Shown piece after piece: positions 1 through 64,000 of a DNA stretch of 64,000 bases. The stretch comes from an uncultured Bdellovibrionales bacterium. GTDB lineage: Bacteria > Bdellovibrionota > UBA1018 > CAIPTA01. The stretch lies in NCBI GenBank assembly GCA_964551325.1, contig CAZKBU010000002.1, positions 269,861-333,860 on the forward strand, given 5' to 3'. The position numbers and the translations under genes were made by a program. Numbering within the stretch: position 1 is the first letter of the stretch; every line of letters begins with the position of its first letter. The notes under the pieces were generated by a model. That model worked only from the letters and a program-made list of their open reading frames with translations, made no database searches and had not been told where the DNA came from.

Positions 1-245
1 TGATTGTGGCCTGGTTTTCCCGGCAAAGAGAATATCGCGCCGATGCCGGTGGCGCCCGTTATGCAGGTCGCGAGAATATGATCAAAGCGCTCCAGGCGCT
101 TCAGCGAACCACTCAACTCGTGGACGATGGCCATTCCTCTCTTGCGACCTTGAAAATCTCCGGCCGCAGAGGTGGTTTCCTTGCTTTACTTTCCTCGCAC
201 CCTCCCCTCGAGGAGCGGATACAAAGACTGGCTCTGGGGCGCTGA
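1..245 (+). CDS. htpX: M48-family protease HtpX, C-terminal fragment (5' end cut by window edge)
   Basis: ORF 6..245 continues in frame to the window start. C-terminal '...SSHPPLEERIQRLA' matches the conserved HtpX C-terminus. The stop overlaps the next start (TGAGTG). Confidence 0.6.
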   Translation, partial: IVAWFSRQREYRADAGGARYAGRENMIKALQALQRTTQLVDDGHSSLATLKISGRRGGFLALLSSHPPLEERIQRLALGR

Positions 246-1274
246 GTGGAGGAAGTTTTTGGTAACTCATTGAAGAACTGGGCTTCCGCCATCGGAGCTG
301 GAACCCTGGTGTTTCTATTAGCCTACGCGGTGAAGTGGGCGGCGGTAGCAAGACTACGATCACTCGCCTCCCGCACGACCACCCAGGTCGACGACTTGGT
401 GGTCGAAATCCTAGCCCATACGAAAATGTTTCTCCTGTTGGTTCTCGGAGTTGCAGCGGGGATCCGTTTTCTCCCGGTGCCCGTGATTTCGCCGGGAATC
501 TTTCGCGCCATCTTTGTGGTCTTGGTGGCCCTGCAGCTCGGTTTCTGGGGATCCGTAACGATTCGATTTTTCTTGGATCGCTCCACACAAAATGGTGGCG
601 ACTCGGCCCGGGCCACCACCATGGTGGCTGTGGGTTTTCTCGGCCGATTGGCTCTTTGGGCCACGCTCGCGCTCCTCGTTCTCGATAACCTAGGGGTAAA
701 TGTAACGACCCTCCTGGCCGGCCTTGGGGTGGGCGGCGTGGCCGTAGCTTTGGCAGTTCAAAACGTCTTGGGCGATTTACTAGCGTCGCTTTCCATCGTG
801 CTAGACAAGCCCTTCGTGATCGGCGACTCGATTCAAGTAGGCGACAACATCGGAGTGGTGGAACGAGTGGGCCTCAAGACCACTCGCCTGCGAAGCATCA
901 CGGGCGAACAGCTTGTTTATTCCAACGCCGAACTTCTCAAAGCCAATATCCGCAACTGGAAGCGAATGCAGGAGCGCCGGGCGCAGTTTTGGATCGGCGT
1001 CACCTATGAAACCCCCCAGCACCTCCTAAAAAAAGTCGAAGGCATCGTGAAGGATGCGGTAGGCAGTCATGGGCGTTTTGATCGCTGCCGTCTTAACCGC
1101 CTCGGACCGAGTTCTCTCGATTTCGACGTAGTCTATTTCGTTCAGAGCGGTGACTACGCCATCTACTCGGAGATTCAGGAAAAAATCTTATTTGCGATTC
1201 TGGAAAAATTTCAGTCGGAGGGGATTCAGATCGCCTACCCCACAAACCTCACCATCCAGCGGCAGGCACAATGA
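246..1274 (+). CDS. MscS-family small-conductance mechanosensitive channel
   Basis: 342 aa. N-terminal TM helices, then the MscS beta-domain signature 'VGDNIGVVERVGLKTTRLRSITGEQLVYSNAELL'. GTG start overlaps the htpX stop. Confidence 0.8.
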   Translation: MEEVFGNSLKNWASAIGAGTLVFLLAYAVKWAAVARLRSLASRTTTQVDDLVVEILAHTKMFLLLVLGVAAGIRFLPVPVISPGIFRAIFVVLVALQLGFWGSVTIRFFLDRSTQNGGDSARATTMVAVGFLGRLALWATLALLVLDNLGVNVTTLLAGLGVGGVAVALAVQNVLGDLLASLSIVLDKPFVIGDSIQVGDNIGVVERVGLKTTRLRSITGEQLVYSNAELLKANIRNWKRMQERRAQFWIGVTYETPQHLLKKVEGIVKDAVGSHGRFDRCRLNRLGPSSLDFDVVYFVQSGDYAIYSEIQEKILFAILEKFQSEGIQIAYPTNLTIQRQAQ

Positions 1275-2089
1275 AGAAGAAAGGCCTTTCCAGCGCGGTT
1301 GCTGTGGTGAAGCGATTGCGCTCACCCGGCGGCTGCCCCTGGGACCGTGAACAGACTCACCGATCCCTTCGCCCTTTTCTCCTCGAAGAATCCCACGAAC
1401 TACTTGAGATTCTCGATCAGAAGCGCCCCGCCCCCCAAAAGATGAAGGAAGAGCTGGGCGACCTACTATTACAGATTCTCCTCCACGCGCGTATCGCCGA
1501 AGAGGCCGGCGAATTCGACATTGGTGACGTAGGCGCCGCCCTCGCCGACAAACTGATTCGACGACATCCTCATGTTTTTGGATCTGCGAAGTTAAAAACG
1601 GCCAATGAAGTGATCGGGCGCTGGGAACGCCTGAAGGATAAAGAGAAAAAGGATCGTAGAGTGCTCGACGGCATTCCCAAAAAGCTTCCGGCCCTGCAAA
1701 GATCGGCGAAAGTGATCGACCGGGTCAGCCGAGTGGGATTTCAATGGGAAAACCTGGAAGGCCCTCTGGAAAAGCTACGCGAAGAAGTGGGCGAACTGGA
1801 ACGCGATCTCGCCTCCCTGGGCCCCACCAAGAAAGTTCGAAAGGGAGCGATTAAAAACAAGATTCTGAAATCTCGAATTGAGTCAGAGGTAGGCGATGTT
1901 CTGTTTTGCGTGGCAAATATTTGCCACTTTCTCGAGATAGAACCGGAGGGCGCCCTCCGAGAGATGCTCCACCGATTCGAAAAGAGATTTGAACATGTGG
2001 AAAACAGAGTTAAAAAGTCGAGACGAAATTTCCAGGACTACACTCTCGACGAACTTGATGTGTTCTGGGAAGAGGCGAAGAAAAAATGA
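1271..2089 (+). CDS. mazG: Nucleoside triphosphate pyrophosphohydrolase MazG
   Basis: 272 aa. 'RLRSPGGCPWDREQTHRSLRPFLLEESHELLEIL' and a second EExxE repeat typical of the tandem MazG domain. ATGA overlap with the upstream gene. Confidence 0.85.
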   Translation: MKKKGLSSAVAVVKRLRSPGGCPWDREQTHRSLRPFLLEESHELLEILDQKRPAPQKMKEELGDLLLQILLHARIAEEAGEFDIGDVGAALADKLIRRHPHVFGSAKLKTANEVIGRWERLKDKEKKDRRVLDGIPKKLPALQRSAKVIDRVSRVGFQWENLEGPLEKLREEVGELERDLASLGPTKKVRKGAIKNKILKSRIESEVGDVLFCVANICHFLEIEPEGALREMLHRFEKRFEHVENRVKKSRRNFQDYTLDELDVFWEEAKKK

Positions 2090-2355
2090 AAATTAAGGCA
2101 CGACACATTCTTGTTGATCATGAACACGAAGCCCTGGATCTTCTCCGGAAGATTCAGGACGGCAAACCATTTGAAGGGGTGGCCAAAGAATTTTCCAAGT
2201 GCCCCTCCGGCGCCGAAGGCGGCGACCTCGGGGAGTTCGGCAAAGGAATGATGGTTCGCCCTTTTGAAGAGGCTGCATTTGCCCTCGAAGTGGGTGCCAC
2301 ATCTAAGCCGATACGCACCCAGTTCGGCTGGCACCTCATTCAGCGCTACGCCTAG
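2086..2355 (+). CDS. Parvulin-type peptidyl-prolyl cis-trans isomerase (PpiC family, single domain)
   Basis: 89 aa. 'KARHILV...FSKCPSGAEGGDLGEF..GMMVRPFEEAAFAL.VG..S.PIRTQFGWHLIQ' is the canonical parvulin fold signature. ATGA overlap with mazG. Confidence 0.8.
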   Translation: MKIKARHILVDHEHEALDLLRKIQDGKPFEGVAKEFSKCPSGAEGGDLGEFGKGMMVRPFEEAAFALEVGATSKPIRTQFGWHLIQRYA

Positions 2356-2458
2356 TTCATCTAGCGACAACGCCCGCAAAATTCAAGTATCTTATTGATT
2401 TTATTGGTTTTTTATAAAATTGCTCGCCCCAATTTCCAATTCAATTAATTGACTATTT

Positions 2459-3814
2459 ATGTTAAGTATTAAGCCATCTATGGTTCATTCAGATTTTCTA
2501 AAACCCCGCAGAGATCCAAGTGCAGTTTCGCGCCATATGGCCAAGCTTCTAAAATCACCGGAGATCAAGAGAATGAGGAGCTACGGCGACTTGTTTTCAG
2601 AGTTTCATTTGAAATTCACCACGACCGATCAAGTGCGCGGACGCAACGTAGTGATTAACGGAACTCCAGTGATCAATTTCGGTTCCGCCAACTATCTCGG
2701 ATTGGACTCCCACCCTGCCGTGCTCAATGCCGCTAAGAATTCCCTTACGAAATGGGGGAATCATTCTGGCTGCTCTCGAATATTTTCATCACACAAAAAT
2801 CTTGTGGTTCTGGAGCAAAAGATTGCTGAAATTACCGGCGCCGAAGCCGCAATGGTATGCGTGAACACCTCGCAAACACACCAAGGCGCGATTCCAGCGC
2901 TGTTTGGCAGGAAGGACACCACCCTCTTTCTGGATCGCTATGCCCACACCAGCATGCATCAAGCGGGGCTGATCGCAACCGCAAAAGGAGCCACCTTGGT
3001 TCGCACCGACATCCGCGATCTGCGATCAGTAGAGAACCAACTCAAGCAAGACAATTCCGAGACAAAGGTAATTCTTGTAGATGGTGTCTATAGCATGCAA
3101 GGAACCGTGCCCGACCTTAGAAAACTCCAAGAAGTGTGCACACGCACAAACACCCTGCTCTATATCGACGACGCACACGGGATTGGAATCTACGGAAAAC
3201 GCGGCGGCGGCGTAGTGGAAGCCCAAGGTCTTCACTATAAAAATCTGATTCTCGCCGGAACTCTTCAGAAAGGTCTCGGAGCCTTTGGCGGCTTCATTGC
3301 CGGATGCCAATCCTTAATTGACTTTCTCCGCGCCACGAGTCGTTCCTACATTTTTTCAGGAACCATTCAACCACAGGCCGTAGAAGGAGCCCTTGCGGCT
3401 ATTGCCATCAGTGATTCCGATGAAGGCAGAACCCTTCGCGCAAGACTGAGCGAAAAGTCCCGGCACATCCGCAAAGAACTTCTTAAACTGGGCTTTCAAG
3501 TGACCGACGGCGACTCTCCCATTATTTCTGTTTTGATTGGGCCCGAATTGCGCACACTAATGGCAGGAAGAAAGCTCTTCGACGAGGGGCTTTACATCAA
3601 TTCGGTTCTCTTCCCCGCTACACCTCGGGATGAGGGGCTGCTTAGAATCTCCCTTAATGCCAATCACACGGATGAGCAGATCGCGCACCTCTTGAAATCG
3701 TTTTCTTCTCTGAAAATCTACCTCAATGAATTCTATAAGCCGTGGGGACCGAACCTGATCTATGCAAGACAGATCGTCAGGCGGCAGGCAAAAAAAATTA
3801 GACTGCTCGCCTAG
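2459..3814 (+). CDS. PLP-dependent alpha-oxoamine synthase (serine palmitoyltransferase / BioF / Kbl family); Spt-like
   Basis: 451 aa. 'NFGSANYLGL' substrate loop and 'YIDDAHGIGIYG' PLP region. The Schiff-base lysine context 'SGTLQKGLGAFGG' is diagnostic of the AONS/SPT family. A ~50-aa N-terminal extension resembles bacterial Spt. The AT-rich promoter-like region at 2356-2458 contains TTGACT. Confidence 0.75.
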   Translation: MLSIKPSMVHSDFLKPRRDPSAVSRHMAKLLKSPEIKRMRSYGDLFSEFHLKFTTTDQVRGRNVVINGTPVINFGSANYLGLDSHPAVLNAAKNSLTKWGNHSGCSRIFSSHKNLVVLEQKIAEITGAEAAMVCVNTSQTHQGAIPALFGRKDTTLFLDRYAHTSMHQAGLIATAKGATLVRTDIRDLRSVENQLKQDNSETKVILVDGVYSMQGTVPDLRKLQEVCTRTNTLLYIDDAHGIGIYGKRGGGVVEAQGLHYKNLILAGTLQKGLGAFGGFIAGCQSLIDFLRATSRSYIFSGTIQPQAVEGALAAIAISDSDEGRTLRARLSEKSRHIRKELLKLGFQVTDGDSPIISVLIGPELRTLMAGRKLFDEGLYINSVLFPATPRDEGLLRISLNANHTDEQIAHLLKSFSSLKIYLNEFYKPWGPNLIYARQIVRRQAKKIRLLA

Positions 3815-3820
3815 GTAAAC

Positions 3821-4918
3821 ATGAAACTTTCCTGCACTGAGACGTCTCCTCATGAAACACGCCGGGCGTATCTCGATCTTTGGAAAGTACACAAAAAAGG
3901 ATTCGACTCGTTTTCCTTTCCCGATGTTTTTTTCGAAAAACTGATCACCGGTGATTTCGTATTCCTGCGCAATCACTTCACGCTTAAAACTCTTTGCCTT
4001 ACGCGATCGGAAAAGCCAATTCTCATGGCAACAATTTTCCTGCCGAAAAGACCCGGAGCTTCGCTTGCCAACCTACGCGCTTCGATCGGAGCGTTTGCTT
4101 ACGCTCCCGAAATCCAAGAAGAAGAATCCAGGTATTTTTGGAACTGGGTACAGAATCGATATGCCGAACTAGATCCCATTGGCCCCATGAATGGCCACTA
4201 CTATCTTGGCTTCAGCCTTCCTCCCGATAACGCCGACGGCAAAAAAATCGGTTTTCAAACAGCCGCTCCTCATAGAAATCAGCGTCGTGTTTTTGGTCAC
4301 TTCGAAAGCGTGCCTCCGCTTAGAACTTTCCATTCATTTGAAACACCGCTGAACCAGGCGTTGGTCGAGAAAATCGAGTCAAAGATCGAAACTCCGCCAC
4401 CGGGCATCCGCATTCGACCGTTTCGAGCAACCACCGCCCGCCGGGATCTTGCTGTAATGAATGACCTGGTGAACAAATGTTTTACTGAACATTTTGGCTT
4501 TGTACCTCTCACAGAAGAGGAGAATTGGGACATTTCCCGCTGGTCGATCCCGCTCTTTCGACGCGGCCATTTCCTGTTTATTGAGGACTCCGGAAAGCCG
4601 ATTGGTTTTTGTTTCGGAACCCTAGACTTCAATCAAGTAATGCGAAATGGGAGCGACTTAGGGAACTTAGGAAGAATGCTTCTGCCCGGAACCATTCCCA
4701 GAGCCAGAATGATTCACAAAGGTGTTCTGCCGGAGTACCAGGGCCAAGGCCTTGTGAATCAGGCTCGCCACCGCATTCTTCTCTCTTTCGCCAAGTCCGG
4801 AGTAAAAACAGTTGAAAACTCCTACGTTGACGAAGGCAACGTAAAATCATTGAGTAATGTGCGCTCTACGGGTGCTATCCCCTTGCACAATTTCCATCTG
4901 CACCACCTCGCCAGGTGA
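3821..4918 (+). CDS. Hypothetical protein with C-terminal GNAT-like acyl-CoA N-acyltransferase fold; candidate N-acyltransferase (ceramide-synthase-like?)
   Basis: 365 aa, starting 7 bp after the Spt-like gene so in the same operon. The C-terminal 'KGVLPEYQGQGLVNQARHRILLSFAKSGVKTVENSYVDEGN' resembles the GNAT acyl-CoA-binding motif A/B region. The N-terminal ~230 aa have no motif I recognise. Confidence 0.4.
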   Translation: MKLSCTETSPHETRRAYLDLWKVHKKGFDSFSFPDVFFEKLITGDFVFLRNHFTLKTLCLTRSEKPILMATIFLPKRPGASLANLRASIGAFAYAPEIQEEESRYFWNWVQNRYAELDPIGPMNGHYYLGFSLPPDNADGKKIGFQTAAPHRNQRRVFGHFESVPPLRTFHSFETPLNQALVEKIESKIETPPPGIRIRPFRATTARRDLAVMNDLVNKCFTEHFGFVPLTEEENWDISRWSIPLFRRGHFLFIEDSGKPIGFCFGTLDFNQVMRNGSDLGNLGRMLLPGTIPRARMIHKGVLPEYQGQGLVNQARHRILLSFAKSGVKTVENSYVDEGNVKSLSNVRSTGAIPLHNFHLHHLAR

Positions 4919-5063
4919 CGAGGCCGCACCAGCCCCAGGCATTTTCATGTATCTTCCTGTGCCGTGGGGTGTTATGTTGCCTCCCTTAACTGCTTCTTTT
5001 GAGACCTAGGGCATTGGGCCCAAGAATCCTCCTGAGCGGCTCCCAGCCTTTAGAGGAGGATTT

Positions 5064-5351
5064 ATGGGAAAGAAAATCTACGTCGGCAATCTGAGCTACA
5101 ACACCAACGACAACAGTCTGCAAGAGGCCTTCTCGGCTTACGGCACCGTGGAATCTGCAAAAGTGATCACGGATCGCGACACCGGCCGCAGCAAGGGCTT
5201 TGGTTTCGTGGAAATGTCTTCTGATGCGGAAGCCAGTGCTGCAATCAGCAAGCTCAACGGTCAAGACATCGACGGCCGTGCCGTAAATGTGAGCGAAGCC
5301 AAGCCTATGGCGCCCCGAGAAAATCGCGGATTCAGCCGCAACCGATACTGA
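5064..5351 (+). CDS. RRM-domain RNA-binding protein (glycine/arginine-rich C-terminus)
   Basis: 95 aa. RNP2 'IYVGNL' and RNP1 'KGFGFVEM' motifs. GGAGGA RBS 7 nt upstream. 145-nt 5' leader. Confidence 0.85.
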   Translation: MGKKIYVGNLSYNTNDNSLQEAFSAYGTVESAKVITDRDTGRSKGFGFVEMSSDAEASAAISKLNGQDIDGRAVNVSEAKPMAPRENRGFSRNRY

Positions 5352-5360
5352 GCGTAGCGG

Positions 5361-5606
5361 TTGTCACGAGACGATTTGCTTCAGGTGGAAGGTCGCGTGA
5401 CCATAGCCACCGGTGGAGGCGACTACCATATCCAGTTGGATGGTGGTCCCTCCGTTACCGCTCGGATCGGCGGCAAGATGAAAAAGTTCAAGATCCGCAT
5501 TTTGGTGGGTGATCGGGTAACCGTCGCCCTTTCCCCCTACGACCTTACTCACGGACTCATCGTCCATCGTCATAAGCCTGGCTACATTCCTGGAGGTTCA
5601 TCATGA
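5361..5606 (+). CDS. infA: Translation initiation factor IF-1
   Basis: 81 aa. S1-like fold 'VEGRVT...GGKMKKFKIRILVGDRVTVALSPYDLTHGLIV' aligns with E. coli InfA ([31 protein letters not shown]). Confidence 0.85.
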   Translation: MSRDDLLQVEGRVTIATGGGDYHIQLDGGPSVTARIGGKMKKFKIRILVGDRVTVALSPYDLTHGLIVHRHKPGYIPGGSS

Positions 5607-5785
5607 AAGAAGCCCCTCGTCCGGTTCGCGGCCAGCTACGTTGCAACTCCTGCCGCACCCTTTGCGCCCCGAAACAGGGCGACTGGTTCGTGAGCAAAGG
5701 CTCGAAGGATCAGCAAATTTTTCTCTGCAAAAAGTGCGAGCAGGAAAAGAAGGATGAATTCGAACGGGCGATTCCCATTCGGTAG
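5603..5785 (+). CDS. Small zinc-ribbon protein (CxxC...CxxC), translationally coupled to infA
   Basis: 60 aa. 'CNSCRTLCAP...FLCKKCEQEKK' has two Cys pairs. ATGA overlap with the infA stop. Confidence 0.45.
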   Translation: MKEAPRPVRGQLRCNSCRTLCAPKQGDWFVSKGSKDQQIFLCKKCEQEKKDEFERAIPIR

Positions 5786-5790
5786 TCCGA

Positions 5791-6495
5791 TCAGGCGCGC
5801 CCCGACTTCCAGCCCAGACAAAACTCGCGGATTAAGGCCCGATACTTGGTGGAGTTCAGAAGGTTCATGGGCATGAACTCCAAACCAAATTGCATTCTGC
5901 GAACTAGAACTCCGGCCTGCTCGTCAATTTCTTCCGTCACATGAGCCACCCTTGCGGATAGGTAGTTCAGACGCTCCCCAAAGTTCGTGAGAAGGTCGAA
6001 TTCCATTTTTTGACCGAACACCAGCTCCTGAAGCTCGTCGCCCACATGCTCCAGCAAAAGCCCGCCCAGCGTGAAATTTCGCACGCCCAGAAGAAACTCC
6101 TGCCCTCGAAAGTAGACAACCGCCACCGATGGAACCGGCAAATGATCAGCCTGAGCCGGTAAACGGGGCAATCCTCTTCGCCATGGCGACGGGAGGCCAT
6201 GAAACTCCACGTCCTTACGTATCAGATCCGCAATCCAGGGATCCAAGCGGGTGAACCGAAGATTGAAAACTGTTCCGTCTTTGCCCGACTCCCTCACGAT
6301 CCGGGCCCTGAGCGGGTGTCCACGATACTCCACGTCCACTTCTTGCCCCATCCAAGCCAAAGCCAAGGCGGAACCATCCACACCACGAAGCACGTTTTTT
6401 GCGCCAGCTACCGAAACTAGAGCGTCGACCTCCAGAGCTTCATGCCCCAATTGGACGCGCAAACGGGAACTGGTGAAAATCCTTTTCTCCAGCAT
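5791..6495 (-). CDS. Hypothetical protein, possible PilZ-domain (c-di-GMP-binding) protein
   Basis: The ORF-track entry 5791..6558 begins at a TTG. The first ATG (MLEKRIF...) is at 6495. 'RIFTSSRLRV' and 'DGSALALAW' loosely match the PilZ RxxxR / DxSxxG motifs. Weak call. Confidence 0.3.
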   Translation of the reverse strand: MLEKRIFTSSRLRVQLGHEALEVDALVSVAGAKNVLRGVDGSALALAWMGQEVDVEYRGHPLRARIVRESGKDGTVFNLRFTRLDPWIADLIRKDVEFHGLPSPWRRGLPRLPAQADHLPVPSVAVVYFRGQEFLLGVRNFTLGGLLLEHVGDELQELVFGQKMEFDLLTNFGERLNYLSARVAHVTEEIDEQAGVLVRRMQFGLEFMPMNLLNSTKYRALIREFCLGWKSGRA

Positions 6496-6544
6496 ATGTT
6501 TAATTTTAACCCGCCCCCCTCTCCCGCGCCAACACGGTCCTAAT

Positions 6545-6561
6545 CCCTTGGATTTCAAGGG
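6545..6561. promoter_or_regulatory. Perfect inverted repeat CCCTTG-gattt-CAAGGG in the divergent promoter region between the PilZ-like gene and ddl
   Basis: Read directly: cccttggatttcaaggg, 20 bp upstream of the ddl start codon. Confidence 0.3.
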
Positions 6562-6581
6562 CTTTCTGGTAACCTTTCTCT

Positions 6582-7709
6582 ATGGGAAAGAAGCGCGTCA
6601 TCGTTTTGTATGGGGGTAAGAGCGGCGAACATGAGGTTTCGCTCCAATCGGCCGCATCCGTTATCCGCAACCTCGATAAAAACAAGTTTGATGTAGTTCC
6701 GGTTGGTATCGATAAAGACGGTCGCTGGCACTATCACGACCTCTCTTTGATCGAGAGCCAGAAGGGCAAAGAACTACCCATCTTCAAAAATCAGCCCGAA
6801 GTCACCCTCGTAAACCGCAATGAAGCGGCCCTTGTTCCCATAGGAAATGGAGCTCCAACTCTCCCCCCCCAGGTCGATGTTGTTTTCCCCGTTATGCACG
6901 GCCCCCTCTGCGAAGACGGCACGATTCAAGGCATGATGGAAATCGCCGACGTAGCCTATGTGGGCTCAGGCGTCCTCGGATCCGCGATCGGCATGGACAA
7001 GGATTTGGCCAAACGTTTGGCTCAATTAGCGGGCTGCCCGATTGCCCCCTATGTTTCTCTCAAAAAATCCGACTGGGAGTCGAATCGAGAAGCCATAGTT
7101 GCACGAGCAAGGGGGGCATTCCCTCTCCCCGTGTTTGTGAAACCGGCCAACATGGGCTCCAGTGTGGGGGTACACAAGATTAAGGATTGGAAAGATCTCC
7201 CGCAGGCGCTCCAAGACGCCTTTCAGTACGACGAAAAAGTTTTAGTGGAGAAGGGAATCGATGCCCGCGAAATCGAAGTCGCGGTACTGGAATCCAGCCG
7301 TTCGGGTGAAACTCATCTCACCGGCGTTCCGGGGGAAGTGCGGCCCACTGGATCCCACGATTTCTACTCCTACGAATCAAAGTACCTCGACGAAAACGGC
7401 GCCGAGCTTATTCTCCCCGCCAAACTCACCGACCCTCAGGCCGAAGAATGCCGCGCGCTAGCGGTAAAGATTTTCGATGCGCTGGAACTTTCCGGCATGG
7501 CTCGTGTCGACTTCCTCATGGACAAGCGCACGGGAACTTTTTACTTCAATGAAGTGAATACCATCCCCGGTTTCACTTCGATCAGCATGTACCCAAAGAT
7601 GATGGAAGCCTCGGGAATACCCTACGGCGAACTTCTCACTCGCCTCGTGGATCTCGCCTTGCGACGACACGAGAGACGGAAAGCTCTTCGGCGCGACTTT
7701 AAGAGCTAA
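6582..7709 (+). CDS. ddl: D-alanine--D-alanine ligase
   Basis: 375 aa. 'RVIVLYGGKSGEHEVSLQSA' N-terminus, ATP-grasp core 'REIEVAVLE', C-terminal 'EVNTIPGFTSISMYPKMMEASG'. Confidence 0.9.
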   Translation: MGKKRVIVLYGGKSGEHEVSLQSAASVIRNLDKNKFDVVPVGIDKDGRWHYHDLSLIESQKGKELPIFKNQPEVTLVNRNEAALVPIGNGAPTLPPQVDVVFPVMHGPLCEDGTIQGMMEIADVAYVGSGVLGSAIGMDKDLAKRLAQLAGCPIAPYVSLKKSDWESNREAIVARARGAFPLPVFVKPANMGSSVGVHKIKDWKDLPQALQDAFQYDEKVLVEKGIDAREIEVAVLESSRSGETHLTGVPGEVRPTGSHDFYSYESKYLDENGAELILPAKLTDPQAEECRALAVKIFDALELSGMARVDFLMDKRTGTFYFNEVNTIPGFTSISMYPKMMEASGIPYGELLTRLVDLALRRHERRKALRRDFKS

Positions 7710-8784
7710 GCCGACGAAGAATCGCCCGACGAGCCGGTATTTCGATCCATCGATACACCAGCACCGACACTCCCAGGATCAGTCCCATCACAACAATCGT
7801 AAACAAGATGGGGTCCACCGTGTTCTTACTACGAATCGCGGAGGCCCAGTCGCGCAGTGGAACGTGAAGAATGTAGAGCGCATAGCTCGCTTCTCCGAGA
7901 AGCTCGAGCCAAGGAGGCGCCCGCCCCGGAAGAAAGGCGAGGACCAAAATGAGGGCGGCGAAAAAGGGAGCCAGGAGGATTCCATTAAGCCAAAGGTAGG
8001 GCAGTTCAGGCGCTGCGGCGATTCCCCAGAAAACACCGCCCAGCCCAATGCTACCAATCAGCCAGCTCAATCGCGGGTTTTCCCAGGCCCGAAAAAGCCG
8101 CGCCAGAAAAATACCCATCACAAACTCAGGCAAGTGCGCAATCGGATGGGTTTGCACGAAATCCGACCACCACCCCAGGCTGTCGGGCTTATTTTGATTC
8201 AGTCCGTTCCACATCATGGCCGCAGGTTCCACCCAAAACGTGGCTCCTTGAATTAGCCAACCGATGCCCAAAGAAAAAGCTAGCCCGATGAGAGCCCCTC
8301 GAAGGGAACTTCCCACGCGAAGTCGTAAAAAAAACGGAAAGAGCAGGTAGAAAAACATTTCCGCATGAATCGACCATGCCGGATAGTTCACAATGCCGGC
8401 ATCGGGAAACCAGGATCCCAAAAAACCGAGATGCACGGCGAGGTATCCCCAAATCTTCGCCCCCTCACCCGTTCGGGCGAGTGCCATCCAGGCGGGAACG
8501 GCCCCTAAAGCGAGCCCGATCCAAAATGCCGGCACGATGCGGGCAAAACGTTTCACCAGAAACTCTCCCCAGCCCACGGACAGCTGGCGAGAATAGGTGT
8601 GCTCCAAAACAAAACCAGACAGCACAAAGAAAAAGGGAACGAAAATATATCCCGTTCTCACAAGGTGCAAAAACAACTCCGGCACATCTTGATCAAAAGA
8701 AGGGTTCCAACGGGGAATCAAGTGGAAGCAAAACACTCCGAAGGCGGCAAAGAATCGAGCGGCCGTGAGATAGGAAAGCTTCAT
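7699..8784 (-). CDS. Acyltransferase family 3 (OafA/YrhL-like membrane O-acyltransferase)
   Basis: 361 aa, polytopic. N-terminal 'FFAAFGVFCFHL', 10+ hydrophobic segments and a conserved His-rich first TM typical of Acyl_transf_3. Confidence 0.7.
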   Translation of the reverse strand: MKLSYLTAARFFAAFGVFCFHLIPRWNPSFDQDVPELFLHLVRTGYIFVPFFFVLSGFVLEHTYSRQLSVGWGEFLVKRFARIVPAFWIGLALGAVPAWMALARTGEGAKIWGYLAVHLGFLGSWFPDAGIVNYPAWSIHAEMFFYLLFPFFLRLRVGSSLRGALIGLAFSLGIGWLIQGATFWVEPAAMMWNGLNQNKPDSLGWWSDFVQTHPIAHLPEFVMGIFLARLFRAWENPRLSWLIGSIGLGGVFWGIAAAPELPYLWLNGILLAPFFAALILVLAFLPGRAPPWLELLGEASYALYILHVPLRDWASAIRSKNTVDPILFTIVVMGLILGVSVLVYRWIEIPARRAILRRLSS

Positions 8785-8811
8785 CTAACCTAAAGGATAG
8801 ATTCCAGAGGC

Positions 8812-10320
8812 CTAACGAGGAAGCGCCTTTTTCAGAATCTTCCCGCTTTCTCCTTTAGGAAGCTCCTTTAGCTGTTCCCAGTGCTTGGGAATCTTATAGC
8901 GAGCCAAGCGACCATCGCAGTAGCGCAAAAGCTCTTCTGGCGTGATGGGGCCTTGGTCCAGGGAAGAATAGAATGCCTTGCCCACTTCACCCCATTTGGA
9001 ATCCGCTACGCCAACCACGGCTACTTCGTGAATTCGAGGATAAGCCCGAAGGACCTGCTCAATCTCCGCCGGATACACGTTCTCAGCACCGGAAATGAAC
9101 ATGTCCTTCTTTCTTCCTACAACGTAAAAATAGCCTTCATTATCGCGCTTCACGAGGTCACCCGTGTGGAACCACCCGTCGCGAATCGAATCACGAGTGG
9201 CCGCTTCGTTTTTCCAGTAGCCGGGCGTACAAGCGGGCCCTCGCAAGCAAAGCTCGCCTACCTGACCGGAACCGAAAAGCTCGAGTCCATCGTTGTCGAC
9301 GATCTTCACGTCGATATAGAAGTTAGGGAATCCAATAGAACCGATCTTCCGAATCGCGTCTTCTTCATTCAAAGAAAATACATTGGGCCCGAATTCAGTG
9401 AGTCCATAGCCCTGCCGCACAGGAACACCCTTTTCTCCCCATACACGGATCAGTTCCACGGGCATTGGCTCTCCGCCCACAATCGCATAACGAACCGATG
9501 GAAGCTCCACTTCATGGAAAGCCGGTGTTCTCACCATCATGTCCATCATCGTGGGAACACCAAAAAGAACCGTGACCTTCTCCGAAGCCGCCAGACGCAT
9601 CACTCGATCCGCGTCAAATTTTTTCAGCATCAATACTCTAGCGCCGTGATGAAGGAACGGCGTCGTCAACACGTTCCATCCGGACGTATGAAACATCGGA
9701 TGAAAGATAATGGTCGCGTCCCGGGGAGTGATATTGAGGCGCAATCCGGTGTTGACTGAATTCCAGAACAGCATCTGATTCGTAATCAGAGCCCCCTTCG
9801 GCGCTCCCGTGGTGCCCGATGTATAGAGCACCATCACCGGAGACTCAAAGTCGCCGACCACAGGCAGATCGCCGCTCATCACTGAATCCGTGAAGAGAAC
9901 CGCCGCTAAAGAGTTCGGGCCTTCGAACGGAAGCGTTTGCTCTGGCTTGTGATTCAACTCTCTAACGATCCCTTCGTAAGGTTGCTGATAGAACAGAACC
10001 TTGGATTCACTGTCGGAGAGCACATGCTCCACTTCCCTGGGAGAGAGACGATAATTGATGGGAACCAGCATCGCCCCAAGTCTCTGAAGAGCGAAAAACA
10101 AAAACACCATTTCCGGCTCGTTCATAGCCAAGGTGGCCACGCGATCGCCGCGCCCAACCTTAAACCGATTTCGCAGCTCTATGGCCAGGTGACTCGATCG
10201 CTCAAAAAGCTCTAGATAGGTAAAAGCACGGCCGGAGTCGAGACACTGGAGCGCGACGTTTTTTGGCGAATACATCGCCCAACGTTTCAACCAATCCAGT
10301 TCGATCGCGGATTCTTTCAT
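8812..10320 (-). CDS. AMP-dependent synthetase/ligase (long-chain fatty acid--CoA / acyl-ACP ligase family)
   Basis: 502 aa. AMP-binding motif 'LYTSGTTGAPKGA' and downstream 'GYGLTE' and 'WFHTGDL' motifs. Confidence 0.85.
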   Translation of the reverse strand: MKESAIELDWLKRWAMYSPKNVALQCLDSGRAFTYLELFERSSHLAIELRNRFKVGRGDRVATLAMNEPEMVFLFFALQRLGAMLVPINYRLSPREVEHVLSDSESKVLFYQQPYEGIVRELNHKPEQTLPFEGPNSLAAVLFTDSVMSGDLPVVGDFESPVMVLYTSGTTGAPKGALITNQMLFWNSVNTGLRLNITPRDATIIFHPMFHTSGWNVLTTPFLHHGARVLMLKKFDADRVMRLAASEKVTVLFGVPTMMDMMVRTPAFHEVELPSVRYAIVGGEPMPVELIRVWGEKGVPVRQGYGLTEFGPNVFSLNEEDAIRKIGSIGFPNFYIDVKIVDNDGLELFGSGQVGELCLRGPACTPGYWKNEAATRDSIRDGWFHTGDLVKRDNEGYFYVVGRKKDMFISGAENVYPAEIEQVLRAYPRIHEVAVVGVADSKWGEVGKAFYSSLDQGPITPEELLRYCDGRLARYKIPKHWEQLKELPKGESGKILKKALPR

Positions 10321-10327
10321 AAATTCG

Positions 10328-11338
10328 CTAGGTGTCGTAGGCCCACTCGAGGGCTACGGAAGCCATAGCTACTCCGCCGCCAGAACCCACGAGTACGAGT
10401 AGATCACCCTTTTTCAGTGCTTTTTTACTTACGGCGTCGGCCAGAGCCATCGGGATACAAGCGGATCCGGTATACCCGTATCGATCCATGATGTTCCAGC
10501 TCTTCTCACGGGGGAGATCCATGTTGTCCATAGTGGCCTCTATCGTGCCGATATTGATCTGGGTGAGAAAGAACTGACTTACGTCTTCCTTCTTCCGGTT
10601 GGCACGATCCAAAAGAGCATTGATCAGTCGCGGCCAACCCTCGGAGTTGGTTTCGAGCGGAATCTTCTTCGCAAAGCGAAGCTGATGATCCTTCCGATCA
10701 ATCACCTCGTGGGTAATAGGCATGAAGGTGCCCCCCGCATAAATGCCCATGTAGTCGTGATACTGCCCTTCGGTATGAAGCTTGGAGGCGAGAATTCCTC
10801 CCTTTTCTCCTGGAGCCGCCCGCTTCAAGACCACTGCTCCCGCACCGTCGGCAAAGAGGCTCGTGATCTTGTAGTCGTCCCAGTTTAGATGCTTGCTCAT
10901 CCCGTAAGCGCCCACCACCACCACCGTGCGATAGCGTTCATCGGCCTGCATGTACTTTGAGCCCATATCGAGCGCCGTAACAAATCCGGCGCACGCGGTG
11001 TTCACGTCGAAACAGCCTGCGTTCTTGAACCCCATCCTGTGCTGCACCACCGATGCGGTGGACGGCGAGATATAGTCGGGAGTGTCGGTGGCCACGATTA
11101 AAAGATCCACATCGTCGGCGGTAACTTTCCCGTTCTTCAGCGCCTCTTCAACAGCAGGAACGATCAAATCACTCGTGATCTGAGTGGGGGCCATAAAGTG
11201 ACGCTGGCGAATATTCCGCTTTTCGACCAAAAACTGTTCTATGGACGGATTCTTATAAAGTTCGGCGAAGTAAGAGTTGGGAACTACCCGCTCTGGGACA
11301 TACATTCCGGTTCCTGCAATAATAACTCTATGCGTCAT
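10328..11338 (-). CDS. 3-oxoacyl-ACP synthase III (KAS III / FabH-like)
   Basis: Trimmed to 'MTHRVIIAGTGMYVP', which has a perfect AGGAGG RBS (the ORF-track start is 11407). Thiolase-fold motifs 'GCFDVNTACAGF' (active-site Cys) and 'GSGGGVAMASVALEW' C-terminus. Confidence 0.8.
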   Translation of the reverse strand: MTHRVIIAGTGMYVPERVVPNSYFAELYKNPSIEQFLVEKRNIRQRHFMAPTQITSDLIVPAVEEALKNGKVTADDVDLLIVATDTPDYISPSTASVVQHRMGFKNAGCFDVNTACAGFVTALDMGSKYMQADERYRTVVVVGAYGMSKHLNWDDYKITSLFADGAGAVVLKRAAPGEKGGILASKLHTEGQYHDYMGIYAGGTFMPITHEVIDRKDHQLRFAKKIPLETNSEGWPRLINALLDRANRKKEDVSQFFLTQINIGTIEATMDNMDLPREKSWNIMDRYGYTGSACIPMALADAVSKKALKKGDLLVLVGSGGGVAMASVALEWAYDT

Positions 11339-11405
11339 AACCCCTCCTAAAGGAATCCGAACGGTTCCTTGACCATCATCGAAAGCCACGGGTATACCAC
11401 CCCGC

Positions 11406-12152
11406 ATGAATATTCAATACACGTTCACCGGCAAGACAGCGATCATAACGGGCGGCGCCCAAGGCATCGGATTTGAAATCGCAAAACAGTTCCTTACGGC
11501 AGGGGCCAAAGTCGCCATCTGGGACTGGTCGGATGAGGCGCTGAGCCAAGCTCGGCAAGAGCTCTCCACCTTTGGCGACCGACTCACCACCACAAAGGTG
11601 GACGTCAGCAACATGGCCTCCTGTGTTGATGCCGCTAACCATCTTCCTGGAAGCGTGGATGTTCTTGTGAATAATGCGGGCATCACCCGCGACAAGAGTT
11701 TTAAAAAAATGACGGCCGACGAATGGCAGTCCGTAATCGACGTGAACCTTACCGGACTTTTCAACGTTACGAAGAGTCTCTTTGAAAAGTTCAATCCTCA
11801 AAGCACGGGAAAACGCATCATAAATATCTCGAGCGTCGTAGGACTCTACGGCAATTTTGGCCAAACCAATTATGCTGCAGCAAAGGCCGGCGTTATCGGC
11901 ATGACGAAAACTTGGGCACGTGAAATGGCTCGTTCGGGTTTCACCGTGAATGCCGTGGCACCTGGGTTCATCGAAACCAAGATGACCGCAGCGATGCCCG
12001 CCGAAGTGCTCAAGAGCATGGCCGAGAAGGTGCCTGCCCAGCGTCTTGGGAAAACCCAAGACATCGCCAATGCTGTTTTGTTCCTCGCTTCCGACTCCGC
12101 TTCCTACGTGAACGGAACAGTGATCAGCGTCGACGGTGGTCTCGTTCTCTGA
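11406..12152 (+). CDS. 3-oxoacyl-ACP reductase-like short-chain dehydrogenase (FabG family)
   Basis: 248 aa. 'TGGAQGIGFEIAK' Rossmann motif, 'NNAGITRD', catalytic 'YAAAKAG' (YxxxK). Confidence 0.8.
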   Translation: MNIQYTFTGKTAIITGGAQGIGFEIAKQFLTAGAKVAIWDWSDEALSQARQELSTFGDRLTTTKVDVSNMASCVDAANHLPGSVDVLVNNAGITRDKSFKKMTADEWQSVIDVNLTGLFNVTKSLFEKFNPQSTGKRIINISSVVGLYGNFGQTNYAAAKAGVIGMTKTWAREMARSGFTVNAVAPGFIETKMTAAMPAEVLKSMAEKVPAQRLGKTQDIANAVLFLASDSASYVNGTVISVDGGLVL

Positions 12153-12182
12153 TCCCAAACTGAATGAACCGAGGGGGTTCTC

Positions 12183-13175
12183 ATGCGCGTGATGTTCCAA
12201 GTGTTACTTGCAGGCCTACTCACCGCTCTGTTTGCTCAGGCAGCGGAGAGCAAAGGCGAGTTTGTAACCGTTGGACGCGGACAACAGGTTTGGGTGGAGT
12301 GGACGGAGCCTAAGCAAGGAAAGCCGGTACTTGTTCTCCTCAACGGCCTCACCTACTCCACTAAGAACTGGAACGATCTCAGTCGAGCTCTTGAGCCATC
12401 CGGATTTGGCATTCTTCGATACGACATGAAGGGCATGGGCAAGACAATGCTGAACGGCCCATTGCCGGTGAACTACTCCGTCACCTGGCAAGATCAGGTG
12501 AAAGTTCTCAAAAGTCTTTTAGGTAAGCTGAAATTGAAAAGGGTGCACCTTGTTGGCCTCAGCTACGGGGGTGGAATTGCCGCTGGCTTCTCCAATGCGT
12601 ATCCGGAAATGGTCGCCTCCACCATTCTGCTCGCCCCTTTCACGGAACCACTTCCCTCTATGGACTCCTGGATCCGCCAGCAAGTGGCCCTCACCCGGAT
12701 TGCCCAGCCTTGGAATCCTTCCACCGACGATGAACTCTACGATTTCTTTCTGAAGAACTTCATCTATTCCACCTACCCGGCAGCCGAACCGAACGTGCTC
12801 GAAAACCCCTGGAAGCTGGAAGCCATCTTTCGCATGGTGCAAGGTATTCGGAAGCTCGACGCGAAGAAGGAAACAGAGAACCTGAAACCTCGATCTGTCT
12901 ACCTCGTGGTAGCCAAAGAGGATCAGTATATTCCTCGTGGCGTAATGGACGCCTACTGGGAAGCAGTTCCGAGCCGGGCTCGCGCATCGCGCGTGATCGC
13001 CTCTTGGACGGAGCACAAGATTCCCGAAGCCGTACCACAATTTACGGCCGGCCTCATTCGTCTCTTAGTGGAGGGCGATCCAGCCCTGAGAAAAGGTGAC
13101 ACTTTCGACGCCTCCACGTTTCGAGGCGAAATCTGGAATGAGCGAGCCAAATTCAAAGTGCCAGGAGTGCGATAG
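12183..13175 (+). CDS. Secreted alpha/beta-fold hydrolase
   Basis: 330 aa. Signal peptide 'MRVMFQVLLAGLLTALFAQA'. Nucleophile elbow 'GLSYGG' (GxSxG). Confidence 0.7.
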   Translation: MRVMFQVLLAGLLTALFAQAAESKGEFVTVGRGQQVWVEWTEPKQGKPVLVLLNGLTYSTKNWNDLSRALEPSGFGILRYDMKGMGKTMLNGPLPVNYSVTWQDQVKVLKSLLGKLKLKRVHLVGLSYGGGIAAGFSNAYPEMVASTILLAPFTEPLPSMDSWIRQQVALTRIAQPWNPSTDDELYDFFLKNFIYSTYPAAEPNVLENPWKLEAIFRMVQGIRKLDAKKETENLKPRSVYLVVAKEDQYIPRGVMDAYWEAVPSRARASRVIASWTEHKIPEAVPQFTAGLIRLLVEGDPALRKGDTFDASTFRGEIWNERAKFKVPGVR

Positions 13176-13945
13176 TGATTAAGCTCAACATTCGGATTGT
13201 TCCCCAGCTCCTCCCCTTCCCCACCGTATTTCTCCCGGGAAACCTGGCGGCAAATCTTTGGTGGGAACCAGCTGTGTCGGAGTGGCAGAAGCGTGGCGGC
13301 GGAAAGCATCCGGCGATTTTAATCGAATGGCGTGGACTCGGCGGTAGCCAAGACGGAATGGATCGTCCATTTAATGTAGAGTCACTCGCCGAGGACGTAG
13401 TGGAGAACATTTGTGCCTTAGCTTTGGGTCCAGTGAACCTAGTGGGACACTCTACGGGCGGGATCATCGGTGCTGCCGCAATGGCGAATGCGCCAGAAGT
13501 TTTTCACCGTGCCATTCTCCTCGACTCCGTGGCAGCCACAGGGATTCAATTTGGTCCCGAAATGTATGCCGCTTTCGAAGCGATGAGCAAAGATGAAAAC
13601 CTATGTGCAACGGTCATTCTGTCGACGATGCACGAAGCGAATTTAAGTAACGAACTTCGGACCGGAATTGCGAAAGCCGCCTTCCATGTGCACCCGAAAA
13701 TCTGGCGCGCCGTTCCCGACATGCTGAACTCCCTGGATCTCAGGTCGGAACTCCGAGGCGTGAAGGCGCCCACACTCGTTCTTCATGGCGAACATGATGT
13801 GCTTCTTCCGATGGAAGGGTCCGAGGAACTTGCCAGAATTATTCCTGGAGCGCGTTTTTATAAAATTCCGGGCCGCGGGCATTGCACCAATGTGGAGGCG
13901 CCCGGCCTCTTCGTAGACTTGGCAAACCACCATCTCTTTGGATAA
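13175..13945 (+). CDS. Alpha/beta-fold hydrolase
   Basis: 256 aa. Nucleophile elbow 'GHSTGG', C-terminal 'HGEHD...PGRGHC' acid/His region. Start overlaps the previous stop. Confidence 0.7.
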   Translation: MIKLNIRIVPQLLPFPTVFLPGNLAANLWWEPAVSEWQKRGGGKHPAILIEWRGLGGSQDGMDRPFNVESLAEDVVENICALALGPVNLVGHSTGGIIGAAAMANAPEVFHRAILLDSVAATGIQFGPEMYAAFEAMSKDENLCATVILSTMHEANLSNELRTGIAKAAFHVHPKIWRAVPDMLNSLDLRSELRGVKAPTLVLHGEHDVLLPMEGSEELARIIPGARFYKIPGRGHCTNVEAPGLFVDLANHHLFG

Positions 13946-13957
13946 CGCACCGCTAGA

Positions 13958-13985
13958 AGTTCCATTTCGGAACTGTTTCGTTTTT
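13958..13985 (+). terminator. Candidate Rho-independent terminator after the hydrolase operon
   Basis: AGTTCC-atttc-GGAACT hairpin followed by gtttcgttttt. Short stem, moderate call. Confidence 0.4.
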
Positions 13986-14156
13986 AGATGAGGCTGCGGA
14001 TCCATTTTGGAACCAGCTTGCCCGCAGAGTTAATGGGTAGAGCCACTAGCCGACCTTAAACGAAAAAACCGTTTAATTTAATAATTTCATATAATTAGAA
14101 TTAAATCCTCGATGATCTGCGGCCCACAGTATCGAGATCAAATCCTCTGCTAAAAG

Positions 14157-14171
14157 TTGGCACATCGATTG
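14157..14171 (+). promoter_or_regulatory. Orphan sigma-54 (-24/-12) promoter-like element TGGCACatcgaTTGCg
   Basis: Exact GG-N10-GC spacing with full TGGCAC and TTGC cores, inside a 380-bp AT-rich intergenic region. It points toward the 3' end of the convergent anti-sigma gene. Confidence 0.35.
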
Positions 14172-14324
14172 CGATAGATATGAGCAACAGGTTGAGCCAA
14201 AAGTTCGACCCGTGAAAAGGCTGCTCTTTACGGACAATACTTTCATTCCTTGCCACCTAAGGAATATTCCCCTCCATAGAAAAGTTTGGTCCGAAAAGAG
14301 TGGCCTTTTGACGTTTCGGCGGGC

Positions 14325-14684
14325 TTACCAGCGGGTAGCCAATGCCCACAAAACACCGCCCAATATAGCGGTGACCAGAAAAACAGCTCCCATCATCACC
14401 CAAAATTCCCCACTGCGGAGAAACTTCCCAGGATCAAACTTCTCGCGAAGCCTCCCCTGCAGGAACTGCCGAGCCAGCGCCGTTAGCTCCGCAGCATACT
14501 CCACGGGCGGAGGGATATCAGGGATCCACCGATCCACCCGAGCCATGTCGTTTCGATAGGCAGCCGCACGAAGGCGCATTTCTTCGCTGGAAGCCAAAAG
14601 CGCCGCTATCTGGCCGTTCAGCTCGCCACTCTCAGAGGCGCCTTCCAAAAAATCCTGTAGCTCCACTCGCGAAGGAAGTCTCAA
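14325..14684 (-). CDS. Putative anti-sigma factor (single C-terminal TM helix)
   Basis: 119 aa. 4-bp overlap with the upstream sigma-like gene. C-terminal TM 'FWVMMGAVFLVTAILGGVLWALA'. No conserved catalytic motif. Confidence 0.4.
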   Translation of the reverse strand: MRLPSRVELQDFLEGASESGELNGQIAALLASSEEMRLRAAAYRNDMARVDRWIPDIPPPVEYAAELTALARQFLQGRLREKFDPGKFLRSGEFWVMMGAVFLVTAILGGVLWALATRW

Positions 14685-15124
14685 AACTCCTCCACTTCCG
14701 CCGGCGCACGCCCCAACAATTGTGTGCGCCCCTCCAGCAAGATGTCTCGCACCTGGCTCTCGCTCACGCCTAAAACGAATCCAATCGACGAAGCGGAAAA
14801 GCGTCTCTTATGTCTCAAAAAAAGTGCGGCTCTCAACTCCGGGCGGAGCTGAAAAAAAATACCCTCTCCAACAGGAATGCTCTGATCTCGATGGCGCCAT
14901 TCTTCCCAGAGCGCGCGGTGAAATTTTGCCCGGCTCTCCGAGTGTCGCGGAAAACCGTCGTCCCAGTTGAACCATCCTTGCTCCCATCCCTCCAAGAGGG
15001 CATGCGAAACAGATGCTCCCGAGGCATCTCCGAGCACGGCACTAAAACCAAAAAGGTCTTCAGCGGCGTCAGCCAAAGCTTCCGCTGTTTTTTGCAGTTC
15101 ACGACTGAGAAATGGATCCGCCAT
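14681..15124 (-). CDS. Sigma-70 region-4 HTH protein (atypical/truncated ECF-like sigma factor)
   Basis: 147 aa. 'LRPELRAALFLRHKRRFSASSIGFVLGVSESQVRDIL' is a clear sigma-70 region 4.2 HTH. No canonical region 2 is evident. Confidence 0.5.
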   Translation of the reverse strand: MADPFLSRELQKTAEALADAAEDLFGFSAVLGDASGASVSHALLEGWEQGWFNWDDGFPRHSESRAKFHRALWEEWRHRDQSIPVGEGIFFQLRPELRAALFLRHKRRFSASSIGFVLGVSESQVRDILLEGRTQLLGRAPAEVEEF

Positions 15125-16037
15125 CGATTTCCCAGTCTTCCAAAGATCTCAGAAATGGGGAAGGCATAGGGCACCAAAGACGCCCCCCATCCTTCCAAGA
15201 AACAGACTCCGCATGCAAAAGATGGTGGGGATAATCAGGGGAAACACCGGTAGCCCCCCCATAGGTTTGATCGCCCACTAGAGGATGCCCCATGGCCGCA
15301 GAGGTCACCCGCACCACATGACGAGCGCCATCTCTCGTTTTGATCCGGACCAAAGTGGCCTTCGCCGTAGAAACCAAGACTTCGAACGACAGCGCTACCG
15401 TTTCCGTGTAATTAGTTTGCACGACTTTTTTCTTCCCGCCGGCACCATCGGCCAAATGAAAGATCACCTCGCCCCGAGGCGGGTGAAACTCTCCCGTCAC
15501 CAGCGCCAGATAAGTTTTTTCCATTTCACGTGCTTGGATCAATTCTCGGAAAGAAGCTCGGATCGGACGATTCAGAGCCACCAAAACTCCCCCGCTCGTG
15601 GAAAAGTCGAGTCGCTGCAAGAGCCCTCCCTCCAAGAGCGGAGGGTCCGCGAGTCGACAAAACTCAGCCGGGTCCATCACATTTCTAGTTGCTAACTCAC
15701 GAGACACACGAGAGGCCAGCGACTCAAACTCCCAGGGAAATTGTCCTACCGAATGCACTCCCGCCGGCTTTTCCACGAACCACCAGCCTTCGCCCTCGGC
15801 CAAAACCCGCACTCCGGCGGAAGCAGGCAATAACCCGTGCACTGGACCGGGGAAGTCCACTTTAATAACGGTACCAGGTCCAACTTCGTCGCCCGGGCTC
15901 AGACGACGCTCGGAGCGAATTCGTCCCTCCTGAAACAGCCAATCCCAACTGGATCGACTCAACCACTCGGAAATACCCTCGTTTCGGAGTATCCGATCAC
16001 AACGGCCCGACACTTTTACGTTCACTTCAACGAGCAT
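15099..16037 (-). CDS. RluA-family pseudouridine synthase
   Basis: Trimmed to 'MLVEVNV...' (the ORF-track start is 16190). S4-like N-terminus and catalytic 'LLQRLDFSTSGGVLVALN' (HRLD-x-x-TSG motif) with the conserved Asp. Confidence 0.7.
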   Translation of the reverse strand: MLVEVNVKVSGRCDRILRNEGISEWLSRSSWDWLFQEGRIRSERRLSPGDEVGPGTVIKVDFPGPVHGLLPASAGVRVLAEGEGWWFVEKPAGVHSVGQFPWEFESLASRVSRELATRNVMDPAEFCRLADPPLLEGGLLQRLDFSTSGGVLVALNRPIRASFRELIQAREMEKTYLALVTGEFHPPRGEVIFHLADGAGGKKKVVQTNYTETVALSFEVLVSTAKATLVRIKTRDGARHVVRVTSAAMGHPLVGDQTYGGATGVSPDYPHHLLHAESVSWKDGGRLWCPMPSPFLRSLEDWEIDGGSISQS

Positions 16038-16089
16038 TGTTTTACAAAGCCTCATACGGGGTCGTATAATTTTATACAGGGAAGTTCGC

Positions 16090-16506
16090 ATGGAGGCGAG
16101 CATGGAAAACGTCAATACAGTCAAAAGCGGCCAGCAAAATGAGGCCGATCGCTTAGCCCAGGAACACAGCAAGCGAGTGCGCGATCTCAAAAAAAAGCAG
16201 CAGGAAGAATTCGACTACCTGCAGAGTGAACACGAGCGAAAGATGAAATCGATGGAATCGGCCTACCGGGTGGAACTCTCCTCCCGTGAAGCCGATTTCG
16301 ACCGCAGCCTCGCAGAAGTTCAAGAAAATCACACCGTACGCCTCGATAACACCACAAAAGCCAGCGAAGCACAGCTCGCCCAGGCGCGAGAGGCGTATGC
16401 TCGTCAATTCGACGAACTCCGACTCTCGAACGAGAAAAAAGTAAACAAACTACGCGAGGACCTCACCGAACAGGTGCAGAATCTCGAAAGCAAAGGGAAG
16501 GCCTAA
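16090..16506 (+). CDS. Hypothetical coiled-coil protein
   Basis: 138 aa, highly charged heptad-rich sequence (EEFDYLQSEHERKMKSME...). No motif I recognise. Confidence 0.4.
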   Translation: MEASMENVNTVKSGQQNEADRLAQEHSKRVRDLKKKQQEEFDYLQSEHERKMKSMESAYRVELSSREADFDRSLAEVQENHTVRLDNTTKASEAQLAQAREAYARQFDELRLSNEKKVNKLREDLTEQVQNLESKGKA

Positions 16507-16752
16507 ATGAGCAAGGAAAACGGAATTCCGTTCGACGGATTTGGAAACGTAATTGAAATGCTTCGTGTTGCCGATGCGAGCTTTCGCGATCGAATTCTCC
16601 GGGGTATTGCGGCCAGAGATCCGGCGCTGGCTAAGCGTCTCGTGAACGCTCTAAAGCTGGAGATGCAGCGGTCCGCTCCAGCGTCGGCGGATAGCCGCGT
16701 GGTGTTGGAGCGATCCCAAAGGGCCCACGCCACCAAGAACTACGGCCTCTAG
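16507..16752 (+). CDS. Hypothetical small helical protein
   Basis: 81 aa. Start is adjacent to the previous stop (TAA ATG). 'EMLRVADASFRDRILRGIAARDPALAKRL' shows weak resemblance to FliG/MgtE-N-type helical repeats. Not assertable. Confidence 0.35.
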   Translation: MSKENGIPFDGFGNVIEMLRVADASFRDRILRGIAARDPALAKRLVNALKLEMQRSAPASADSRVVLERSQRAHATKNYGL

Positions 16753-16758
16753 TCGTAA

Positions 16759-17364
16759 ATGGAACTCGCCCAAGCGTTCCTTCTCTGCTTCATTCCTCTT
16801 TTTGTTGCCATCGATGTGCTCAGCATCGTTCCCATTTTTATCGGCCTCACGGAGCCAGTGAGTGAAGGCGATCGACGGCGCCTCGTTACAAGCGCCACCT
16901 TCACGGCTCTCGCCATCTCCCTACTCTTCCTGCTTGCCGGTCAGATGATCTTCCGATTTCTCGGGATCACGGAGAACGACTTCCGCATTGGGGGCGGGAT
17001 CGTGCTCCTCGTGCTCTCCATCACCGACCTACTCTTCGGATCGCACTACAATCGAGATCGCGGCCCCGACGGAAACTCCGTAACAACACTTGGAGTGGTG
17101 CCCTTAGGAATCCCGCTGATCATGGGCCCCACGGCGCTTACCACCGTGCTGATTCTTGTAGAGTCCCACGGTATGTGGCTCACCTCCGCATCCCTGATCA
17201 CGAATCTCGGGATCGTATGGGTCACTTTTCGTCACGCCAGAAAAATAGTGGCGCTCATCGGACCGGGTGGCGCCGCCGCGCTTTCGAAGATTTCTTCCCT
17301 GTTCCTTGCAGCGATAGCGGTGATGATGATCCGTATTGGTATTACCGGGATTCTGAACTCATAA
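16759..17364 (+). CDS. MarC-family (UPF0056) integral membrane protein
   Basis: 201 aa, 6 TM segments. N-terminus 'FLLCFIPLFVAIDVLSIVPIFIGL' is typical of the MarC family. Confidence 0.7.
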   Translation: MELAQAFLLCFIPLFVAIDVLSIVPIFIGLTEPVSEGDRRRLVTSATFTALAISLLFLLAGQMIFRFLGITENDFRIGGGIVLLVLSITDLLFGSHYNRDRGPDGNSVTTLGVVPLGIPLIMGPTALTTVLILVESHGMWLTSASLITNLGIVWVTFRHARKIVALIGPGGAAALSKISSLFLAAIAVMMIRIGITGILNS

Positions 17365-17365
17365 A

Positions 17366-18277
17366 TCAGCCAGCAAGAACTAGTCCGAACCTCAGACCGC
17401 GCACTGAGGCGGTAAGTTCCTGAAGTCCTGCGGCGCGAAGCACTTCCCGGAGAATGACAGCTCCGCCTAGAATCACATCGGCCCGCCCCTGATCCATTCC
17501 CCCGATACCGATGCGCTCCGCCCCTGTCATGGGCAGAAATCGTTCGATTAGGTCGTCGACGGCCGCGGCCGATAGTCGTGCGCCATGAACACGATCAAGA
17601 TCAAAGCGAGGCAAACCCAATGCCGAAGATGCCAGATAAGTGGCAGTTCCGGCCACACCGATCATCTGCCTTTTCCCGGCCTCTTCCAAAAGAGAACGCT
17701 TGGAGGCAAGTTCATCGACCACATACTCACGAAGTTCATCAAGTTCCACGCGAGTGGCAGGATCATGCTTCAGAAAACGCTCCGTCATTCTCACGCACCC
17801 AAGGTCGAAGGAATAACGAAAAAGCGCGCCACTCGGCTGCTGCCCCACGATCTCAGTGCTACCACCACCGATATCGAGAACTGCGTAGGCACACGGATCG
17901 TTCCCGCCCTCGGGAATACCTCCCAAAAAGCTGAAGAGAGCCTCTTGCTCGCCGGAAATCACCTCCACAGGAATTCCCCAACGCTGCCGAATCTCCGTAA
18001 AGAAATCTCCGCTGTTGCGGGCATCCCTCGAACCAGAGGTGGCCGCAGCCTTCACCTTCACGCCAGGGTATTGCTTCAAAATCTCTGCGTAATCAGCAAA
18101 GCATCGACGCGCTCGTTCCATTGCGTCCGGATGAAATGCGCGATTTTGGTCCACTCCCTGGCCAAGCCTAACAACTCGCACATGATCTTCCAGCACCCGG
18201 GCTACACGTCCATCCTTCACCTCAGCAACAAGGAGAAGGATGGTGTTGGTGCCGATGTCGATACCCGCTCGTATCAT
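17366..18277 (-). CDS. Ppx/GppA-family phosphatase (exopolyphosphatase / pppGpp phosphohydrolase)
   Basis: 303 aa. 'AGIDIGTNTILLLVAEV' phosphate-1 motif and 'AVLDIGGGSTEI' phosphate-2 motif of the ASKHA fold. Confidence 0.8.
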   Translation of the reverse strand: MIRAGIDIGTNTILLLVAEVKDGRVARVLEDHVRVVRLGQGVDQNRAFHPDAMERARRCFADYAEILKQYPGVKVKAAATSGSRDARNSGDFFTEIRQRWGIPVEVISGEQEALFSFLGGIPEGGNDPCAYAVLDIGGGSTEIVGQQPSGALFRYSFDLGCVRMTERFLKHDPATRVELDELREYVVDELASKRSLLEEAGKRQMIGVAGTATYLASSALGLPRFDLDRVHGARLSAAAVDDLIERFLPMTGAERIGIGGMDQGRADVILGGAVILREVLRAAGLQELTASVRGLRFGLVLAG

Positions 18278-20565
18278 TAGAAAAGCTTCATCTTCTTCTT
18301 CAGCGCATCGCCGATGTTTTTCACAGGATCACCGCCTTGACCGCCGCCCTCATTTTGACCACCCAGAATCTTTCCGAGCCCTTTCTGGAGAGCGTCCTTA
18401 GCGGCGGCCTTTCCTGCCGTTGATGCAAGCTTACTAACGGTGTAGCCATAGTCGGTCTTGGGTGACGTCAAAAGCCCAGTTACACGAAGCTGCAAGGAAG
18501 CTTTTCCCGCTCCTTGGCTGATTTCCTTCGGCAAAACACCTTGGGGATCCCAAAGGTCAAAGTAACTTTCTTGTTCAAGGCTTGTGCCGTCAATTTTACT
18601 TTTCCCCTTAACGTCGAAGCCCTTCCCTTTAGCGGTGAGCTCCACGGGCTCCGCTTGAATAATGCCGCCGGAGAACTTTAAGTCTGCACGGAAATTTTTG
18701 AATCCCTCATCCACATCCGGAACTTTTGCGTTCTTAAGAAACGGAACCTTTTCCAAGATGCCCTTCACAGAGTCTTTGAAGTCGGCGGTGCGAAGCGTTC
18801 CATCTTGGGCGTTCAACTTCAGAGTTCCATTCAGAGCCTTCACGCGGGAAGGCTCCGGGTAGGCAACTCCAGAAAGATTCCAGTCTCCGTTGAACTTTCC
18901 TTCCACAGTGTTTTGGTACTTGGGGAAATAAGCCACCAGCGCTTGTTTCGCCTGCACCCCACTCACCTTTCCTGTAGTTTTGAAGTCGAGCCCCTGGGAG
19001 GCCAGGGAAAAGGCCCCATTCATGGCCACGCTTCCACCAAAGCTACGAAAGGTTCCACTCTTCAGCTGGAAAACCATTCCTGGCATGAGCGCCGCATCTA
19101 CATCGATCGCCTCCAAAACGGCGCCCTTCGCGGTGAGTTTACCCAGCTTCACAGAAGCGGTTCCACTCATGGCCTTCAATACTGGATTTGCAGACATCGC
19201 AGCCATCGGATTTACCAGCACTGGCTTTGGGGCAGCGTGAGCCTCAGATATCAACTGAAGACCTGCTGTCTTCGATTCTGCCATCACCTGGTCGAGATTA
19301 AAGCTCTTCCCATTTGCTACGAGCTGAAACTTCGGCGCCTGAAAATTCATGATATTTCCCGTTATTTGCAAATCAGAATCAGGAGCAGACACTGACCCGC
19401 GCACGATTTGAAATGAATTCTCGGTGAACGAGGATTTAATCTGCAATTTCATCGGGGCCTTCAAAAACTCCTTCATGAAGACTTCACCATCTTCCACGGA
19501 AAGATCCCCCTTCACTGAAGACTTCTGGCCCTGCACCTCAACCGTGGCAATCAACTTCGCCAGCCCCTTTAAACCGTAGGCCTTCGCCAGAGGGAGGAAA
19601 TCTTCCACACCGCCGAGTTTCAGGCCATCGCTCTCCAGCTCCACTCGAGCCTTGAGTTCGGGAGCAAGAGCGACTGTTCCCTTTGCGTGAACTTTGATGT
19701 CCGCAAACGTAAGATCCGCCCTTTTTAGGAGCATGGCCTTATCGTCGCCATCAAATTCGGACCGAAATAGAAAGGCCATGTCCTTAGTCTTTCGGAAAAG
19801 ATCCTTCCCGTAAGCCACTTCCAACTTCGAAGCATCCAAAAGAATCTGCCCCTTAGCGCTCCTTAAAGCGCCACCTGAAACCACAGGTGCAATCTCAGCA
19901 TTGCCGGAAACAATTCCGTCAAACTTCATATCCTTGGCGGAGCCTTTCACTGGAGCCTCAAATTGAATATCCATCGTGCGGGCAAAACTAAGATTGCGGG
20001 CCTTGAGCTCCAATCCGTCCAAACGGTAATCGGCTTTAGTAATAAAATCTTGGTAGCTCACCTTTCCATTCTGAACCGAAAGCCCCAACGAGGCCCCTAC
20101 CAGAAATGCGGGAATCTGGGTCGTGGATGCTGGGCTGCGCTCGCCGCTGCTTGTCGCAGTAGGAGCCGCAGCAGACGACGCTGCAACCGGCACGAGCTCC
20201 ATGACGTTCAGTTTTCCGCTCGAATTTTTTTCAACGCTAACCACGGGATTGGAAAACACAGCCACCACTTCCGGACGGAAGGTGAGGATGGAGAGAAAAG
20301 GGATCTCCAGACGAAACTCCTTAGAGTCCACCAAAGGTTTTTGAAATCCGTTTACTGAAACTTTTACGCCGTCGGCTCCGACCTTCACAGCCCCCCACAA
20401 ACTGAGGGAAAGCTTTCCGATTTCCGCTTTACCGTTAATCTTCTGATTTACCGCCGCCAAAATGTCGGGGCGATACTTGTCGATGTCCACAAAAAAGGGG
20501 GCCGACATCACAAGCACCACAAACGCCAGAAAGAACCCACCGATTAGAAGCAGAACCTTTTTCAC
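18277..20565 (-). CDS. AsmA-family outer-membrane assembly protein
   Basis: 762 aa. N-terminal anchor 'MKKVLLLIGGFFLAFVVLVMSAPFFVDIDKYRPDILAAV' and a long beta-rich repeat body typical of AsmA/TamB-like proteins. Confidence 0.7.
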   Translation of the reverse strand: MKKVLLLIGGFFLAFVVLVMSAPFFVDIDKYRPDILAAVNQKINGKAEIGKLSLSLWGAVKVGADGVKVSVNGFQKPLVDSKEFRLEIPFLSILTFRPEVVAVFSNPVVSVEKNSSGKLNVMELVPVAASSAAAPTATSSGERSPASTTQIPAFLVGASLGLSVQNGKVSYQDFITKADYRLDGLELKARNLSFARTMDIQFEAPVKGSAKDMKFDGIVSGNAEIAPVVSGGALRSAKGQILLDASKLEVAYGKDLFRKTKDMAFLFRSEFDGDDKAMLLKRADLTFADIKVHAKGTVALAPELKARVELESDGLKLGGVEDFLPLAKAYGLKGLAKLIATVEVQGQKSSVKGDLSVEDGEVFMKEFLKAPMKLQIKSSFTENSFQIVRGSVSAPDSDLQITGNIMNFQAPKFQLVANGKSFNLDQVMAESKTAGLQLISEAHAAPKPVLVNPMAAMSANPVLKAMSGTASVKLGKLTAKGAVLEAIDVDAALMPGMVFQLKSGTFRSFGGSVAMNGAFSLASQGLDFKTTGKVSGVQAKQALVAYFPKYQNTVEGKFNGDWNLSGVAYPEPSRVKALNGTLKLNAQDGTLRTADFKDSVKGILEKVPFLKNAKVPDVDEGFKNFRADLKFSGGIIQAEPVELTAKGKGFDVKGKSKIDGTSLEQESYFDLWDPQGVLPKEISQGAGKASLQLRVTGLLTSPKTDYGYTVSKLASTAGKAAAKDALQKGLGKILGGQNEGGGQGGDPVKNIGDALKKKMKLF

Positions 20566-22034
20566 TGTTTTTCTCCTTTAAGGAAGGCCAAAACGATCTC
20601 GTTCACCATTCCAGGGTTTGCCTTTCCCTGGGTTTCTTTCATCACTTGCCCTACGAAGAACCCGAAAAGTTTCTCTTTTCCGGCACGGTATTCCTCCACG
20701 TTTTTGGGACTGGAGGCCATCACCTTTCTTACGGCATTTTCAATGAGGTCAGGGGATGAAATCTGAATCAGCCCCTTTTCCTTCACGATGTCGGACGGAG
20801 ACTTTCCTGAGGTACTCATATCCTCAAATACTGTCTTGGCGATTTTAGAGCTGATTTCCCCTGACTTGATCAGTTTAACCAGACTTCCGATATGCTCAGC
20901 TGGAAACGGACAATCCTCGATTTCTTTGTCCTGATCCTTCAGAACCCGCAGCACTTCGGTCATGAGCCAGTTTGACACCAGCTTGGCCTCACCGCCGGAA
21001 ACGGCCACTGCCTTCTCGTAATATTCCGCCAAAGCCTTCTGGGAGGTAATCACCTTAGCGTCATATTCAGGGATCTCAAATTCCTTCACAAAGCGAGTGG
21101 CCTTGGCGTCGGGCAACTCCGGCAACTTGCCGCGAATATCCTCAATCCAGCTCGATGCGAGCACCAACGGTGGAAGATCCGGCTCCGGAAAGTAACGATA
21201 GTCGTGAGCTTCTTCCTTGGACCTCATACTCACGGTTACGTTTCGGGCAGAATCGTAGAGTCGGGTTTCCTGAACAACCTTTCCACCGCTTTGCACGAGC
21301 GCCACCTGCCGATTGATCTCATACTCGATGGCCTTTTCAAGAAAACGGAAAGAGTTCACGTTCTTGATTTCCGCGCGAGTACCGAACTGAGTACTTCCCT
21401 GGAGTCGCACGGAAACGTTGGCGTCGCAGCGAAGATTTCCTTCCTGCATGTTTCCGTCACAGACACCGATATATTGAAGAATGGCTCGCAATTTCTTCAG
21501 ATACGCACTCGCTTCGGCAGGGCTTCGGAAATCAGGCTCCGAAACGATCTCAATCAGAGGGGTTCCGGCCCGATTGAGATCCACAAGAGAAAATCCAGCC
21601 ATGTGCTGACTTTTCCCTGCGTCCTCTTCGATATGGATTCGAGTGATGCCTACTACTTTCGATTCGCGCTCACCTGGAAAGTTTTCAAACTCGATTTCCA
21701 TCCGTCCTTTTTCACAGATCGGCTTGTCGAACTGGGAAATCTGATACCCCTTCGGAAGATCTGGATAGAAGTAATTCTTTCGCGAAAACACGCTCAGGGG
21801 ATTTACCCTGCACTCCGTGGCCAACCCTGCCTTGATAGCAAACTCCACGGCCTTCCGATTCAACACGGGCAATGCGCCCGGCTGAGCGGTAGTTACCGGG
21901 TCGATGTTTCTATTCGGTGGGCGATGGAAGTCGTTCGGAGAAACTGCAAAGAGCTTCGACTCCGTGGCCAACTGTGCGTGAACTTCGAGTCCAATTACGA
22001 CCTCGTAGCCGTTGTAAATGGGAACTCTCATCAT
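20562..22034 (-). CDS. gatB: Asp-tRNA(Asn)/Glu-tRNA(Gln) amidotransferase subunit B
   Basis: Trimmed to the ATGATGA overlap with the gatA stop (the ORF-track N-terminal 88 aa are Gly/Arg-rich read-through). 'GLEVHAQL', 'YQISQFDKPI' and the C-terminal YqeY-like tail. Confidence 0.9.
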   Translation of the reverse strand: MMRVPIYNGYEVVIGLEVHAQLATESKLFAVSPNDFHRPPNRNIDPVTTAQPGALPVLNRKAVEFAIKAGLATECRVNPLSVFSRKNYFYPDLPKGYQISQFDKPICEKGRMEIEFENFPGERESKVVGITRIHIEEDAGKSQHMAGFSLVDLNRAGTPLIEIVSEPDFRSPAEASAYLKKLRAILQYIGVCDGNMQEGNLRCDANVSVRLQGSTQFGTRAEIKNVNSFRFLEKAIEYEINRQVALVQSGGKVVQETRLYDSARNVTVSMRSKEEAHDYRYFPEPDLPPLVLASSWIEDIRGKLPELPDAKATRFVKEFEIPEYDAKVITSQKALAEYYEKAVAVSGGEAKLVSNWLMTEVLRVLKDQDKEIEDCPFPAEHIGSLVKLIKSGEISSKIAKTVFEDMSTSGKSPSDIVKEKGLIQISSPDLIENAVRKVMASSPKNVEEYRAGKEKLFGFFVGQVMKETQGKANPGMVNEIVLAFLKGEKQ

Positions 22035-23509
22035 GCCCCCCCTCTTTCGTCGTGGAGAAACTCTAGAGCCGCCACCGCCTCCAGCAAACGCTGTTCGGAA
22101 AATGCGGGGCCGATCAGTTGGAGTCCGATCGGAAGACCGCCCTTGCCCACGCCCCAGGGCATGCTCACGGCGGGAATTCCGGCCAGATTGACCGGAACAG
22201 TGAAAATGTCGTTGAGGTACATCGTAAGCGGATCCGATACTTTGGCCCCGCGCTGAAAACTCACCGTCGGGGTTGTGGGACCCGCTATCACGTCGCAACT
22301 CTTAAATGCCTCGTTGAAATCCCGCTGAACCAGCGCTCTCACCTGACAGGCTTGCTTGTAATATGCGTCATAGTAACCGCTCGAAAGAGCGAAAGTACCG
22401 AGCAGAATCCGTCGCTTGACCTCGGCCCCAAACAGTTCACCTCGGGTGTGCTCATACATTTCTTCCAAGGTGGTTTCATTGCCCTTCGGCATCACCCGAG
22501 GACCAAACCGCACACCATCATAGCGGGCAAGATTGGCGCTTGCTTCGCTCACGGCTACCACATAATAGACGGCGAGCGCGTACTTCGCATGAGGCAAACT
22601 CACGGGAACAATCTTCGCACCAGCCTTCTTCATGGCCTCAATAGAACCCTCAATCTCCGCTCGAACCTCAGGCTCCATGCCGTCTACAAAAAACTCTTTC
22701 GGCACGCCAACACGAAGGCCTTCCATGAATTCTTTCCGCCTTCCGCTCTCGGAACGAATTCTCTCCACGGCCAAACCGTATTTCGGGACATCCGCACGAA
22801 AGGAAGTGGAGTCGTTCTCGTCGAAACCGGAAATCACTTCCAATAGATCCGCGCAATCCTGAGCATCAAGCGCAAGAGGACCGATCTGATCCAGGCTGGA
22901 GGCGAAGGCCACCAAACCGTATCGGCTCACACGGCCGTAAGTAGGTTTCAAGCCCACAACTCCGCAAAAACTCGCAGGTTGTCGCACAGATCCACCCGTA
23001 TCGCTTCCCAGCGCAGTAACAGCAAGTTGCCCAGCCACTGCCGCCGCGCTACCGCCCGAACTGCCGCCAGGCACTCGTGAGTGATCTTGAGGTAGTTTTA
23101 CCGGACCAAATGCGGAGTTCTCATTGGAAGAGCCCATGGCAAACTCGTCCATATTGAGTTTGCCAAGAAACACCGCTCCCGCCTTTTCCAACTTCTTCAC
23201 AACCGTGGAGGAATAAGGCGGCACATAGTTCGACAAAATCTTCGATCCGCAAGTCGTCCGCACACCTGCTGTAACCAGATTGTCTTTGAGACCATGAGGA
23301 ATGCCAGAGACGCGGCTCCTTGAGCCGTGCCGATCGTGCAATTCCGCCGAAGCTAACGCCTCTTTCTCCATGGAGAGAAGAAAAGAATTCGTTTGATCCT
23401 TTTTGATTCGATCCAAGTACTCGGTGGCAAGGCCCACAGCAGAGACCTTTTTGGCCTCCAACATGGCTCGAAGTTCCCATCCCTTTTTGAACTGGTGGCG
23501 CGGAAACAT
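22031..23509 (-). CDS. gatA: Glutamyl-tRNA(Gln) amidotransferase subunit A
   Basis: 492 aa. Amidase signature 'GGSSGGSAAAVA' and the Ser-cisSer-Lys triad context. Confidence 0.9.
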   Translation of the reverse strand: MFPRHQFKKGWELRAMLEAKKVSAVGLATEYLDRIKKDQTNSFLLSMEKEALASAELHDRHGSRSRVSGIPHGLKDNLVTAGVRTTCGSKILSNYVPPYSSTVVKKLEKAGAVFLGKLNMDEFAMGSSNENSAFGPVKLPQDHSRVPGGSSGGSAAAVAGQLAVTALGSDTGGSVRQPASFCGVVGLKPTYGRVSRYGLVAFASSLDQIGPLALDAQDCADLLEVISGFDENDSTSFRADVPKYGLAVERIRSESGRRKEFMEGLRVGVPKEFFVDGMEPEVRAEIEGSIEAMKKAGAKIVPVSLPHAKYALAVYYVVAVSEASANLARYDGVRFGPRVMPKGNETTLEEMYEHTRGELFGAEVKRRILLGTFALSSGYYDAYYKQACQVRALVQRDFNEAFKSCDVIAGPTTPTVSFQRGAKVSDPLTMYLNDIFTVPVNLAGIPAVSMPWGVGKGGLPIGLQLIGPAFSEQRLLEAVAALEFLHDERGGA

Positions 23510-23510
23510 C

Positions 23511-23813
23511 TCAGGCCTCCCCTATCACTTGCGGAACTTTGAATTGCTCGTAAAGCGTTTGATCAGAGCAGGCCAAAAACTTCTTCACTTCATCTTCCGA
23601 AATTGGATGCGCCACATCTTCACGGTAGTGGGTAGGCAGGGGCACGCCATGAATCATCGGCTCTACTCCGGAGGTATTCACCTCTTTTAGCTGCGCCACA
23701 TAATCGAGCACTGCCGATAGATCCTTGGTGTATTTGGTGACTTCGTCTTCAGAAATTTTGAGACGAGCCAACTTTGCGATTTTTCTAGTGACGTCGGAAT
23801 TGATCACACTCAT
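23511..23813 (-). CDS. gatC: Glutamyl-tRNA(Gln) amidotransferase subunit C
   Basis: 100 aa. 'VTRKIAKLARLKISEDEVTKYTKDLSAVLDYVAQL'. Ends 2 nt before the gatA start. Confidence 0.85.
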   Translation of the reverse strand: MSVINSDVTRKIAKLARLKISEDEVTKYTKDLSAVLDYVAQLKEVNTSGVEPMIHGVPLPTHYREDVAHPISEDEVKKFLACSDQTLYEQFKVPQVIGEA

Positions 23814-23890
23814 AGAGCCTCACTGGGAAGAGAAAAGAATAGCGGTTTAGACTCAATCTGAAAACGGTTTCGTGCCCTTGACGAAAGAAC

Positions 23891-26191
23891 CTAGAGGAGC
23901 TCGAGCTCCACATGCTTCAGTGAGAACTTCTTCACCTGGCGCCCGGAAAACTCGATCGTGACCTTTCGATCCGTTTCCGCCCCCTCCAGCAATCGCACCG
24001 TGCCTACGCCGTAATTGGCATGCTTAACGCGCTGCCCCACTTTAATGGCTCCACCGCCTCCAACCTGCGGCACCGCCTTCACCTGCCAGGACGGCGCGGC
24101 AGACTCGGAATAATCGTAGGTTCTTTGAACCGTTGGTTCGGTGTAGCGGGAGCTTCGACTCCAGGCATCAGCCATGGAGATCTCCCCACGCATTACCTCT
24201 GTCTCCAGGAACTCCTTCGGGATCTCAGCGAGGAACCTACTCGGGGCAGCCACCTGAACCTGTCCGTAAATTCTCCGCACCTGAGCACTCGTGAGGGTAA
24301 GACTTTGCTTGGCCCTAGTGATGCCCACATAACAAAGCCTACGTTCTTCCTCGATTTCGAGCGGGTCCCACTCAGACTCCACCACGCTTTGCCGCGACGG
24401 GAAAATCCCCTCTTCACACCCGATCAGGTAAACCACAGGGAATTCGAGCCCCTTCGACGAATGAAGAGTCATTAGAGAAACCGCTCCGGTTTCCTCCTGC
24501 TGATCCAGCAAAGACGCCTCAAGGGTGACTTGCCCCAAAAACGCACTCAATAACTCATGCCCTGGCGCCAAACCACGGCTCTTCGCCTCTTCCTCAAAAA
24601 ATTTGATTACTGTATCAAATTCCTGAAGGTTATCGATCCGCGCCTTCGACTCCTCTGAATTTTCCGCCTTCAGTTCTTCCACATATCCGGAGGCATCTAA
24701 AAAACGGTGAAAAATGTCACTTACCCATTCGCGAGTGGCCGTATCCCGAAGACCTTCCACAAGTTGAAAAAATGGTACCAACTTCTTAACTACGGACGGC
24801 CCAACCGATCCCTCTCGGCATGCCAGACCGATGGCCTGCCAGAGTGAAATTTTTCTCTCCCGAGCCAACTCCTCCAGTTTTTCAATGGTCGTGTTCCCTA
24901 TTCCGCGCGCTGGCACGTTGATAATGCGTGCGAGGCTCACGGAATCGTCGGGATTCACAAGTACCCGCAGGTAGGCCAAGGAGTCCTTAATTTCTTTCCG
25001 TTCATAGAAACCCACGCCGCCCACAATCCGGTAGGGTACCTTCAGTCTCCGCAAAGCTTCTTCCAGCGCACGGCTCTGGGCATGGCTTCGATAAAACACG
25101 GCCACATCCGTAGGGGCCAACCCTTTAGAGAGATGCTTTTGAATCCCCTTCGTTACATATTCGGCTTCAGCTCTCTCCTCGGGCATACTCACCCATCGAA
25201 TCTTCTCTCCCTCCCCATTGGAGGTCCAAAGAGTCTTATCGTAGCGCGACTCGTTGTTCCGAATAACGGCGCTAGCAGCGGATATGATTGTTTTAGTGGA
25301 GCGGTAGTTTTGCTCAAGTTTTACGATTCTCGCTTCCGGGTAATCGCGCTGAAAGTCGAGGATATTGCGGATGTCGGCACCTCTCCATTTGTAAATGCTC
25401 TGATCCTCGTCGCCTACAACGCAGAGATTCCGGTACTTGGCGCTCAAAAGACGGACCAAAAGGTATTGGGCACGATTCGTGTCTTGATACTCATCTACCA
25501 TCAGGTAGCGAAATCGATCCTGGTATCGCTCAAGCACATCCTTGCGCTCCTGAAACAATTGCACCACCCTCACGATCAAATCGCCAAAATCAAAGGCGCA
25601 ACTCTCTCGCAGCATCTCTTGATAACGTCGGTAGACACGAGGAAGCATTTCACCGAACGGGCCGGCAAACTCACCCTTCACTAAATCATCTGGTCCAACT
25701 GCCTGACATTTTGCAGCATTGATTGCGCCCTGAAATCTTTTGGCACTGAAACTCTTGGGATCGATATTCAGCTCGTCAAGAATCTTCTTGAGTAACGAGA
25801 GCTGATCACCGTCATCGTAGATTACAAACGGACGGGCCAGCCCAAGAAGGTCCGCTTCCTGTCGAAGAACCTTCACGCAAAAGGAGTGAAAGGTGCTCAC
25901 TTCCGGCGTGTGCTGTGAAAACCCCATCCAAGGCTGAGCCCAATGACCGGACTGAATCCGCAGCTGCGAAAGCAGGGAGCTCACACGGTGTTTCATTTCA
26001 CCGGCCGCTTTATTGGTGAATGTCACCGCGAGAATCTGACTCGCCGGAACACCTTCCTGCATCAGGTGCGCAATCCGGGAGATCAACATTTTGGTTTTTC
26101 CCGATCCGGCTCCCGCAAGCACGATCACCGGTCCCTGCGTGGCCACAGCCGCCTCGCGCTGCCTTTCATTTAGATCGGAAAGAAGATCCAT
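23891..26191 (-). CDS. pcrA: ATP-dependent DNA helicase, UvrD/PcrA/Rep family
   Basis: 766 aa. 'LAGAGSGKTKMLISR' Walker A, 'VDEYQDTN' helicase motif II, C-terminal Tudor-like 'GQRVKHANYGVGTV'. Confidence 0.9.
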   Translation of the reverse strand: MDLLSDLNERQREAAVATQGPVIVLAGAGSGKTKMLISRIAHLMQEGVPASQILAVTFTNKAAGEMKHRVSSLLSQLRIQSGHWAQPWMGFSQHTPEVSTFHSFCVKVLRQEADLLGLARPFVIYDDGDQLSLLKKILDELNIDPKSFSAKRFQGAINAAKCQAVGPDDLVKGEFAGPFGEMLPRVYRRYQEMLRESCAFDFGDLIVRVVQLFQERKDVLERYQDRFRYLMVDEYQDTNRAQYLLVRLLSAKYRNLCVVGDEDQSIYKWRGADIRNILDFQRDYPEARIVKLEQNYRSTKTIISAASAVIRNNESRYDKTLWTSNGEGEKIRWVSMPEERAEAEYVTKGIQKHLSKGLAPTDVAVFYRSHAQSRALEEALRRLKVPYRIVGGVGFYERKEIKDSLAYLRVLVNPDDSVSLARIINVPARGIGNTTIEKLEELARERKISLWQAIGLACREGSVGPSVVKKLVPFFQLVEGLRDTATREWVSDIFHRFLDASGYVEELKAENSEESKARIDNLQEFDTVIKFFEEEAKSRGLAPGHELLSAFLGQVTLEASLLDQQEETGAVSLMTLHSSKGLEFPVVYLIGCEEGIFPSRQSVVESEWDPLEIEEERRLCYVGITRAKQSLTLTSAQVRRIYGQVQVAAPSRFLAEIPKEFLETEVMRGEISMADAWSRSSRYTEPTVQRTYDYSESAAPSWQVKAVPQVGGGGAIKVGQRVKHANYGVGTVRLLEGAETDRKVTIEFSGRQVKKFSLKHVELELL

Positions 26192-26201
26192 CGCCGGAAA
26201 A

Positions 26202-27983
26202 TTACCTGCGGAACGCCTTCTTCACAACCTCTTTGTTGTAGAGATTTTCAAGATCCGAGCGAAGCAAAATACCTTGATAAAATCCTCGGTCGTCGATTAC
26301 GGGCACGACCTCTTCATCACTCATCTTTGTTAAGGCAGTTTCTAGACTCATGTCCGAATTTACGGCACCTGTCGCAGGGCGCATCAGCTCTTCCACCCCT
26401 ACCAAGCTATGCACTTGCGAATCATCACCCAGGCGCCGCCAGGTATCGAGCCCGAAGAAATCGCCCAACGCCACCATACCGAGAAGTTTTCCCTCTTGAT
26501 CTACCACCGGAAGCTTCAGATAGCGCGAATCCATCAACGTTTTGTAGGCATCACCCAAAGAGGAACTCTTGGGCACTGGATGAACGTGAGTGTGCATCGC
26601 ATCCCTCACGTTGATCGCAGAAAGAGTGTTGAAACACATGCCATTTCGGAAACGGATCCCGTGACGATAAAGACCCATCGTGGGCATACGATCCTTCACC
26701 AACACTCCCGCCAACCAATGTGCTGAGAAGTTGGCCGCCAAACTAAGCAGCAAAAATCCCGCATTTCCGTTCACCGCTCCATCGCTCCATCCGAAAACCA
26801 AAGCGGTGGCCGCAACCGGCGTGCCCATGGCCGAGGAAAATACAGCTCCCACGAAAAAAAGAACGAATGTGGCGCCCCCGAGACCTAACCAAGGATCCAC
26901 AAACCCATGGAGCAACGCACCTGCGAGTCCCGCCGTTACCAAAACGGGAAAAATAATGCCCATCGTGCCAAGCGCCCCGTAAGATACTGATCCGATTACC
27001 AAGCGAAGAACCAACGCTAAAGCCACAAAGCGGAGGGCCATCCCACCTTCTAAGGTTTGCTCTAAAAGAGTGATCCCCCCCTGTTCCAGAAGAAGCGGAA
27101 TTTTTAAAAACACCACGCCCGTAAGTAAGGCCCAAAAACCTAAGCGAAGCGCCACAGCCATGGGCGACAAGTCAGTGGACCTTCGAGTGCTGAATAGATT
27201 GTGGAACTCAGCGTCTGTTCGGCGATGACACCAAACCAAGAGATTTGCCAACACAGCGGCCAAGGGAACAACAACCAAAAATGCAGCAACACCACGGATT
27301 GGATCCACATCCGAAACTTCACCAGCAAAGAGAAGCGACAGTCCGTAGTCGGGACCAGTGATCATCCCCAGCACTCCGCCAGGTTGAGAAAGCGATGCAC
27401 TCACACTGGCTGATACGAAGGCCGTAACCGCATAAATTCCCACCGGGAATGAACGACTCCCCCAACCGTAGAGAAGCTCCACAACAAGAAGAAAAGCCGC
27501 CAGCGGTTGTCCGAGGAGTGCCGCTATCGCCGCAGCTGCTCCGGCTGCCGTGAGGGTTCGGATCTGATTAGCGGAAAGACGGGCTCTGGATCCAACCCAA
27601 GATGCGAGCGACGAGAAAAACTCCACTCCGAAAGCCTCTAACCCAACTATGCCGCCACCGAAAATCATCGCTAGTGCCGCCAGACCATGGGCAAACGAGT
27701 ATCGGAGCTTTCGCCGCCCGTCCTGAAAGTGGAGATCCGAAAAGAAATAGGTAAAGCCATCGGCTGAACGATAGGCGCGAAATAGAGCGATCACCCCAAA
27801 TGCAACCCCCGCACCGATCCAAGGAAGCACGAGTGCCCATGCGGTAGCCCCTAGGCGCCAGGATCCTTCCAGCGCATGCTCACGAAGGAATCCGGAGAAC
27901 TGCTGCAAAAAATAAAACATGAGCGGCGTGATGGTCCCCGCCAGCGCACCAACCAATGCAGCAAGCACCCAAATCCGCATCAC
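26202..27983 (-). CDS. ClC-family chloride channel/transporter with tandem C-terminal CBS domains
   Basis: 593 aa. 'GAEGP'-like selectivity region variants ('GGGIVGLEA', 'GIFAPSL'-type). C-terminal CBS pair ('LKLPVVDQEGKLLGMV', 'VPVIDDRGFYQGIL'). Confidence 0.8.
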   Translation of the reverse strand: MMRIWVLAALVGALAGTITPLMFYFLQQFSGFLREHALEGSWRLGATAWALVLPWIGAGVAFGVIALFRAYRSADGFTYFFSDLHFQDGRRKLRYSFAHGLAALAMIFGGGIVGLEAFGVEFFSSLASWVGSRARLSANQIRTLTAAGAAAAIAALLGQPLAAFLLVVELLYGWGSRSFPVGIYAVTAFVSASVSASLSQPGGVLGMITGPDYGLSLLFAGEVSDVDPIRGVAAFLVVVPLAAVLANLLVWCHRRTDAEFHNLFSTRRSTDLSPMAVALRLGFWALLTGVVFLKIPLLLEQGGITLLEQTLEGGMALRFVALALVLRLVIGSVSYGALGTMGIIFPVLVTAGLAGALLHGFVDPWLGLGGATFVLFFVGAVFSSAMGTPVAATALVFGWSDGAVNGNAGFLLLSLAANFSAHWLAGVLVKDRMPTMGLYRHGIRFRNGMCFNTLSAINVRDAMHTHVHPVPKSSSLGDAYKTLMDSRYLKLPVVDQEGKLLGMVALGDFFGLDTWRRLGDDSQVHSLVGVEELMRPATGAVNSDMSLETALTKMSDEEVVPVIDDRGFYQGILLRSDLENLYNKEVVKKAFRR

Positions 27984-29875
27984 TCCACCGTAACACTTTT
28001 GGCAAGATTTCTCGGCTGATCCACTTCAGTGCCGCGCGCTACAGCTACGTAGTAGGAAAAAAGCTGGAGCGGCACCACAGACACGATGGCGAGAAGTTCC
28101 TCAACGTCGGTATGAGTCACCTCCACAAAATCATGGCAGATCTCTCGGAAGTGAGAGTCGCCCTTTGCGCCAAGTCCCAAGAGAGTGCCGCGGCGAGCCT
28201 TTACCTCTTCGATATTGCTAACGCTCTTTTGGTGAACCATCCCCTTGCCCTCTGGCGCGATGGCAAGCACCAGAATGTCGGGTTCTACCATGGCAATCGG
28301 TCCATGCTTCAGCTCTCCCGACGGATACCCTTCGGCGTGAACGTAGGCGATTTCCTTCAGCTTAAGAGCGCCCTCCAGAGCGATCGGATGTTGAAGTCCC
28401 CGCCCAAGGTAGAGAAACCCTTTTTTATCTTTATATTTTTTAGCAAGCGCCTCAAGTTCCGGTGCGTGGTCGAGTGTTTTTTGCATCACATGGGGAAGAT
28501 GCAAAAGCGCCTCCACCCACTCTCGCTCCCCGCGCTCGCTGATCGCGCCTGTTCTACGAGCCAAAGCCCCAGCCAAAACGGCGAAGAGCGCCATTTGGGT
28601 TGTAAACGCCTTCGTGCTGGCCACACCGATTTCAATTCCGGCGTTCGTGTAAAGCACTCCGTCGCACTCCCGAGGAATCGAGGAGTCGCGAACATTACAG
28701 ATCGCAAACACCTTCATCCCTCTCTCTTTCATAAGCTTTACTGCTGCGAGAGTATCAGCGGTTTCGCCGCTCTGACTCACCACAAGTCCCACGTCGGTCG
28801 GCCGCAGCACCGGGTCCCGATAACGAAACTCACTAGCCAGCTCACATTGCGCAGGGATTCGCGCAATTTTCTCCATTAGAATTTGCCCGTACAATCCGGC
28901 ATGACGGGCAGTTCCGCACGCTACGATGTGCACCTGAGTGGACTTCGCGAAAACATCCACCAGTTCCGCTTCCGTAAATTTTCGTCTCTCCTCGTTCACC
29001 TTCTTCGATACCGCCAGTGCATCGAGCGTGAAGCGCCCGTTCGGCTTGTCCAAAAAAGCGCTGAGGGTATCAAGAAGAGCCCGCGGCTGCTCAAAGATCT
29101 CTTTCAGCATGTAGTGAGCATAGCCCTGCTTATCGATCGCATCGAGCTGCCAATCGATGGTCCTCGTTCGCAAGGGAATCTCCTTCCCATCGAGCCCCAA
29201 GACTCTCACTCGCTCGGCCGTGATTTCTGCCATCTCGTTATCATCGAGATAACAAACCTCGCGTGTGCTATCGAGTATCGCCGGCACATCACTGGCCACG
29301 AAATTTTCGTCTTTTCCGATCCCGAGCACCAAAGGTGACCCGTTACGAACCACTACTAAACGCCCAGGCTCGCGCTCGTCCATCACCACAAATGCGGATG
29401 CACCCTGAATTTCCTGAAAACTCTTTCTCACCGACTCCACCAGTGACTCACCACGCGCACGCCGACGACTGATCATGTGACTGAAGAGTTCCGTATCGGT
29501 TTGCGATAGAAACTTCACGCCCTCGCTTGCCAGAGCTTTCCGAATTTCCTGGTGGTTTTCGATGATTCCGTTGTGAACAATCGTCACATACCCCACTTTA
29601 TGGGGGTGGGCGTTCACCTCGTTTGCTTCCCCGTGGGTAGCCCAGCGTGTGTGCCCGATAGCCTGCCCTGACGGAAAATCAATCGCGTCCCAAAATTTTC
29701 GGAGTTCTTTCAGCTTCCCTGGCGCCTTAATGATCCGGGTCTCCGGCTTACCGCCACGAGCGTCGATCACCGCAATTCCCGCCGAGTCGTAGCCGCGATA
29801 TTCTAGCCGCGCCAAACCGGAGTAAATCAGGTCCTGCGCCTTTCTAGGCCCCACGTAACCCACGATTCCACACAT
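27980..29875 (-). CDS. glmS: Glutamine--fructose-6-phosphate aminotransferase
   Basis: 631 aa. N-terminal 'MCGIVGYVG' (catalytic Cys2), two SIS domains, C-terminal '...KSVTVE'. Confidence 0.9.
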   Translation of the reverse strand: MCGIVGYVGPRKAQDLIYSGLARLEYRGYDSAGIAVIDARGGKPETRIIKAPGKLKELRKFWDAIDFPSGQAIGHTRWATHGEANEVNAHPHKVGYVTIVHNGIIENHQEIRKALASEGVKFLSQTDTELFSHMISRRRARGESLVESVRKSFQEIQGASAFVVMDEREPGRLVVVRNGSPLVLGIGKDENFVASDVPAILDSTREVCYLDDNEMAEITAERVRVLGLDGKEIPLRTRTIDWQLDAIDKQGYAHYMLKEIFEQPRALLDTLSAFLDKPNGRFTLDALAVSKKVNEERRKFTEAELVDVFAKSTQVHIVACGTARHAGLYGQILMEKIARIPAQCELASEFRYRDPVLRPTDVGLVVSQSGETADTLAAVKLMKERGMKVFAICNVRDSSIPRECDGVLYTNAGIEIGVASTKAFTTQMALFAVLAGALARRTGAISERGEREWVEALLHLPHVMQKTLDHAPELEALAKKYKDKKGFLYLGRGLQHPIALEGALKLKEIAYVHAEGYPSGELKHGPIAMVEPDILVLAIAPEGKGMVHQKSVSNIEEVKARRGTLLGLGAKGDSHFREICHDFVEVTHTDVEELLAIVSVVPLQLFSYYVAVARGTEVDQPRNLAKSVTVE

Positions 29876-29878
29876 AAC

Positions 29879-31303
29879 TCAGTCCTTCTTTTTCAACTTA
29901 GCCCGGGAGCGAATTCGATCCGCATAGCCGTCTTTATTTTCTTGTTTTTGGCGAGCGATCGCCAAAGATCCGGCGGGGACGTTTCTAGTAACAGTGGTGC
30001 CAGCCGCCACATAAGCGCCATCGCCGAGCTCCACCGGAGCAACCACCTGCACATCGCTACCCACAAACACATTCTTACCCACTACCGTGCGGTGCTTGTT
30101 TTCCCCGTCATAGTTACAGGTAATGAATCCGCACCCCAAATTCGATCCCTCCCCCACATCGGCATCCCCAATGTAGGCAAGGTGGCTAGCCTTAGCATCA
30201 CGACCGATACGACTCTTCTTCACTTCCACAAAATTTCCAAGCTTCGCGCCATCGCCGATATCGGTACCCGGACGTATGCGAGCGAAGGGCCCCACCTGTG
30301 CCCCCTCTCCCACCACGCACTCTTCCAGAACGGAATAGGAGTGTACCTGCGCCCCTGCCTTCACATGGGAACTTCTAAGAACTGAGCCCGTGGAAATTCG
30401 CGCCCCGGATTCCACCTGCGTTCTCCCCTGAAGACGAACATTTGCCTCGAGAACGGCACCTGATGCGCAGTGCGCATCTACATCCACCCAAACCGAATTC
30501 GGATCCTCCACGGCGACGCCGTTCAGCATCCAAGATCTCACGATCCTTTGTCGGATCGCCTGCTGCGCTTCGGCGAGCTGCTTCATGTCGTTCACGCCAA
30601 GCAACTCCTCCGAATCTACCGAAAACGCCAGCACCTTCTTCCGCGCTTTCGAAGCCAACCCCACCACATCGGTGAAATACAGTTCTTGCGTTTTTTTCGA
30701 AGGCCTCAGCTTGGGAAGAAGCTGGTCGAGAACCTTTCGATTCACCAGATAAAGTCCCCCGTTTACTCGTCGGACCTTCTTCTCCTTATCCGTCGCTTCC
30801 TTTTCTTCCACGATCCTGGCAACGCGCGAACCTTTGCCAAGGACGCGGCCGTAGCCGTAGGGGCACTCCAGATCCATAACTCCAAGGGTAATATCGGCCC
30901 TGTTTTTGAGATGAAAGGCCAGCATCTCCTGAATCGTTTCCGCGCGGAGCAAAGGCCCATCGCCATTTACGATCATCACAAGGGCATCGTCGGGGCTCAG
31001 GGCCTCTGAGGCCACCTTCATCGCATGTCCGGTGCCCAGCTGCTCCTTTTGCCAAACCTCCTGAAAAGACTCACCATGAGCCCTCAATGCTGCCAGCACC
31101 TGATCCCGCCCAAACCCCAAAACATGGTATATCCGGCTGGCGCCGGCCTTCCTGCACGCCCGGGCCACATGGATAAGAAGAGGCAGGCCAGCCGCCTGGT
31201 GAAGCACCTTAGGGAGGGCGCTTTTCATCCGGGTTCCCTTGCCAGCGGCAAGGATGATCGCGCTAAAGGGAGGTTTCGATTGCATGGAAAAAACGTATTC
31301 CAT
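29879..31303 (-). CDS. glmU: Bifunctional UDP-N-acetylglucosamine pyrophosphorylase / glucosamine-1-phosphate N-acetyltransferase
   Basis: 474 aa. 'ILAAGKGTRMKS' nucleotidyltransferase motif and a C-terminal left-handed beta-helix of hexapeptide repeats. Confidence 0.9.
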   Translation of the reverse strand: MEYVFSMQSKPPFSAIILAAGKGTRMKSALPKVLHQAAGLPLLIHVARACRKAGASRIYHVLGFGRDQVLAALRAHGESFQEVWQKEQLGTGHAMKVASEALSPDDALVMIVNGDGPLLRAETIQEMLAFHLKNRADITLGVMDLECPYGYGRVLGKGSRVARIVEEKEATDKEKKVRRVNGGLYLVNRKVLDQLLPKLRPSKKTQELYFTDVVGLASKARKKVLAFSVDSEELLGVNDMKQLAEAQQAIRQRIVRSWMLNGVAVEDPNSVWVDVDAHCASGAVLEANVRLQGRTQVESGARISTGSVLRSSHVKAGAQVHSYSVLEECVVGEGAQVGPFARIRPGTDIGDGAKLGNFVEVKKSRIGRDAKASHLAYIGDADVGEGSNLGCGFITCNYDGENKHRTVVGKNVFVGSDVQVVAPVELGDGAYVAAGTTVTRNVPAGSLAIARQKQENKDGYADRIRSRAKLKKKD

Positions 31304-31389
31304 TCCGAGGGCTTAAGCAAACCCCCTTCCCTTTTCCCCGGGCCTTGTGGTAGGTAGCAAAGCTATTCATTTTGGAAAGGATTTTGTTC

Positions 31390-31755
31390 ATGCCCAGCTA
31401 CGAACTCACCATTATCGCCAAGCCCCACACGGGCGAAGACCAGATCAACGCTCTTAAGAGCAAGGTCGAAAGCGTGGTGCAGGCCCACAGCGGTCAAGTG
31501 GCCAACTATGAAGATTGGGGCACTCGCCGCATGGCCCACGACATTCAGAAAGAGAACCGTGGTCGCTACGTTTACTTCGGGTTCACCGGAAACAATGAAA
31601 CCGTGGCCGAACTCGAGCGTAACCTTCGAATTAACGAGAACGTGGTTCGATACCTCTCGATTCTTGTGAACAAGGAAGAGGACCTGGAAACCCTTCGTCA
31701 GCCCTCGCCTATGAAGCGCGTAAAGAAGCCGTCTGAGGAAGGCCTTCTCAACTGA
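31390..31755 (+). CDS. rpsF: 30S ribosomal protein S6
   Basis: Trimmed to 'MPSYELTIIAKP' (AGGA RBS upstream). 'YEDWGTRRMAH...GRYVYF' S6 signature. Acidic C-terminal tail. Confidence 0.85.
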   Translation: MPSYELTIIAKPHTGEDQINALKSKVESVVQAHSGQVANYEDWGTRRMAHDIQKENRGRYVYFGFTGNNETVAELERNLRINENVVRYLSILVNKEEDLETLRQPSPMKRVKKPSEEGLLN

Positions 31756-31757
31756 GA

Positions 31758-32723
31758 ATGGATCTTTCTGACGCTCCAGCTAAGCCCAGGAACGAACACG
31801 TTTCCTGGGCTTTTGCTTTGGCGCTGGCCCTTTTAGCCCCGGTTCTTTTCCTAAGCCTTCTATTTGCCGTTTTTGCGCCCGTGCCTCTCCTTTACCTCCA
31901 TCGCGGCACCGGAGACCCCCAAAAAGGGCGTTGGTTTGCCTGGCTTGCGGTTCCGTTTGGGGCTTTTCTTTGTTTTCTCTCCCGAGGGTGGCCTCTTGGC
32001 TTGGCGTTTCTTGTTTTGGCTGGAATTCCAGCTCTGGTTCTTGGGGAATCCCTCCGGAAACAATGGCGCGTCGAAATTTGTGTCGCCTTGGCTGTGGGAG
32101 TGATTTTGGCCTTCCTAGGAGCCGGCGCCCTGGTTTGGGGGCAGAGTTTCGGCGTTAACCCCCTCTCTGAAGCCCGAACCGCCCTGCACGACCTGATTGC
32201 CGAAGTGGCCAAGAGCCTTCTGGATGGAAGCCAGAAACTATCCGCCACCTCTGAGGAAGAAATCCGCAAACTCGCTTCCCAGCCCGATGTGTTCCTTAGA
32301 GAGGTTCCGGGCCTACTGCTCTCCTCCCTGCTTCTCTCCTGTTCGCTCCCCGTAGTGGCCCTAATTCGCTGGAATCCAAAGGGCTTTGTAAAGCGGAGCG
32401 GCATTCCACGCGACTTTCTACGGCGGTGGAAAACCCCGGAGTGGCTGGTTTGGCCCGCTCTTGCGGCGGTGGCTCTCCTCATCTGGGAGGTACCAATTGC
32501 CACCGATGTGGCCCAGAACCTCTTGAAACCCATCATCTTGATTTACTTTTTTCAGGGAATGAGTATTCTAGCGTTCTTTCTGGATTCGATTCGCTGGAGA
32601 GGGACCATACGGGCCTTGGTCTACGGGATGATGATCCTGTTTTTGACCCCGATGCTGGTGAGTTTTGGCTTTTTCGATCTCTGGTTTGATTTTCGAAAGA
32701 GATTCAGAAGTTTAGAGGAGTAA
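31758..32723 (+). CDS. Polytopic membrane protein, YybS-like (DUF2232-type) candidate
   Basis: 321 aa, ~8 TM segments. It sits between rpsF and rplI, as yybS sits upstream of rplI in Bacillus. No catalytic motif. Assignment is by topology and synteny only. Confidence 0.35.
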   Translation: MDLSDAPAKPRNEHVSWAFALALALLAPVLFLSLLFAVFAPVPLLYLHRGTGDPQKGRWFAWLAVPFGAFLCFLSRGWPLGLAFLVLAGIPALVLGESLRKQWRVEICVALAVGVILAFLGAGALVWGQSFGVNPLSEARTALHDLIAEVAKSLLDGSQKLSATSEEEIRKLASQPDVFLREVPGLLLSSLLLSCSLPVVALIRWNPKGFVKRSGIPRDFLRRWKTPEWLVWPALAAVALLIWEVPIATDVAQNLLKPIILIYFFQGMSILAFFLDSIRWRGTIRALVYGMMILFLTPMLVSFGFFDLWFDFRKRFRSLEE

Positions 32724-32725
32724 GT

Positions 32726-33175
32726 ATGAACGTAATTCTTAAGGAACGGGTAGTTGGACTCGGTTCGATTGGTGAACTCAAGAAGGTAAGCGCCGGCTTC
32801 GCCCGGAACTTTCTTCTCCCCCGCGGGTTGGCTGCCATTGCCAATGCTAAGGAAGTGGCCCAAGTGGAGCACCAAAAGCGCGCCCTAAAGAAGAAAATGG
32901 CGCAGCTTAAAGCCGACATGGATGCCCTTCAAAAACAAATCGAGAACGCTCCGATCGTGATCCGCCGCAAGGCAGGCGATAGTGGCAAGCTTTTCGGCTC
33001 CATTACCCATCAAGACATTGCTGATGCCTTGAAGGAAAAGGGCGTTGCAGTAGACAAGCGCTCGATTGAAGTAGAGGGCACCATCAAGAAGCTGGGCACC
33101 TTTAAAGTACCGGTTCGCCTTATGGAAGGCGTAGTGGCCGAAGTAAACCTGTCGGTAGTTGCCGACGTAGAGTAA
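32726..33175 (+). CDS. rplI: 50S ribosomal protein L9
   Basis: 149 aa. 'MNVILKERVVGLGSIGELKKVSAGFARNFLLPRGLA' N-domain. Confidence 0.9.
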   Translation: MNVILKERVVGLGSIGELKKVSAGFARNFLLPRGLAAIANAKEVAQVEHQKRALKKKMAQLKADMDALQKQIENAPIVIRRKAGDSGKLFGSITHQDIADALKEKGVAVDKRSIEVEGTIKKLGTFKVPVRLMEGVVAEVNLSVVADVE

Positions 33176-33188
33176 GTCACCCTCAAAC

Positions 33189-33230
33189 GGCCTGGGATCG
33201 CCACCGGCGATTCTGGGCCTTTTCTTTTTA
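33189..33230 (+). terminator. Rho-independent terminator after rplI
   Basis: 14-bp stem GGCCTGGGATCGCC / GGCGATTCTGGGCC (three G-U pairs), loop ACCG, then TTTTCTTTTT. Confidence 0.55.
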
Positions 33231-33286
33231 CAGCGGCGCCGCGCCTTTCTTCGATCGCCAGAACCAAGTAACTATCTCCCGGAGGG

Positions 33287-34720
33287 GTGGATATGCAGGA
33301 GTTTGAAAGAAGACCATCGGGTGCGTCTTTTTCGCCAGATCTCGCGGTCTCGGGAAGAATGCCGCCCCACAACCAGGAAGCGGAAATGGGAGTTCTTGGC
33401 GGACTTCTCCTGGAGAACTCCTCCCTCCTACAAATCGGAGAAATGAACCTCCGCGCCGAAGACTTCTACTCCGAGGCTCACCAGCATATTTTCCGAGCAA
33501 TCTGGGAACTCCTCCAGGTTAAGGCGCAACCGGCCGACATTATCACCGTGTCTCATTTCCTTCAGAACCAGGGACTCCTAGAAAAGGCCGGCGGACGACA
33601 ATACATCGCCGACCTCGCCGACTTCGACTACTCCACTTCTAATATCGCCCACTACGCCCAAATTGTTCGCGACAAGAGTCAGCAGCGCCAAATTATCCGT
33701 GTGTGCCAGGAGCAAAGCCAAAAGGCCTACTCCGGCATCGAAGATCATTCGTCGTTCACGGAGGAAACCGAGAAAAAGGTTCTTTCAGCCACCTCCAATG
33801 ACAACCGCTCCGATTTCGACGCTCTCAAGGATGTTCTCGTAAGGAACTTCACACAACTCCAAGAACAGGCAATGAAAGACGGACAGCTCACGGGAGTGCC
33901 TTCTGGATTCCGCGATCTGGATAAGGAAACCAGCGGATTTCATGGCGGTCAGCTTATTATCGTGGCCGCCCGTCCCGGTATGGGGAAAACCTCGTTCATG
34001 TTGAATCTGGCTCTTCACGCAGCCGAAAAGAACAACGGAGTGGCTGTGTTTTCTCTCGAAATGGCCCGAGAGGAGCTCTCAATGCGCCTCCTTGCCATGG
34101 AGTCCAGAGTCGACTCGAGTCGGCTCAAAAACGCCCGCAAGCTACAAGACGACGACTGGAAAAAACTGACTCGTGCCGCAGGAAAACTCTCGGAGATGCC
34201 GGTTTTCATCGACGATACCGCTGCCTTGAATCTCCTAGAAATCAAGAGCCGATGCCGGCGCCTACAAACTCGTCACGGCCTGGGACTCGTCATTGTAGAC
34301 TACCTTCAGCTGATGCGGGGTTTAGGAAACAAGGGTGCCGGATCTTCCAGCGAACGCCAGCTGGAAATTGCTGAAATTTCCCGCGGGCTCAAGGCTCTCG
34401 CCAAAGAAATGAATGTGCCCGTGATCGCCGCCTCTCAGCTCAACCGGGGAGTGGAAAGCCGTCAAGACAAGCGCCCGATGCTTTCGGACCTTCGCGAATC
34501 CGGCGCCATCGAACAAGACGCCGACATGGTGCTCTTTATTCACCGAGAAGAGATGTATCAGAAGGACTCTCCCGACCATAAGGGCGAAGCAGAATTAATC
34601 ATCGGCAAGCACCGCGCTGGTAGTGTTGGATCCGTAAAACTCACCTGGCTCGGTCAATACACGACCTTCAAAGATTGGTCGGGCGTGGAAGTTCCGGACA
34701 TGGGCGCGTCGCCGTTTTAA
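33287..34720 (+). CDS. dnaB: Replicative DNA helicase
   Basis: 477 aa. 'PHNQEAEMGVLGGLLLEN' N-terminal motif, Walker A 'ARPGMGKTSF', 'SQLNRGVESRQDKRPMLSDLRESGAIEQDAD'. No intein. Confidence 0.9.
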   Translation: MDMQEFERRPSGASFSPDLAVSGRMPPHNQEAEMGVLGGLLLENSSLLQIGEMNLRAEDFYSEAHQHIFRAIWELLQVKAQPADIITVSHFLQNQGLLEKAGGRQYIADLADFDYSTSNIAHYAQIVRDKSQQRQIIRVCQEQSQKAYSGIEDHSSFTEETEKKVLSATSNDNRSDFDALKDVLVRNFTQLQEQAMKDGQLTGVPSGFRDLDKETSGFHGGQLIIVAARPGMGKTSFMLNLALHAAEKNNGVAVFSLEMAREELSMRLLAMESRVDSSRLKNARKLQDDDWKKLTRAAGKLSEMPVFIDDTAALNLLEIKSRCRRLQTRHGLGLVIVDYLQLMRGLGNKGAGSSSERQLEIAEISRGLKALAKEMNVPVIAASQLNRGVESRQDKRPMLSDLRESGAIEQDADMVLFIHREEMYQKDSPDHKGEAELIIGKHRAGSVGSVKLTWLGQYTTFKDWSGVEVPDMGASPF

Positions 34721-34732
34721 CGGCACCACGAG

Positions 34733-35191
34733 TTAGGTCTCCGCACTATAAGGATCGAAATTATCCTCTAGTTTATTAGTCCAGTGCCCGGGAGTGCAGT
34801 AGCCCGGAGCGCACACCACCTCAAGCTTGATTCGGTCTGGATCCTCGAAAAACACCGAGTAATACGATTCATCGCCCGTTGGAACGCCCCCGTAGAGACA
34901 AGGAATTCCGAGTGGCCCCAATACCCCACTCACAAAGCGATCTACCTCAGTCTTTGATTCCACGCTAAATGCCAGATGGTTCAGACCCACTCTTTTTCGA
35001 TGATAGCCGTCTTTTAGGAAATTCGGATCCGCGGGGCCCAGAACTAACTTTAAAAAACCATCCGAGTAGGTGGTGTGACCGGTCTGGCAAACAAGTCGCT
35101 TCCACCCTAGTGGAATTAAAATTTTGTCATAGAAGCGAACACTTGCCCGATAATCAGAAACGTAAATCTCGATATGGCTGATTGAACTCAT
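34733..35191 (-). CDS. VOC-family (glyoxalase/bleomycin-resistance/dioxygenase fold) protein
   Basis: 152 aa. 'ISHIEIYVSDYRASVRFYDKILIPLGW' beta-alpha-beta-beta-beta module and a second half-site 'HLAF'. Confidence 0.7.
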   Translation of the reverse strand: MSSISHIEIYVSDYRASVRFYDKILIPLGWKRLVCQTGHTTYSDGFLKLVLGPADPNFLKDGYHRKRVGLNHLAFSVESKTEVDRFVSGVLGPLGIPCLYGGVPTGDESYYSVFFEDPDRIKLEVVCAPGYCTPGHWTNKLEDNFDPYSAET

Positions 35192-35371
35192 TTCATACCC
35201 TCTCTCGCGTTATGAGCCCGAGCCAAAATGTGCGCCAGCGCGGCCGCACAAGTGAAGGCGATCAAGGCCTAGCAGAGCTAGGTTGCGGGAGCCTGAACGC
35301 GGAGAACAAAGCTGGCGCACGGTTGGGCCGGGCGCAGTAGAGAGGAGGTATGAAATGAGTTCTAAACTCAT

Positions 35372-35674
35372 CTACTCATCTTCGTCGCTGGGGCTTCCCT
35401 CGAGTTCGGAAAGCCGGCTCTCCAGCTCATCGATCCGCTCCTCAAGTCGTTCAATGTCGGCCTTCGTCACAAATCCAAAAGAGTGCATCATCTCTTTCAG
35501 TTGGGGACGGAGCTGTTCCAAGCGGAAATTTTTCGCCGCCTCCGAGGCCATGCCCAAAATCAGGGTGGCATTCGCCAAACCCTCAGTTTTCAATGTCTCT
35601 AGGAGGTGAAGTGGTTCTTTCACCTGATCCATCACCCGATTAACCCGCGACGCCTTTGGTTTCTTCTTCGCCAT
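35372..35674 (-). CDS. Small charged helical protein, phasin / PHA-granule-associated-like (weak)
   Basis: 100 aa. 'KADIERLEERIDELESRLSELE' coiled coil and acidic tail. Resemblance to the phasin family is loose. Confidence 0.25.
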   Translation of the reverse strand: MAKKKPKASRVNRVMDQVKEPLHLLETLKTEGLANATLILGMASEAAKNFRLEQLRPQLKEMMHSFGFVTKADIERLEERIDELESRLSELEGSPSDEDE

Positions 35675-35676
35675 TG

Positions 35677-36786
35677 CTATCTCCGTTTCTTGCAGCTCTC
35701 TTTGTATCTATTAACACCATCGGCCACTGCACGGGCGAGACTTTCGAGAAAAAATCGCTGCTGCAATAATTGCCGGTCCCGTGAGTTCGTTACATAACCA
35801 AGCTCCACGAGCGCAGCAGGCATCGATGCTCGATTTAAAACGAAGAACGGAGCCTGCCGCACACCGCGATTCTTCCATTTCGCACGAATCACCCCGGAAG
35901 CGTGTAGGCGCTTGGCAGTGGTCTCTACCTGCTCTTGGATGTAACTGGCAAGATAGGCGCTGTCTTGAAGGTAGGCCACTTGCTGAATGTCCCAAAGTAT
36001 CTCTTGCACCGCACTCCCCTGCTTTTTGGCTTCCTCAGGGATAGCGTTCTCGATCAGAGCTAGTTTTCTTGCGGCCGCATCCGTGGCGTCTGCGCTGAGA
36101 ATATAAGTTTCCGTCCCCTCCACCTCAGAGTCTGGAGCGGAATTCACATGCAAGCTGAGAAAAAGATCGGCTTTCCAGTCTAGGGCCAGGCGCGAACGCA
36201 CATCTAAGGGCAGAAACACATCCTTGGTTCGAGTAAGGCTCACGAGAAAGCCTCGCCGCCTCAACTCCTCGGCCAAAATGGAAGCGAAGCGAAGCACCAC
36301 ATCTTTTTCCTTTACTCCCTCGCGCTTCGCACCGTGATCGTCTCCACCGTGGCCAGGATCCAGCATCACCCGATGCACGGGTCGCTGCAGCATGCACACG
36401 CCGCCATCGATTTCTCCCACCACTTTTTCGAGCGAAGACTCCAGCGCATCAACCTCTTTCTGACTAAAGAGGTGCCGCCCCAACTGCCGAATCGCTCCCG
36501 CGCTGAGCAGTAGCCTGTCTTGGCGGCGCGTGAGCGGCTCCGGGATCGCCAAAAAAACTCCATTGGCGATCAGATAGGGGGCACCTTCCAACATCATGGC
36601 CGTGCGCTTCGACACTTTGTGTTCCAGGAGGAGCTTTCCCTCATCGCGCTGATGCCAGGATTTCAATGGGAATGCGTCCGCCAAAGCGGTCACATCGATC
36701 CAGGGACTTCCCTGCACAAGCTTCCAGGGCAAATCACTTCCCCACGCCTGGGAAACGAAGAGGAGGAAGAAACAAAGTATGCGCAT
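35677..36786 (-). CDS. N-acetylmuramoyl-L-alanine amidase (Amidase_3, AmiC-like) with N-terminal AMIN-like region
   Basis: Trimmed to 'MRILCFFLLFVSQAWG' signal peptide (the ORF-track start is 37083). Catalytic region 'VMLDPGHGGDDHGA...FLSLHVNSAP...' carries the zinc ligands of Amidase_3. Confidence 0.8.
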   Translation of the reverse strand: MRILCFFLLFVSQAWGSDLPWKLVQGSPWIDVTALADAFPLKSWHQRDEGKLLLEHKVSKRTAMMLEGAPYLIANGVFLAIPEPLTRRQDRLLLSAGAIRQLGRHLFSQKEVDALESSLEKVVGEIDGGVCMLQRPVHRVMLDPGHGGDDHGAKREGVKEKDVVLRFASILAEELRRRGFLVSLTRTKDVFLPLDVRSRLALDWKADLFLSLHVNSAPDSEVEGTETYILSADATDAAARKLALIENAIPEEAKKQGSAVQEILWDIQQVAYLQDSAYLASYIQEQVETTAKRLHASGVIRAKWKNRGVRQAPFFVLNRASMPAALVELGYVTNSRDRQLLQQRFFLESLARAVADGVNRYKESCKKRR

Positions 36787-36849
36787 GATCTGAATTCTAC
36801 CCTGCGATTTGACAAGCGCGAACCCCCAACCGTAGAACTCCACCGACTC

Positions 36850-37506
36850 ATGAAATATGAACTCCGAAAAACCGGCGACGGCAGCCTTACCGTGTACCAC
36901 CCTGGCGTTGGGGAGTCGTTCAAGTCGGGACACGCGGCACGCACGGAGGCAGAATGGGTGTTTCTGCGCCCGGCTGTATTGGAGCATCCCCATTTGCATC
37001 AGGAGAGTCCGTTTCGGGTCCTGGAACTGGGATTCGGCCTCGGAACCAACTTCCAGTTCTTGGTCGACTGGCACAAACTCCATGCCTTCCGATCACTCGA
37101 GTTCACCTCCATAGATCGAGATCTCACGGGCGCCGCATACCTTGCCGGTCAAGGCGGTGCGGCAACCGAGACTGTAGCTCTTCTGGAAGGTCGAACATGG
37201 AAATGCGAAGGCCTAATTGCCCGGTTGCTGGAAAGCACCTTTGAGACAGAGTTAGCGAAGTTTCCAGATCATCACTTCCACGCAGTGTTTTTTGACCCAT
37301 TTTCCCCGAAGGCCGAGCCCGAATCCTGGGCGCTCCCGATCTTTCAGGAGGTGGCTAGAGTTGTGAAGCCTGGAGCCCGATTGGCCACGTATTCGGTAAG
37401 CAGAACGGCCAAAGACGGTCTCTCTCAGTCTGGCTTCCAATGGACGAAAACCTCGCTTCCCGAGGCCCTCCATAAACGCAACGGAATGCTTGCTATTCGA
37501 CTCTAG
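36850..37506 (+). CDS. MnmC-like tRNA (mnm5s2U34) methyltransferase domain protein (DUF752/MnmC N-terminal domain only)
   Basis: Trimmed to 'MKYELRKTGDGSLTVYHP' (the ORF-track start is 36520, antisense to the amidase). 'LELGFGLGTNF' SAM-binding loop and 'FFDPFSPKAEPESW' match the MnmC MTase-domain motifs 'ETGFGTGLNF' / 'DGFAPAKNPxxW'. Confidence 0.55.
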   Translation: MKYELRKTGDGSLTVYHPGVGESFKSGHAARTEAEWVFLRPAVLEHPHLHQESPFRVLELGFGLGTNFQFLVDWHKLHAFRSLEFTSIDRDLTGAAYLAGQGGAATETVALLEGRTWKCEGLIARLLESTFETELAKFPDHHFHAVFFDPFSPKAEPESWALPIFQEVARVVKPGARLATYSVSRTAKDGLSQSGFQWTKTSLPEALHKRNGMLAIRL

Positions 37507-37524
37507 GCTCCCCTAAAAAGAGAC

Positions 37525-38514
37525 ATGGACGACTCTCGGAAAATTCGAACCTTTGCCAGCGTGCTGTCCCTGGTGATGGGACTCCTTATCATGGGACTGA
37601 AGTTTCAAACCTGGCGCCTCACGGGCTCGACCGCCATTCTGTCGGATGCGCTGGAGAGTGTAGTCAATGTTGTGGCAGCGATTTTTGCGGTAATGGCCGT
37701 GCAAGCGGCGCACGCTCCGCCCGACACCAATCATCCCTACGGCCATGGAAAAATCGAGTTCGTTACGGCGGTTTTTGAGGGCGGACTCATCACCTTCGCT
37801 GCTCTAGTGATTGCTTGGGAGGCCATTCGAAATTTAATGGCAGGCCCCCAGGTACCCGATCTCTCGCAGGGTCTTTGGCTGATTATTTTTGCGGGCGGAC
37901 TTAACGGAATTCTCGGAGTGATTCTTATCGTTGCAGGAAAGCGCACGGAGTCCATTGCCCTCACAGCCGACGGCAAGCATGTGCTATCCGATTTTGTCAC
38001 CAGCCTCGGAGTGATCCTTGGTCTTGGAATCGTAAAGTGGACCGGCCTCGCGTGGCTCGATCCAGTAATCGCACTGTTGATGGCCGGCGTTCTAGGTCTC
38101 ACAGGAGTTCCGCTTGTAAAGAAGGCAGTGGACGGCCTGATCGATGCCGCCGATAATAAACTTCTCGAAAAACTCCGCATGGCTTTAGAGGCAAACCGCT
38201 CCAAGGAAATGATTCGCTTCCATCATGTGCGCGCCATGCGCAACGGACGAAGAATTCATGTCGATGGGCACGTAGTGATTCCGGAATTTTGGAAGCTACG
38301 GGAGGCCCACGACCAGGTCCATGCCTTCGAAACTGTAATCGTGGACAAAACCTTTCTGGAAGGTGAGATCGAATTCCATCTAGACCCATGCCGGCGCGTC
38401 TATTGCAAAGCCTGTGAGGTGCAGGAATGCCCCATTCGAGTTCATCCGTTTGAGTCACGCCCCCCTCTTACCCTGGAGGAGCTTGTGAGTCCGGTCGACA
38501 TTACTGATCAATAA
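37525..38514 (+). CDS. Cation diffusion facilitator (CDF) family divalent-cation efflux transporter
   Basis: 329 aa, 6 TM. 'SDALESVVNVV' (TM2 metal site) and 'HxxxD'-type TM5 site 'VLSDFVTSLG'. C-terminal cytoplasmic domain. Confidence 0.8.
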   Translation: MDDSRKIRTFASVLSLVMGLLIMGLKFQTWRLTGSTAILSDALESVVNVVAAIFAVMAVQAAHAPPDTNHPYGHGKIEFVTAVFEGGLITFAALVIAWEAIRNLMAGPQVPDLSQGLWLIIFAGGLNGILGVILIVAGKRTESIALTADGKHVLSDFVTSLGVILGLGIVKWTGLAWLDPVIALLMAGVLGLTGVPLVKKAVDGLIDAADNKLLEKLRMALEANRSKEMIRFHHVRAMRNGRRIHVDGHVVIPEFWKLREAHDQVHAFETVIVDKTFLEGEIEFHLDPCRRVYCKACEVQECPIRVHPFESRPPLTLEELVSPVDITDQ

Positions 38515-38519
38515 CCCCC

Positions 38520-39002
38520 ATGCACTACGAAATCCTCATCGACAAGCTCGAGAACCCTCGCAAATGCACGATTCATCCATTGCGAGATCGAGGCGACTTT
38601 ACCCTACGCTATTTTCGAGGAAATCGACCCATCGCGCCTTTTGTGTCGGAGGTTCTTCTACATGTGGACGGCATTTGTTTGTCGGAGCGGAAAGGAAAGA
38701 AACCTACGTCACTGGCTTTGATTGATTCCACATGGAAAAAAGTGGGCCCTACCTTAAATCGGGTGGAGCGACCACTTCCGGAACTCGTGAAGATTCCCGC
38801 TGGCTTCGTCACGGCTTATCCGCGCCGCAACAAGGAAGGAAAAGACCCACTGGAAGGGCTAGCTACTGTAGAGGCCCTCTTTATTGCGGCTGCATTCCTG
38901 GGAAACTGGGACGAAACTCTGCTAGAACACTATCACTTTGGTAAGGATTTCTTGGCCCACAACGATTTGGCCTGGAAAAAGTATGGGATTCGACCACATT
39001 AA
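38520..39002 (+). CDS. Short DTW-domain protein (candidate tRNA/rRNA aminocarboxypropyltransferase, TapT/Tsr3-like)
   Basis: 160 aa. 'LALIDSTWKKV' matches the DTW motif (E. coli TapT 'LDGTWPEA'). Downstream 'LATVEALFIAAAFLG' parallels TapT 'CTAEVAIALLDMAG'. Confidence 0.45.
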   Translation: MHYEILIDKLENPRKCTIHPLRDRGDFTLRYFRGNRPIAPFVSEVLLHVDGICLSERKGKKPTSLALIDSTWKKVGPTLNRVERPLPELVKIPAGFVTAYPRRNKEGKDPLEGLATVEALFIAAAFLGNWDETLLEHYHFGKDFLAHNDLAWKKYGIRPH

Positions 39003-39759
39003 AACAGCGCTTATCACGGGAGCCTCCAGCGGAATCGGAGAAGCTTGCGCGCGCCTTTTCGCGGAACGCTCCCACGGCCCTCTTACCCTCGTGATCACAG
39101 GACGACGTGCGGATCGCCTGGAATCGTTGTCTCGAGAGCTGACCCGAAACGAGATAAACGTCGTCCCCCTATCCCTCGACGTCCGAAATCGTCATGAGGT
39201 GGAGGAGCTTGCAAAAAACCCCCTTCTCTCGCGGCTGGACCTTTTGGTGAATAATGCAGGCCTAGCTGCGGGACAGGACCCCATCCAGAGCGGCGACCCG
39301 AACGACTGGGAGCAAATGATCGACACGAATGTGAAGGGGCTTCTCTGGGTTACCCGCGCGCTTTTGCCCCGTCTTTTGGCCCGCGGCACCGGTCATGTCG
39401 TGAACATTGGATCGATTGCTGGTCGATCCGTTTACCCCAACGGAGGCGTATACTGCGCCACCAAGCACGCCGTTCGAGCATTGAATGAAGCCATCCGGCT
39501 CGACACCGTGGGCAGCGGCGTTCGAGTGAGCAGCGTGGATCCCGGTATGGTTGACACGGAGTTTTCATTAGTGCGTTTTAAGGGCGACGCAAAGCGAGCT
39601 AGAAACGTTTATGAGGGCGTTCGCCCCCTCACGGGCCGCGACGTGGCCGAAGCTGTTCTGTGGTGCGTGAACCGTCCCGATCACGTGAATGTACAGGAAA
39701 TCCTTCTGATGCCCACCGATCAAGCCGGACCAAGGGACGTTTATCGGAGGGCGCCGTGA
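38983..39759 (+). CDS. Short-chain dehydrogenase/reductase (SDR) family oxidoreductase
   Basis: Trimmed to 'MGFDHIKTALITGASSGIGEA'. 'NNAGLAAG' and catalytic 'YCATKHAV' (YxxxK). Confidence 0.8.
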   Translation: MGFDHIKTALITGASSGIGEACARLFAERSHGPLTLVITGRRADRLESLSRELTRNEINVVPLSLDVRNRHEVEELAKNPLLSRLDLLVNNAGLAAGQDPIQSGDPNDWEQMIDTNVKGLLWVTRALLPRLLARGTGHVVNIGSIAGRSVYPNGGVYCATKHAVRALNEAIRLDTVGSGVRVSSVDPGMVDTEFSLVRFKGDAKRARNVYEGVRPLTGRDVAEAVLWCVNRPDHVNVQEILLMPTDQAGPRDVYRRAP

Positions 39760-41375
39760 ATCCGCAGGACTTACGCGAGATCGAGCGTCGCCGCACTTTC
39801 GCTATCATTTCTCACCCCGACGCAGGGAAAACCACACTCACGGAAAAGCTTCTCCTCTACGGTGGTGCGATTCATGAGGCGGGAGAAGTAAAAGCCAAGA
39901 AGGAGCGCAGATCGGCGCGGTCAGACTGGATGAAGCTCGAACAGGAGCGAGGAATCTCTGTGAGCTCGTCGGTGATGCAATTCGACTACCGGGGAATGAA
40001 GATCAACCTCCTCGACACGCCGGGTCACGCCGACTTCTCCGAAGACACCTACCGCACTCTCGCCGCCGTGGACTCGGCGGTGATGGTGCTCGACAACGCC
40101 AAAGGCGTGGAAACTCAAACCGTAAAACTCTTCGAAGTGTGCCGCATGCGTCGCACACCGATCCTCACTTTTATCAACAAACTCGATCGCGAAGGCCGCT
40201 CTCCCTTTGAGCTGATGGATGAGGTCGAAAAGACGCTTAATATTCAGTGCAATCCCGTTACCTGGCCCATCGGCATGGGAAAGGGGTTTCGAGGCATCTA
40301 CCACCGTGTTCTTAAACGTGTGGTTCTTTTCAAAGACGAGGGATTCGCCACCGACGAGGCGGAGGAAAGAGAGTTCGCCTCCCCCTCGGATCCAGCGCTG
40401 AGAGATTTGATTGGCCCCGAGCTGCACGACCAACTCGTGGAGGACCTTGAATTGGTGGAAGGCACTTTGGGCCCTCTTGATGTGAACGCTTTTCGCAGAG
40501 CCGACGTAACTCCTGTAATGTTCGGATCGGCACGCACCAACTTCGGTGTTCGCCACTTCTTGGAACTCTTCGTGGAGATTGCCCCAGGCCCCGGCGATCA
40601 GCCGGCGTTCGACGGCCCCGTGCACCCCAGTGATCCGTTTTTCTCCGCCTTCGTGTTCAAAATTCAAGCGAACATGGACAAAAACCATCGAGACCGAATT
40701 GCATTTCTTCGCATTTGCTCCGGTCGCTTCGAAAGAAACATGTACGCGAAGCATTCCCGCCTTGGCCGAGAAGTGCGCCTCGCCCACTCCCAACAGTTTT
40801 TGGCCAGAGATCGCAGCACCGTGGACATAGCTTTCGCCGGCGACATCCTTGGACTTCACGACACTGGGAACTTCAAAATCGGCGACACCATTTTCACGGG
40901 CGGCCGAAAGATCGAGTTCGCCGGAATACCCCAGTTTACTCCCGAACATTTCGCCAAAGTGGACTTGAAAGATCCCATGAAGCGAAAGCAGTTCAATAAG
41001 GGTCTATTAGAACTCTGCGACGAAGGTACGGTGCAGTATTTCGTTGACCCAAGAGTAGGAGACCAGGATCCACTACTGGCCGCGGTGGGCATGCTTCAGT
41101 TTGAGGTTCTATTGTTTCGTATGCAGGACGAGTATGGAGTAGACGTGAAACTCCGTACCCAACCCTATAAGCATGCCCGCTGGGTTCGCTATAAGGATGG
41201 CCGCAGCCAAGCACCTGATCCTTATTCCGTTAAGGGCACAGCCACATTTGTGCAGGATCGCCTAGGCAATTTGGTCGGGCTTTATACCAGCGATTTCCAT
41301 CTCGACTGGGCTGTTCATAACAACCCCGATGTGGTGTTTCTGAAGAGCATGCAGTCTCGCGACACCCCGCATTAG
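39756..41375 (+). CDS. prfC: Peptide chain release factor 3
   Basis: Trimmed to a GTG start overlapping the SDR stop (GTGA). 'RRRTFAIISHPDAGKTTLTEKLLLYGGAI' G1 box, 'DTPGHADF' G3, 'NKLDR' G4. Confidence 0.9.
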   Translation: MNPQDLREIERRRTFAIISHPDAGKTTLTEKLLLYGGAIHEAGEVKAKKERRSARSDWMKLEQERGISVSSSVMQFDYRGMKINLLDTPGHADFSEDTYRTLAAVDSAVMVLDNAKGVETQTVKLFEVCRMRRTPILTFINKLDREGRSPFELMDEVEKTLNIQCNPVTWPIGMGKGFRGIYHRVLKRVVLFKDEGFATDEAEEREFASPSDPALRDLIGPELHDQLVEDLELVEGTLGPLDVNAFRRADVTPVMFGSARTNFGVRHFLELFVEIAPGPGDQPAFDGPVHPSDPFFSAFVFKIQANMDKNHRDRIAFLRICSGRFERNMYAKHSRLGREVRLAHSQQFLARDRSTVDIAFAGDILGLHDTGNFKIGDTIFTGGRKIEFAGIPQFTPEHFAKVDLKDPMKRKQFNKGLLELCDEGTVQYFVDPRVGDQDPLLAAVGMLQFEVLLFRMQDEYGVDVKLRTQPYKHARWVRYKDGRSQAPDPYSVKGTATFVQDRLGNLVGLYTSDFHLDWAVHNNPDVVFLKSMQSRDTPH

Positions 41376-41460
41376 GCTAATCATTTCCTAATTTATTTCC
41401 GCTGTTTCTTTTCGTTCCGGTTTTGTTAGAAAAGTGCGAACTCTTCCACAGGAGATATCC

Positions 41461-42324
41461 ATGAAATTTCTTCCACTGATCCTAGCCCTGATTTTAAACG
41501 CCACGGCCTTCGCCAAAGATGAAGTGATCATCGGCTTCACTCCTTCGGAAAATGCCGACGTAGTGGAGACTAACAGCAAAGCGTTCTCCGCTTACTACAA
41601 AGAGAAGACCGGCAAATCGGTAAAGACCTTCATCGCCACCGACTACGCTGCCCTGATCGAAGCACTGCGATCCAGCCGAGTGGATTTTGCATTCCTCCCC
41701 CCCTTCTCGTTTGTGAAAGCCGAAAAATTCGCAGACGCGAAAGTCTTGATGAAAAGCGTTCGTAAAGGTCGCGACGTTTTCTACAGCGCCATCATCACGA
41801 GAAACGATAAAGGAATTAAATCTCTCGAGGACCTCAAGGGTAAAAATATCGCTTGGGTGGATCCTTCCAGCACTTCCGGTCACGTGTTTCCGAAGGCGGG
41901 CTTAATCACGAAGAAAAAGCTCGACCCCGATAAGTTTTTCGGAAAACAGATCTACGCCGGCGGCCATGATGCTGCCGTGCTCGCCGTTCTGAACGGTTCG
42001 GTAGACGCAGCCGCCACCTATGTGAACGACAAAGCCGGCACCGACGGATCCTGGACGCCACTCGATAAAGAAAAGAAAATCCAGGTGGTGTTCGTCACAG
42101 ACGCCATTCCTGCCGACACCATGGCAACATCCAACAAGTTTGCTGCAGCAAACAAGGAGCTCGTGGATCTAACCGTGAAACTTTTGGGTGATATGGGTAA
42201 AGACGAGAAGGGACGAAAGATTCTTACCGATCTCTATCGAGTCGACGGAATGAAGCCCGCCACCTCTAAAGACTACGACATCGTGCGCGCCGCCGCTAAA
42301 GTGGTCGGCATCGACATCAACTGA
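41461..42324 (+). CDS. phnD: Phosphonate/phosphite ABC transporter periplasmic binding protein
   Basis: Trimmed to 'MKFLPLILALILNATAFA' signal peptide. PhnD-family body ('DYAALIEALRSSRVDFAFL', 'STSGHVFP'). Confidence 0.8.
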   Translation: MKFLPLILALILNATAFAKDEVIIGFTPSENADVVETNSKAFSAYYKEKTGKSVKTFIATDYAALIEALRSSRVDFAFLPPFSFVKAEKFADAKVLMKSVRKGRDVFYSAIITRNDKGIKSLEDLKGKNIAWVDPSSTSGHVFPKAGLITKKKLDPDKFFGKQIYAGGHDAAVLAVLNGSVDAAATYVNDKAGTDGSWTPLDKEKKIQVVFVTDAIPADTMATSNKFAAANKELVDLTVKLLGDMGKDEKGRKILTDLYRVDGMKPATSKDYDIVRAAAKVVGIDIN

Positions 42325-42338
42325 TCGGACGCTGACTC

Positions 42339-43103
42339 ATGTCGATTATCGCGCGAGATCTTTCCAGAAGCTTCGACGGGGGTAAAACCTACGCCCTTAA
42401 AGATGTGAATCTGGAAATTCAACAGGGAGAGTTCATTGCCATCATCGGCCTGTCCGGTGCCGGCAAGAGCACGTTCCTTCGCGCGATCAACGGCACCAAT
42501 AACCCCGTGGAAGGTTCCCTGGAGGTCTTGGGCCACAAAGTCGAGACACTTCAGGGACGCGATCTCGTGAATCTTCGGAAGCAAGTCGGCTTCATCTTCC
42601 AACAGTTCAATTTGGTCAAAAGCCTTTCTGTACTTCAAAATGTTTTGGTCGGGCGCGTAGCCTACGCTCCTCTTTGGCGCACCCTTACGGGCCTCTACAG
42701 TGACGACGACAAGGCCATTGCCAAAAGTGCCTTAGATGCGGTCGGGCTCGACGGGCGCTACCACGAACGAGCCCGCAACTTGTCGGGCGGCCAACAGCAG
42801 CGCGTCGCTATCGCAAGAGCGCTTGTGCAAGAGCCCAAAATCATTCTTGCCGACGAACCGATGGCATCCCTTGATCCCAAGCTTTCTGAAGTCGTGATTG
42901 AGATGCTCTCCCGCATCAACGAAGAACGTCGAATTACCGTACTGGTTAATATTCATGTTCTCGAGCTCGCTAAGAAATATGCAAAGCGGATGATCGCCTT
43001 CCGAAAAGGGAAAGTGGTCTTTGACGGCCCGCCCTCCGACCTTACTGACGAACGGATTGAGGAGATCTATCAGGTCGACAAAAAAATGTTCGATCAGATG
43101 TGA
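42339..43103 (+). CDS. phnC: Phosphonate ABC transporter ATP-binding protein
   Basis: 254 aa. Walker A 'GLSGAGKST', signature 'LSGGQQQRVAIAR', Walker B 'ILADEP'. Confidence 0.85.
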   Translation: MSIIARDLSRSFDGGKTYALKDVNLEIQQGEFIAIIGLSGAGKSTFLRAINGTNNPVEGSLEVLGHKVETLQGRDLVNLRKQVGFIFQQFNLVKSLSVLQNVLVGRVAYAPLWRTLTGLYSDDDKAIAKSALDAVGLDGRYHERARNLSGGQQQRVAIARALVQEPKIILADEPMASLDPKLSEVVIEMLSRINEERRITVLVNIHVLELAKKYAKRMIAFRKGKVVFDGPPSDLTDERIEEIYQVDKKMFDQM

Positions 43104-43924
43104 GTTTTGACGCCATGACCACTACTAAGCTCAAGCCAGTTTCTCTTCCTCCTCCGAAGCCTTTCACTTGGCGCACCGCGGTTTGGTACTGCGTGTTGGC
43201 GTTTATTTTTGCCCTCACCTGGTGGTGCGCTACGGCAGTTGAGTTTTCCATGTCGAAACTGATCGAAGGCGGGCCCTACATGGCCGACTTCCTCAAAAGG
43301 ATGTGGCCACCGGATCTGACGATTATTGACCGAGTGTTTACGGACACACTCCTCACCATTCAACTAGCCTGGGTTTCCACTGTAATCGCCGTTTTCCTCT
43401 CCCTTCCTGTCGGTTTTCTGGCTGCGTCCAATATCTTTGAAAATAAAGCGATCCGCGCCGTAACGATTTTCTTTCTGAATGCCGACCGCGCGATCGACTC
43501 TTTGATTCTTGCTCTATTCTTTGTGAGCGCCGTAGGTCTAGGACCATTTCCCGGAACTCTCGCATTGGCCATCCATTCCATAGGTATGCTCGGCAAGCTT
43601 TTTGCCGACGCAATTGAGGCCATCGATCGAGGACCGCTGGAAGCGCTCGAAAGCGCCGGCGCCAATAAGCTTGAAGTGATTCGCTGGGCCGTGTGGCCTC
43701 AGGTAGCACCTCACTTTATCAGCTTTTTCTTGTTCCGATTTGAGCTCAATGTTCGCGTTGCCGTTGTGCTCGGCCTCGTGGGCGCTGGCGGAATTGGATT
43801 CCTTCTCACGAGCTATATGCGCCTATTCCAGTACCAAAAGGTAGCCACCGTGGTGCTCGTGATTCTGGCGCTTGTGATGGTGGTCGACTACTTCTCCTCT
43901 AAGCTCCGTAGATCTGTTCTCTGA
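43100..43924 (+). CDS. phnE: Phosphonate ABC transporter permease
   Basis: 274 aa, 6 TM. EAA-like loop 'EAIDRGPLEALESAGANKLEVIRW'. ATGA overlap with phnC. Confidence 0.8.
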   Translation: MSFDAMTTTKLKPVSLPPPKPFTWRTAVWYCVLAFIFALTWWCATAVEFSMSKLIEGGPYMADFLKRMWPPDLTIIDRVFTDTLLTIQLAWVSTVIAVFLSLPVGFLAASNIFENKAIRAVTIFFLNADRAIDSLILALFFVSAVGLGPFPGTLALAIHSIGMLGKLFADAIEAIDRGPLEALESAGANKLEVIRWAVWPQVAPHFISFFLFRFELNVRVAVVLGLVGAGGIGFLLTSYMRLFQYQKVATVVLVILALVMVVDYFSSKLRRSVL

Positions 43925-43953
43925 GCCAGTTAGCGAGGCATCGATAATTTTCA

Positions 43954-43984
43954 ATTGGGGGCCTTAACGGCCCCAATTTTTTTC
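43954..43984 (+). terminator. Rho-independent terminator after phnE
   Basis: ATTGGGGGCC-ttaac-GGCCCCAAT perfect 9-bp stem followed by TTTTTTTCTT. Confidence 0.6.
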
Positions 43985-44062
43985 TTGACTCACTTTTTGT
44001 TGAACTAAACCCAATCTTTCTTTAAAAATTCCCTAAACAAACTCAGGAGACCGCAATCACCC

Positions 44063-44365
44063 ATGCAAGAGCTGTTCAAAGTGATGGGAAAATTTCTTCA
44101 ATCCAAGCGCCTCGAGATGAATCTCAGCCAAGGCGAAGTGGCCGACAAGCTGGGCTATTCATCCCCGCAGTTTATTTCTAATATCGAACGCGGACTCTGC
44201 GCCCCCCCTCTCAAGAAACTGAAGCAGCTAATCAGCCTCTACGATCTAAATGGTGAAGAAGTCGTTGTAATGATCCTGGGCGAACATGAGCGCCATCTCC
44301 GTCGCACTCTTGGTCTTCGCAAGGTCGGCATTCGCCCGCCAAAGCGCCGTAAGCTGGACTCCTAA
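44063..44365 (+). CDS. XRE-family helix-turn-helix transcriptional regulator
   Basis: 100 aa. 'LQSKRLEMNLSQGEVADKLGYSSPQFISNIERG' is a canonical Cro/C1-type HTH. Confidence 0.7.
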   Translation: MQELFKVMGKFLQSKRLEMNLSQGEVADKLGYSSPQFISNIERGLCAPPLKKLKQLISLYDLNGEEVVVMILGEHERHLRRTLGLRKVGIRPPKRRKLDS

Positions 44366-44380
44366 ATCGAGTCCTTACCC

Positions 44381-45250
44381 TTGGAAATCCACTATTGGAA
44401 CCGTAGTCGAGGACGGGAAGAACTCGAGAAAGTATACGGCGACGACTGGATTCGCCTCTTCTACGAAACAAGCGCGGGATTAAGTCTCACCGACAAGATT
44501 CTTGTAAGGCCTGTTCTTTCCCGCCTCTACGGCGCCATTCAGAGTTCGTCCGTATCGAGGAGTAAGATCGCCCCGTTTATCCGTGCCTTCGACATTGACA
44601 TGTCGCTCTACGAAGACCCGGGGTTCACGTGCTTCAACGACTTCTTTATTCGGAAATTCCGTCCAGGTGTGCGCCCCATCGTTGGGGTCCCCAAACAAAT
44701 GGCCGCACCGGCTGAGGCCCGGTATTTCGGATGGGAAAGCCCGCCTTCGGAATTTCCCGTAAAAGGCCTGAATCTCAGTGCCGAGGCCATCCTTGGAAGA
44801 TCCTGCCCAGAGTTTCAGGGCGGCCCCGTGCTCCTCGCCAGACTCTGCCCGGTTGACTACCACCGCTTTCACTTCCCCGATCACGGTGAGGTACTGGACC
44901 ATTGGCGGGTCGAGGGAATGCTGCATTCCGTGAATCCCACGGCACTGCGAGCCCGTCCCGCGGTGTTTGCGATTAACGAACGTCAGGTAACCCTCCTACA
45001 GACCGAAGCTTTCGGTCGTCTAGCGTATGTAGAGGTAGGAGCCTTGTGCGTGGGGAAAATCGTGCAAACGCATAAGGGCAAGCATTTTCGCCGAGGCGAA
45101 GAAAAAGGGTACTTCTTGTTTGGAGGATCCACCGTGATCCTCTTCGGCGAACCCGGGAAGTGGAAGCCATCACAAGACATCCTCCGGAACACCGGCAATA
45201 GACTGGAAACCTTAGTGGAACTAGGGACCCAGGTAGCGGAAGCGCTGTAA
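44381..45250 (+). CDS. psd: Phosphatidylserine decarboxylase proenzyme
   Basis: 289 aa. Self-cleavage motif 'FLFGGSTVILF' (G-S-T) near the C-terminus and 'DYHRFH' conserved His region. Confidence 0.8.
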   Translation: MEIHYWNRSRGREELEKVYGDDWIRLFYETSAGLSLTDKILVRPVLSRLYGAIQSSSVSRSKIAPFIRAFDIDMSLYEDPGFTCFNDFFIRKFRPGVRPIVGVPKQMAAPAEARYFGWESPPSEFPVKGLNLSAEAILGRSCPEFQGGPVLLARLCPVDYHRFHFPDHGEVLDHWRVEGMLHSVNPTALRARPAVFAINERQVTLLQTEAFGRLAYVEVGALCVGKIVQTHKGKHFRRGEEKGYFLFGGSTVILFGEPGKWKPSQDILRNTGNRLETLVELGTQVAEAL

Positions 45251-45280
45251 AAGGCGGCGGCGATTCGCTAGAATCGGCCC

Positions 45281-46822
45281 ATGCGCTTCTATCTCACGAC
45301 CCCGATTTACTACGTCAACGACACGCCCCACATCGGGCACGCCTACACCACCGTGGTGGCGGATGTGATCGCCCGGTATCATCGGCTTTTCGGACACGAG
45401 ACACTGTTCCTCACGGGCGTGGACGAACACGGCCAAAAGGTGCAGCAGGCCGCGGAAAAGAGGGGGCTCGCTCCACAGGCGCACTGCGACGAAATGCAGA
45501 AAAATTTTCGCGCCATCTGGAAAGAGCTCAATATCGAGCACGATATTTTTTTCCGAACCACGGATGAATTTCACAAGCTGGCGGTGCAAAAGTGCCTGCA
45601 AGATCTTTGGGACAAGGGAGAAATTTACGCCCAAGATTATGAGGGCTGGTATTCGGTCAGCGAAGAATGCTTTTTTACGGAAAAGGATCTCGTAAACGGA
45701 AAAACACCACAGGGAAGTGACGTAGTTAGAATCACGGAGAAGAACTACTTCTTCCGAATGAGCAAGTATCAGGATCGACTCATTCAGCACATAGAGGCAA
45801 ATCCAGGATTTATTCAGCCCGATTTCAGAAAAAATGAAGTATTGGGGTTTCTAAAAAAGCCCCTGCAGGACCTGTGCATTTCCCGTCCGAAGAGCCGAAT
45901 GGCGTGGGGTATCGAGTTGCCGTTCGACAAAGATTTCGTCTGTTACGTTTGGTTCGACGCTCTTTTGAATTACGCGACCGGCGTTGGCTATCAACAGCCG
46001 GAGCGTGAAGCGGAGTTTCGTAAGTGGTGGAAGGAGTGCCCTCCCGTGCACCTTCTCGGAAAAGACATTCTCACTACTCACGCCGTATATTGGCCTACTA
46101 TGCTTATGGCCTTAGGCATCCCCCTTCCCCGCACGATCTTCGCCCACGGCTGGTGGCTCACAGAGAGCGGTGAAAAAATGAGCAAGTCGAAGGGCGTGGT
46201 CGTCCGTCCACTCGACATCAAAAATGTGGTGGGAGTGGACCCTCTTCGCTACTTTTTGATTCGTGAACTCCACTTGGGCAACGACACCGCCTTTTCTCCG
46301 GAAATCGTGATCAGTCGGGTGAATGCGGATCTTGCCAATACGCTGGGCAACCTGTTTTCGCGGTCATCAAACATCGTGGAGAAGAGTTTTGAAGGACGTG
46401 TTCCTGCCGTGAAATCGCCCTCACCGGCTTCCGAGGAGCTTCTAAAGAAGGTGGAGTGCCTGCATCCCCGGGTAAAGACTTTTGTGGAAGCGATGCAGCC
46501 GAGCCGAGCCGCGGAGGCTGTGATGGAGGTCCTGAACGACGCCAACAAGTACATGGGCGATCAGGCTCCATGGAAGCAGATCAAAGAAGATCGTGATGCG
46601 GCCGCCGACACTCTGTATACGGTTTTGGAAGTCGTTCGGGTCGCCGCAGTACTGCTTTGGCCCGTGATGCCGGGTAAGATGAGCGAGTTGCTGGAACGCC
46701 TCGGCGCCAATCCTAAACCGGCTTTTTCCGACGCCACCAAACGGCGCGGACTTGCGCCCGGCACCCCCATGGTTAAGGGCGACCCACTCTTTCCGAGATC
46801 GGAACTGCCGAAGGAATCTTGA
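45281..46822 (+). CDS. metG: Methionine--tRNA ligase
   Basis: 513 aa. 'PIYYVNDTPHIGHAYTTVVADV' (HIGH motif) and 'KMSKSKGVV' (KMSKS). Confidence 0.9.
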   Translation: MRFYLTTPIYYVNDTPHIGHAYTTVVADVIARYHRLFGHETLFLTGVDEHGQKVQQAAEKRGLAPQAHCDEMQKNFRAIWKELNIEHDIFFRTTDEFHKLAVQKCLQDLWDKGEIYAQDYEGWYSVSEECFFTEKDLVNGKTPQGSDVVRITEKNYFFRMSKYQDRLIQHIEANPGFIQPDFRKNEVLGFLKKPLQDLCISRPKSRMAWGIELPFDKDFVCYVWFDALLNYATGVGYQQPEREAEFRKWWKECPPVHLLGKDILTTHAVYWPTMLMALGIPLPRTIFAHGWWLTESGEKMSKSKGVVVRPLDIKNVVGVDPLRYFLIRELHLGNDTAFSPEIVISRVNADLANTLGNLFSRSSNIVEKSFEGRVPAVKSPSPASEELLKKVECLHPRVKTFVEAMQPSRAAEAVMEVLNDANKYMGDQAPWKQIKEDRDAAADTLYTVLEVVRVAAVLLWPVMPGKMSELLERLGANPKPAFSDATKRRGLAPGTPMVKGDPLFPRSELPKES

Positions 46823-46911
46823 AATTCCCAGTAATGATTTTCACAAACTCAACGTGAACGCCACTGGACTAACAGAGCGAGAGAGCTCTGTTTACTGATG
46901 GCCCTGCCCGC

Positions 46912-48852
46912 TCAGTGAAGCAGGGCGCCGATTCTGTAAGCCAAAAAAGCACCCACATAGGCCAACGCAAACATGTAGGCCCACATTAGAAGCGGGATCT
47001 TCCAAGAATTGGTTTCTCGAATGGCTACACCTATCGTGCTCACGCATTGAAGGGAGAAAGCGAAAAACACCAGCAACGAAAGACAGGTACCCAGATGGTA
47101 AAGAGGCGTGCCGTCAGGTTTCTTTGCGGAAAGAAGGGTAGAAGAAAGGCTCTCGGTGTTCTCTTCGGTCGCGCCCAGAGCGAAGATCGTTCCAAGGGTC
47201 GACACAAAAACTTCTCGGGCAGCCTGGGCTGAAATCACCCCGATCGTAAGCTTCCAATCATAACCGATCGGCGCGAACACGGGCTCGAGCGCGTGCCCGA
47301 TTCGCCCACCGAAGCTGTGCTCAAGAAGAGCGGCCGCTTTTTCATTTTCCAAACGAAGTCTGTCGACATCGGAAATCGACGACTCAATGCGGGAGTCGAA
47401 TTCAGCTGCAAGCTCCTTATGCTGGGGGAATGAGAGCACAAACCACAGCAACATCGACATCCCGGCGATTACCGTACCGGCTTTCTTCAAAAAAACCGCA
47501 ACCCGCATCCACACAAAACGCAGGAGCGAAATCCAGTCAGGAGTCCGATAATGAGGAAGATGAATGATCTCCACGGTAGGGCGGGAACTTTCTAATCCCA
47601 AGCGATGCATCAGCAGCGCCACACCAAGAGCCGCCACCACACCGAGCATATACATTCCGAACATCACAAGGCCCTGAAGACTGAGCCCGGCAACCCGTGT
47701 GGAAGGGATAAAAGTACCGATCAGCAGCGTATAGACCGGCAACCGTGCGGAACAGGTCATTAAGGGCGCGATCATGATGGTGATCAATCGGGTGCGGTGA
47801 TTCTCGATCGTTCGCGTCGCCATGATTCCCGGAACCGCGCACGCCACGGAGCTCAGAAGCGGAATAAAAACTTTTCCGTCGAGCCCCCAAGGCTTCATCA
47901 GACGATCCACGAGGAACGCGATCCTGGGAAGGTAGCCGCTGTATTCGAGAAGCCCGATCAAAAAGAACAAAATCGCGATCGGAGGCAAAAACACCACCAC
48001 TGATCCCACGCCGGCGAGAATCCCATCGGCGATCAGCGACGCTCCCAGCTCCCAGGTGAAATGATTTTTTACAAAATCACCGAGCCCACCCAACCAAGTC
48101 TCCAAAAGATCCGACACTGGCGCCGCCCACGTAAACACACTCTGAAACACTACGAACATCACAGCAAAGAAGAAAATCGGCGAAAGAAATGGGTGCAAGA
48201 CCCAACGATCGATCTGTTGGTCACGAAGGAGGAGAGCGTTGGCGTTTCCGGGTGGGTTCACGCCGGAAACTCTTAGCCCTTCGCGCCGAGCATTTTGAAA
48301 GAGCTGTTCCACGTCGTGGTTCGAGAGACCTTGTATCGGTTCAGGTTGTGCTGCAGCCGCCCTCACGCGGGATAAATGTTTTTTCAGAGACTCCACGCCC
48401 TCGCCGGTGCGGGCCGACACCCCAAAAAATGGGATCCCCGCTAACTCTGTCATGCCCGCCAAATTGAGAATCCTTTTGTTGGCAGCCACTTCGTCGATCA
48501 TGTTCACGGCAACGGTGAGAGAAAATCCCTTCTCCCTCAGCATCATGGGAAGAGTGAGCTCCTGCTCCAAGTTGTTGCCATCGACAACCACCACAACATG
48601 ACCGCGGCCTCGCGATTCTTCTAAATGTCGAAGAGCCACCTGCTCGTCGAGGGTATTGGGTTTAAATGAATAAAGGCCCGGCAGGTCCGTGAAGTCGAGA
48701 GTGACTCCATCTTCTGTTACGATCTCGGCAGTCTTCTTCTCGACCGTAACGCCAGCGTAGTTTCCCACCTTCTGGTTGGCTCCGGCGATGCGATTGAATA
48801 GGGTGCTTTTTCCGGAATTAGGGCGCCCTGCCAAGATAATCTCAAAGCTCAC
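46912..48852 (-). CDS. feoB: Ferrous iron transport protein B
   Basis: 646 aa. N-terminal G-domain 'LAGRPNSGKSTLFN', 'DLPGLYS', then a polytopic membrane domain with FeoB gate motifs. Confidence 0.9.
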   Translation of the reverse strand: MSFEIILAGRPNSGKSTLFNRIAGANQKVGNYAGVTVEKKTAEIVTEDGVTLDFTDLPGLYSFKPNTLDEQVALRHLEESRGRGHVVVVVDGNNLEQELTLPMMLREKGFSLTVAVNMIDEVAANKRILNLAGMTELAGIPFFGVSARTGEGVESLKKHLSRVRAAAAQPEPIQGLSNHDVEQLFQNARREGLRVSGVNPPGNANALLLRDQQIDRWVLHPFLSPIFFFAVMFVVFQSVFTWAAPVSDLLETWLGGLGDFVKNHFTWELGASLIADGILAGVGSVVVFLPPIAILFFLIGLLEYSGYLPRIAFLVDRLMKPWGLDGKVFIPLLSSVACAVPGIMATRTIENHRTRLITIMIAPLMTCSARLPVYTLLIGTFIPSTRVAGLSLQGLVMFGMYMLGVVAALGVALLMHRLGLESSRPTVEIIHLPHYRTPDWISLLRFVWMRVAVFLKKAGTVIAGMSMLLWFVLSFPQHKELAAEFDSRIESSISDVDRLRLENEKAAALLEHSFGGRIGHALEPVFAPIGYDWKLTIGVISAQAAREVFVSTLGTIFALGATEENTESLSSTLLSAKKPDGTPLYHLGTCLSLLVFFAFSLQCVSTIGVAIRETNSWKIPLLMWAYMFALAYVGAFLAYRIGALLH

Positions 48853-49085
48853 GAGACCACCTCCACCGCCACTTGATCGGTCACTTCCCTTCGAAGAGTA
48901 AAAACCTGGGTGCCAATGCGAAGGCTCACCGGATCACCGAGTGGCGCCACCTGGAGCTTCTCTAGCTCGTCTCCCTCACCAAGACCCATTTGCACGAGCA
49001 CCAGACGGTGGTCGGGGGAAAGCGCGGAGAGCGACTGTATGCGCAGGCGCTGACGAAATGGAGCAGAGGAAAGGGTCATCTTCAC
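48849..49085 (-). CDS. feoA: Ferrous iron transport protein A (FeoA, SH3-like)
   Basis: 78 aa. 'SLSALSPDHRLVLVQMGLGEGDELEKLQVAPLGDPVSLRIG' is a FeoA fold. 4-bp overlap with feoB. Confidence 0.7.
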   Translation of the reverse strand: MKMTLSSAPFRQRLRIQSLSALSPDHRLVLVQMGLGEGDELEKLQVAPLGDPVSLRIGTQVFTLRREVTDQVAVEVVS

Positions 49086-49121
49086 AGTCGCCAGGTAACT
49101 CTAATTGAGAATGATTGTCAA

Positions 49122-49631
49122 CTAGCGTTTCCTTGGCTTCTTGGAGTGAGACTTCTTGCCCTCTCGCCGAAAATCCCAAGGAGGCGTGGGCTCCTTGTCG
49201 GCCCAAAGCCCCAGTTTTGCCGCTCTCGCCCGTTCCTCGGCTTGCAGATAGGGAACCCTGTCGCCCTCCGGTAGATCTTTGGCAAAAAACCGATAGTGCC
49301 AAGCCATACCCGCCTCGAGAACGGCAAGGTTCACGTCTTTCCCTGCTTTTACTATTTTCCCTAGGATACGCCCATAACGGTCCCGTTTAGAGAACTCTAC
49401 TTTAACCTGCTGCCCAAAAACTTGGTCCGATAGGAACTGCTTGGCTTTGGCACCAAAAGCCTGCTTTTTTTCGGGTGCATCGATCCCTTGGAGACGAATC
49501 TTTTCTTCCCGTTTTTCCGCCGTAAGAATCTTCACCGTATCGCCGTCGCTCACCCCTACCACCTTACCTTCCAGAACATCAGCTACGGCGGGGCTCGACA
49601 GAATCAAGGCAATCAGAAGAAATTTCATCAT
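49122..49631 (-). CDS. Secreted thermonuclease (staphylococcal-nuclease-like, SNase fold)
   Basis: 169 aa. Signal peptide 'MMKFLLIALILSSPAVA'. 'VVGVSDGDTVKIL...IRLQGIDAPE' Ca-binding/catalytic motif, 'NLAVLEAGMAW'. Confidence 0.75.
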   Translation of the reverse strand: MMKFLLIALILSSPAVADVLEGKVVGVSDGDTVKILTAEKREEKIRLQGIDAPEKKQAFGAKAKQFLSDQVFGQQVKVEFSKRDRYGRILGKIVKAGKDVNLAVLEAGMAWHYRFFAKDLPEGDRVPYLQAEERARAAKLGLWADKEPTPPWDFRREGKKSHSKKPRKR

Positions 49632-49659
49632 GACCGAATCCTAGCGTATCCTCGAAGGT

Positions 49660-50649
49660 ATGAAAACAATCCAAACCTCTCTTACCGATCTCCTCGGAAT
49701 CCAATATCCCATCATTGCGGGCCCCATGTTCTTAGTGAGTGACGAGGAACTGGTGGCCTCAGTTAGTAATGCGGGCGGCCTCGGAGCCATGCCCTCCCTG
49801 AATTGGCGCAGCAACGATCAATTTCGTGACGCATTAAAGCGGGTACGCGAGCGCACGCAAAAACCTTTCGGCGTGAACATTATCGTGAATAAAGCCAACC
49901 CGCGGGTGACTTCCGACCTCACCGCCTGCGCAGAGGCCAAGGTACCGCTCGTGATCACATCCCTGGGAAGCCCGAAAGATGTGATTCGCGAAATGCATGC
50001 GGCGGGTGGAAAGGTTTTCTGTGACGTCACAACCCTAGAGTACGCCAAAAAAGTCCAAGACCTTGGAGCCGACGGGGTGATCGCCGTGAGCCAGGGCGCG
50101 GGCGGCCACGCCGGTCCGATTTCACCCTTGGTACTGGTCCCCTATCTCCGCAAACATCTTTCCATTCCGGTGATCCAGGCCGGCGGCGTTGCTACGGGCC
50201 GCCAAATGGCAGCATCCCTTCTTTTGGGAGCCTCAGGCGTCCAGATCGGCACTCGTTTTATCGCTACCCGTGAAGCCAAGGTCGACGAGAAGTATAAGCA
50301 GGCAATTCTGAACTCCGAACCGGAAGATATTGTGTTGACGCTAAAAATTTCTGGAACCCCAGCAGCGGTGATCAACACCCCATATATTCAGAAACAGGGG
50401 CTCGATCTGAATCCCTTAGAAAAATGGCTACTTAAGAATGAGCACACAAAGAAGACCATGAAGCTCGTTCGCAGCGTCTTGGGCGCAAAAGCACTTGAAA
50501 AAGCAGCCTCCACAACCACTTGGAAGGAAGTTTGGAGTGCAGGTCAGGGTGTGGGCCTGATCGAAGACATTGCTCCAGCCAGCGAGGTAATTGAAAGATT
50601 AGTGCAGGAATTTGAAGCAGCGAAAGCCGATTTCTGCCGAAGCGTCTGA
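49660..50649 (+). CDS. Nitronate monooxygenase / FabK-like FMN-dependent oxidoreductase (NMO family)
   Basis: 329 aa. 'IIAGPMFLVSDEELVASVSNAGGLG' TIM-barrel FMN motif and 'GADGVIAVSQGAGGHAG'. Confidence 0.8.
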   Translation: MKTIQTSLTDLLGIQYPIIAGPMFLVSDEELVASVSNAGGLGAMPSLNWRSNDQFRDALKRVRERTQKPFGVNIIVNKANPRVTSDLTACAEAKVPLVITSLGSPKDVIREMHAAGGKVFCDVTTLEYAKKVQDLGADGVIAVSQGAGGHAGPISPLVLVPYLRKHLSIPVIQAGGVATGRQMAASLLLGASGVQIGTRFIATREAKVDEKYKQAILNSEPEDIVLTLKISGTPAAVINTPYIQKQGLDLNPLEKWLLKNEHTKKTMKLVRSVLGAKALEKAASTTTWKEVWSAGQGVGLIEDIAPASEVIERLVQEFEAAKADFCRSV

Positions 50650-50662
50650 CAAACTTAGCCGG

Positions 50663-51493
50663 TCAACGTCGAAGATTTCTGTCCATCAGGGCATCCAGCC
50701 AACGATCCGGCAGCCATCCCACAATGCGCATTTGAAGCGCCAACCCACGCGCCCCCACCACATACCGAGTGCGCGGAACGCGCGCCGTGAGAGCCGCAAG
50801 AATCACACGAGCCACCCGGTCAACGGGGGCGGCACCTCGGGAGGTGCGCTCCACATCGAGTTCCACCGCTTCCAGATCTTTCCCGTAAACTTCCTCTAAG
50901 TCTTTCGACAGCTTTGGCTTCGCTTGCACACTCTTTTCCCAAATCGGAGTAATGGTGGGGCCAGGTTCCACCACCACCACTTGGCACCCGAATTGCCCGA
51001 TTTCACGGCGTAGAGCATCTGACAATGCTTCCACCGCAAATTTTGAAGCACTGTAGGGGCCAAGGTATGGGGTGGTTGCGAGCCCACTCACGGAGCTCAC
51101 GTTTAGTACCCTGCCTTTTGTGCGCCTTACCCAAGGAAGCATTGCTTGAGTGACTCGAACAAGGCCGAAAAGATTCACCTCAAATTGTTCTTTCCACTTG
51201 CCGAGATCAACACCTTCGACGGGCCCGCCCACGGCGATACCCGCATTATTCACAAGATGGACGACATCAGCCGCTTCCAATCGATGGCGAATCGACGCGA
51301 CGGCCGTTCTCACGCTTTCGTCACTGGTTACATCCAAGACAACCGGCTCCACACCTCTCACGTCTGCCCAGGCAACCGCATCAGAAACCTTACGAACCCC
51401 AGCCAAAACATGGAACCCACTAGAAGCAAGCAACCGTGCTGCGGCCATCCCAATCCCGCTTGAAGCACCCGTTACAAGAACAATATTTTTCAT
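50663..51493 (-). CDS. SDR-family oxidoreductase
   Basis: 276 aa. 'VLVTGASSGIGMAAAR', 'NNAGIAV', catalytic 'YSASKFAV'. Confidence 0.8.
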   Translation of the reverse strand: MKNIVLVTGASSGIGMAAARLLASSGFHVLAGVRKVSDAVAWADVRGVEPVVLDVTSDESVRTAVASIRHRLEAADVVHLVNNAGIAVGGPVEGVDLGKWKEQFEVNLFGLVRVTQAMLPWVRRTKGRVLNVSSVSGLATTPYLGPYSASKFAVEALSDALRREIGQFGCQVVVVEPGPTITPIWEKSVQAKPKLSKDLEEVYGKDLEAVELDVERTSRGAAPVDRVARVILAALTARVPRTRYVVGARGLALQMRIVGWLPDRWLDALMDRNLRR

Positions 51494-51497
51494 TGGC

Positions 51498-52274
51498 TCA
51501 GATCTCCACCGCCTCGCCCGGGGCCGGCGACCACACTTTTACTCCTGGGAGACCATTTCGCAAATCCAATAGATTGATCTGGGGAAGCTCAAACTGCTCA
51601 CGCCACGGCCGATGAGCCTCAAAAGCAAGTAACTGCTTTGCGCCGCTTGCCAACACCAGTCTTGGCAAGTCGTGAGCGTCCTCCGGCTCCACGGCCGCAA
51701 GAAGAACATCGACCGTTTCTTTTCCCATAGCGGCCTGAAGACAGGCACCTGTAGTGCGCCGATGCAATCCCTCACCGAAGTAAACGACCCGACCCGGCCC
51801 GGATACTCGATAACCCAACATGGGCGCATGACGCGGCCCCGACAACCCATGAGCACCAATCTTTGCCAAACGTACCGGATGGCGAAGCAATCGTCCCAGG
51901 TAAGTTCTTTTTTCTCTCCAACTGGCAGGCAACAAGGACATGTGCTCCCAACCAAATACATTCACACTCCAATCGTGCAAGGTCAGGCTGGACCCCGAGT
52001 TCACGGGAATGAACGAATCGGCAGGATTACTCGATCGAGCTTTCAAATATTTGCAAACCGAAGTGGAACCCAAAACCGAAATTCCGTGCTTACGACAGCT
52101 CTGAAGATGCGACGCGATGCCCTCTACATGCTCCGGATGCCCATGAGTGATAAAAACTACCTTTTTCTGGTCGCTAAGAGTTGAGCCGGGAGCGGGGTCA
52201 AAATACAGAGGAATACACCCTGGAGCCGCCAGCACACATCCCGACCATCCTTGATACGTCACTCTCAGGTTCAT
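51498..52274 (-). CDS. MBL-fold metallo-hydrolase
   Basis: 258 aa. 'VVFITHGHPEHVEG' is an HxHxEH variant of the HxHxDH zinc motif. Confidence 0.7.
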   Translation of the reverse strand: MNLRVTYQGWSGCVLAAPGCIPLYFDPAPGSTLSDQKKVVFITHGHPEHVEGIASHLQSCRKHGISVLGSTSVCKYLKARSSNPADSFIPVNSGSSLTLHDWSVNVFGWEHMSLLPASWREKRTYLGRLLRHPVRLAKIGAHGLSGPRHAPMLGYRVSGPGRVVYFGEGLHRRTTGACLQAAMGKETVDVLLAAVEPEDAHDLPRLVLASGAKQLLAFEAHRPWREQFELPQINLLDLRNGLPGVKVWSPAPGEAVEI

Positions 52275-52276
52275 TC

Positions 52277-53713
52277 TTAACCTGCCAATCCGCCGCCATG
52301 ACTGAGCACTTGCGGGGTCACTTCACATGGAATGTCGAGATGAGCCCTCTGATAGGCCCGGAAATTTTTCCAAACTCCCCACAACACCTTAAAAATGTGT
52401 GGCCGAAAGAGCATGCCGGGGCGGTGGAAAAGAAGGTGCTTGATCACCCGGAACACTGAGCGCCCGCTAAACTCCATCTGCAGGCGATAAAGATCCCGCG
52501 GCGGAAGCTTGGTGGGCAAAACAAAATGCTGCAGGTCAAAAAGCGCCGGATCATGAGTAAGAAGATCCTTCCTGATTTGCCGATAGAGAGGTGTCCCAGG
52601 AAACGGAGTTAAAGGGGTGTATTCGGTAAGTAGAATCGATGGCCGCTGACGCACATACCGGTCGATCTTTTCAAAATCTTCCCGCGTAAATGAAGGCTCC
52701 ACCAGAAATCCAGCGCTGAGATAGAACCCTAGCTCCTCGGCGATTCTTATCGCCTCTTCATTTACAGTCGCACTTGTACCCTTTCCTGCCCGCTTGAGCG
52801 CCGCTTCATCAATGGCCTCCAATCCCGACATCACCAGGAAAAGGCCGGCTTTTGCCCAAAGCGCATACACGTCCCTGTGATTCACAATCGAATCCGTACG
52901 TGCATAGACGAAGTAACGCTTCTTCACCCCACCATCGATCAGCATCTGCGCGAGCGTTCTCATCCGATCCGCGTCTATGAACGAATGATCGTCGCAAAAG
53001 ACAACAAAATCTTCTTTCAAGGATCGAATTTCCTCATACATCAGCTCGGGGGAGCGAGGAATAAAGCGCCCTTTGGAATACACCCTCACGGAACAAAAAG
53101 TGCAGTGAGAGGTGCATCCGAACGAAGTACGCACCGCCGCCACGGACGGCTCAAAAAGGTAATAGTAACGACCCCGATATCGGGCCGTAAGACTCCGATC
53201 TGGAATCGGATAGGCGTTCATGTCGTGAGGCAGCGGTCGCGGCGTAGTGAAACTCACGGTTCCGTTGGATTGAGGAATGGCCAGACCTTGGATCGCCAGG
53301 TAGTCAGAGTCCCCTCTCGCGCGGGCGTCGCAGATCTCACGGAAGGTCTCCACTCCCTCTCCAATTACAATTAAGTTCACTGCAGGATCGGAAAAATCCT
53401 CTGGCCTCATGGTCGCATGATGCCCACCCACGACCGTAAAGCACTCTGGATAACGCCGCCTCACAGTCCGTAACGCATCGAGAGCCGTGGATCGGTGCAC
53501 AATCTCCGAGGTAACCCCAACGATATCAGGCATAAACTCTTGAAGAGCTTCCTCCAGATCGTTCGGCTCCACCTCCATATCAACCAGGCGCACCTCATGC
53601 AGCCCCTTCACGCTTGCGCCAATCATCTCAAGACCGAGCGGTTCGAGCTTGGCAATGTGCCTAAGCCCGATCGTTTTGGAGTCGCAGGCTGGATTGATTA
53701 AAAGAATGCGCAT
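52277..53713 (-). CDS. B12-binding-domain radical SAM protein
   Basis: 478 aa. N-terminal cobalamin-binding Rossmann ('MRILLINPACD...LGLEMIGASV'), radical SAM cluster motif 'CTSHCTFC' (Cx3Cx2C). Stop/start spacing of 2-4 bp to the downstream MBL and SDR genes. Confidence 0.85.
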   Translation of the reverse strand: MRILLINPACDSKTIGLRHIAKLEPLGLEMIGASVKGLHEVRLVDMEVEPNDLEEALQEFMPDIVGVTSEIVHRSTALDALRTVRRRYPECFTVVGGHHATMRPEDFSDPAVNLIVIGEGVETFREICDARARGDSDYLAIQGLAIPQSNGTVSFTTPRPLPHDMNAYPIPDRSLTARYRGRYYYLFEPSVAAVRTSFGCTSHCTFCSVRVYSKGRFIPRSPELMYEEIRSLKEDFVVFCDDHSFIDADRMRTLAQMLIDGGVKKRYFVYARTDSIVNHRDVYALWAKAGLFLVMSGLEAIDEAALKRAGKGTSATVNEEAIRIAEELGFYLSAGFLVEPSFTREDFEKIDRYVRQRPSILLTEYTPLTPFPGTPLYRQIRKDLLTHDPALFDLQHFVLPTKLPPRDLYRLQMEFSGRSVFRVIKHLLFHRPGMLFRPHIFKVLWGVWKNFRAYQRAHLDIPCEVTPQVLSHGGGLAG

Positions 53714-53850
53714 CGAGCCCCCCGGAAAGCCCCAACGAAATAAAATGATCCGGGTAAGATGAGGGGGAAGCGCCCTTAGGGGATATGATCTGAATCATAG
53801 GGAAGGTGGCGCCACTCCGCCCTCACAAATCTAAACGCGTGGTGCCGACC

Positions 53851-53889
53851 AAAAAACAAAACCGGCGCCAGGATCTCTCCTCGCGCCGG
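53851..53889 (-). terminator. Candidate Rho-independent terminator for the SWIB gene
   Basis: CCGGCGC / GCGCCGG 7-bp stem with a 14-nt loop. On the transcribed (minus) strand it is followed by TTTTGTTTTTT. Confidence 0.45.
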
Positions 53890-53913
53890 AATTTCAATTT
53901 CTCAAAGAAGAAA

Positions 53914-54240
53914 TTACGAGAGGTGCTTAGCCACCAGTTTCGTCATTTCGAACATGTTCACGGTAGCCTTACCACCGAACACAGCCTTCAGCTTAGCATC
54001 GGCGTGAATGTTACGACGTTGCTTAGGGTCCTGGAGCTTGTTCTTCTTGATGTACGCCCAGAGCTTCTTGGTCACTTCCGTACGAGGAAGCGGCTTGGCG
54101 CCTACTACAGCAGCGAGGCTGGCGCTCGGGGTGAGAGCCTTCATGAAAGCAGCATTCGGCTTGCGCTTCGTCTTAGCCTTCTTGGTAGCCTTCTTAGTGG
54201 TTTTAGCTTTCTTAGCAGTTTTCTTGGTCTTCTTTGCCAT
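53914..54240 (-). CDS. SWIB/MDM2-domain protein with N-terminal lysine-rich histone-H1-like tail
   Basis: 108 aa. N-terminal 'AKKTKKTAKKAKTTKKATKKAKTKRK' followed by 'MKALTPSASLAAVVGAKPLPRTEVTKKLWAYIKKNKLQDPKQRRNIHADAKLKAVFGGKATVNMFEMTKLVAKHL', which matches the SWIB/MDM2 fold consensus. Confidence 0.75.
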   Translation of the reverse strand: MAKKTKKTAKKAKTTKKATKKAKTKRKPNAAFMKALTPSASLAAVVGAKPLPRTEVTKKLWAYIKKNKLQDPKQRRNIHADAKLKAVFGGKATVNMFEMTKLVAKHLS

Positions 54241-54285
54241 TAGTTTGGGTCTCCTTATGAGTTTGAGTGTTACAGCTTTTCAGCC

Positions 54286-54402
54286 GTTTTCAATAGGAAA
54301 AATCAAAATTTCACAGGAGAAATGACGTTTTTCCGAAAATTCGCACGTTTTTCATAGGGGAAAACGCAAATTCTCCTATGAAAAACACCATTCACCACTC
54401 GA
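54286..54402. repeat. Repeat-dense regulatory region upstream of the SWIB gene (imperfect 13-nt inverted repeat plus reiterated (T)ATAGGRAAAA motifs)
   Basis: AGGAGAAATGACG (54315-54327) is inverted relative to CGCAAATTCTCCT (54365-54377). Direct repeats 'CGTTTTTC' x2. 'caatagGAAAAAtc', 'catagGGGAAAAcg' and 'ctatGAAAAAca' recur three times. Confidence 0.4.
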
Positions 54403-56739
54403 TCAAAGACCAGAAACAGCCTTCTGCCATAGGGAGTTGATCCATGAAGATCCGCCACCAGAGCCTTCTCCCGGCCGCTTGAGATCCAAATTTGCTAGGC
54501 GATCCAATCGTCGGAACTCCTCATACACACAAACCCGCTCGCGGAAAGGCTTTCCCTTCAGGCGCTCCTCCAAAACTTGAAAGGAGAGCGAAAGTCCAGC
54601 CTCTGGAGACACCACCTTTGATCCACGACAGATCCCAACATCCACCTCGCTCGGCCACTCCTGCCCCGTGATCAACGCTAGAATGCACAGTTTTCCGAGG
54701 CTCTCCCGATTCGGCGCCTGTGGACCACCCTCTGCTGGCTCTCCCGACTCGTCGGCTGCCTTCTTAAGCCCCTGGAGCACCGTCCCCAGCGCGGGCGCTG
54801 AGAACCGACGGAACTGAAGCAGCGTCGCCTGAGAAATCGTCTGGGCCTGGGATAAATCCTGCCTCACGTCGAGCGGAGTGAGGTGTGCTCGCTCCAAAAG
54901 AAGTTGGAGATCTGATCCCGCCAAGCGATAGAGGTCGTCGATCTCCCGAGGCCCCTCCCCTCGCAGGTATCGGGTAGTGATATCGGTGGTAACGAGCCCA
55001 GTCAGGACCGACGGCAAGTAAACGTTGTTATTCTCCAAGCGAAAAGCCTCAAAGGTCTTGGAGACCACCCGAGCAGCCGGGGACTCCCTATAGCACTTAT
55101 GAGGCTCATCCTTGCCTCCGGCGTTTGGCGGACAAGGCACTTCTTCCGGCTGATCAGATACAGCCTTTGGGTGAATGAGGTCGCCATAAACTCCGGTCAC
55201 ACGACTTCGAACCTGGTCCACGAGAATTCGATCCCTCTCTCCGTCTGCCCCGGGCCCAAAGGCGTAGTTCGTGAGGAACTCAAACAAGCGTTCCATCGCC
55301 CGGGAAGGCGATCGTTTATCCACGCCGGAGCGGGTGAAATCCCGAACCAACGACGACAAGTCCACATTCACCTTCTCGTTGAATTCCCGCACAACAGCCA
55401 GGTAGCGCCTCGCCCATAGAGCATTGAAGTTCTCCACAAAACCCTGGAGATCCGCTCCTGAAGATATCGATACTGCCGACACCAGGCGATCCGGGTCTCC
55501 GTTAAAATCGCCCGGAGGGGTCTTCTCGGGCCCCGCAACGACCTTCACGAAGTCCATCACGGACTCAAATCCGGAAAATGCCCCGCCGCTGGCCTGCCAG
55601 CCGGTTCCATGATTGTAGTAAAACACCCGAAACAGGTCGCGAAGGAATCGGCGAACCAGGTCAGCCTGGTCGTTCACATTTCTCACCCGATCTACATCAC
55701 TCCGGGTGCTCGCCATTAAACCGTCAGCCGCCCGTCTTTGGTTTTGGCTCTGGGTGAGCTTACTGAACTGCTTGTTGATTCTCTCGGCTTGCTCGGAGTC
55801 CACGGGAGCCCCGCCCCCGTTCACCACACGATCGAGCCAACCGTAGAGCACAGGCAGGTGCCGATCCATCAGCTCCACTCCGTAGAAGAACGGCAAAACC
55901 TCCCCCTTCGGTTCGCGAATAGCCACGTCCACAAGGGTGCGCGCATCCTTGGCCCTGCAATAGTCGCGACTCATTGCCTCCAATCCACAGGTGAATGCCG
56001 CCCCCAGCCGAGCACGCTTGGATTCAATAATCTCCTTGGTGAGGGGAATCTGGGACGTCATCTCCACGCCGAGTCGAAGCAGGTCCGACACCACGGAAGC
56101 GCCCAGGCCCACGGCTGGCGAGGCAAAGCTCCCGGCCAGCTCCGCAATGCCTGCCGCAACCTGAACGGCCACTTGCGGGTTGTCCTTATAACAATCCGTA
56201 AGCTGGTGAGAGGCCGATAAGAGGTCTCGAAGGTGCTGGCTTACTCCGCTCATCCCCCAGGAGAAATTGCTCTTATAACTCGCCTGACGGAGGTAGGAAG
56301 CGTCAGCTCTCGCCAACGACAGCTCGTAACGAGTCCCCGCATAATACGACAAGAGCGCATCCTTAACGCTCGGATCGATACCCGGCTGTCCAATCGCGAG
56401 CAGTAGATCATTTCCTGCCTCGTCGAATCGACGCTCCTTACGGCGCGCGCTGTCGGCCTCTAGTGCTCTAAGCTCGGCGCGCAGGCGCAAAGAAGCGCCC
56501 TGGGCATTCATTAATGCGGGTGAAGTGGAGCAACTCTTCTTCTCCTTCAAGGATTCCAGAAGCTGCGTAAGGCTCTCCGATCGCTCCAAGGCGGCCCGAG
56601 TCCAAGGACCAAGACTACACCCCTGGGAGTAGGCAGCGATCATCTGATCTACTACCGGTACGGCTTCCTGCTCTGGCGCATTGCAAGAAAAGAGAGAAAA
56701 AGGGGTGATTACCAAAAGAAGAAATCGTGTCAGTTTCAT
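54403..56739 (-). CDS. Large lipoprotein of unknown function
   Basis: 778 aa. Lipobox 'FSLFSC'. No recognisable catalytic motif. Last gene of the minus-strand secreted-protein run. Confidence 0.5.
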   Translation of the reverse strand: MKLTRFLLLVITPFSLFSCNAPEQEAVPVVDQMIAAYSQGCSLGPWTRAALERSESLTQLLESLKEKKSCSTSPALMNAQGASLRLRAELRALEADSARRKERRFDEAGNDLLLAIGQPGIDPSVKDALLSYYAGTRYELSLARADASYLRQASYKSNFSWGMSGVSQHLRDLLSASHQLTDCYKDNPQVAVQVAAGIAELAGSFASPAVGLGASVVSDLLRLGVEMTSQIPLTKEIIESKRARLGAAFTCGLEAMSRDYCRAKDARTLVDVAIREPKGEVLPFFYGVELMDRHLPVLYGWLDRVVNGGGAPVDSEQAERINKQFSKLTQSQNQRRAADGLMASTRSDVDRVRNVNDQADLVRRFLRDLFRVFYYNHGTGWQASGGAFSGFESVMDFVKVVAGPEKTPPGDFNGDPDRLVSAVSISSGADLQGFVENFNALWARRYLAVVREFNEKVNVDLSSLVRDFTRSGVDKRSPSRAMERLFEFLTNYAFGPGADGERDRILVDQVRSRVTGVYGDLIHPKAVSDQPEEVPCPPNAGGKDEPHKCYRESPAARVVSKTFEAFRLENNNVYLPSVLTGLVTTDITTRYLRGEGPREIDDLYRLAGSDLQLLLERAHLTPLDVRQDLSQAQTISQATLLQFRRFSAPALGTVLQGLKKAADESGEPAEGGPQAPNRESLGKLCILALITGQEWPSEVDVGICRGSKVVSPEAGLSLSFQVLEERLKGKPFRERVCVYEEFRRLDRLANLDLKRPGEGSGGGSSWINSLWQKAVSGL

Positions 56740-56808
56740 AGGAGACTGAGCCTAATGAACGCCCAGAATGGGAGCAAACAGTTTCAGCCAAATTTCGAGA
56801 ATAACAAC

Positions 56809-57420
56809 TCAGTGCCGGATACGGAAAGCCCCTTGCACCTGCACTCGACGCGGCCCCATGTCGAGCCGCTTAACAACACGCAGCTCCCACTCGGTGTCGA
56901 GCTCCACCACGAACAAGCGAGCGTCGTCGTAGAACCGAAGCATCTCTGCCAGTGACTGATCCGAAAACGAAAGGCCATCCTGCTTGTTCACAAGAGGGGT
57001 GGTTCCGTCGAAACTAAACTGGTAATTGCGCTGAACGGAACTCTCTCCGCGAGCGTCTTTTCTCCAACTAACTGGCCCCGACACTTCAATGCCCCATATG
57101 TCTCTTGGCCCTAGGTTCGTGCACGGAAATCGACCATTCACATAATGAAAGTTCGCAGTGCGCCGACGATCCTGGATCGTCACCAAAAATTCCTCAGAAG
57201 TTACCTGATAGGCACCATCCTTAAGCTCGGCGAGGCCCCCTGGTAGCAACTTCCCGGGATCGGTCCGGAACTGGAGGGGATCATACCCCGCGGGGCACTC
57301 CTTCACGGTCCGCTGCGCTTTGCCCTGATTCCCGGCCTTTTCACTCGCGAACGGATCAATTTTATCCTGCCCCGTGCCGCAGCCCACAAGAACCATTGTT
57401 AAAAAAATCCAAGTCCGCAT
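56809..57420 (-). CDS. Lipoprotein of unknown function
   Basis: 203 aa. Lipobox 'LVGCG'. Confidence 0.5.
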   Translation of the reverse strand: MRTWIFLTMVLVGCGTGQDKIDPFASEKAGNQGKAQRTVKECPAGYDPLQFRTDPGKLLPGGLAELKDGAYQVTSEEFLVTIQDRRRTANFHYVNGRFPCTNLGPRDIWGIEVSGPVSWRKDARGESSVQRNYQFSFDGTTPLVNKQDGLSFSDQSLAEMLRFYDDARLFVVELDTEWELRVVKRLDMGPRRVQVQGAFRIRH

Positions 57421-57430
57421 TGCTGCCTCC

Positions 57431-58582
57431 TCAGTAGGCCAGGCGCTTCAACTGAAAGAGCTCCACCTCAACATCTTGGGGCAGATTCGTTCCAGCGCTC
57501 CCGGTGAACCCATCCAGCGTAATCCGCTCCAAGGCAACATAGCAATCCCGGGCGATCTTCGTTTTCTTGAATTCCTGAATGCAGGTCCGGAGATACATAT
57601 CGTCGAACCGGAAGAAGAGGTTGTGATTAATACGGTTGTAGATCAGGCCAAGAAGATACAGTGCTTCGCCCTTTGCGGGAGATACTCCTGGAGTTTCAAG
57701 AAGTTTGTGTAGATACACCGAGGCGCGGAGACGGCGAATATGGAATCGCCGCTCAAAGTCCCCCATAAGTTCCATATCGTCACTCTTCAACAGTTTCTTA
57801 GCTGCCACGAGAAGCTCGGAGTCACTGGCGCCTGCGGCCATCGGCTTTTCCTTTTGCCAGGTCTTAAGGTCCTTCACCCAGGCGAGCAGGTCTTGTTGCA
57901 TGAACTGAGGAATCTCCTTAGCCCCGGAAATTTTTTCGAAAAACGCGGCGGCACCGGTAGGGTTCGGCTCCACGCGAGTATGGAGCACAGCTAAGTTCAA
58001 AAGAACTCTTCGAAGCCCCGATGCCCCGATCTTATTGCCGGGAAACCCTTGAGCAAGCGCTTCAAACGTCTTCTTCGCTTTCGAGAACTGCCGGGTGGCA
58101 AAGTAGAATTCCGCTTGCTCCATTTCCGAAGCCCCAGACACCTGGGAGTCGAGAAACAGCTCCGTGCTGCTTGAGCCCCTGCTGTGGCAGCTGATGCACA
58201 TCTGGAGCGAGCTTTGCAGCATATAGCGAGCAAAGTGTTTGTTGTTTTCCCGGAAAAATTCACTGGCCTGGCCCACATGGCCTTCGATCATCTGAAGGTT
58301 GGCACGCAGGGCGAGATCGTCCTGGAAAAGCTTTTTGTCTTTCTTCATTCCCGCGAGGTGGGCTGAAAGATTGCCGAGGGTGGCGGTAATTTTCCCTTCG
58401 TTGCTTTTGTCGAAAAATTGCGACTCGCTCACCAGATATTGTTCCAGTGCCCTCACGTCCTCCAAAAGGAGTCGCATCCCGGGTTTAGGATCGGGTTCTG
58501 CGCCAGCGATCAGAGAAATCAAAAGGGAAAAGATTACGGTGCCACGAATCATCGACGAAACCCTCCAAGCGGTTCCGTTCAA
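57431..58582 (-). CDS. Secreted helical protein with a single CxxCH motif (possible mono-heme c-type cytochrome-like / TPR-like protein)
   Basis: 383 aa. N-terminal signal-like 'MIRGTVIFSLLISLIAGA'. 'LQMCISCHSRG' contains the CxxCH heme c attachment motif. Confidence 0.4.
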   Translation of the reverse strand: MNGTAWRVSSMIRGTVIFSLLISLIAGAEPDPKPGMRLLLEDVRALEQYLVSESQFFDKSNEGKITATLGNLSAHLAGMKKDKKLFQDDLALRANLQMIEGHVGQASEFFRENNKHFARYMLQSSLQMCISCHSRGSSSTELFLDSQVSGASEMEQAEFYFATRQFSKAKKTFEALAQGFPGNKIGASGLRRVLLNLAVLHTRVEPNPTGAAAFFEKISGAKEIPQFMQQDLLAWVKDLKTWQKEKPMAAGASDSELLVAAKKLLKSDDMELMGDFERRFHIRRLRASVYLHKLLETPGVSPAKGEALYLLGLIYNRINHNLFFRFDDMYLRTCIQEFKKTKIARDCYVALERITLDGFTGSAGTNLPQDVEVELFQLKRLAY

Positions 58583-59091
58583 TTATTGGGTATTTTCTTC
58601 CAAACGTAAATGAGGGGATCGTCGCCCAGGCTCAAATGAATCTGAAGATCGCCCTCCTGGGACAAGGAAAACTCTGTCGACGAGGTGCGGCCAGCCTGCA
58701 TGTCGGGGTCGGCTCTGCAGTCGCGATGATTCTTTGGGTTCACCCAGGTGATCTTATCCACAATACGATTACCCTCGATCCGAAACTCACCCTTACGCTC
58801 ACAGAGGTCGTTTTCCCCTTCGTGCCACCACCAGAGACGGCTCTGCCCATCAGCGGTGAAGGAGTAGTGAAGTCGCAGGGTGGCTTCCGGAGGTTCCGGC
58901 ATCACGATCCCGCGAAAAACTTTCTTATAGAAAAACCAATGCCCCTCCACATTCGGGCTCACGCCTGGATCGGGAACATCCGCAAACTGGGGGCGCTGAG
59001 CCCCCATCAGAAAAATCGCTAACCCTGCCAGAAAAAGTGGCCGAAGCCGGTCAAATGCCGCCACCCACCAACCTCCAGCCACGCTCGGCAA
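58579..59091 (-). CDS. Hypothetical secreted protein
   Basis: 170 aa. Hydrophobic N-terminus. 4-bp overlap with the downstream gene and 41-bp overlap with the upstream protease ORF. Confidence 0.4.
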   Translation of the reverse strand: MPSVAGGWWVAAFDRLRPLFLAGLAIFLMGAQRPQFADVPDPGVSPNVEGHWFFYKKVFRGIVMPEPPEATLRLHYSFTADGQSRLWWWHEGENDLCERKGEFRIEGNRIVDKITWVNPKNHRDCRADPDMQAGRTSSTEFSLSQEGDLQIHLSLGDDPLIYVWKKIPNN

Positions 59092-60505
59092 GAATTCGCT
59101 GAACTTCTAGACCTTCCTCTGCCGTGCAGATCCCACTCATGGCACTGATCACGGCAGGAGCAAAGTCGTCGAACCGAGCTCCAGAGCCCAGCCGCACCAG
59201 CGTGCGGAAGGCGATTTTGTGAGCCTTTTCCGCGCCGATTTTTTCTCTCATGTCCCAAAAAGTAGCTCCGATGATCGTGCCATTCTTGTAAACACCCTTC
59301 GAGAAATCCTGGTAGGCCTTAAGCTCGTTCTTCAGCGTGCGGCGGAACGGAGCCTTCAGATAACTCACCTCTCCCATGTAGGGGTTGTTGAGAATAAATG
59401 CGGTAAAAAGATCGGCGAACCCCTCGTTGAAGGAGCCACCCTCTCCTTCCGACGGAAGGCCAGCATACACGTCGATCACTGCGTGAATAGTTTCGTGAAC
59501 CACGATCGACGGATCCTTGAGCATATCTCGATAGACCTGACCGTCCCCGGTGCCCAAGTAGATCTGCGCGTTATGGTAGAAGGCGTTGTTGCTTACGCCG
59601 TTCTCACCAATATGCGTCTTCACCTGAATGGGGCGATTGAGCTCAACACCGAGCTGGTTCTTCATCCAGCGCAAAGCGTTGTCCATGAAATAGTAAACCT
59701 GAACCATCTCAAACTGCGGCTGAGTGGGCTCGAAGTTAAAGATCAAATCCCGCGACCACACGTTCAGATTCAGCCCGCTCGTGATGGCGAGTTTGGCGCT
59801 ACTCAGGCTGCCATCGCCTACAAGGCCATACAGCGTCTGCTCTGAGAGATCGCTCGCCTTAGGTCCGCGAGGAAACACCCGTGCCCGACCATCGGCACCG
59901 TTCACACCGGTCAACCCCTGTTCGGTAACACGGCCTTTCGCGTCCACTTTTGCAAAATGAATGTTCTGTTCAAAGCGATCCAGATACTCCACCCGCCAAT
60001 AGGGATAGAACCCCCTGCTTCTCTCCCATCCAATCTCCACCCGTGGCGGAAAAATATAACTGGCACTGGCCATCGAACTCACTTGCTCTTGAGCCTTGCG
60101 AAGACCAAACGCACCGTTAGCATCCATCGCGGTAACTTCGGCGAGGAGATGGTCCGGAACATACTTCATCACTCCGCCGGTGCTGTAAACTGCCTGCCCG
60201 GAGGGGGAAAACACGGTTTGAATCCAAGTGGAATCGACTCGGGCAGGGCCCACATATTGAGCCGATCGCCCAACCACTTCTCCGGCACCGCGAAGAACCA
60301 TGTCCTTCATGGAGAGAAGACCAATGTTCACCTGATTGTCGGGGGTGTCGCCCTTCTGGCCCATCACCTTGACGGGCACATTCCTCGCACCATCGAAAGC
60401 CCGCCACGCCTTCGGCATCCAGCGGAACCGCTGAACTTCAGGAGCGCTTTCTCCCGCCGTAACAATTCCAGGAGCCAGTAAGATAAATGCCAAAAAAGTC
60501 TTCAT
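59051..60505 (-). CDS. Secreted zinc metalloprotease, thermolysin-like (M4-type HExxH...NExxxD)
   Basis: 484 aa. Signal peptide 'MKTFLAFILLAPGIVTA'. 'VVHETIHAV' (HExxH), with the third zinc ligand ~20 aa downstream in 'GGSFNEGFADLF' (compare thermolysin 'GGINEAISDIFG'). Confidence 0.6.
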   Translation of the reverse strand: MKTFLAFILLAPGIVTAGESAPEVQRFRWMPKAWRAFDGARNVPVKVMGQKGDTPDNQVNIGLLSMKDMVLRGAGEVVGRSAQYVGPARVDSTWIQTVFSPSGQAVYSTGGVMKYVPDHLLAEVTAMDANGAFGLRKAQEQVSSMASASYIFPPRVEIGWERSRGFYPYWRVEYLDRFEQNIHFAKVDAKGRVTEQGLTGVNGADGRARVFPRGPKASDLSEQTLYGLVGDGSLSSAKLAITSGLNLNVWSRDLIFNFEPTQPQFEMVQVYYFMDNALRWMKNQLGVELNRPIQVKTHIGENGVSNNAFYHNAQIYLGTGDGQVYRDMLKDPSIVVHETIHAVIDVYAGLPSEGEGGSFNEGFADLFTAFILNNPYMGEVSYLKAPFRRTLKNELKAYQDFSKGVYKNGTIIGATFWDMREKIGAEKAHKIAFRTLVRLGSGARFDDFAPAVISAMSGICTAEEGLEVQRILAERGWRLVGGGI

Positions 60506-60633
60506 GGAGTTTCCCCGCCATCTAACTAAATCGAGCCTTGTTTATATCCTATCCTTCCATGGCAGGAACAGAAAGGGCCCCCCTCCTGCAAGGGAGAGGA
60601 GCCCTGGGAGTTTTACCCGTTTTCGGTGGGACT

Positions 60634-61047
60634 TTATTCCTCAACCGAGAGGGACTTTTCCCAGTAGGTGCCATCGCCGCTCATGAAGCGGATCGCGTGA
60701 TCGCCAGCGGCCAGTTTGCCGAGCTGCACTTCCTTGGAGAAGGGCACCAGCACCATCAGGCACATGCCTTCGCTCACCGTTGCAATCGCACGCACTTCGT
60801 GGAGAGCAGGACCCACATGGTTCACGGCAGTGCTCTTAAACCGGTAGCAGCTGTTCGGAAAGAGTCCGTTCACCACCACGAAAGCGTCAGAGTTCGTGTC
60901 GAATCCGCTCGGTACATAAGCATCGTTAATGCTCACTACTGTTTCGCGCGTCTTCGGTTGGCCTTGATCATCGGAAGCAAACGCCACCGAACCGAACGAT
61001 GCCACCACTGCTGCAAACACCACTACATTCTTCATCATTTTGTTCAT
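60634..61047 (-). CDS. Small secreted protein of unknown function, first gene downstream of the sigma-54 promoter
   Basis: 137 aa. Signal peptide 'MNKMMKNVVVFAAVVASFGSVAFA'. GGGGG RBS. Confidence 0.5.
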   Translation of the reverse strand: MNKMMKNVVVFAAVVASFGSVAFASDDQGQPKTRETVVSINDAYVPSGFDTNSDAFVVVNGLFPNSCYRFKSTAVNHVGPALHEVRAIATVSEGMCLMVLVPFSKEVQLGKLAAGDHAIRFMSGDGTYWEKSLSVEE

Positions 61048-61106
61048 ATAGAACCCCCTAGTTCCTTTCCTTGAGTTCGGAAGTTTCTGCTTCCGCCAAC
61101 CACTTG

Positions 61107-61122
61107 AGCAACCAACGTGCCA
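61107..61122 (-). promoter_or_regulatory. Sigma-54 (RpoN) promoter: TGGCACgttggTTGCt with perfect -24 GG / -12 GC spacing
   Basis: Plus-strand agcaaccaacgtgcca is the reverse complement TGGCACGTTGGTTGCT. It lies 60 bp upstream of the 60634..61047 gene start. An NtrC-family sigma-54 activator is encoded 1.5 kb away. Confidence 0.6.
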
Positions 61123-61256
61123 ATCTCCAACTGAAATCTACTTGCACCTCACGACAAAACCCCAATATCGACGGGACATCTTGTCCAACGCTCGGGGCCA
61201 ATGGGCCCTTTTGCATCGCATCCTCATCAAAATAGTTTTCCCACGAGAAAAATAAC

Positions 61257-61282
61257 GGGCCCCGGGCATTAGCCCGAGGCCC
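61257..61282. promoter_or_regulatory. 11-bp inverted repeat GGGCCCCGGGC-atta-GCCCGAGGCCC (one mismatch), candidate enhancer (UAS) about 140-170 bp upstream of the sigma-54 promoter
   Basis: Read directly. The distance is appropriate for a bacterial enhancer-binding-protein site. Confidence 0.35.
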
Positions 61283-61474
61283 GAGCAGACGGGGTTCCAC
61301 TACTCTGAAATCCACACACATACCGGAGGCCGTCGCGCCCTCCCTGAGGCTGTTTGCATTGCCTGTGCCAGCCTGAGGAGTGAAAACTCAGCCTCGCTAG
61401 AGTTTTTGAGCAGAAAAATAGTCCCCCACTCTCCCAACTTGTCTCGTAACGGTGGTTAGCCTAGAGTCGCCGCC

Positions 61475-62587
61475 ATGGATGAGAGAATTGTAAACATGAT
61501 TGAAAAGCGGATTTTTTTCCGCTGCGTGGAGTACTCCACGGAAGGAATCATGATCACCGACGCCAGCAGCCGTCTCCTCTGGGTGAATAAAGCCTGGCAG
61601 CGAATGTATGGCTACAGCATCGACGAAGTGCTCGGAAAAACCCCCCGAATGCTTCACTCCAAGCATCAAAATGACGCATTCTATCAGACCATGTGGATCG
61701 ACATTCAATCGCCCTCCAAAGGGTTCTGGAGAGGGGAAATTGTAAACAGGTCGAAAGACGGCCGAGAAGTTCCCGTCCTACTGACGATCAATCCCTACAA
61801 AAGCCCGGAAGGAGAAATTGAGGGCTACATGGGAATCGCTGTGGATATGACCGAGAAAAAGCAAATGGAAGCTCAAATTCTCCAGGCCGACCGCCTGGCC
61901 TCTATCGGTCTCTTGGCCTCCGGTCTCGCACATGAAGTAGGAACCCCTCTTGGAGTGATCCGAGGACGAGCGGAATACCTGCAACAGCTGGCAAAAGACA
62001 ATGACAAGGTCGCCAAGGGTTTGGATGTGATCATCTCTCAGATCGATCGCATCTCTAAACTCATCTACTCCCTGCTCAATCTGGCGAGATCGGAGAAGAG
62101 TGAGCAGGCGCGCCCCGTGAACATCCTCAGGGCCTGCACCGATGTTAAAAATCTTCTCGATCAAAAGTTTCAACGCTCTGGCGTTGAGCTACGAGTAGAC
62201 GTTCCCGATCACGCCACGGTTCAGGCCGAGACCGACAAGCTGACCCAAGTGATCCTGAATCTTGCGATCAACGCGCTTCACGCAGTCACAAAACGCCTCG
62301 GGAAAACCCCCGAGCCGAAGGGCCTTGTTCACATCCATGCCTTTGAGCACGAGAAGGAGTGGGAGCTCCTTGTGGAAGACAACGGCACTGGAATCAGCAG
62401 AGACCACCTGAAGCTTCTGTTTAAACCCTTTTTCACCACCAAAGATCCTGGCGAGGGCACTGGACTTGGCCTTGCCATCACAGAACAAATCATCCAGTCG
62501 TGGGGCGGCACGGTTCAAGTGGAGTCAGTGGAAGGCACCGGATCCCGCTTTAAGCTAAAGATCCCGAAGGGCTCCCTTAAACTCTAA
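61475..62587 (+). CDS. PAS-domain sensor histidine kinase (NtrB/AtoS-like, cytoplasmic)
   Basis: 370 aa. N-terminal PAS, H-box 'LAHEVGTPLGVIRGRAEYL', N-box 'LNLAINALHA', G-boxes 'DNGTGI' and 'GTGLGLAI'. Confidence 0.85.
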   Translation: MDERIVNMIEKRIFFRCVEYSTEGIMITDASSRLLWVNKAWQRMYGYSIDEVLGKTPRMLHSKHQNDAFYQTMWIDIQSPSKGFWRGEIVNRSKDGREVPVLLTINPYKSPEGEIEGYMGIAVDMTEKKQMEAQILQADRLASIGLLASGLAHEVGTPLGVIRGRAEYLQQLAKDNDKVAKGLDVIISQIDRISKLIYSLLNLARSEKSEQARPVNILRACTDVKNLLDQKFQRSGVELRVDVPDHATVQAETDKLTQVILNLAINALHAVTKRLGKTPEPKGLVHIHAFEHEKEWELLVEDNGTGISRDHLKLLFKPFFTTKDPGEGTGLGLAITEQIIQSWGGTVQVESVEGTGSRFKLKIPKGSLKL

Positions 62588-64000
62588 GACCTTCGGGAAT
62601 ATCAGCCATTGAGGGCGGAATATCCATCATGCCGTGCTCATCATCCGCCACCCAGCCATACTCCCGTTCTTTGCGATAGAGAGTGCGGCGATTGATCCCG
62701 AGCACCTGCGCGGCTTTTTCCTTCCGACCACCCGAGCGATCAAGAACGAGCCGAATGTAACGTTCTTCGAGTTGCGCCAAGGTTGGGAAATCATTCGTGG
62801 CCGATTTGAAGAACTGATCCGGGGAGCCCACTTCCGCGTCAGGAATATCCATCTCGTCGATCCATTCGCTCTGGGCCAATACAACGGTGCGCTCCACGAG
62901 GTTTTCCAGCTCGCGCACGTTGCCTTCCCAGCGCAGCTTCATGAGTTTTGCCATCGCCGGCTTAGTGAAGCCGCGAACCCGAGACCCATTGGCGGCCGAA
63001 TATTTGGCCATGAAGTGCTCGGCAAGAAGCGGAATATCTTCCACCCGGTCCCGAAGGGCAGGAATGGCGATCGGGATCACGCTCAAGCGATAGAAGAGGT
63101 CTTCCCTGAAACGACCTTCGCGGATCGCGGCTTTCAAATCTTTGTGAGTTGCGGCGATGATGCGAACGTCCACATCGATCAAATTGTTGTCGCCCACGGG
63201 GCGAACCTTCCGCTCCTGCAATACGCGAAGAAGCTTAGCCTGAAGCTGGGGACTCATGTCTCCGATTTCGTCGAGAAACAGGGTGCCGCCGGAAGCCTCT
63301 TCGAAGAGACCACGCTTACGCTGAATCGCGCCCGTGAAAGATCCCTTGGCGTGACCAAAGAGTTCGCTCTCCAGAAGGGTTTCGGGAATTGCCGTACAGT
63401 TAATGGCGACAAATGGCTTTGAAGCGCGCGGCCCCGAGTAGTGAACCGCCTTGGCGATCACTTCCTTTCCGGTACCGCTTTCACCGGTGATGAGCACGTT
63501 GGCCGTGCTTTGAGCCACGCGGTTCACAAGATCGAAAATGGCCCGCATCGAAGCGCTTTTCCCGATGATGTTGCCCATCTTAAAGCCCTGTTTCACTTCG
63601 TTACGAAGAAGGGCGTTCTCGCGGGAAAGGCGGCGACGCTCGAGGGCGCGCTCCACGGTGACGCTGATCTCAGCCAGTTTGAAGGGTTTCACGAGGTAGT
63701 GATAGGCGCCGTTCTTCATCGCCTCGATCGCCGTGTCGATAGAGCCAAACGCGGTGATCAGAACCATCGGAACGTCGGGATTCTCTTTCCGCATCTGGCG
63801 GAGAAATTCCATACCGTCCATTTGCGCCATCTTGAGGTCGGTGATGATCAAATCAACATCGGGACCACCGAGCCCATGTGCCTGCTTCTTAAACTCATCC
63901 AGCGCCATCAACGCCAACGGGAAGACCGTCGTGCGATAACCTTCGCTCGTGAGAAAGTCCTGAAGAAGGGCGCGCATCTCGCCATCGTCGTCTACGATCC
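62577..64000 (-). CDS. Sigma-54-dependent response regulator (NtrC family), 5' end beyond window
   Basis: The reading frame continues upstream of the listed Met (in-frame '...IVDDDGEMRALL' is a receiver-domain motif), so the N-terminus is cut by the window edge. AAA+ 'GESGTGKE', the sigma-54 contact motif 'GSFTGA' (GAFTGA), C-terminal Fis-type HTH 'INRRTLYRK'. Confidence 0.9.
   Translation of the reverse strand, partial: IVDDDGEMRALLQDFLTSEGYRTTVFPLALMALDEFKKQAHGLGGPDVDLIITDLKMAQMDGMEFLRQMRKENPDVPMVLITAFGSIDTAIEAMKNGAYHYLVKPFKLAEISVTVERALERRRLSRENALLRNEVKQGFKMGNIIGKSASMRAIFDLVNRVAQSTANVLITGESGTGKEVIAKAVHYSGPRASKPFVAINCTAIPETLLESELFGHAKGSFTGAIQRKRGLFEEASGGTLFLDEIGDMSPQLQAKLLRVLQERKVRPVGDNNLIDVDVRIIAATHKDLKAAIREGRFREDLFYRLSVIPIAIPALRDRVEDIPLLAEHFMAKYSAANGSRVRGFTKPAMAKLMKLRWEGNVRELENLVERTVVLAQSEWIDEMDIPDAEVGSPDQFFKSATNDFPTLAQLEERYIRLVLDRSGGRKEKAAQVLGINRRTLYRKEREYGWVADDEHGMMDIPPSMADIPEGLRV

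Follow-up and report, generated by a model that had tools for sequence, protein, structure and literature searches.

The window, the whole 64,000-nt stretch of an uncultured Bdellovibrionales genome that was analyzed, holds six minus-strand genes whose products carry signal peptides or lipoboxes, as listed correctly in the first-pass annotation of this DNA, beside genes for a sensor kinase and an NtrC-family regulator. The same annotation had termed the cluster a secretion module, a wording that does not fit, as the products are exported proteins and include no secretion apparatus. The genes and regulatory features are the following:

62577 to beyond 64000, minus strand: NtrC-family response regulator (sigma-54 activator) with a receiver domain, an AAA+ domain carrying GSFTGA, and HTH_8
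61475-62587, plus strand: soluble PAS-HisKA-HATPase sensor kinase, divergent from g1
61355..61370, minus strand: P2, a second -24/-12-like element, TGGCACaggcaATGCa, matching 10/11 positions
61246..61283, minus strand: inverted repeat earlier proposed as an enhancer, an intrinsic-terminator-like hairpin with a 12-bp GC stem, a 4-nt loop, and then TTATTTTT
61173..61187, unstranded: candidate activator-binding dyad, TGGACAAGATGTCCC, with its center ~84 nt before the inferred start
61107..61122, minus strand: P1, sigma-54 promoter, TGGCAC-N5-TTGCT (GG, 61121-61120; GC, 61109-61108)
61078..61095, minus strand: putative 5'-terminal stem-loop, CGGAAG-cagaaa-CTTCCG, beginning at about +2 of the predicted transcript
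60634..61047, minus strand: g1, Sec-exported protein of 137 aa with a beta-sandwich fold and two invariant Cys, family PF27154 (ORF11_beta)
60605-60564, minus strand: terminator-like hairpin after g1 (stem-loop 60605-60574, 13 bp, GC-rich, dG ~-25 kcal/mol) with the tail TTCTGTTCCT
59051..60505, minus strand: 484-aa zinc metalloprotease, M4-like (thermolysin-type), carrying a signal peptide, HETIH, and NEGFAD
58579..59064, minus strand: g3, exported lipocalin-like 8-stranded beta-barrel protein, overlapping the end of the protease gene
57431..58582, minus strand: g4, 383-aa exported helical protein with a signal peptide and CISCH, a candidate c-type heme site
56809..57420, minus strand: g5, 203-aa clade-specific lipoprotein, lipobox LVGC
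54403..56739, minus strand: g6, 778-aa clade-specific lipoprotein of no recognized family, lipobox LFSC

Upstream of g1, the minus strand from 61122 to 61107 reads TGGCACgttggTTGCt, which matches the sigma-54 consensus at 11/11 positions, with GG at -24, GC at -12, and the exact spacing of TGGCAC-N5-TTGCW. Fifty-nine nucleotides lie between this element and the g1 ATG at 61047, upstream of which stands GGGGG at 61058-61054; both the perfect consensus and its placement about 60 bp before an ATG with such a ribosome-binding site had been noted in the first-pass annotation. The exact form TGGCAC-N5-TTGC occurs three times in the window (0.18 expected), a count reached in 0 of 100 shuffles. Conservation was analyzed in a set of 58 g1 genes from Bdellovibrionota metagenome genomes, which represent distantly related loci. 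Matches at 10 or more of the 11 positions were found 37 to 81 nt before the start codon in 26 of the 58, compared with ~0.24 predicted from a chance rate of 3.6e-5 per position, and the number of loci with matches at 9 or more positions was 32. The consensus is tTGGCAC-N5-TTGCTcTa with an unconstrained spacer, and the spacers and flanks around the motif are unrelated between loci. P1 is kept with changed spacers in loci L066, L067, and L069 and is invariant in L001 and L008. Between strains that are ~93% identical, there are 0 mismatches in 61160-61047, compared with differences of ~8% in the protease gene and 12 to 14% in the upstream spacer. Because relatives across Bdellovibrionota keep the motif before the same small secreted-protein gene, P1 is very likely a genuine conserved sigma-54 promoter, from which transcription would start near 61096. 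No open reading frame with an RpoN box was found in the window or in the compared loci; rpoN is not among the window genes, and that the genome encodes it is implied only by the activator.

An unbiased 6-mer test covered the 200 nt ahead of the -24 element in 32 loci. GAGACA (29 occurrences, 2.1 expected; P value, 3e-23) and GTCTCA (27 occurrences, 2.2 expected; P value, 2e-20) were the two most enriched 6-mers, concentrated between -90 and -40. The conserved upstream element, a dyad of the GAGAC-N5-GTCTC type that is often paired with another 33 nt away, is a candidate activator site. The window dyad has aligned counterparts in L066, L067, and L069 and shares GGACA-N3-TGTCC with the last of these, where both arms (GGACA/TGTCC) are kept and the spacers differ. 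It departs from the majority motif at 3/10 arm positions, and a clear second dyad was not found upstream of the window promoter. Downstream of P1, the stem at the predicted 5' end is kept in L067 as AGAAG/CTTCT, changed on both sides, and in the 32 promoter-bearing loci the 5' untranslated regions show stronger folding than shuffled sequences (mean z, -2.0; P value, 5e-10).

The regulator open reading frame runs past the window end, so that its 5' end lies beyond it. It matches Sigma54_activat (E value, 3.8e-74) and carries GSFTGA and HTH_8; an AAA+ enhancer-binding protein with a GAFTGA-type loop is encoded at the locus itself. In agreement with the first-pass description of an NtrC-type activator and a PAS kinase as immediate neighbors, regulator homologues (54 to 73% identity, one at 46%), accompanied by a PAS kinase, are found no more than 10 kb from g1 in ~20 loci, and this linkage survives rearrangements between convergent, divergent, and tandem layouts. 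The further suggestion that the locus responds to nitrogen was not borne out. For the kinase and regulator, the NCBIfam models of NtrC, NtrB, AtoC, and ZraR all remained below their cut-offs (regulator scores against cut-offs: AtoC, 463/714; NtrC, 433/559; ZraR, 423/760), with TIGR01818 at 432.9 against 558.6 and PRK11073 at 88.2 against 240. The kinase likewise fell short of the AtoS, ZraS, and NtrB models, and no gln or nitrogen genes were found near the locus. The locus shows no equivalog-level similarity to NR(I)/NR(II) of the NtrB/NtrC nitrogen regulation system.

Between g1 and the protease gene lies a gap of 128 nt that holds a hairpin; the gap and the hairpin had both escaped the first-pass annotation. 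The 70 nt after the g1 stop codon have a mean folding z of -2.5 in 56 loci, compared with -0.47 in controls (P value, 2.5e-8), and the hairpin, found here and in most relatives, is conserved in position and not in sequence. In L011, L066, and L067 it is a classical GC stem followed by a T-run. In the window, the transcribed strand at 60605-60564 likewise forms a GC-rich stem-loop with a T-rich tail, but this tail is interrupted and leaves no clean U-run, so the efficiency of termination is uncertain. We infer that the hairpin ends, or at least stabilizes, most transcripts. Given this conserved terminator-like hairpin, the promoter probably gives mostly g1 mRNA, with the protease cluster reached by read-through. 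Nearly all of 55 genome loci preserve the order g1, M4, g3, and L067 preserves the whole six-gene order. The earlier proposal of one operon has to be qualified in view of the hairpin.

Other explanations of these data were considered. It is scarcely credible that the P1 match arose by chance and that g1 is transcribed by a housekeeping sigma factor only. In ~26 of the 58 homologous loci, the canonical GC at -12 is altered (TTGA, TTGT, or GTTA) or the motif was not seen, which indicates that sigma-54 dependence may not be universal; however, the rarity of exact matches expected per window, the recurrence of the motif at the same place, and the lack of substitutions between strains all argue against coincidence, and no sigma-70-like site was found in 61048-61474. 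Very improbable, too, is one uninterrupted six-gene operon transcribed from P1 with the repeat at 61257-61282 as the enhancer for the NtrC-like activator. The genes all point the same way and most follow one another closely, no internal promoter was recognized, and the repeat, ~150 nt ahead of the -24 element, falls within the usual enhancer range. The conserved hairpin after g1 nevertheless speaks against an uninterrupted transcript, and the enhancer role of the repeat was rejected on several counts. The repeat, previously described as 11 bp, does exist, with 12 pairs at 61283-61256 followed by TTATTTTTCT; yet this is a GC-rich stem-loop with a T-run on the transcribed strand, the anatomy of an intrinsic terminator (61283-61246), and it is unlike the GAGAC/GTCTC motif enriched in 32 loci. 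The 140-nt stretch containing it (61396-61256) is missing from the syntenic loci L066-L068, which keep the kinase, promoter, and gene order. Strain variants replace C-G with U-G and U-G with C-G in the stem and keep the T-run; the arms thus stay paired only through G-U, an RNA-type pairing of the minus strand that is a poor fit to a DNA site. The repeat looks like a terminator-like hairpin in a lineage-specific stretch. At the equivalent place in L069 stands the terminator of an hsp20-like gene, and since that terminator belongs to the upstream gene, rearrangement may have left the hairpin in the window as a relic or an insulator.

Less remote, though still unlikely, is a monocistronic g1 that ends at 60605-60574, with the M4 cluster transcribed from its own unrecognized promoter in the 128-nt gap. 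The classical terminators of L011, L066, and L067 are consistent with this arrangement, as are TTACGA-17/18-TATAAT/TATGAT overlapping the hairpin in L066 and L067 and a TATAAA in the window gap. Across ~45 loci, however, sigma-70-like scores in the gap were no better than those of shuffles (the consensus may not suit the main sigma factor of Bdellovibrionota, so that an internal promoter may yet exist), no sigma-54 motif in the gap surpassed shuffles either, the gap shrinks to 0 to 9 nt in about six loci, leaving no room for a terminator or promoter, and the strict order of g1, M4, and g3 argues for co-expression. We are also doubtful that P2 and the terminator at 61283-61256 delimit a sigma-54-dependent noncoding RNA of ~95 to 100 nt (about 61346-61247), comparable with the LuxO/sigma-54 Qrr units of Vibrio. 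P2 is present as the weaker -24/-12-like element of the first-pass annotation (TGGCACaggcaATGC at 61370-61356, one mismatch), and a 10/11 match within the 427-nt intergenic region has a local expectation of ~0.015. Its GG, GC, and spacing are kept in L001 and L008, as TGGCATgggcgATGCa, despite three motif changes; a GAGACA half-site lies 75 nt upstream of it, and a strong terminator, without a gene to terminate, lies 75 to 110 nt downstream. The region folds with a z of -3.5, and the open reading frame overlapping it is not coding. On the other hand, one-mismatch matches are common (~4 expected per window), P2 and the surrounding stretch are absent from L066-L068, and the stretch diverges by 12 to 14% between strains, faster than the protease gene, with indels in the RNA body. 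No Rfam match and no other copy were found, and the L069 terminator, as described above, serves the hsp20-like gene.

Among the downstream products, the protease had been called thermolysin-like from its HExxH...NEGFAD signature, and the Pfam search proposed at that time places it as M4-like, with Peptidase_M4 (29.9 bits) and M4_C (28.1 bits) both above their gathering scores and HExxH followed by a downstream Glu ligand in an NExxSD-type motif. Residues 267 to 460 match aureolysin (E value, 2e-10). The protein has in common with aureolysin, thermolysin, LasB, and HapA, secreted metalloproteases of MEROPS family M4, the zinc ligands HExxH and the Glu of NExxxD; it differs from these enzymes in its low identity to them and in the transition-state residues Tyr157 and His231 (thermolysin numbering), neither of which is present. 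Ser occupies the Tyr157 position, 11 residues after the second His, and a Tyr that is invariant in ~50 orthologues occupies the His231 position. An FTP/PepSY propeptide, a further point of difference, was not matched by Pfam in residues 1 to 260, and the N-terminal ~260 aa are without an assigned family. The statement that no other product has a recognizable family holds for g6 (46% identity in L067), but not for g1, assigned to PF27154, nor for g3, with its lipocalin fold, nor for g4, whose C-x-x-C-H does not vary among 12 homologues with identities as low as 23%. The g4 protein has a weak TPR match in Pfam and no cytochrome match in Pfam or the PDB. Homologues of g5 were found only in L067 and L068, at 27% identity. 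g3 is 170 aa long (161 aa from the start in P0124, the copy in a public collection). Small beta-barrel inhibitors can be encoded beside a protease, as in the potempin/KLIKK-peptidase pairs of Tannerella forsythia (PMC9890683). g3 has an 8-stranded barrel fold and its gene adjoins that of the M4-like protease, of which it is possibly a cognate inhibitor or chaperone.

Collectively, these findings suggest, with a probability of roughly 0.72, that the locus is a typical enhancer-dependent sigma-54 unit with g1 as its main product and the downstream genes expressed by read-through. This reading builds on what sequence and comparison show: a promoter, enriched dyads, a preserved gene order, linked regulators, and two hairpins. 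In response to a signal that it presumably senses, the PAS histidine kinase would phosphorylate the adjoining NtrC-family regulator, its likely partner, which would bind the GAC-N5-GTC-type dyad ~60 to 85 nt upstream of the promoter (61187-61173 in the window). At TGGCAC-N5-TTGCT, the regulator would then open the sigma-54 holoenzyme complex at the expense of ATP. The resulting RNA would begin with a small protective 5' stem-loop and encode g1, and the hairpin just after g1 would stop or stabilize most transcripts, making g1 the main product. Read-through would supply lower amounts of the M4-like protease, its lipocalin-like partner, the CxxCH protein, and the two lipoproteins, whose biochemical roles are likewise proposed from sequence.

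The closest known layout appears to be that of ZraS/ZraR with zraP in Escherichia coli, and PilS/PilR with pilA may be a further analogue. In these systems, as here, a kinase and an NtrC-type regulator are found beside the sigma-54 promoter of a small exported-protein gene, with dyad sites less than ~100 nt upstream, and a hairpin comes after the small gene, as it does after pilin genes. The candidate upstream activating sequence contains TGTC and is reminiscent of the PilR site as reported, a resemblance that serves only as a lead. In contrast to ZraSR and PilSR, the kinase here is soluble, the NCBIfam equivalog cut-offs are not reached, and the two regulatory genes are convergent, with overlapping ends; g1 itself, which has a beta-sandwich fold and an ordinary signal peptide of the Sec type, is neither ZraP-like nor a type IV pilin. 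The regulation is of the ordinary, textbook enhancer-dependent kind. The locus nonetheless provides a well-supported, testable sigma-54 regulon member in a phylum in which sigma-54 control is almost unstudied, together with a candidate activator-binding motif, GAGAC-N5-GTCTC. Our literature search found no paper on such control in the phylum. The locus also gives a first regulatory and genomic context both to the uncharacterized PF27154 (~1000 clusters) and to a divergent M4-like protease branch in which Tyr replaces His231. Rather more tentatively, the locus may represent a Bdellovibrionota-specific, signal-controlled system of envelope or extracellular proteolysis; in addition, this lineage may have gained a small RNA under sigma-54 control in the interval that separates the kinase gene from g1. 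Such a proteolysis system would combine two regulators (PAS kinase and NtrC-type activator) and a sigma-54 promoter with three exported products, namely the PF27154 beta-sandwich protein, the M4-like protease in its Tyr variant, and its lipocalin-like partner, and in some cases also with the CxxCH protein. The predicted dominant product, g1, surpasses the protease in conservation; this suggests that it is an abundant protein with a structural or substrate-targeting role and a link to the predatory lifestyle.

Immediately upstream of g1, the 137-aa gene (60634-61047, minus strand) heading the minus-strand cluster, the window carries an exact -24/-12 sequence, which the first-pass annotation had read as a sigma-54 promoter. 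The features on which the analysis turns are as follows.

Features around g1 (window positions unless a locus is named)
61122-61107, minus strand: -24/-12 element TGGCACgttggTTGCt, 59 nt before the g1 ATG at 61047, which is preceded by GGGGG
61187-61173: candidate activator dyad TGGACAAGATGTCCC, aligning with sites in the closer relatives L066 and L067; in the closer relative L069 both arms are kept and the spacer differs
60605-60574: hairpin directly 3' of g1, 13 bp, dG about -25 kcal/mol, tail TTCTGTTCCT
Strain variants L001 31-336 and L008 78-383: called ORF over the promoter region, the same ORF as window 61058-61321

The window contains three exact matches to TGGCAC-N5-TTGC (expectation, 0.18), a count never attained in 100 shuffles. 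Among the 58 g1 genes with sufficient upstream DNA, 26 were preceded by a match to at least 10 of the 11 consensus positions, where about 0.24 would be expected by chance (background in the same loci, 3.6e-5 per position), and 32 by a match to at least 9. These matches lie 37 to 81 nt from the start codon (median, 54.5 nt). The consensus derived from the g1 loci was tTGGCAC-N5-TTGCTcTa; neither the spacer nor the upstream flank showed a base preference, indicating that the element itself is conserved and not simply alignable DNA. L066, L067, and L069 retain the hexamer and TTGCTC, but their spacers read ggtcg, acgga, and acggg, respectively, in place of gttgg. The two strain variants are about 93% identical to the window overall and have no mismatches over 61160-61047; g1 shows 2 to 3% synonymous changes, the protease gene about 8% change, and the DNA farther upstream 12 to 14%. 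In about 26 of the g1 loci, the -12 is changed to TTGA, TTGT, or GTTA, or the motif is absent altogether. Because the element recurs before g1 homologues, with changed spacers and without a single mismatch between strains, we conclude from these sequence comparisons that it is very likely a functional sigma-54 promoter.

The promoter region is overlapped by an ORF on the minus strand (61058-61321), a 101-aa gene call in the public record, which was rejected as non-coding (substitutions of 9, 9, and 7 by codon position). No RpoN-box ORF was found in the window or the compared loci. In one clade (L016, L020, L022, L023, and L041), an extra conserved block, AATGCGGTGCTCAC, is located 10 to 25 nt upstream of the -24 element and might bind an additional factor, for example IHF or a repressor. 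In L069, whose g1 is 94% identical, an hsp20-like gene with a terminator of its own, and not the kinase, lies upstream (L069 1-260). Both the dyad and the promoter are intact in L069 despite this different neighbour, suggesting that the regulatory region travels with g1.

An enhancer had been proposed at an inverted repeat further upstream (61283-61256). The repeat is present, with 12 pairs; however, on the minus strand it forms a 12-bp GC stem closed by a 4-nt loop, with TTATTTTT coming next. The stretch that holds it (about 61396-61256) is missing from L066-L068, although kinase, promoter, and gene order are all retained in L067 and L068. In the strain variants, two stem substitutions keep pairing only via G-U, and the T-run is intact. 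The GC stem, T-run, and G-U-compatible changes are the marks of an RNA terminator rather than of a DNA site bound by a protein, and the enhancer assignment is therefore withdrawn. To look for upstream words without bias, 6-mers were counted in 32 loci over the 200 nt preceding the -24 element. The top two were GAGACA (29 occurrences versus 2.1 expected; P = 3e-23) and GTCTCA (27 versus 2.2 expected), which cluster at -90 to -40, often as GAGAC-N5-GTCTC dyads 33 nt apart. On this basis, the dyad at 61187-61173 is the best candidate for the activator site.

The terminator-like hairpin at 61283-61256 also bears on P2, a second -24/-12-like element (61370-61355), which is a one-mismatch match of a kind expected about four times per window. 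P2 and this hairpin, which lies 75 to 110 nt downstream of it with no gene between, could together specify a sigma-54-dependent RNA of about 100 nt, a reading that we consider unlikely. In its favor, the GG and GC of P2 are retained in both strain variants, a GAGACA half-site lies 75 nt upstream, the ORF overlapping the putative RNA lacks a coding signature, and the fold of that RNA has a z score of -3.5. However, the stretch is lineage-specific and evolves quickly, with indels, and has neither an Rfam match nor another copy, while in L069 the terminator at the same place is that of the upstream hsp20-like gene. Rfam searches gave nothing at gathering thresholds across the whole window and nothing meaningful at an E value of ≤1 for 60500-61500. 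The window hairpin may instead be a relic of, or an insulator from, a rearrangement. An origin of the lineage-specific stretch as a relic of the L069 hsp20-like gene was discarded, as neither DNA nor protein comparison showed significant similarity and only the terminator position is shared. BLAST of 61230-61474 against the window and all loci found no other copies, indicating that it is not a repeat element.

The regulator beside the kinase contains receiver, Sigma54_activat (E value, 3.8e-74), and HTH_8 domains, and its ORF runs past the end of the window; the kinase contains PAS, HisKA, and HATPase domains and has no membrane segment. In about 20 loci, g1 has a regulator homologue (54 to 73% identity; one 46%) and a PAS kinase within 10 kb, in layouts that include convergent, divergent, and tandem ones. 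This linkage outlasts rearrangement, which argues for functional pairing. In the window, the 3' ends of the kinase (plus strand) and regulator (minus strand) converge and overlap by 11 nt (62577-62587), as they do by 4 nt in L067; this layout is unusual, since two-component pairs are normally co-transcribed. Neither protein reached the NCBIfam equivalog cutoffs for NtrC, NtrB, AtoC/S, or ZraR/S, which leaves no indication that nitrogen is the signal and places the g1 system outside the NtrBC, AtoSC, and ZraSR equivalog families. The nearest layouts would be those of ZraSR with zraP and PilSR with pilA. The g1 system is predicted to behave as an ordinary two-component, enhancer-dependent sigma-54 unit. 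Literature searches yielded no paper on it or on PF27154, the g1 family, and no citation for the PilR site. The core of the first-pass annotation is correct and its enhancer wrong; "nitrogen-responsive" and "secretion module" both reach too far. The main value of the locus is a well-supported regulon member with a candidate activator motif, and it also gives context for two uncharacterised Bdellovibrionota protein families.

The proposal of one operon stands in part. The order g1, M4-like protease, g3 is retained in nearly all loci, and in the g1-protease gap, which is only 0 to 9 nt in about six loci, sigma-70- and sigma-54-like motifs scored no better than in shuffles; however, a terminator-like hairpin follows g1. 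Across 56 loci, the 70 nt past the g1 stop fold with a mean z score of -2.5, compared with -0.47 for random windows (P = 2.5e-8). The position of this hairpin is conserved and its sequence is not, and in L011, L066, and L067 it is a classical terminator with a T-run. The most economical reading of these sequences would be one operon in which an internal element acts as an attenuating terminator or a stabiliser; on that reading, g1 mRNA would greatly exceed the downstream message in abundance. The predicted transcript has a short stem-loop from about +2 (61095-61078), which is shared by relatives (mean z, -2.0; P = 5e-10), with the stem altered on both sides in L067. Further downstream, g4 occurs in a subset of loci and g5 and g6 only in the closest relatives. 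The interval from the g6 stop (54403) to a SWIB-domain gene (53914-54240, minus strand) holds, at 54286-54386, a motif of roughly 16 nt, TTTTCMATAGGRGAAA, in four copies, two of them as a 16-bp, 94% complementary inverted pair (54347-54362 and 54371-54386). These copies could mark the operon 3' end or serve as operators of the SWIB gene.

The gene list, signal peptides, lipoboxes, HETIH...NEGFAD, CISCH, and GSFTGA motifs, and PAS kinase were all present as first annotated. g1 is a member of PF27154 with many close relatives: a genome scan gave 55 loci, nearly all labelled Bdellovibrionota MAGs, and four metagenome contigs supplied the closer relatives L066-L069 (g1 identity, 68 to 94%). Within the set of L044, L055, L063, and proteins P0214-P0287, some loci carry tandem g1 paralogues, and fused two-domain proteins of about 240 aa are found elsewhere, in unrelated contexts beside methionine-synthase/MTHFR genes; neither an M4 protease nor a -24/-12 motif was found around the fused forms. 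The protease passed both the M4 and M4_C Pfam thresholds and matched aureolysin (E value, 2e-10). Unlike in thermolysin, Tyr157 is replaced by Ser and the catalytic His231 by an invariant Tyr (GVYKNG in the window, GGLYHDSG in relatives; residues ~337-410 of 59051-60505, minus strand), with the zinc ligands intact, and no FTP/PepSY propeptide was detected. The g4 protein (57431-58582, minus strand) is exported and otherwise helical and weakly TPR-like, and its CxxCH (MCISCH, residue 129) is kept in 12 homologues down to 23% identity; it is possibly a mono-haem c-type protein of a family without assignment. g5 and g6 are lipoproteins without a recognised family. NCBIfam, PADLOC, and PHROGs gave no matches for g1 and g3-g6, and PDB sequence searches gave none for g4 and g6.

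The two other exact TGGCAC-N5-TTGC matches are both on the plus strand. The match at 50982-50996 lies within an opposite-strand ORF (50663-51493) and is probably due to chance. The other, TGGCACatcgaTTGCg at 14158-14172, lies in a gap of about 380 nt between convergent genes (13175-13945, plus strand; 14325-14684, minus strand), with AT-rich DNA upstream and no plausible ORF start found downstream; this orphan sigma-54-like site could drive a non-coding or antisense transcript.
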